DNA of 10,498 bases, from the IMG/VR virus record IMGVR_UViG_3300001567_000141, one strand, 5' to 3'. How positions within the stretch are numbered: the first letter of the stretch is position 1; the number at the start of each line of letters is the position of its first letter. This document shows positions 1 to 10,498 of the stretch, one piece after another. The notes under the pieces were generated by a model. That model was given only the letters and a program-made list of their open reading frames with translations, had not been told where the DNA came from and searched no databases. The position numbers were made by a program, and so were the translations under genes. Source of the DNA: a virus (taxonomy: Duplodnaviria; Heunggongvirae; Uroviricota; Caudoviricetes).

Positions 1-288
1 CGGGTTTGAGATTGTGGTGCTTTTTGTGGGAGTCATCCACTTACGCACTTTGTTTTGCCATGCCAGCAGTTAGCTTCTGCTGTAAAACTATTCATGCAGC
101 AAACCTGCACTTCACCACAATGGTTAGCATACTTTTCCTGATTAAGATTTTGCCAAATATGCTAGCCATTGTTTCATGTATTGGACCTCCTTACTTTTTA
201 TTAAAGAGATCCAATATTCACTACTCTGTCCGTATCTCTACTCAGGCATCAGCCTTCTTCGTTATCGTATACAGACGAGCGATGAATT

Positions 289-504
289 TTAATCAGTAAT
301 GATGACATTTGCTGCTGCAGGACCTTTAGCACCACTCTCTATAGAGAAGGTAACCTTTTGACCTTCAAATAAGGTTCGATAATTATCATTCTGAATCGCA
401 GAAAAATGCACAAACACATCTTTACTACCATCAACAGGAGAAATAAAGCCGAAACCTTTATCAGCGTTAAACCATTTTACTAAACCAGTCATTTTATTTG
501 ACAT
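289..504 (-). CDS. cspB: Cold-shock protein, CspA family (71 aa)
   Basis: ORF 289..504; ATG at 502-504 with AAGGA 7 nt upstream on - strand; cold-shock domain motifs KGFGFI and VFVHF; cspA-family upstream box GCCGAAAGGC (+ coords 524..533) just 5' of the SD. Confidence 0.9.
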
Positions 505-700
505 TCTACATTCCTTAACTTGAGCCTTTCGGCATAAATGGTTTGCATAACAGAAACGACTTCGTACTTAATTGGAGAGACTCAAAGAAGGAATAAGTGA
601 ATAACACCTGAAATGAGAACTGCTTTAGTAAACTACTTCGTATATCGTCTGTTCTTCAAACCGACGCAATCATTAACGCATAGTTGAACATATGAAGCAA
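505..700 (-). promoter_or_regulatory. cspB 5' leader / promoter region
   Basis: Conserved GCCGAAAGGCTCA box next to the SD is seen; the extent of the leader and promoter position are inferred from cspA-family genes having long 5' UTRs, no clear -35/-10 was assigned. Confidence 0.35.
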
Positions 701-804
701 TGTTTATTTTAGACATCCAGCCATCTTCAACCCCATCAAAAAACTATAGCTTTCTTCAGGAACGTGTGTATAGTGCGCCAAGTTATCAGTATTAAGGAAT
801 TTTT

Positions 805-1017
805 TTGTCCCGTAAAATGACAGGAATTGTCAAAACCTTTGACGGCAAAAGCGGCAAGGGTCTTATCACCCCATCCGATGGTCGTATCGATGTCCAGCTT
901 CATGTTTCAGCGCTCAATCTCCGCGATGCAGAAGAAATTACCACCGGATTACGCGTGGAATTTTGCCGGATAAATGGTCTGCGTGGCCCTTCAGCTGCCA
1001 ATGTTTACCTTTCATGA
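805..1017 (+). CDS. cspF: Cold-shock protein homolog (70 aa), divergent from cspB
   Basis: ORF 805..1017; TTG start at 805-807 with AAGGA 6 nt upstream (the in-frame ATG at 817 has no SD); product [23 protein letters not shown]... is a CspA-family paralog with degenerate RNP motifs. Confidence 0.8.
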
Positions 1018-1308
1018 GCTATATTAAAGCTTTAATTTCAGGCCCCATCGGATCACACATGGAGAGTTTTTATGAATAACCCCGTCTGTCTTGATGACTG
1101 GTTGATTGGCTTTAAAAGCTTATGCTGTACTTTGGCCGTAATAGCTCTGCTAATAATATAATAAGCAGACTCATTGTGTTTAGGGACATTGTACTGGAAG
1201 AAAACATTTTAAACATCAGGCAAATAACCAAGTCACCAGCTAAATAATAAGTTAACAGACATGAGTCCCGGGATGAGATTCAACATTACCATTGCCCCAT
1301 TTAAAGCA

Positions 1309-1346
1309 CAAAACCCGCTCATCAGCGGGTTTTCTACTTTTTCTTA
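1309..1346. terminator. Intrinsic terminator hairpin between cspF and quuQ
   Basis: AAACCCGC-TCATCA-GCGGGTTT hairpin (1311..1332) followed on + strand by TTTCTACTTTTTCTT; the hairpin is symmetric with a weaker T tract on the - strand, so it may also serve as a tR'-like site for leftward late transcription. Confidence 0.55.
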
Positions 1347-1378
1347 ACGTCGGGTATACAAAGCCCATCGTTGAAAAA

Positions 1379-1407
1379 ATTTTATCCATATTTTTTGAAA
1401 AATGCAA
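1379..1407 (-). promoter_or_regulatory. Candidate Q-dependent late promoter (pR'-like)
   Basis: On - strand TTTGCA-N18-TAAAAT (+ coords 1379..1407) directly downstream of the quuQ stop; position matches the lambdoid pR'/qut arrangement; weak consensus match, inference only. Confidence 0.3.
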
Positions 1408-1438
1408 ACATCATGTCGCCATCTTCAGCAAAAATCAT

Positions 1439-2191
1439 TTATCTCGTCACCTTCCTCAATTGCGCTTCCGCGTATGCTTCTTCCTGCCAGCACTTTGTTA
1501 CCAGTTTACCAATGACGTCCGCATACCCCTTATACCACTGATAATCGGTCAGGTCTGGTACCAGCTTCTGGACATGACGTCGTGCCAGCGTGGTCGGTAA
1601 ACGACTAAACCGGTTTCCATTACAACGCCCACAAATCTTATATACCGGTACGCCATGAAACCGGGTTCTTTTTTCATCCAGAACAATCCCTTTACCCTTA
1701 CACCCTCTGCACGCTGTGCTGGCTTCGCCCTTACCATGGCAATGCTGACATAGTTCCTTCACCCATTCTTCCTTGATTACAGATTCCCCGCGTCTGTAGT
1801 GTTTCACCACTTCGCGCAATACATTATAAAATCCCGTACCTGAACAATGCTCACAGCGAGCCTTACTTGCCGCAGACCTGGAGTAATCAGCAAAGGCAAA
1901 ACTCACGAGGTAAGGAATAATCTGTAACCGGATTTCTTCACTCAATTTGTTCAATGTCGGGTTATCCAGTGCCATCGCGTAATTTAGCAGGCCTTCAATC
2001 GCAAACTGAGGGTCCTGAACACCAACTTTTGCCAGAAATAAGGCCAACCCAAGTGGTGCTTTCGACTGCACCATCCCCTGCGCTGCCATTACATCCGTAA
2101 TTGTTAAACAACCGGTGCCTGTCGCTGGAGCGTCATCGCTCAATTTTGGAGATTTTGGGGAGTAATATTTTGGTAAGGCTTCAAGGTTCAT
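1439..2191 (-). CDS. quuQ: Q-family late-gene antiterminator (250 aa)
   Basis: Track ORF 1439..2221 starts at TTG; the in-frame ATG at 2189-2191 (MNLEALPKYY...) with GTGGAG upstream gives 250 aa; several CxxC pairs (CEHCSGTG, CQHCHGKG, CRGCKGKG, CGRCNG) typical of phage-82-type Q zinc fingers. Confidence 0.85.
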   Translation of the reverse strand: MNLEALPKYYSPKSPKLSDDAPATGTGCLTITDVMAAQGMVQSKAPLGLALFLAKVGVQDPQFAIEGLLNYAMALDNPTLNKLSEEIRLQIIPYLVSFAFADYSRSAASKARCEHCSGTGFYNVLREVVKHYRRGESVIKEEWVKELCQHCHGKGEASTACRGCKGKGIVLDEKRTRFHGVPVYKICGRCNGNRFSRLPTTLARRHVQKLVPDLTDYQWYKGYADVIGKLVTKCWQEEAYAEAQLRKVTR

Positions 2192-2204
2192 GCTCGTTCT
2201 CCAC

Positions 2205-3254
2205 TTACGCCAGTACGCCAATTGCCAGCGCGCGATCGATAAAACGAAATATCAGCTCCAGTTGGGAGCCATACTTATCTTCAAATGCCACTGTATCCGT
2301 ATGCAGCTCGTTGTGATGCTTTCTGCACAAAGGCAACACAAAGAGATCATGTGCTTTTGTTCCCATTCCGCCCTGCCCGTGACCAATCAGATGATGCGGA
2401 TCGTCGGCTGGCATACCGCAGCAAGCACACGGCTGTGTCTTAACCCAACGTGTGTATTTCTCCTTAACCCAGCGGCGACGTTTAGGCAGCTTCATGAAAG
2501 ATTCCGGAGACTCTGGATCAACGGTGATGCTTACCACCGTCTTTTCCTGTGGTGATTTTTGTTGCTGGTGGGCGTAAGGCAACGGTGCAAGATTTTTTGT
2601 GCGTTGTTTCAATATGCTGGTGGCGGTCTGCTCTCCCGGTACGATGTCGCTTTCGCGGTACACCGAGCAGATTTTTTCCGCTGGTAATCCCAGCGAACGA
2701 CGCGATACAGCCTCAGGTAGTGCATCCACCACCTGATTGCAGACCGCCCACCAGGATAATTCAGCCAAAGATAATTCCCGCTCCTGCGTACCGCTTATTG
2801 CGTGACGGATGACGTCAATCACCCATGCTGTCAGATTTTGTTGAGCAAGCAGCTCCAGTGATTCCGATGTCTGGTCACGCAGTTGGTTGTCGCAGTGCCA
2901 GCACAACACCATTGCGCCGGTACCATAACGGTGAATGACTGTTTCAGTGTGATGGTAATCGCCATTAGGCCACTGGCAGGATGTAACATGACGTAATAGC
3001 CAGTCGGACAATGCGCCAACGCCGCCAGCAGCACGAATCACCCGTTCGTTACTAAAAAACGGCAGCAATGTTTTGTCTTCCGCCAGCGGCTGGCGAACGG
3101 CAGGAACGACTCCGGATGGCAGATTACGCATGCTTTTTGGTTCCGGTTCCACCAGCACTCGAGGATTATGAAATATCTGTATGGATTCACGGCCCGGCTT
3201 AAGGACCACCAGCCCAAGCTCAGGCACCAGAACAGGTCTAAGTAATACCCGCAC
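2205..3254 (-). CDS. ydfU: Qin prophage protein YdfU (349 aa from GTG), two HNH-like motifs
   Basis: Track ORF 2205..3293 begins at GTG 3293; the in-frame GTG at 3252-3254 has GGAGG 4 nt upstream and sits 1 nt after the stop of the upstream ORF; stop TAA 2205-2207 lies 14 nt before the quuQ ATG. Motifs DYHH...GTG...LCWHCDN and DDPHH...GQGG...LCRKHHNELH seen in the translation. Exact start uncertain (alternatives GTG 3293, ATG 3131). Confidence 0.8.
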   Translation of the reverse strand: MRVLLRPVLVPELGLVVLKPGRESIQIFHNPRVLVEPEPKSMRNLPSGVVPAVRQPLAEDKTLLPFFSNERVIRAAGGVGALSDWLLRHVTSCQWPNGDYHHTETVIHRYGTGAMVLCWHCDNQLRDQTSESLELLAQQNLTAWVIDVIRHAISGTQERELSLAELSWWAVCNQVVDALPEAVSRRSLGLPAEKICSVYRESDIVPGEQTATSILKQRTKNLAPLPYAHQQQKSPQEKTVVSITVDPESPESFMKLPKRRRWVKEKYTRWVKTQPCACCGMPADDPHHLIGHGQGGMGTKAHDLFVLPLCRKHHNELHTDTVAFEDKYGSQLELIFRFIDRALAIGVLA

Positions 3255-3255
3255 G

Positions 3256-3534
3256 TTACCTCCAGATCCGTTGCTGGAAAGTGCGGGACGCACGTGGTGG
3301 GCGTTCGGAATAAGGCAGCCTGACAGAGATTATCCAGTGCCGATAGTCGAGACTGAGAGCTTTCTTAACCTCGAACCCGCGCCTGCGGTAAGAATGAATC
3401 AGCCATTCGGCCTGTTCTGCAGTGCATGGAGGGTGCTGGAACCATTCAGACTTGAATGCGTGAGAATACCGCCCGTGCGTGCAGGCAAGAACGGGCGAAT
3501 TATCAGAATTGTAATATTTTGCGTTGCGTGCCAT
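3256..3534 (-). CDS. Hypothetical 92-aa protein with a Cys/His-containing N-terminus
   Basis: ORF 3256..3534; ATG at 3532-3534 preceded by GGAG about 8 nt upstream; product MARNAKYYNSDNSPVLACTHGRYSHAFKSEWFQHPPCTAEQ...; stop abuts the ydfU GTG start. Name not recognised; may correspond to a shorter small-protein annotation. Confidence 0.5.
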   Translation of the reverse strand: MARNAKYYNSDNSPVLACTHGRYSHAFKSEWFQHPPCTAEQAEWLIHSYRRRGFEVKKALSLDYRHWIISVRLPYSERPPRASRTFQQRIWR

Positions 3535-3600
3535 CGGTTTTCTCCGGTGGCACGGTGTTACTCAGCGGGAGTTCAGCCCCGCGCAAGATTGTAGATGAGT

Positions 3601-3852
3601 TTATTCTCCTGAAAAAGCAGAAAAGCCAGCTTTTATTCCGATCTCTTTCAATGCCTGTAATGAAGTGACAAACTCACCTTCGCGCAAGATAAATCCGTCC
3701 GTGACCCGAGCATCCACAAAATTAATTAACGCAGCCCCATTCTTTCGCAAACACATAATGCGGTAATGACTAACAAGATTTCCATTTTCAACGCACACAG
3801 CATAGAGGCCATCTTCACAAAAAATTTTACGCAGTTCTTCGATGTTCATCAT
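3601..3852 (-). CDS. rem: Qin prophage protein Rem (83 aa), function unknown
   Basis: ORF 3601..3852; tandem ATG ATG start with GGAAGGA about 5 nt upstream; length and position between ydfU and hokD match rem. Confidence 0.8.
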   Translation of the reverse strand: MMNIEELRKIFCEDGLYAVCVENGNLVSHYRIMCLRKNGAALINFVDARVTDGFILREGEFVTSLQALKEIGIKAGFSAFSGE

Positions 3853-3930
3853 CAGAATCCTTCCGGATAATTAGCTCTCCCCTTTAAGGGACCATCCCTC
3901 TTATCCCTGCGCGCTACTTAAGTATTTTTG

Positions 3931-3960
3931 ATTCTATTCCGGCACCGTCCAGAACTTCAA
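3931..3960 (-). promoter_or_regulatory. Candidate sigma70 promoter for rem
   Basis: On - strand TTGAAG (+ coords 3955..3960) -N18- TAGAAT (3931..3936), immediately downstream of the relBE-hokD terminator and about 80 nt upstream of the rem ATG. Confidence 0.4.
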
Positions 3961-3964
3961 ACGC

Positions 3965-4000
3965 GTTGAAAATAAAAACAAAAACCCGCCGAAGCGGGTT
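3965..4000 (-). terminator. Intrinsic terminator of the relB-relE-hokD transcript
   Basis: Hairpin AACCCGC-TTCG-GCGGGTT (+ coords 3983..4000) followed on - strand by TTTTTGTTTTTATTTT; no T tract on the + side, so unidirectional. Confidence 0.65.
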
Positions 4001-4068
4001 AAGTGCGGGTGCGTTGAGGATGCCTGCCACATCAGAGGTGGCGAGGGATTTCTCCCCCGCCGGGTCTC

Positions 4069-4224
4069 TTACTCCTCAGGTTCGTAAGCTGTGAAGACAG
4101 CGACCTCCGTCTGGCCGGTTCGGATTCGTACCTCGCAGAGGTCTTTCCTCGTTACCAGTGCCGTCACTATGACGGTTAAACAGATGACGATCAGGGCGAT
4201 TAACATCGCCTTTTGCTGCTTCAT
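4069..4224 (-). CDS. hokD: Hok-family small membrane toxin (51 aa)
   Basis: Not in ORF track; manual translation from ATG 4222-4224 gives MKQQKAML...FTAYEPEE, stop TAA at 4069-4071; AGGAG 9 nt upstream. Confidence 0.9.
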   Translation of the reverse strand: MKQQKAMLIALIVICLTVIVTALVTRKDLCEVRIRTGQTEVAVFTAYEPEE

Positions 4225-4295
4225 AGCCTGCTTCTCCTGTCAACGCAAAGCAGAAGTGTCACCTTCGGTGCGAAACAGAGATGTCATGCTTTGGT

Positions 4296-4583
4296 TCAGA
4301 GAATGCGTTTGACCGCCTCGCTATATACTTCCGAGCGTTCTCTTTTCCCAACAGAAATCACGAAAACGACAACTTTCTCGTCTATAACCTGGTATACAAG
4401 GCGATAGCCTGAAGACCGGAGCTTAATCTTGTAACAATCAGGCATACCACGGAGCTTGTTTGCTTCAATCCGGGGTGACTCAAGTACTTCAACCAGCTTC
4501 TTTTTCAACTGTTCACGTACCGTCGAGCCCAGCTTTCGCCATTCCTTTAGTGCCCGCTCGTCAAAATCCAGAAAATACGCCAT
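4296..4583 (-). CDS. relE: Type II toxin RelE, ribosome-dependent mRNA endonuclease (95 aa)
   Basis: ORF 4296..4583; product MAYFLDFDERALKEWRKLGSTVREQLKKKL... recognised as RelE; ATG overlaps the relB stop as ATGA. Confidence 0.95.
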   Translation of the reverse strand: MAYFLDFDERALKEWRKLGSTVREQLKKKLVEVLESPRIEANKLRGMPDCYKIKLRSSGYRLVYQVIDEKVVVFVISVGKRERSEVYSEAVKRIL

Positions 4584-4822
4584 CAGAGTTCATCCAGCGT
4601 CACACGTACTGGCTTAGGATTACGAAGCCGTTCTTTCACTATCTCCACAAGTTCAGCATCTTCATCACTCAGGAGTGTCTGTTTGAACGGCAAGCGTTCA
4701 TTGTCAGCGATATACTCGAGCATGAGACGAAGCGCTTCAGAAGGAGTTACACCCATTTTTTCAAGCGCGGCGTAAGAACGCGCTTTAAGTTCATCGTCAA
4801 TACGCAGGTTAATGCTACCCAT
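4583..4822 (-). CDS. relB: Type II antitoxin RelB (79 aa)
   Basis: ORF 4583..4822; product MGSINLRIDDELKARSYAALEKMGV... recognised as RelB; ATG at 4820-4822 with GAGGTG upstream. Confidence 0.95.
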   Translation of the reverse strand: MGSINLRIDDELKARSYAALEKMGVTPSEALRLMLEYIADNERLPFKQTLLSDEDAELVEIVKERLRNPKPVRVTLDEL

Positions 4823-4833
4823 GTCTTACACCT

Positions 4834-4886
4834 CTTGTAATTACAAATGTCATTACAAGTATCGCACTACAACATGCTTAGGGCAA
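4834..4886 (-). promoter_or_regulatory. relBE promoter and relO operator
   Basis: Inverted hexad repeats CTTGTAATTACAAATGTCATTACAAG (4834..4859) overlap a - strand promoter TTGCCC (4881..4886) -N17- GATACT (4858..4863). Confidence 0.7.
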
Positions 4887-5152
4887 GTCACGAAGGAAGT
4901 CAGAAAGTAGTCGTAAGAACGGTGATCACTGTCCGCTTTGTGCCAGGAGCAGCCATTGCTAAGTCCATCCTGTATTGTGCAGGTCAGCTCGTTTTTAAAG
5001 AGTCCGGCCATCATCTTACTGGTACAGACACCATATACTTTGTGACGGTCAGGCTACATATGCACAACTCAACTTATTCATCTATTTTTTGCTTTAGCAT
5101 GTCAGTGTTGCTTTCTCGTCGGCGGGTGAGCGGTGACCTGACCTGTCGATAA
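4847..5152 (+). CDS. ydfV: Hypothetical protein YdfV (101 aa), doubtful
   Basis: ORF 4847..5152; ATG lies inside the relO operator, no SD, Cys/Ser/hydrophobic-rich product; carried as a named ORF but expression is questionable. Confidence 0.35.
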   Translation: MSLQVSHYNMLRASHEGSQKVVVRTVITVRFVPGAAIAKSILYCAGQLVFKESGHHLTGTDTIYFVTVRLHMHNSTYSSIFCFSMSVLLSRRRVSGDLTCR

Positions 5153-5304
5153 AGGAACGTAACACGTTTTATGCAACACCCGCATGCGGCAGAAAATTAT
5201 TGCCGAACGTTTACCCCTGTCAACAAGCTTTACTTTCTGAGGCGCGCCAGCCCGCGAGGAAAACAATCTGAACATCAAACAATTAATGACACAAGAAATA
5301 CGAT

Positions 5305-5331
5305 TAAAGATTTTTTTGTGCATGCCGATAG
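5305..5331 (+). promoter_or_regulatory. Sigma28 (FliA) class promoter of flxA
   Basis: TAAA (5305..5308) -N15- GCCGATAG (5324..5331), matching the flagellar sigma28 consensus TAAA-N15-GCCGATAA; followed by AAAAGGAG SD and the flxA ATG. Confidence 0.7.
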
Positions 5332-5354
5332 TGCTTTTTTAAAAGGAGAAATCT

Positions 5355-5687
5355 ATGTCTGTCACAATTCAGGGAAATACCTCAACCGTTATTTCAAACA
5401 ACTCCGCCCCGGAAGGAACATCAGAAATAGCCAAAATCACAAGACAAATTCAGGTGCTGACTGAAAAGCTTGGGAAAATCTCATCGGAAGAGGGGATGAC
5501 GACACAGCAGAAAAAAGAAATGGCTGCATTGGTACAGAAGCAAATTGAAAGCCTCTGGGCTCAACTGGAGCAGTTGTTAAGGCAGCAGGCAGAGAAAAAG
5601 AATGAAGACGCGACAGTTCAGCCTGATAAAAAAGAAGAGAAAAAAGACGATACAAATACCGCTGGCACCATTGATATTTACGTCTAA
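5355..5687 (+). CDS. flxA: FliA-regulated protein FlxA (110 aa)
   Basis: ORF 5355..5687; ATG with AAGGAG upstream; Q/E/K-rich coiled-coil-like product MSVTIQGNTSTVISNNSAPEGTSE... Confidence 0.9.
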   Translation: MSVTIQGNTSTVISNNSAPEGTSEIAKITRQIQVLTEKLGKISSEEGMTTQQKKEMAALVQKQIESLWAQLEQLLRQQAEKKNEDATVQPDKKEEKKDDTNTAGTIDIYV

Positions 5688-5701
5688 GTGACAGCCGTAT
5701 T

Positions 5702-5728
5702 GTGGCCCTCATCGGGCCACTTTTCGCC
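5702..5728 (+). terminator. Intrinsic terminator of flxA
   Basis: GTGGCCC-TCATC-GGGCCAC hairpin (5702..5720) followed by TTTTCGCC. Confidence 0.7.
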
Positions 5729-6071
5729 ATCAGCCTTTTCTTTAAAGACATATTATCTTTGTATCATTTCTGATAGTTAACATTACAAGATATAAGTAAT
5801 GGACGCACTCCCAATTAGTCTATTTAAATCGCCACGAGTTTAACTGACAACCCATGATCAATTATGAATTGCAACTATTTCTGTAGTCACTTTTGTGGGG
5901 ACAGTCCACAAAACTGCCAACTTCCGCTTCTTGCTCTTAGCGGACATTAGCATAGGCTATTTACCATAACGCCTCATTACGCGCACCGCCCAGACTGACT
6001 CAGCGCGTTTCTGGCATATCCCCGGTAAAACAAGTAACAAACCACCCGAAAATGAACACCAGAAACGCGAC

Positions 6072-6299
6072 TTAAGAATCTACCCTATGAATGGATATGC
6101 ACTCAACCGAATCGATCTTGGTTTCAATCTTTTTTATCGGGATCAGGCTTCTTTTTAGGTAACTTCGGGGGCTTAACTTGCTGATGACTTTGCGTTCGGC
6201 GCGTAAGCCAGGGATGGTCAGCTTTAGGTTTAACATAGTATTTTGAGCGTAAATCAATACGGGCATTATCCACTCGTTCATGGACACTCTTTTCATCAT
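6072..6299 (-). CDS. Hypothetical 75-aa ORF overlapping the intK remnant in another frame
   Basis: ORF 6072..6299; tandem ATG ATG start overlaps the ydfX stop (ATGATGA); no similarity recognised. Confidence 0.3.
   Translation of the reverse strand: MMKRVSMNEWIMPVLIYAQNTMLNLKLTIPGLRAERKVISKLSPRSYLKRSLIPIKKIETKIDSVECISIHRVDS
6124..6273 (-). pseudogene. intK: Putative integrase remnant (49 codons, GTG start)
   Basis: Open 49-codon frame on - strand from GTG 6271-6273 to TGA 6124-6126, placed by synteny between flxA and ydfX; the translation shows no recognisable integrase motif, so identity rests on remembered gene order. Confidence 0.35.
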
Positions 6300-6586
6300 C
6301 CAGTGGTAGCCTCCATAATTGCAGGCACTAGCGCCGTGAACTTTTCACGCTTATCCCTGGTGTCGATAGCCTTCCAGCGTTCAAATATCTTCACTCGATT
6401 AACGCCAAGCGCTCGCTGATCAATCGCGCCACCTTCATATGTGACACGCTGAACATCGATGTTCGGGCGCTCTTTCAAAGCCCAGAATGCTTCAGTGATT
6501 AATATCGTCGCCTGCTCCTGTGTCATTCCTGGTCGACATATCCAGGCATCCAGAGCCTCACGAGCCTGTTCAGGAGTGATTTTCAT
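6296..6586 (-). CDS. ydfX: Hypothetical protein YdfX (96 aa)
   Basis: ORF 6296..6586; ATG at 6584-6586 lies inside the 3' end of dicC (17-nt overlap, different frame); weak SD. Confidence 0.65.
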   Translation of the reverse strand: MKITPEQAREALDAWICRPGMTQEQATILITEAFWALKERPNIDVQRVTYEGGAIDQRALGVNRVKIFERWKAIDTRDKREKFTALVPAIMEATTG

Positions 6587-6800
6587 TGTTCAACCGCCCC
6601 GCCCGCTTCGTCTTACGATATTCATCATAAACTTTGGGATCATACTGAAGCTCCCCGCCAGATGCCTCCTGTAGACGCATCGCGCGACCTTCGGGAACTA
6701 AATCCCCTTTCCAGCTATAAAGCGAAGCCAAACGAATACCTGCTGCTTGTGCAAGTTTTGTTTTTGAACCGAAATACAAAAGAGCGTCAGTTTTAAGCAT
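6570..6800 (-). CDS. dicC: Cro-like repressor DicC (76 aa)
   Basis: ORF 6570..6800; ATG at 6798-6800 with AAGGTG 6 nt upstream; divergent from dicA across an 83-bp operator region. Confidence 0.85.
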   Translation of the reverse strand: MLKTDALLYFGSKTKLAQAAGIRLASLYSWKGDLVPEGRAMRLQEASGGELQYDPKVYDEYRKTKRAGRLNNENHS

Positions 6801-6814
6801 TTAAAACACCTTTA

Positions 6815-6881
6815 TTGTTAGTCATAACTAACAAGATAGATGTTAACAAAAACATAGTCAATACGATTTAGCATTAGCTAA
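6815..6881. promoter_or_regulatory. dicA/dicC divergent promoter-operator region with two palindromic operators
   Basis: Perfect palindromes TTGTTAGT-CATA-ACTAACAA (6815..6834) and TTAGC-ATTA-GCTAA (6868..6881), both of form TTAG(Y)-N4-(R)CTAA. Confidence 0.6.
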
Positions 6882-6883
6882 CT

Positions 6884-7291
6884 ATGGAAACAAAAAATTT
6901 AACTATCGGCGAACGCATCAGGTATCGTCGGAAAAACCTCAAACACACCCAAAGGTCTCTTGCTAAAGCCCTGAAAATCTCCCATGTGTCTGTATCACAA
7001 TGGGAACGGGGTGATAGTGAACCTACAGGGAAGAACCTTTTTGCCCTCAGTAAAGTATTGCAATGCTCACCAACATGGATTCTATTTGGCGATGAAGACA
7101 AGCAACCAACACCACCTGTTGAGAAGCCAGTTGCCTTATCCCCCAAAGAACTAGAGCTCCTTGAGCTGTTTAATGCACTGCCAGAATCAGAACAGGATAC
7201 CCAGCTCGCCGAAATGCGAGCTCGAGTAAAAAACTTCAATAAACTCTTTGAAGAATTACTAAAAGCCCGTCAGCGGACAAATAAAAGATAA
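6884..7291 (+). CDS. dicA: HTH (XRE-family) repressor of the division-inhibition operon, DicA (135 aa)
   Basis: ORF 6884..7291; product METKNLTIGERIRYRRKNLKHTQRSLAKALKISHVSVSQWERG... has a lambda-cI/P22-c2-like HTH. Confidence 0.9.
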   Translation: METKNLTIGERIRYRRKNLKHTQRSLAKALKISHVSVSQWERGDSEPTGKNLFALSKVLQCSPTWILFGDEDKQPTPPVEKPVALSPKELELLELFNALPESEQDTQLAEMRARVKNFNKLFEELLKARQRTNKR

Positions 7292-7328
7292 CATCATCAA
7301 TGAGTTATCTTTTACCACATCAATTATG

Positions 7329-7380
7329 TTAGCTATAGCATACAAAATCACTTGACCGATATGTTAGTCATGGCTAATCT
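7329..7380 (+). promoter_or_regulatory. Candidate dicB-operon promoter with embedded operators
   Basis: TTGACC (7352..7357) -N17- TAATCT (7375..7380) with palindrome TTAGT-CATG-GCTAA (7364..7377) in the spacer and a degenerate copy TTAGC-TATA-GCATA (7329..7342) upstream. Confidence 0.45.
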
Positions 7381-7457
7381 TGTTTGCATCAACACACCGC
7401 ACGGTGTTCTCAGCAAACAGTTCCGCTACCCCAGCGTTAAGGGGAAATGAGGTCAGC

Positions 7458-7613
7458 ATGGATACTATCGATCTTGGCAACAACGAATCTCTGGTGTACG
7501 GCGTGTTTCCAAACCAGGACGGCACGTTCACCGCAATGACGTATACCAAAAGCAAAACGTTTAAAACCGAAAATGGTGCCCGTCGCTGGCTGGAAAGAAA
7601 CTCAGGTGAGTGA
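7458..7613 (+). CDS. ydfA: Small protein YdfA (51 aa), function unknown
   Basis: In frame within track ORF 7380..7613; ATG 7458-7460 with GAGG 5 nt upstream; MDTIDLGNNESLVYGVFPNQDG... Confidence 0.8.
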   Translation: MDTIDLGNNESLVYGVFPNQDGTFTAMTYTKSKTFKTENGARRWLERNSGE

Positions 7614-7614
7614 T

Positions 7615-7743
7615 ATGGATTTCGACACAATCATGGAAAAGGCTTACGAAGAATACTTCGAAGGCCTTGCCGAAGGCGAAGAAGCTCTCAGCTTCAGTGA
7701 GTTTAAACAGGCGCTTTCCAGTTCGGCAAAATCTAACGGCTGA
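7615..7743 (+). CDS. ydfB: Small acidic protein YdfB (42 aa)
   Basis: Not in ORF track; ATG 7615-7617 one nt after the ydfA stop, AGGTGAG upstream; translated codon by codon to MDFDTIMEKAYEEYFEGLAEGEEALSFSEFKQALSSSAKSNG, stop TGA 7741-7743. Confidence 0.8.
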   Translation: MDFDTIMEKAYEEYFEGLAEGEEALSFSEFKQALSSSAKSNG

Positions 7744-7772
7744 TAAGCGAAACAGCACCGCGAGGAATCAGT

Positions 7773-7991
7773 ATGCAGAAACGAGAACCCGTCATCATCG
7801 CGCCAGACTATACCGATGATGAACTTTATGAGTGGATGCGCCAGAAAATTAATGCAGCGCAGGATCTGAAATGGGCTAATGAAGCCAGGGCTAAGCAGGC
7901 TGAAAATCTGTCCGCTCTGGAGCAGGATATCACCAATCTGGAAAAAGCAGCGGCATTAAGCATTGCCAGAATGATTACATACCCGCGTTAG
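7773..7991 (+). CDS. ydfC: Small protein YdfC (72 aa)
   Basis: ORF 7773..7991; ATG with AGGA 6 nt upstream. Confidence 0.85.
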   Translation: MQKREPVIIAPDYTDDELYEWMRQKINAAQDLKWANEARAKQAENLSALEQDITNLEKAAALSIARMITYPR

Positions 7992-8330
7992 TAGCTAATC
8001 AACAAAGCTAAGGTTAGTAATTAAGGAGTTCTCCACGGGTGAGGTGGAGTGCGTGCGCCGGACACGGGTGCGCATCCGGAACTGACAGTTTACTGAAAGG
8101 ATATTTCCCTGAAAAGTCAGACCATAACGCGAAAGCGCATGGCGAGGTAGCTGGTTCATAGATAGCCTGTCGTTAAATTTTCGTCGACCGTGCGCTTCCG
8201 GTTGTGGCAACCCGCGAAATGGCGCGGCGGTAAGTATGGCGGGGTTATTCCTTCCCCGTTGAGGACACCGGGTTGTCAGGTTGACCATACGCTTAAGTGA
8301 CAACCCCGCTGCAACGCCCTCTGTTATCAA

Positions 8331-8388
8331 TTTTCTGGTGACGTTTGGCGGTATCAGTTTTACTCCGTGACTGCTCTGCCGCCCTTTT
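8331..8388 (+). ncRNA. dicF: DicF small regulatory RNA (about 53 nt plus U tail)
   Basis: Sequence TTTTCTGGTGACGTTTGGCGGTATCAGTTTTACTCCGTGACTGCTCUGCCGCC followed by CTTTTT matches DicF as remembered; ends in an intrinsic terminator; exact 5'/3' ends are processing-dependent and uncertain by a few nt. Confidence 0.8.
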
Positions 8389-8558
8389 TAAAGTGAATTT
8401 TGTGATGTGGTGAATGCGGCTGAGCGCACGCGGAACAGTTAAAACCAAAAACAGTGTTATGGGTGGATTCTCTGTATCCGGCGTTAATTGTTAACTGGTT
8501 AACGTCACCTGGAGGCACCAGGCACTGCATCACAAAATTCATTGTTGAGGACGCGATA

Positions 8559-8747
8559 ATGAAAACGTTATTACCAAACGTTAATACGTCTGAAGGTTGT
8601 TTTGAAATTGGTGTCACTATCAGTAACCCAGTATTTACTGAAGATGCCATTAACAAGAGAAAACAAGAACGGGAGCTATTAAATAAAATATGCATTGTTT
8701 CAATGCTGGCTCGTTTACGTCTGATGCCAAAAGGATGTGCACAATGA
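8559..8747 (+). CDS. dicB: Cell-division inhibitor DicB (62 aa)
   Basis: In frame within track ORF 8454..8747; ATG 8559-8561 with GAGG 8 nt upstream; MKTLLPNVNTSEGCFEIGVTISNP... Confidence 0.9.
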   Translation: MKTLLPNVNTSEGCFEIGVTISNPVFTEDAINKRKQERELLNKICIVSMLARLRLMPKGCAQ

Positions 8748-8935
8748 ATTCAGCATTTGTGCTTGTTCTGACAGTTTTTCTTGTTTCCGGAGAGCCAGTT
8801 GATATTGCAGTCAGTGTTCACAGGACAATGCAGGAGTGTATGACTGCAGCAACCGAACAGAAAATTCCCGGTAACTGTTACCCGGTCGATAAAGTTATTC
8901 ACCAGGATAATATCGAAATCCCGGCAGGTCTTTAA
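8744..8935 (+). CDS. ydfD: Small hydrophobic protein YdfD (63 aa), reported lysis-inducing
   Basis: In frame within track ORF 8690..8935; ATG 8744-8746 overlaps the dicB stop (ATGA); AAGGA 8 nt upstream; N-terminal hydrophobic segment NSAFVLVLTVFLVSG. Confidence 0.85.
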   Translation: MNSAFVLVLTVFLVSGEPVDIAVSVHRTMQECMTAATEQKIPGNCYPVDKVIHQDNIEIPAGL

Positions 8936-9027
8936 AACAGTTCCGTAATAAATATCCGGTTTCATTCTTATATGCCAGCAATGGCAGGGATTTGTTCATC
9001 CTTAAATCTGTCATGAGGTTAAAACAA

Positions 9028-9948
9028 ATGAGTAAAGTCTTTATTTGCGCCGCTATTCCTGACGAACTGGCAACAAGGGAAGAAGGCGCTGTGGCTGTAG
9101 CCACAGCCATTGAAGCTGGCGACGAACGCCGTGCTCGAGCAAAATTTCACTGGCAATTCCTGGAACATTATCCGGCTGCTCAGGACTGCGCTTATAAATT
9201 TATTGTCTGCGAGGATAAACCTGGCATACCCCGCCCTGCCCTCGATTCATGGGATGCTGAATATATGCAGGAAAACCGCTGGGATGAGGAGTCTGCTTCT
9301 TTTGTCCCGGTTGAGACTGAATCCGATCCGATGAACGTCACTTTTGACAAGCTGGCCCCTGAAGTACAGAACGCTGTCATGGTTAAGTTCGACACATGTG
9401 AAAACATCACCGTTGATATGGTTATTAGCGCACAGGAATTGTTGCAGGAAGACATGGCAACATTCGACGGACATATCGTTGAAGCGTTGATGAAAATGCC
9501 AGAAGTTAACGCCATGTATCCGGAGCTTAAGTTGCACGCCATTGGGTGGGTTAAGCATAAATGTATTCCTGGTGCTAAATGGCCCGAAATTCAGGCAGAG
9601 ATGCGCATCTGGAAAAAACGTCGCGAAGGTGAACGCAAGGAAACCGGAAAATACACGTCTGTTGTTGATCTCGCCCGCGCCAGAGCCAATCAACAGTACA
9701 CTGAAAATTCAACAGGAAAAATCAGCCCGGTCATTGCTGCCATTCATCGCGAATACAAGCAGACATGGAAAACACTGGATGACGAACTGGCCTATGGGCG
9801 CTGCTTCGCAGACAGGCAGAACTTGATGGTATGCCTGCGATCAATGCCAAACGTGTTTACCGGATCATGCGCCAGAATGCGCTGTTGCTTGAGCGAAAAC
9901 CTGCTGTACCGCCATCGAAACGGGCACATACAGGCAGAGTGGCCGTGA
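9028..9948 (+). pseudogene. ydfE: ydfE, 3'-truncated and running into IS2 sequence out of frame
   Basis: Track ORF 8992..9948 (TTG); ATG 9028-9030 (MSKVFICAAIPDEL...) with AGGT upstream gives 306 aa; native sequence ends near 9795, the last ~51 codons read IS2 DNA in a non-transposase frame. Confidence 0.75.
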
Positions 9949-10487
9949 AAGAAAGCAATCAGCGATGGTGCTCTGACGGGTTCGAGTTCTGCTGTGATAA
10001 CGGAGAGAGACTGCGTGTCACGTTCGCGCTGGACTGCTGTGATCGTGAGGCACTGCACTGGGCGGTCACTACCGGCGGCTTCAACAGTGAAACAGTACAG
10101 GACGTCATGCTGGGAGCGGTGGAACGCCGCTTCGGCAACGATCTTCCGTCGTCTCCAGTGGAGTGGCTGACGGATAATGGTTCATGCTACCGGGCTAATG
10201 AAACACGCCAGTTCGCCCGGATGTTGGGACTTGAACCGAAGAACACGGCGGTGCGGAGTCCGGAGAGTAACGGAATAGCAGAGAGCTTCGTGAAAACGAT
10301 AAAGCGTGACTACATCAGTATCATGCCCAAACCAGACGGGTTAACGGCAGCAAAGAACCTTGCAGAGGCGTTCGAGCATTATAACGAATGGCATCCGCAT
10401 AGTGCGCTGGGTTATCGCTCGCCACGGGAATATCTGCGGCAGCGGGCTTGTAATGGGTTAAGTGATAACAGATGTCTGGAAATATAG
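9795..10487 (+). pseudogene. insD: IS2 transposase InsD, N-terminally truncated (about the last 230 of 301 aa)
   Basis: Track ORF 9831..10487 begins at an internal Met; the same frame is IS2-like back to about 9795 and is closed by a TGA at 9780-9782. Confidence 0.85.
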
Positions 10488-10498
10488 GGGCAAATCCA
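10458..10498. repeat. IS2 right terminal inverted repeat
   Basis: Terminal about 41 bp TAAGTGATAACAGATGTCTGGAAATATAGGGGCAAATCCA. Confidence 0.7.

Follow-up and report, generated by a model that had tools for sequence, protein, structure and literature searches.

Does the prophage protein YdfU act as a nuclease and, if so, with one HNH active site or with two? The window, i.e., the whole stretch of 10,498 nucleotides of phage DNA analyzed here, raises this question with a single gene, whose product carries two HNH-like blocks, one in each half. The original prediction read both blocks as tandem HNH motifs and regarded the protein, in the position of a nin-region nuclease or of an accessory defense gene, as the best candidate in the window for an uncharacterized activity.

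Location and Gene Structure of ydfU

Chromosomes of the E. coli K-12 lineage were 100% identical to the window, which represents the Qin cryptic prophage from cspB/cspF via ydfT, ydfU, rem, hokD, relBE, dicC/dicA, and dicB to an IS2 element. In these genomes, ydfU is annotated as encoding a "DUF968 domain-containing protein". Its coding sequence occupies positions 2205–3254 on the minus strand and comprises 349 codons and a stop codon (GTG start 3254–3252; TAA stop 2207–2205). Both our CDS call and the K-12 annotation confirmed the predicted coordinates, and the gene indeed has relBE/hokD/rem on one side and the Q gene ydfT on the other. N-termini of homologs (MRxLL) line up from YdfU residue 1, and for this reason the 349-aa start is favored over an upstream GTG at position 3293.

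A GGAGG Shine–Dalgarno sequence, read from the sequence at positions 3259–3263 (minus strand), precedes the GTG by 4 nt. It sits inside the last codons of an upstream ORF of 92 aa (3256–3534, minus strand; WP_012304870.1, phrog_1212), whose TAA stop codon (3258–3256) lies between GGAGG and GTG and ends 1 nt before the latter. This arrangement is typical of translational coupling, and the two genes are probably coupled. The 92-aa ORF itself had no match in Pfam. On the other side, the ydfU stop codon is separated by 13 nt (2192–2204) from the ATG of ydfT (1439–2191, minus strand), a Q-type late antiterminator gene (Pfam Antiterm, E = 3.7e-54). Besides the Antiterm domain, YdfT showed a match to the DnaJ-like CXXCXGXG zinc finger at aa 149–194 (E = 1.3e-8). 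Three proteins of 607 aa (P0003, P0004, and P0006) consist of YdfU (99% identical) fused in frame to YdfT; as only 13 nt separate the two genes, a small indel or the loss of a stop codon would yield such fusions. The family PF27659, which is found on these fusion entries, was rejected as a YdfU family, since plain YdfU entries lack it, and was assigned to the Q part.

In K-12, a strong Rho-dependent terminator upstream of ydfU silences the gene. It ranks with the strongest for which E. coli measurements exist, and terminators of this kind have been implicated in keeping toxic prophage genes silent (PMC9160355). The phage PhiR42_1 (host in the phage collection: ECOR13) carries an intact copy with 99.4% identity, and we therefore judge the K-12 gene to be intact.

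A Zinc-Finger HNH Domain at the C-Terminus

Profile searches clearly assigned the C-terminal half of YdfU. Pfam DUF968 (PF06147) matched aa 160–346 over its full profile (1–171) with 256.8 bits at a gathering cut-off of 27.8 (E = 1.4e-76), and PHROG 96, "HNH endonuclease", spanned the whole protein (E = 2.8e-171). The Pfam family HNHc_6 (PF16784) came near the threshold but stayed under its gathering cut-off, and YdfU is devoid of an Orf/NinB-like N-domain; RecA_dep_nuc (PF16786) reached 17.8 bits compared to a threshold of 26.9. Both scores fall short of the Pfam cut-offs, and RecA dependence and nicking are not transferable to YdfU with confidence. No family was found for YdfU in NCBIfam.

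From an alignment of 29 sequences, AlphaFold2 produced a model with a mean pLDDT of 82 and values above 90 in the C-terminal domain (aa 251–349; 2208–2504, minus strand), and the best structural match of YdfU was P1 Ref. The HNH core was delimited to aa 276–318 (2301–2429, minus strand) by means of conservation, alignment to Gp16 of the Staphylococcus phage phiNM1, and secondary structure. In the model, it forms a strand (285–288), a second strand (306–309), and a helix (311–319), i.e., the beta-beta-alpha-metal fold. The core shows the CxxC ... Cxx[C/H] arrangement of the zinc-finger HNH subclass, and it places a histidine suited as general base at the end of the first strand (H288) and metal-binding histidines on the helix (H314 and H318). 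Conservation was counted over 29 diverse full-length homologs. The zinc ligand C276 was present in all 29, C279 and C310 in 26 each, and position 313 was occupied by Cys (16) or His (10); among the remaining residues, H287, H288, H314, and H318 were each kept in 25 of 29 sequences and D303 in 28.

Comparison with Gp16 further supports this assignment. The C-terminal domain is 41% identical to the Gp16 HNH domain over 59 aa (E = 5e-11), and C276, C279, H288, C310, H313, H314, and H318 align one-to-one with Gp16 C145, C148, H157, C181, H184, H185, and H189, all of which have been mutated and tested in Gp16 (PMC12817073). Judged from the alignments and the model, aa 276–318 are a genuine zinc-finger HNH domain.

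A Family-Specific N-Terminal Domain with a Putative Zinc Site

For the N-terminal domain (aa 1–190; 2685–3254, minus strand), an AlphaFold2 model of these residues is confident (pLDDT 90.2, pTM 0.72). The domain comprises three short strands, helices within aa 56–89, a loop (90–104), a hairpin (105–110/113–118), a short helix (119–125), and two further helices (131–152 and 163–188). Among 1.84 billion representatives, 174 clusters at 50% identity matched at E ≤ 1e-3; the first 165 residues define a family that is small and specific to phage proteins. Pfam has no family over aa 1–160, and phrog_11007 covers aa 2–134. A Pfam search with 35 N-domain sequences yielded no HNH family match at E ≤ 10, a profile search against PDB sequences returned chance matches only (S100-A9 and RPA12), and Foldseek detected nothing significant for the N-domain model in the PDB.

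The first of the two predicted HNH-like blocks (aa 99–123; 2886–2960, minus strand) falls within a module at aa 93–140 (2835–2978, minus strand). Its signature reads C93-Q94 ... [YWF]-[H/C]101 ... beta-hairpin ... C118-W-x-[C/H]121-D122-N123 ... N140. Across 48 homologs that are 25–90% identical to YdfU, C93 and C118 were found in 47 and Q94 in all 48 sequences. Position 101 was His in 33 and Cys in 11 (44/48), and position 121 was Cys in 26 and His in 22, hence Cys or His throughout. The most frequent combinations at positions 93, 101, 118, and 121 were CHCC (22), CCCH (11), and CHCH (10); four cysteines never occurred together, and at least one histidine was always present. Downstream of C121, D122 (41/48), N123 (36/48), and R126 (28/48) were kept to varying degrees, and N140, which lies on the next helix, in 43 of 48 sequences. 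C93, H101, C118, and C121 thus behave like a structural zinc site. The topological order equals that of the C-terminal HNH domain, with the first ligand pair before the hairpin and the second at the strand/helix junction. With its zinc knuckle, hairpin, and helix, the core appears weakly HNH-like, and the module may have originated as a duplicate that later decayed.

One Credible HNH Active Site Rather than Two

If YdfU were a true double-HNH enzyme, D99-x-H101-H102 ... C118-x2-C121 and the C-terminal block would both be active, and the protein could cut both strands. The N-terminal block, DYHHTETVIHRYGTGAMVLCWHC (aa 99–121), and the C-terminal block, DPHHLIGHGQGGMGTKAHDLFVLPLCRKH (aa 285–313), do resemble each other: the pattern D.HH.{5,30}LC..[CH], picked after the data had been seen, occurred twice in 0 of 200,000 shuffles of YdfU and once in a fraction of 7.5e-5. 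Amino acid composition does not account for the resemblance. Internal duplication as an explanation detectable by sequence was nevertheless rejected. BLASTP of the N-terminal against the C-terminal half gave no signal (E = 1.7 for the pairing of the blocks), and hhalign comparison of the family profiles of both parts (29 homologs; three slicings) returned probabilities below 1%. At this level of comparison, no homology between the two blocks was detected.

The blocks also differ in the residues that would be required for catalysis. While the C-terminal set is kept in 25–29 of 29 homologs, H102 is found in only 20 and D99 in 17 of the 48 sequences compared for the N-terminal block, H108 in 7, and position 110 is Tyr in 16 and His in 13. 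No conserved His or Asn occurs among these 48 homologs at the helix site equivalent to H314/H318. Position 101 changes from His to Cys in 11 of 48 sequences, which points to the behavior of a zinc ligand and not of a general base. The model places the "HH" pair of the N-terminal block in the loop ahead of the hairpin and not where strand 1 ends. Added to this, the N-domain shares no profile similarity with the C-domain or with Pfam HNH families, and the Foldseek search was negative. It is thus very unlikely that the N-terminal module is catalytic, and a double-HNH enzyme is highly improbable. What stands of the tandem-motif claim is that both blocks are present and that profile search (DUF968), structure prediction, and Cys/His conservation support the second; the first showed no profile similarity to HNH families, and its conserved Cys/His residues are the putative zinc ligands and not a catalytic set. 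YdfU has a single credible HNH active site.

Modularity and Loss of Active-Site Residues in the Family

The two domains are joined by a linker (aa 191–250; 2505–2684, minus strand), which has pLDDT values of 48–75 and varies in length and sequence in the homolog alignment. It is poorly conserved, except for an ESDI motif near aa 201–204. In three homologs (P0083, P0058, and P0079), the N-domain is 90–92% identical to that of YdfU but the C-domain only 59%, indicating that the modules recombine independently, with recombination in or near the linker.

The same YdfU-like N-terminus (48–49% identical) was also found joined to foreign domains in eight sequences (P0135, P0138, P0140, P0142, P0143, P0144, P0145, and P0165). 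By Pfam, these are portal, capsid, tail-collar/fiber, or tail-tip (GpJ) domains, or the appended part is glycine-rich, with break points at approximately aa 150–300. We rejected them as real architectures. Most likely, they are chimeras of assembly or gene calling or products of prophage deletions, although their recurrence is odd, and all eight were left out of the structure alignments.

Other homologs have lost one set of residues and retained the other. In P1 PdcB (L003:3905–4948) and the homologs P0186, P0215, and P0252, both zinc sites and the signature of the N-domain are preserved, but H287, H288, H314, and H318 are missing. By its residues, PdcB is probably an inactive nuclease, and its label "HNH endonuclease", like such labels on PdcB-type homologs in general, is probably an over-annotation. 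The reverse decay is seen in P0213 and P0222, in which C279 is replaced by Thr, C310 by His or Arg, and the residue at position 313 by Glu, while H287, H288, H314, and H318 are kept.

PdcB-type homologs indicate that the family can persist without an HNH active site, and hence that its conserved role may not be cleavage. YdfU could then be mainly a non-catalytic DNA-binding or regulatory protein, in which the two zinc modules bind DNA or the transcription or recombination machinery and the nuclease site is optional. This would agree with the position of the gene, which is always found directly upstream of a late-gene activator (Q in lambdoid phages and Lpa in P1), and with the phenotype of Gp16, which is fully abolished, including the loss of toxicity, in zinc-finger mutants but not in catalytic-site mutants (PMC12817073). 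However, YdfU and 25 of 29 diverse homologs possess the full HNH catalytic set, a sign that catalysis is under selection in the YdfU branch, and adjacency to Q is common to other nin-region genes without a role in transcription. We consider a mainly non-catalytic YdfU unlikely and keep it in view mainly because of PdcB, in which the zinc sites are retained and the HNH histidines are lost.

A Fixed Position Between RusA and Q

The surroundings of ydfU were compared with those of its orthologs in the phages SfV, mEp390, Eeyore, and YeP3. In all four, the ortholog closes the early operon: it follows RusA and immediately precedes Q, even though the type of Q differs among these phages. Three of the four carry a gene for an anti-repressor or "regulator" (~250–270 aa) between RusA and the ortholog, and no NinG was annotated in the viewed nin-region stretches. 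Place and orientation between RusA and Q are thus fixed in unrelated lambdoid phages, with tight or overlapping gene junctions. In P1, pdcB follows phd-doc-pdcA and precedes lpa. Toxin–antitoxin genes are located a few small genes upstream on the same strand both in Qin (hokD, relE, and relB; 4069–4822) and in P1 (phd-doc; L003:3092–3693). Since SfV, mEp390, Eeyore, and YeP3 lack such neighbors, this likeness of Qin and P1 may be a coincidence.

These data bear on the suggestion that ydfU is an accessory gene for defense, counter-defense, or exclusion, i.e., a prophage moron whose nuclease guards the lysogen or attacks competitors. A search of PADLOC-DB yielded no defense model match for YdfU apart from a chance match to PglZ (E = 0.078), and nothing for the two ORFs upstream of ydfU. 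The fixed position in functional phages, together with the tight or overlapping junctions, instead marks a core early gene, and the toxin–antitoxin neighbors of ydfU in Qin are missing from the four phages named above. The defense suggestion was thus not borne out, and a role of this kind is decidedly unlikely. A further alternative would be a packaging-associated HNH protein that helps terminase to cut cos or pac, as in the case of HK97 gp74. Genes of this type, however, adjoin the terminase genes, whereas ydfU is an early-region gene located upstream of Q; SfV has a separate HNH gene (orf53) at the end of its genome, beyond the lysis genes; and YdfU exceeds gp74-type proteins threefold in size. 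A function in packaging is therefore barely conceivable.

A Two-Module Model for YdfU

We favor an account in which YdfU combines a C-terminal HNH nickase with a non-catalytic N-terminal zinc domain for targeting, and assign it a probability of roughly 0.62. YdfU would be the product of the last nin-type early-region gene of a lambdoid prophage, just before Q, and would consist of two modules (aa 1–190 and 251–349) on either side of a flexible linker of ~60 residues. The C-terminal module is predicted to be a zinc-stabilized HNH nuclease of the DUF968/DUF1364/Ref/HNHc_6 group. A structural zinc ion, presumably held by C276, C279, C310, and H313, would stabilize the beta-beta-alpha core; H288, the last residue of the first strand, probably serves as the general base that activates water, and H314 and H318, possibly together with D303, may bind the catalytic divalent metal. 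By analogy to phiNM1 Gp16 and P1 Ref, the most likely activity of YdfU is the nicking of recombination or replication intermediates in the lytic cycle, in which RecA may assist as with these two proteins. The helical, family-specific N-terminal module would hold a second zinc ion (C93, H101, C118, and C121) on a hairpin-plus-helix scaffold, which resembles an HNH core whose catalytic residues were lost or never present. Its most likely contribution is to target or regulate the nuclease by binding DNA or protein rather than by cutting.

A bolder version, which we advance as a tentative and rather doubtful idea, is that the N-terminal 190 residues of YdfU and PdcB represent an undescribed zinc-binding domain, i.e., a duplicated HNH core that has lost catalysis ("pseudo-HNH") and cooperates with the active C-terminal HNH domain, and that in the PdcB branch both modules are purely binding. 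If so, the N-terminal module might, for example, hold one of the strands, or a substrate that is branched or bound by RecA, and thereby direct nicking.

For the two-module account, the practical outcome is a residue map with seven C-terminal residues, four putative N-terminal zinc ligands, and the domain borders, and the prediction that YdfU has one active site and two zinc ions. The gene belongs to the "y-ome" of E. coli K-12, the nuclease role of its product has the status of a prediction, and a listing from 2024 still includes YdfU as uncharacterized (PMC11551758). In the literature searched, we found no experimental report on YdfU or any full-length homolog.

Comparison with Known Systems

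The candidacy of YdfU as a nuclease is not new, as its assignment to the His-Me finger superfamily dates from 2017: Jablonska et al. named it in group 7 together with YbcO (PDB 3g27), listed DUF968 in the same group, and proposed a role in recombination (PMC5714182). YbcO itself had been predicted as a nuclease in 2016 (PMC4999995). The original description of YdfU as a protein of unknown function and the best candidate for an uncharacterized activity thus overstated its novelty, all the more as PHROG 96 and RefSeq phage entries carry the label "HNH endonuclease". The only new element here is the predicted Cys3His/Cys2His2 zinc site of the N-terminal module with its weakly HNH-like fold, together with the PdcB branch devoid of an active site; YdfU reveals no new kind of system.

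Several known proteins share part of this architecture. Lambda NinG/Rap, a branch-specific HNH endonuclease, is encoded in the nin region, flanked by the replication genes and Q, a slot comparable to that of ydfU. However, the NinG profile had no match on YdfU at E ≤ 1, and NinG belongs to His-Me group 24, in contrast to group 7 for YdfU (PMC5714182). YbcO of the DLP12 prophage (PDB 3g27; DUF1364) is a single domain of 96 aa that lacks the N-domain and the linker of YdfU, and the two show marginal sequence similarity (hmmsearch, E = 0.49). As a full-length homolog, P1 PdcB has 26% identity over 91% of YdfU and shares the N-domain signature (CQ ... WC ... CWHHDN ... N) and the C-terminal zinc ligands. 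Its active site differs, with PHH changed to PYI, H314 to Gln, and H318 to Glu, and pdcB is non-essential in P1.

P1 Ref (PDB 3plw; Pfam RecA_dep_nuc) differs in its N-terminus, which is a basic unstructured tail of 76 residues (PMC4330346). YdfU has no such basic tail but a folded domain with a predicted zinc site, and the genomic setting of Ref is unlike that of ydfU. Early in infection, the S. aureus phage phiNM1 expresses Gp16 (HNH "subclass 6", Pfam HNHc_6), an HNH nickase that depends on RecA (PMC12817073). Like YdfU, it is encoded in the early region and consists of two modules with a zinc-finger HNH domain at the C-terminus, and both proteins have the spacing CxxC-x8-H ... CxxH-H-x3-H in common, while the NinB-like N-domain of Gp16 is absent from YdfU. 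Ref and Gp16 are the closest characterized relatives of YdfU. Both phage nucleases depend on RecA and influence how the host responds to DNA damage as well as the lysis–lysogeny decision.

Follow-up and report, generated by a model that had tools for sequence, protein, structure and literature searches.

Gene organization at the locus

The window, i.e. the whole stretch of DNA analysed here (10,498 nucleotides), corresponds to the segment from cspB to insD of Qin, a cryptic lambdoid prophage of Escherichia coli K-12; window positions equal NC_000913.3 positions minus 1641050. The genes relB, relE, hokD, rem, an open reading frame (ORF) of 92 codons, ydfU and quuQ (ydfT) follow one another in this order on the minus strand (Table 1). 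An in-frame TGA is located nine codons before the ATG of the 92-codon ORF, and since no further ATG, GTG or TTG is found between this TGA and the core of the encoded protein, this ATG is the sole possible start. The start codon with its GGAG Shine-Dalgarno (SD) sequence and the extent of the ORF were found, both in the sequence and in the ORF list, as given in a preliminary description of the window, which had also correctly placed a single nucleotide between the stop of the ORF and the GTG of ydfU. For the second gene pair of the chain, the SD of quuQ was located between ydfU and quuQ as described, while the gap is 13 nt (gtggagaacgagc) and not 14 nt.

Table 1. Features of the region around the 92-codon ORF.
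Feature	Window position	MG1655 position (NC_000913.3)	Strand	Description
92-codon ORF	3256..3534	1644306-1644584	-	CDS including the TAA stop; start ATG 3534-3532, stop TAA 3258-3256; read from the sequence and the ORF list
N-terminal extension, codons 1-26	3457..3534		-	Escherichia-specific, predicted to be disordered (pLDDT <50), dN/dS 0.78; contains Cys18, His20 and His25, which are not conserved
Family core, codons 27-92	3259..3456		-	Predicted basic beta-alpha-beta-beta domain with C-terminal basic tail/helix ending in conserved Trp91
SD of the 92-codon ORF	3542..3545		-	GGAG, 7-nt spacer to the ATG
Initiation hairpin	3527..3554		-	CGUGCCA-C-CGG-AGAAAA-CCG-A-UGGCACG; 10 bp, predicted -15.7 kcal/mol
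Stop/start junction	3252..3263		-	GGAGG (3263-3259, SD of ydfU), TAA, C (3255), GTG of ydfU
ydfU	2205..3254	1643255-1644304	-	Downstream gene of the DUF968 His-Me-finger (HNH) nuclease family (Pfam DUF968, E=1.4e-76; annotation; PMC5714182); annotated start GTG 3254-3252, stop 2207-2205
ydfU-quuQ spacer	2192..2204		-	13 nt, contains the SD of quuQ (GGAG)
quuQ (ydfT)	1439..2191		-	Antitermination protein Q homolog, end of the chain; start ATG 2191-2189
rem	3601-3852	1644651-1644902	-	PHROG 340 (unknown function); no Pfam family
Antisense 137-aa mechanical ORF	3181..3594		+	Covers the whole gene in a codon-aligned frame

The GGAGG that serves as SD of ydfU also encodes Trp91-Arg92 of the small protein. 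As TGG AGG TAA carries the SD of the nuclease gene, ribosomes terminating on the ORF would be positioned to reinitiate on ydfU. The junction TGGAGGTAAcGTG was unchanged across all long-form homologs (those carrying the N-terminal extension of the K-12 protein), which bears out the tight chain proposed for the three genes; the coupling of the ORF to ydfU and quuQ is real, and it is typical of nin regions. A programmed +1 frameshift joining the ORF to YdfU was considered and rejected, the sequence AGG-TAA-C having no slippery or re-pairing site. Ordinary termination-reinitiation is preferred, since the conserved GGAGG-N4-GTG fits it, although the frame of ydfU is open upstream as far as a GTG at 3293 (minus strand). 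A start at that codon would give a protein of 362 aa and an overlap of 38 nt with the small gene; both annotations start ydfU at GTG 3254, which is preceded by the conserved GGAGG.

A clear intrinsic terminator (AACCCGCTTCGGCGGGTT followed by a T-run; 3983-4000, minus strand) is located downstream of hokD and parts the relBE-hokD unit from rem and the following genes. Sigma-70-like promoter matches (9/12 each) are present on the minus strand at 3588-3615, overlapping the end of rem shortly before the ORF, and at 3931-3960, upstream of rem. The number of such matches is within the expectation from shuffled sequences, so they may be due to chance.

Translation initiation region

The ribosome binding site of the ORF had been described as strong. 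Its SD is only 4 nt long, and the calculated duplex with the 3' end of 16S rRNA is weaker than that of the ydfU SD (-6.6 kcal/mol for the 4-nt core versus -10.6 kcal/mol). Moreover, part of the SD and the AUG are located in the predicted initiation hairpin, in which the first two G of the SD are paired, as are the U and G of the start codon and codons 2 and 3, so that the description as a strong site does not hold. The 101-nt context of the hairpin folds with z=-3.7, and none of 200 shuffled sequences was predicted to be as stable. In a second clade of homologs, CAGAGA is found in place of GGAG and the upstream sequence is otherwise unrelated, with the hairpin being retained. Changes on both sides were observed at three of the hairpin pairs (C-G to U-A; U-A to C-G, with a U-G intermediate; G-C to A-U). 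Pairing was found in 95.7% of the cells of this comparison, against 14-37% with the partners slid, and the covariation score was reached by 1 of 500 shuffles, with only seven distinct sequences from two to three lineages available and the structure having been derived from one of them. The sequence comparison thus provides moderate evidence for a conserved hairpin. At the junction of the ORF with ydfU, the predicted RNA structure (z=-1.14) was no better than that of shuffled sequences. A second hairpin (ACUCA...GCGGGG-CUGAAC-UCCCGC-UGAGU) without a U-tract is located in the spacer between rem and the ORF (3555-3600, minus strand) and occurs in the rem-containing clade only.

Conservation of the reading frame

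The window contains 81 mechanical ORFs with a length of 40 aa or more, and some spurious ones are longer than the 92-codon ORF. Its length by itself is thus not above chance, and its reality rests on conservation. The ORF was extracted from 82 long-form loci, which yielded 40 unique sequences. All 40 are open from the same ATG, and the sole change in length is an indel of 6 nt. Pairwise Nei-Gojobori estimates over the long-form homologs resulted in a dN/dS of 0.20 for the whole gene, with a pronounced difference between codons 27-92 (0.097) and codons 2-26 (0.78). Four of the five control frames gave values between 1.27 and 1.67. The fifth, an antisense frame in which the third positions coincide with the wobble positions of the sense frame, gave 0.29, as expected. 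The antisense ORF of 137 aa was rejected as a real gene; its dN/dS is 1.48, stop codons break it in 25 of the 40 unique homologs, and it was classified as a shadow ORF. Lack of a conserved frame in related prophages would, according to the preliminary description, have spoken against the ORF; the frame is kept in all 40 unique homologs, and the core is under strong constraint. Judged by this pattern of selection, the 92-codon ORF is a genuine, conserved protein-coding phage gene.

Protein family, architecture and predicted structure

Residues 27-92 of the protein match PHROG 1212 over the entire profile (positions 1-66 of 66; E=1.7e-35, 121.9 bits). PHROG 1212 is a family of unknown function comprising about 500 proteins of temperate phages of Enterobacterales, and each of the 506 relatives retrieved in a profile search is designated 'hypothetical'. 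An exhaustive HMM search of 1.84 billion (1.84e9) representatives at 50% identity resulted in 104 matches, nearly all of them stand-alone proteins of approximately 66 aa. The few longer matches are chimeras with neighbouring genes caused by frameshifts or deletions, or repeat-protein noise, so that no informative domain fusion was obtained from these representatives. No Pfam family, including the Nin families (NinE, NinF, NinX, NinH and others), was matched at E<=1, and no NCBIfam family was matched.

When phage genomes were searched with tblastn, full-length relatives were found in Escherichia phages, while matches restricted to residues ~26-92 (30-48% identity) were obtained in Gifsy-2, mEp237, SPN3UB, phiES15 and PY54, and also in phages of Klebsiella, Edwardsiella, Hafnia, Erwinia and Pantoea. 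In these short-form phages, the gene has 66 to 69 codons. The core is recognisable across genera at 30-50% identity, and the residues shared with distant members are W31, T/S38, A42, L45, Y49, G53, D63, L73-P74 and W91 (alignments A1, A3 and A4). The 66-residue core would be the functional unit. The short forms start at about residue 25-27, and loss of this ancestral start may have shifted initiation to the nearest in-frame ATG further upstream, with the leader of 26 residues being recruited in this way.

In the AlphaFold2 model, calculated with an alignment of 45 sequences, residues 1-25 are disordered (pLDDT <50), while residues 28-75 are predicted with a pLDDT of about 90 and form three strands (28-33, 55-60 and 67-75) and a helix (39-52). 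A C-terminal helix (84-91) is predicted less confidently. A model of the core only agrees with that of the full-length protein. One family member of Salmonella enterica (P0121, 96 aa) carries an internal tandem duplication of approximately 28 residues that spans strand 1 and helix 1. The best match of the core-only model in a Foldseek search against the PDB had E=0.26, and the weak matches were recurrently R3H, RRM and KH-type domains. An assignment as R3H domain was rejected (Foldseek E>=0.26; the R-x3-H motif is absent from alignment A4). A search of the PDB by sequence profile yielded noise only (E>=0.012), and the sole significant viral match in BFVD was Orf QD1 of phage N15 (E=6.6e-4), itself an uncharacterised homolog for which a literature search gave nothing relevant. 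With the PADLOC models of anti-phage defence systems, no match at E<=0.01 was obtained for the ORF, YdfU or Rem.

The core carries a net charge of +7 and the full protein one of +9 (pI 10.2). From this basic character and the weak structural matches to R3H, RRM and KH-type domains, binding of nucleic acids may reasonably be assumed. The most likely role of the protein, assigned with low confidence, would be that of a small nucleic-acid-binding accessory of the phage recombination/junction-nuclease module. The family is narrow and uncharacterised and has a fixed place beside the recombination nucleases of temperate enterobacterial phages.

Genomic context and the neighbouring nuclease

The context of the gene was recorded for approximately 260 loci, taken from phage records and from contigs of viral origin. 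The downstream gene encodes DUF968/YdfU (84 loci), NinG (80), RusA (58) or YbcO (19); in rare cases, NinX, a phosphatase or Q is encoded instead. YdfU and YbcO belong to one His-Me-finger group (PMC5714182). The next gene on the same strand starts between -25 and +2 nt from the stop in nearly all loci. Upstream, DUF1367 (82) and Rem (68) are the most frequent neighbours, NinB and others being found less often. The position of the gene is thus fixed, directly ahead of the nin-region junction-nuclease gene, which is itself interchangeable. The point directly after the stop of the small gene (loci L005, L006 and L008, and short-form loci) is an exchange site of NinG, RusA, YbcO and DUF968 modules and looks like a mosaic boundary. 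In the short forms, a terminal TGG-GGG-TGA acts as SD of the next gene, as TGG-AGG-TAA does in the K-12 ORF. Since Trp91 is also kept in PY54, with a distance of 48 nt to the next gene, it is a feature of the protein too.

The protein could also be a dedicated partner of the adjacent nuclease, either as specificity or targeting subunit or as inhibitor or immunity factor, and be produced in stoichiometric amounts via translational coupling. This is in line with a DNA nuclease being encoded next, within -25 to +2 nt, in about 93% of the loci, and with DUF968 accompanying the long form in 84 of 84 cases. However, four unrelated nuclease families follow the gene, which makes a single specific protein-protein partnership unlikely; DUF968, NinG, RusA and YbcO are structurally unrelated, which argues against one common interface. 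Furthermore, nuclease inhibitors are typically acidic, in contrast to this strongly basic protein, the 1.84e9 representatives contained no natural fusion, and a profile comparison gave no sequence relation to YdfU. The pattern of the four neighbouring families agrees equally well with the gene order common to nin regions and with a specific partnership, and a dedicated partner is considered rather improbable.

Rho-dependent termination and expression in K-12

On the mRNA strand, the ORF forms a stretch with more C than G (C 28-35%, G 18-27%) between the G-rich rem and the start of ydfU. A terminator upstream of ydfU has been listed among the strongest Rho-dependent terminators in vivo (PMC9160355), and ydfU, in contrast to rem, is up-regulated in Rho and NusG mutants (supplement of PMC9160355). 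The C-rich, G-poor RNA of the ORF (~3290-3570, minus strand) is located in the region of this reported terminator (PMC9160355). Strong Rho-dependent termination in the stretch implies poor ribosome coverage of the ORF in laboratory K-12, where the gene is probably close to silent. Taken together, the hairpin, the C>G stretch and the Rho zone suggest that the ORF is poorly translated in K-12 and acts as a Rho entry region by which ydfU and quuQ are silenced. The gene would be transcribed together with rem, ydfU and quuQ, and silencing would be brought about by sequestration of SD and AUG in the hairpin, with the C-rich, G-poor RNA of the ORF being situated in the Rho zone. In addition to the function of its product, the gene may influence Rho polarity in cis, upstream of Q.

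Alternatively, the ORF could be mainly a cis-acting leader. Its translation, and not its product, would then shield a C-rich rut region and feed the ydfU start, thereby gating ydfU and the late-gene antiterminator Q. The invariant stop/SD/start junction is consistent with this, as are the bubble of C over G above the ORF, the Rho-dependent zone reported upstream of ydfU and the start-codon hairpin, which could make translation conditional. A pure leader would, however, require neither the strong purifying selection on the amino acids of the core (dN/dS 0.10) nor their 30-50% identity across genera, and the same family precedes unrelated downstream genes. A leader as the main role of the ORF is thus unlikely, while such a role may well exist besides that of the protein.

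According to a further reading, the hairpin-restricted translation would be a built-in timing gate for the late genes, and the product would in addition assist the interchangeable junction nucleases as a basic protein that binds nucleic acids. With the hairpin closed, ribosomes would be kept off the C-rich ORF and Rho would terminate transcription before ydfU and quuQ. Opening of the hairpin, e.g. by antiterminated or coupled transcription at induction, would allow translation to shield the rut region and, via the TGGAGGTAAcGTG junction, to drive the synthesis of YdfU and then of Q. As a whole, this combination is speculative and we regard it as doubtful. If true, a large group of lambdoid prophages of E. 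coli, among them those silencing cryptic prophage genes, would have a control point ahead of Q that has not been described before.

Annotation status

The preliminary description had considered that the ORF may be unannotated. This applies to the curated MG1655 reference only, in which no feature is present between ydfU and rem (NC_000913.3). Elsewhere the ORF is annotated: in a W3110 assembly, PGAP places a hypothetical protein (WP_012304870.1) on exactly the 92-codon ORF, and the identical protein has the UniProt entry A0A094VVT9, "Prophage protein". The alternative that it is annotated only as a shorter small protein proved incorrect, since PGAP uses the same ATG and the full length. In diverged prophages, equivalent ORFs of 90-92 aa are called by PGAP. 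The identical protein is found in NCBI/UniProt on at least 1000 contigs, and a DNA match is present in 4313 of 5426 complete E. coli genomes, with up to seven copies per genome. The small gene is thus already catalogued as a hypothetical protein and omitted from the curated MG1655 annotation. Literature searches by coordinates or accession gave irrelevant matches only, and the PIRT-Seq tables have no entry for the locus.

The curated reference of the best-studied bacterium consequently lacks a conserved 92-codon gene that is called automatically in thousands of E. coli genomes, and because of this gap, studies based on MG1655 treat the stretch as an intergenic leader. An example is the very strong Rho-dependent terminator mapped "upstream of ydfU" (PMC9160355), for which the stretch was taken as non-coding.

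The omission could also have been deliberate, if the ORF were a chance ORF or a decayed remnant in the intergenic leader between rem and ydfU and had been left out by the MG1655 curators for that reason. Besides the missing feature in NC_000913.3, the absence from the PIRT-Seq tables, the longer spurious ORFs in the window and the position inside the Rho termination zone could be taken in this sense. Against it stand the frame, unbroken in every homolog, the core dN/dS of 0.10 compared to >1.2 in control frames, homologs in phages of Salmonella, Klebsiella, Cronobacter, Yersinia, Edwardsiella, Hafnia, Erwinia and Pantoea, the confident fold prediction and the identity of the K-12 copy to those on at least 1000 contigs. 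On the evidence of the selection analysis, this explanation is already contradicted, and it is considered very improbable.

Relation to Rem and proposed metal binding

In two phage GenBank records, ON470583 (vB_EcoS-689R5, L009:2501-2779) and ON470612, the gene product is labelled 'toxin to Rem', and rem is located directly upstream in 68 loci. A toxin forming a toxin-antitoxin pair with Rem is nevertheless highly implausible: these 68 loci are part of ~260 family loci, so that co-occurrence is not obligate, and the majority of the family, among them every short form and nine long-form loci, are without a rem neighbour. A literature search for 'toxin to Rem' gave nothing relevant, the protein had no match in PADLOC and no relation to Rem in a profile comparison, and the sole library match of Rem itself, the SocB toxin (E=0.0099, 14.9 bits versus a cut-off of 210 bits), is noise. 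In ten short-form loci (e.g. L104), an unrelated ORF of 81 aa occupies the upstream position of rem at a similar distance.

The idea that made the finding attractive was a small Cys/His (zinc) metal-binding module at the N-terminus. The string quoted for it, ACTHGRYSHAFKSEWFQHPPCT, does correspond to residues 17-38, and the K-12 sequence contains C18, H20, H25, H34 and C37, of which H34 and C37 do not vary within a closer subset of 45 sequences. No four-ligand site is conserved, however. Position 18 is occupied by C, H, S or I within the Escherichia homologs, and residues 1-26 have no counterpart in the 66-aa homologs of other genera, are disordered in the model and evolve in a nearly neutral way. 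Across divergent members of the family, position 37 is C, M, V, L, A or I and position 34 is H, Q, Y or L, and no Pfam zinc-finger family matches. The pattern at position 37 has the signature of a buried hydrophobic position before a helix N-cap (Thr/Ser38), to judge from the alignments, and not that of a ligand. The proposal is unsupported and already contradicted by the comparison of homologs; a zinc module is hardly credible.

Comparison with known systems

With moderate confidence, the 92-codon ORF is regarded as a genuine gene of the nin (delayed-early) region of Qin, which encodes a PHROG 1212 core, would serve as accessory of the nuclease module and is probably nearly silent in K-12. 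Another small gene of Qin, which entered the K-12 annotation after the original gene set, is ynfU (b4776), encoding a 56-aa 'putative zinc-binding protein'. YnfU differs from the protein described here in that its gene (MG1655 1640805-1640975) is located outside the window and on the opposite strand; the ORF studied is not ynfU, and its product has no conserved zinc ligands.

In lambda and P22, NinD, NinE, NinF, NinX, NinY and NinZ are encoded by short ORFs between ninB and ninG or rusA in the delayed-early operon, with overlapping stop and start codons. According to the known gene order of lambda and the phage loci compared here, these small Nin proteins are positional analogues of the 92-codon ORF without sequence relation to it; NinF-type proteins carry CxxC pairs, whereas the PHROG 1212 family has no conserved Cys pairs. 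Small R3H, Jag-N and RRM-like domains that bind single-stranded nucleic acids were also considered for comparison.

The closest counterparts are Orf QD1 of N15, STM1021.1n of Gifsy-2, gp51 of mEp237, ORF47 of PY54 and gp17 of phiES15, all of unknown function, which are homologous over the 66-aa core and occupy the same slot, immediately before the nuclease gene of the nin region, with Q further downstream. The form found in Escherichia, including K-12, differs from these relatives by the additional 26-residue N-terminal extension, predicted to be disordered, and by an initiation region of its own with SD and hairpin, while the relatives are coupled to an upstream DUF1367 or NinB gene. In the Escherichia form, the next gene is always the one encoding the long DUF968 nuclease YdfU.

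Follow-up and report, generated by a model that had tools for sequence, protein, structure and literature searches.

Between the DicF terminator and dicB in the operon analysed here lies a gap of 174 nt, and the arms of a long inverted repeat stand near its two ends, which raises the question of what the repeat, and the DNA that it brackets, contribute to the operon. DicF and DicB are toxic cell-division inhibitors in most E. coli strains, and their release from one transcript decides when they act; the dicBF operon is normally repressed. The window (the whole stretch of 10,498 nt that was analysed) is the dicBF operon of the E. coli K-12 Qin prophage: segment 8300-8760, over which dicB and ydfD lie, matched E. 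coli K-12 chromosomes with 100% identity, the DicF sequence was 100% identical to K-12 records, and the dicF-dicB segment was matched in 4637 of 5426 complete E. coli genomes. RefSeq annotation transferred from a K-12 record places ydfA, ydfB, and ydfC upstream of dicB. Scanning the + strand of the spacer revealed neither an internal promoter nor a second terminator, with no terminator-like sites in 8150-8650. Part of the spacer falls within a 97-aa in-frame ORF (8454-8747), and we rejected this ORF as coding there because the indels in its variable hairpin are not multiples of three and because the element also precedes unrelated genes. Elsewhere in the window, a cspA-type thermoregulator was found by Rfam at 273-665 on the - strand (158.8 bits), where it covers the leader and coding region of a cold-shock gene belonging to the Qin csp genes, while an exonuclease-like ORF downstream of ydfD (8992-10487, + strand) is disrupted by a transposase fragment of IS2 (IS3 family; ORF 9831-10487), both of which are RefSeq pseudogenes. 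The features considered below are collected in Table 1.

Table 1. Features of the dicF-dicB region, pairs of the closing helix with compensatory changes, and copies of the enclosed domain outside the window.
Feature	Position	Strand	Basis or remark
Second predicted long-range helix, upstream of DicF	8122-8147 / 8182-8207	+	MFE fold; ~23 bp, small bulges
DicF sRNA with U-tract	8333..8389	+	Rfam match 8333-8384, RF00039, 76.7 bits (gathering score 48)
DicF terminator hairpin	~8347-8383	+	U-tract 8385-8389
5' arm of closing helix, AAGUGAAUUUUGUGAUGUGGUG	8392..8412	+	exact repeat 8394-8407 inside; pairing probability 0.89-1.00
STnc100-like structured RNA domain	8404..8531	+	Rfam RF02076, covariation, model R1
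P1	8404-8412/8523-8531	+	closing stem
J1/2	8413-8415	+	AAU
P2 hairpin	8416-8431	+	
P3 hairpin	8432-8479	+	variable
P4 hairpin	8480-8506	+	with GTTAAC copies
P5 hairpin	8508-8522	+	CCUGG-AGGCA-CCAGG
3' arm of closing helix, CACUGCAUCACAAAAUUCAUU	8523..8543	+	exact repeat 8528-8541 inside
dicB Shine-Dalgarno	8547-8551	+	GAGGA, read from sequence; 4 nt 3' of helix end
dicB CDS, 62 aa	8559..8747	+	RefSeq annotation mapped onto window; Pfam DicB PF05358, E = 1.9e-40
dicB AUG	8559-8561	+	3' of helix end at 8543
Compensatory pair	8394:8541		U-A to C-G
Compensatory pair	8395:8540		G-C to A-U
Compensatory pair	8398:8537		U-A to C-G
Compensatory pair	8405:8530		A-U to G-C
Compensatory pair	8408:8527		C-G to U-A
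Domain copies outside the window	L134 1501-1616; L130 3004-3121; L133 1477-1685		P7/D6/P1-like ban/tRNA operon or Klebsiella prophages

The first-pass annotation had described a perfect repeat of 13 bp, and GAATTTTGTGATG (8395-8407) is indeed the exact reverse complement of CATCACAAAATTC (8528-8540), with the dicB Shine-Dalgarno (SD) sequence following six nt past the 13-mer as it had said. The exact repeat is in fact 14 bp long (8394-8407 / 8528-8541), and when G-U pairs are admitted it becomes a continuous helix of 21 bp (8392-8412 / 8523-8543) made up of 18 Watson-Crick pairs and three G-U pairs (8393-8542, 8408-8527, and 8409-8526). The annotated extension to about 21 bp was thus correct in length, while its start at 8391 was off by one, as this nucleotide faces G8544 unpaired. 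Folding of 8380-8560, which had been suggested as a check, placed the helix in both the minimum free energy (MFE) and the centroid structure (z = -5.2), and the same was true of the longer segment 8300-8620 (z = -3.5). In a partition-function fold of 450 nt (8200-8650), 20 of the 21 pairs had a probability of at least 0.98, and the terminal pair 8392-8543 had a probability of 0.89. The 3' arm is not the stem of a Rho-independent terminator, as it is followed by GUUGAGG and by no U-run. The 14-bp repeat is the longest perfect inverted repeat in the 10.5-kb window with arms no more than 200 nt apart, and in dinucleotide-preserving shuffles of the whole window, repeats of at least 14 bp arose in 4 of 300 and of at least 13 bp in 11 of 300, in line with the earlier judgement that chance was an unlikely source. 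A functionless chance occurrence draws what support it has from these same shuffles, as roughly 1-4% of shuffled windows carry a perfect inverted repeat of at least 13-14 bp; its conservation, its covariation, its match to a reported cleavage site, and the independent re-creation of a long stem from different sequence in Klebsiella-type copies, all described below, make this reading extremely improbable.

A comparison of the spacer among related prophages had also been proposed, and it found the arms both conserved and covarying. In arm-only constructs, in which the natural arms of 36 distinct E. coli-type variants were joined by an artificial GAAA linker, 97.0% of cells were paired, against only 34-51% in a control in which the partner strand was slid. 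Compensatory changes were present at five pairs (Table 1) in 13 cells, a count reached in 0 of 500 shuffles, although the sequences are closely related and these figures are to be read as counts, not as probabilities. Uncompensated mismatches also occur in some natural variants, namely an A-C at 8397:8538 in 9 sequences, together with those in L063 and L131. RNAalifold, applied to a full-length alignment of 68 non-redundant sequences, recovered the closing helix with double changes in 16 of 36 predicted pairs, the covariation falling in P1, the base of P3, P4, and P5. Klebsiella-type arms (for example UUAAUCAGGAUUUGCAAUGCGGUG / CGCCGCAUCGCAAAGCCUGAUUAA) differ in sequence, yet in 22 of 23 variants they too pair with each other over 13-22 bp, the one outlier having 5 bp. 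In a transcript of the opposite strand, the many G-U pairs would turn into A-C mismatches, and the structure is therefore one of + strand RNA. The helix is thermodynamically dominant, and on this strand it shows both conservation and covariation.

Four hairpins, P2-P5, make up the fold of the 110 nt that separate the arms, and the GTTAAC copies that had been noted inside the enclosed domain are at 8490-8495 and 8498-8503, in the loop and the 3' strand of the hairpin at 8480-8506. A sensitive scan of 8380-8560 matched the Rfam family STnc100 (RF02076) over 8396-8536 with 34.1 bits (E = 3e-6), below the gathering threshold of 47 bits for that family, in an alignment that spans P1, P2, P4, and P5. 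Related domains score 43 bits in phage P7, 35.6 bits in a Klebsiella phage, and 32.9 bits in Shigella phage 75/02 Stx, and a genuine STnc100 copy scores 132.4 bits. For the converse search we built a covariance model, R1, from 18 spacer-type domains only, with no genuine STnc100 sequence among them, and ran it against 270 kb of contigs, themselves selected by means of a genuine STnc100 sequence. This recovered 38 genuine STnc100 matches at 30 of 30 loci, with 45-66 bits and E values of 1e-10 to 5e-17. As homology is detectable in both directions, the interior is a divergent member of the STnc100 superfamily, and thus a structured RNA that is unannotated between dicF and dicB. STnc100 and its relative PasD have in common with the window domain a P1 ending in GGUG, followed by AAU, P2, a variable P3, P4, and P5, as well as the P5 motif CACC-NGGAGGCACCN-GGCACC. 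Both are prophage sRNAs of Enterobacteriaceae that are known from late regions (bioRxiv 10.64898/2026.05.13.724894), in the case of STnc100 for example downstream of stx2 (PMC12370729), and the 2026 survey of PasD and STnc100 does not mention dicB, kil, or Rac contexts (bioRxiv 10.64898/2026.05.13.724894). Whereas genuine STnc100 sits in late regions with its own terminator and a P1 of 8 bp, the dicF-linked form sits in an early-left operon, without a terminator of its own, on a stem of at least 21 bp. Separately, the DicF 5' seed GGUGACGUU (8337-8345) is perfectly complementary to AACGUCACC (8501-8509) in the 3' strand of P4. We rejected a functional pairing between the two and treated the match as chance, since it is of 9 bp only, several equal chance repeats occur within 600 nt, and conservation of the target UCACC within the family does not depend on DicF.

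BLAST and pattern scans showed that the domain recurs as part of a cassette composed of a DicF-like terminator hairpin, the 5' arm, the STnc100-like domain, and the 3' arm. The gene downstream of it is dicB (Pfam DicB), the Rac-type septation inhibitor Kil (phrog_294), including kilR of the K-12 Rac prophage, a Rha/Ash-type regulator, or one of several small proteins without known function. The cassette is thus modular and movable, and turns up in front of a variety of host-killing or regulatory genes. The recombination junction comes immediately after the 3' arm, and both arms therefore belong to the upstream RNA module. Phage P7, D6, and a P1-like plasmid carry the domain among tRNA genes in the ban operon, with a closing stem of 8-9 bp and no outer arms; a U6 run after the short P1 occurs only in the copy from the P1-like plasmid. 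By an automatic helix counter that allows bulges and over-extends kil-type stems into the U-tract and A-tract, and that serves for comparison between classes only, stems were at least 21 bp in 38 of 41 dicF/Rac-type variants, with a median of 14 bp in Klebsiella-type cassettes and 8.5 bp in genuine STnc100, against the 8-9 bp of the P1-like copies. The long stem is confined to copies that are embedded in early operons.

Individual copies differ around the terminator. K-12 itself carries a second cassette directly upstream of kilR in the Rac prophage (L375 4505-4700, minus strand), where the terminator hairpin is DicF-like and the region 5' of it is different. In kil-type copies, the U-tract of the terminator can also pair with the AAAAA that immediately precedes the kilR SD, giving a stem of ~28 bp. 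In Klebsiella-type cassettes (L133 1440-1510; L265 and L357), the outer part of the 5' arm shares sequence with the upstream terminator-like hairpin, namely with its 3' half and U-tract, such that terminator and long stem may be partly mutually exclusive in this type, which is not so in K-12.

These copies also bear on the proposal, raised in the first-pass annotation, that the arms are the terminal inverted repeats of a small MITE-like inserted element. A perfect 14-bp repeat does bracket ~120 bp, and the segment recurs in many genomes. Against this, the flanks (...TTTTTAAAG|TGAATT... and ...AATTCA|TTGTTGAGG) contain no target-site duplication, AAAG on one side being set against TTGT on the other; the arms tolerate G-U pairs and show compensatory changes of an RNA type; the interior is homologous to an RNA family; and within early operons the orientation of the segment never varies. 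A search for copies at unrelated loci that retain intact terminal repeats found none, and the P7, D6, and P1-like plasmid copies, outside lambdoid early operons, have the interior without the outer arms. With a structured, covarying interior in addition, we rejected the inserted-element reading, which is very unlikely to be correct.

The first-pass annotation had further suggested that the duplex might be an RNase III substrate, a suggestion supported by the length of the helix, its covariation, and the position of a published 3' end inside the 5' arm. An RNase III cut here is not new, having already been reported in 1990. In secondary accounts citing Faubladier 1990, RNase III cuts the full-length dicBF mRNA to give the 72-nt DicF (PMC5069750, PMC9438474), and a review lists the dicF-dicB intergenic region as an RNase III substrate (PMC2777011); on this cut, the main texts of two other papers only cite the 1990 paper (PMC6212723, PMC5371410). 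An RNA of 72 nt that starts at the DicF 5' end, 8332/8333, would finish at 8403/8404, in the centre of the 5' arm. This point has 12 bp of the 21-bp helix below it and 9 bp above it, and is where dimeric RNase III should cut. This mapping combines the length given in those secondary citations with the annotated DicF 5' end and carries an uncertainty of ~5 nt; any 72-nt DicF end from 8403 to 8409 still falls within the 5' arm. The reported rnc-dependent 3' end of DicF would thus lie in this helix, and by the stagger rule of a 2-nt 3' overhang, the partner cut would be expected at ~8533|8534 in the 3' arm (PMC6212723). In vivo, the two pairs between the cuts are base-paired and at least one of them is G-C (PMC6212723). 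The predicted cut at 8403|8404 would have G8402-C8533 and U8403-A8532 between the two cleavage points, and the alternative at 8404|8405 would have U8403-A8532 and G8404-C8531 there, a G-C pair being present either way. The helix also has the length expected of such a substrate, being intramolecular, of about two turns (roughly 20-22 bp), and mostly Watson-Crick or G-U paired.

It could be argued that the helix has a purely architectural part, closing the STnc100-like RNA and staying uncut by RNase III in vivo, with the 72-nt DicF end coming from elsewhere or from another nuclease. All members of the STnc100 family do have a closing stem P1, but 8-9 bp suffice outside operon-internal positions, the extra ~12 bp are specific to the cassette and covary, with three of the five covarying pairs lying in the outer extension beyond the family P1, and the 3' end that the secondary literature attributes to RNase III coincides with the centre of the helix. 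We therefore regard a purely architectural role as improbable.

A 2023 paper instead assigns to RNase III only the 5' end of a 190-nt DicF species and leaves a 3' site unmentioned (PMC10448788). Faubladier 1990 is thus summarised in two ways in papers from one laboratory, as concerning the 72-nt 3' end (PMC5069750) or the 190-nt 5' end (PMC10448788). Probably both accounts are correct, each for a site of its own. The MFE fold contains a second long-range helix upstream of DicF (Table 1), and this predicted helix is the likely site of the other RNase III cut, as the 5' end of the 190-nt precursor would be expected at ~8195-8200, in its 3' arm. Placing each RNase III site in its own predicted long-range helix reconciles the two differing accounts, and the dicF-dicB helix offers a structural explanation of a cleavage that was described 35 years ago.

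Taken together, we consider RNase III processing of the 21-bp helix at the base of an STnc100-family domain to be the best explanation of the repeat, and a likely one. According to this model, transcripts ending at the DicF terminator would never contain the arms, and read-through of the terminator would allow 8392-8412 to pair with 8523-8543, creating two turns of double-stranded RNA at the base of the four-hairpin domain. RNase III would bind this helix and cut both strands near its centre, at ~8403|8404 and 8533|8534, with a stagger of 2 nt. The products would be the 72-nt DicF with its terminator hairpin kept, an STnc100-like RNA of ~130 nt closed by the remaining 9-bp P1, and a dicB-ydfD mRNA with a 5'-monophosphate and a leader of ~25 nt. 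In an intact lambdoid phage, antitermination would presumably override the DicF terminator, such that read-through may be expected as the rule, and the RNase III site would plausibly therefore allow DicF to gain a defined 3' end without any need for termination. We infer that a discrete middle RNA would be released, and our guess is that processing would uncouple the dicB mRNA from the upstream RNA and alter its stability or translation, in either direction.

Alternatively, the main role of the helix could be to gate the translation or stability of the dicB mRNA, or of that of kilR in Rac-type copies, by limiting initiation on unprocessed RNA until cleavage or unfolding switches the toxin on. 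Structures of this kind have precedents in the lambda N-leader and cIII. The helix ends only 4 nt before the dicB SD, the ~28-bp extension of kil-type stems reaches the kilR SD, and the predicted unpaired probability of the SD rises from ~0.2 in the precursor to 0.8 in the processed leader. Over the same predicted cut, the unpaired probability of the AUG falls from 0.3-0.5 to 0, leaving the direction indicated by folding equivocal. The distance between helix and SD is not conserved, being ~33 nt in Klebsiella-type copies, and the cassette also precedes unrelated genes. When we looked for an operator that sequesters the ribosome-binding site, neither the dicB SD nor the AUG was paired within the helix, both lying outside it, and direct masking of the dicB ribosome-binding site is therefore not supported by the predicted structures. 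We consider it rather doubtful that gating is the main role of the helix, and note that gating can coexist with processing.

Processing by RNase III also bears on what the enclosed RNA may do. As a tentative proposal, which we consider possible without favouring it, the stem may be an excision signal for a third, so far unannotated product of the dicBF and Rac kilR operons, an STnc100-family RNA of ~130 nt with a function of its own that RNase III would release from read-through or antiterminated transcripts. Candidate roles for such an RNA would be that of a regulator associated with Hfq or ProQ, or of a decoy against the host or competing phages. If true, DicF, the ~130-nt RNA, and DicB or Kil would together make up a host-takeover module of three parts that most E. 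coli genomes carry. The dicF-dicB "spacer" is no spacer, but a conserved member of the STnc100/PasD superfamily framed by a probable processing stem, and the cassette offers a concrete way of testing what STnc100-type RNAs do. In the literature searched, the helix as the extended closing stem of an STnc100-family RNA in a mobile early-operon cassette appears to be undescribed.

Among known systems, the closest in arrangement are the intercistronic RNase III signals of the phage T7 early mRNA (R1-R5), the lambda N-leader, rpsO-pnp, metY-nusA, and rplL-rpoB. Like dicF-dicB, these have an intramolecular helix of ~20 bp in a polycistronic transcript, and their cleavage by RNase III separates functional RNAs and resets the 5' end of the downstream mRNA. 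Unlike them, the dicF-dicB helix is long-range, with 110 nt between its arms, and encloses a conserved structured RNA, whereas the intercistronic signals enclose a small internal loop or hairpin tip. In this respect it resembles the helices flanking 16S and 23S rRNA, in which a staggered RNase III cut releases the enclosed RNA. There, as here, long-range pairing joins the sequences on either side of a structured RNA, but the rRNA stems enclose 1.5-2.9 kb rather than ~130 nt, and release of the RNA enclosed between dicF and dicB is what we would predict from its structure. By their published descriptions, ManS of Salmonella (PMC11745405) and an sRNA pair (PMC8687705) are comparable in a further respect, as there, too, RNase III makes the end of an sRNA from a longer transcript, as is reported for DicF.
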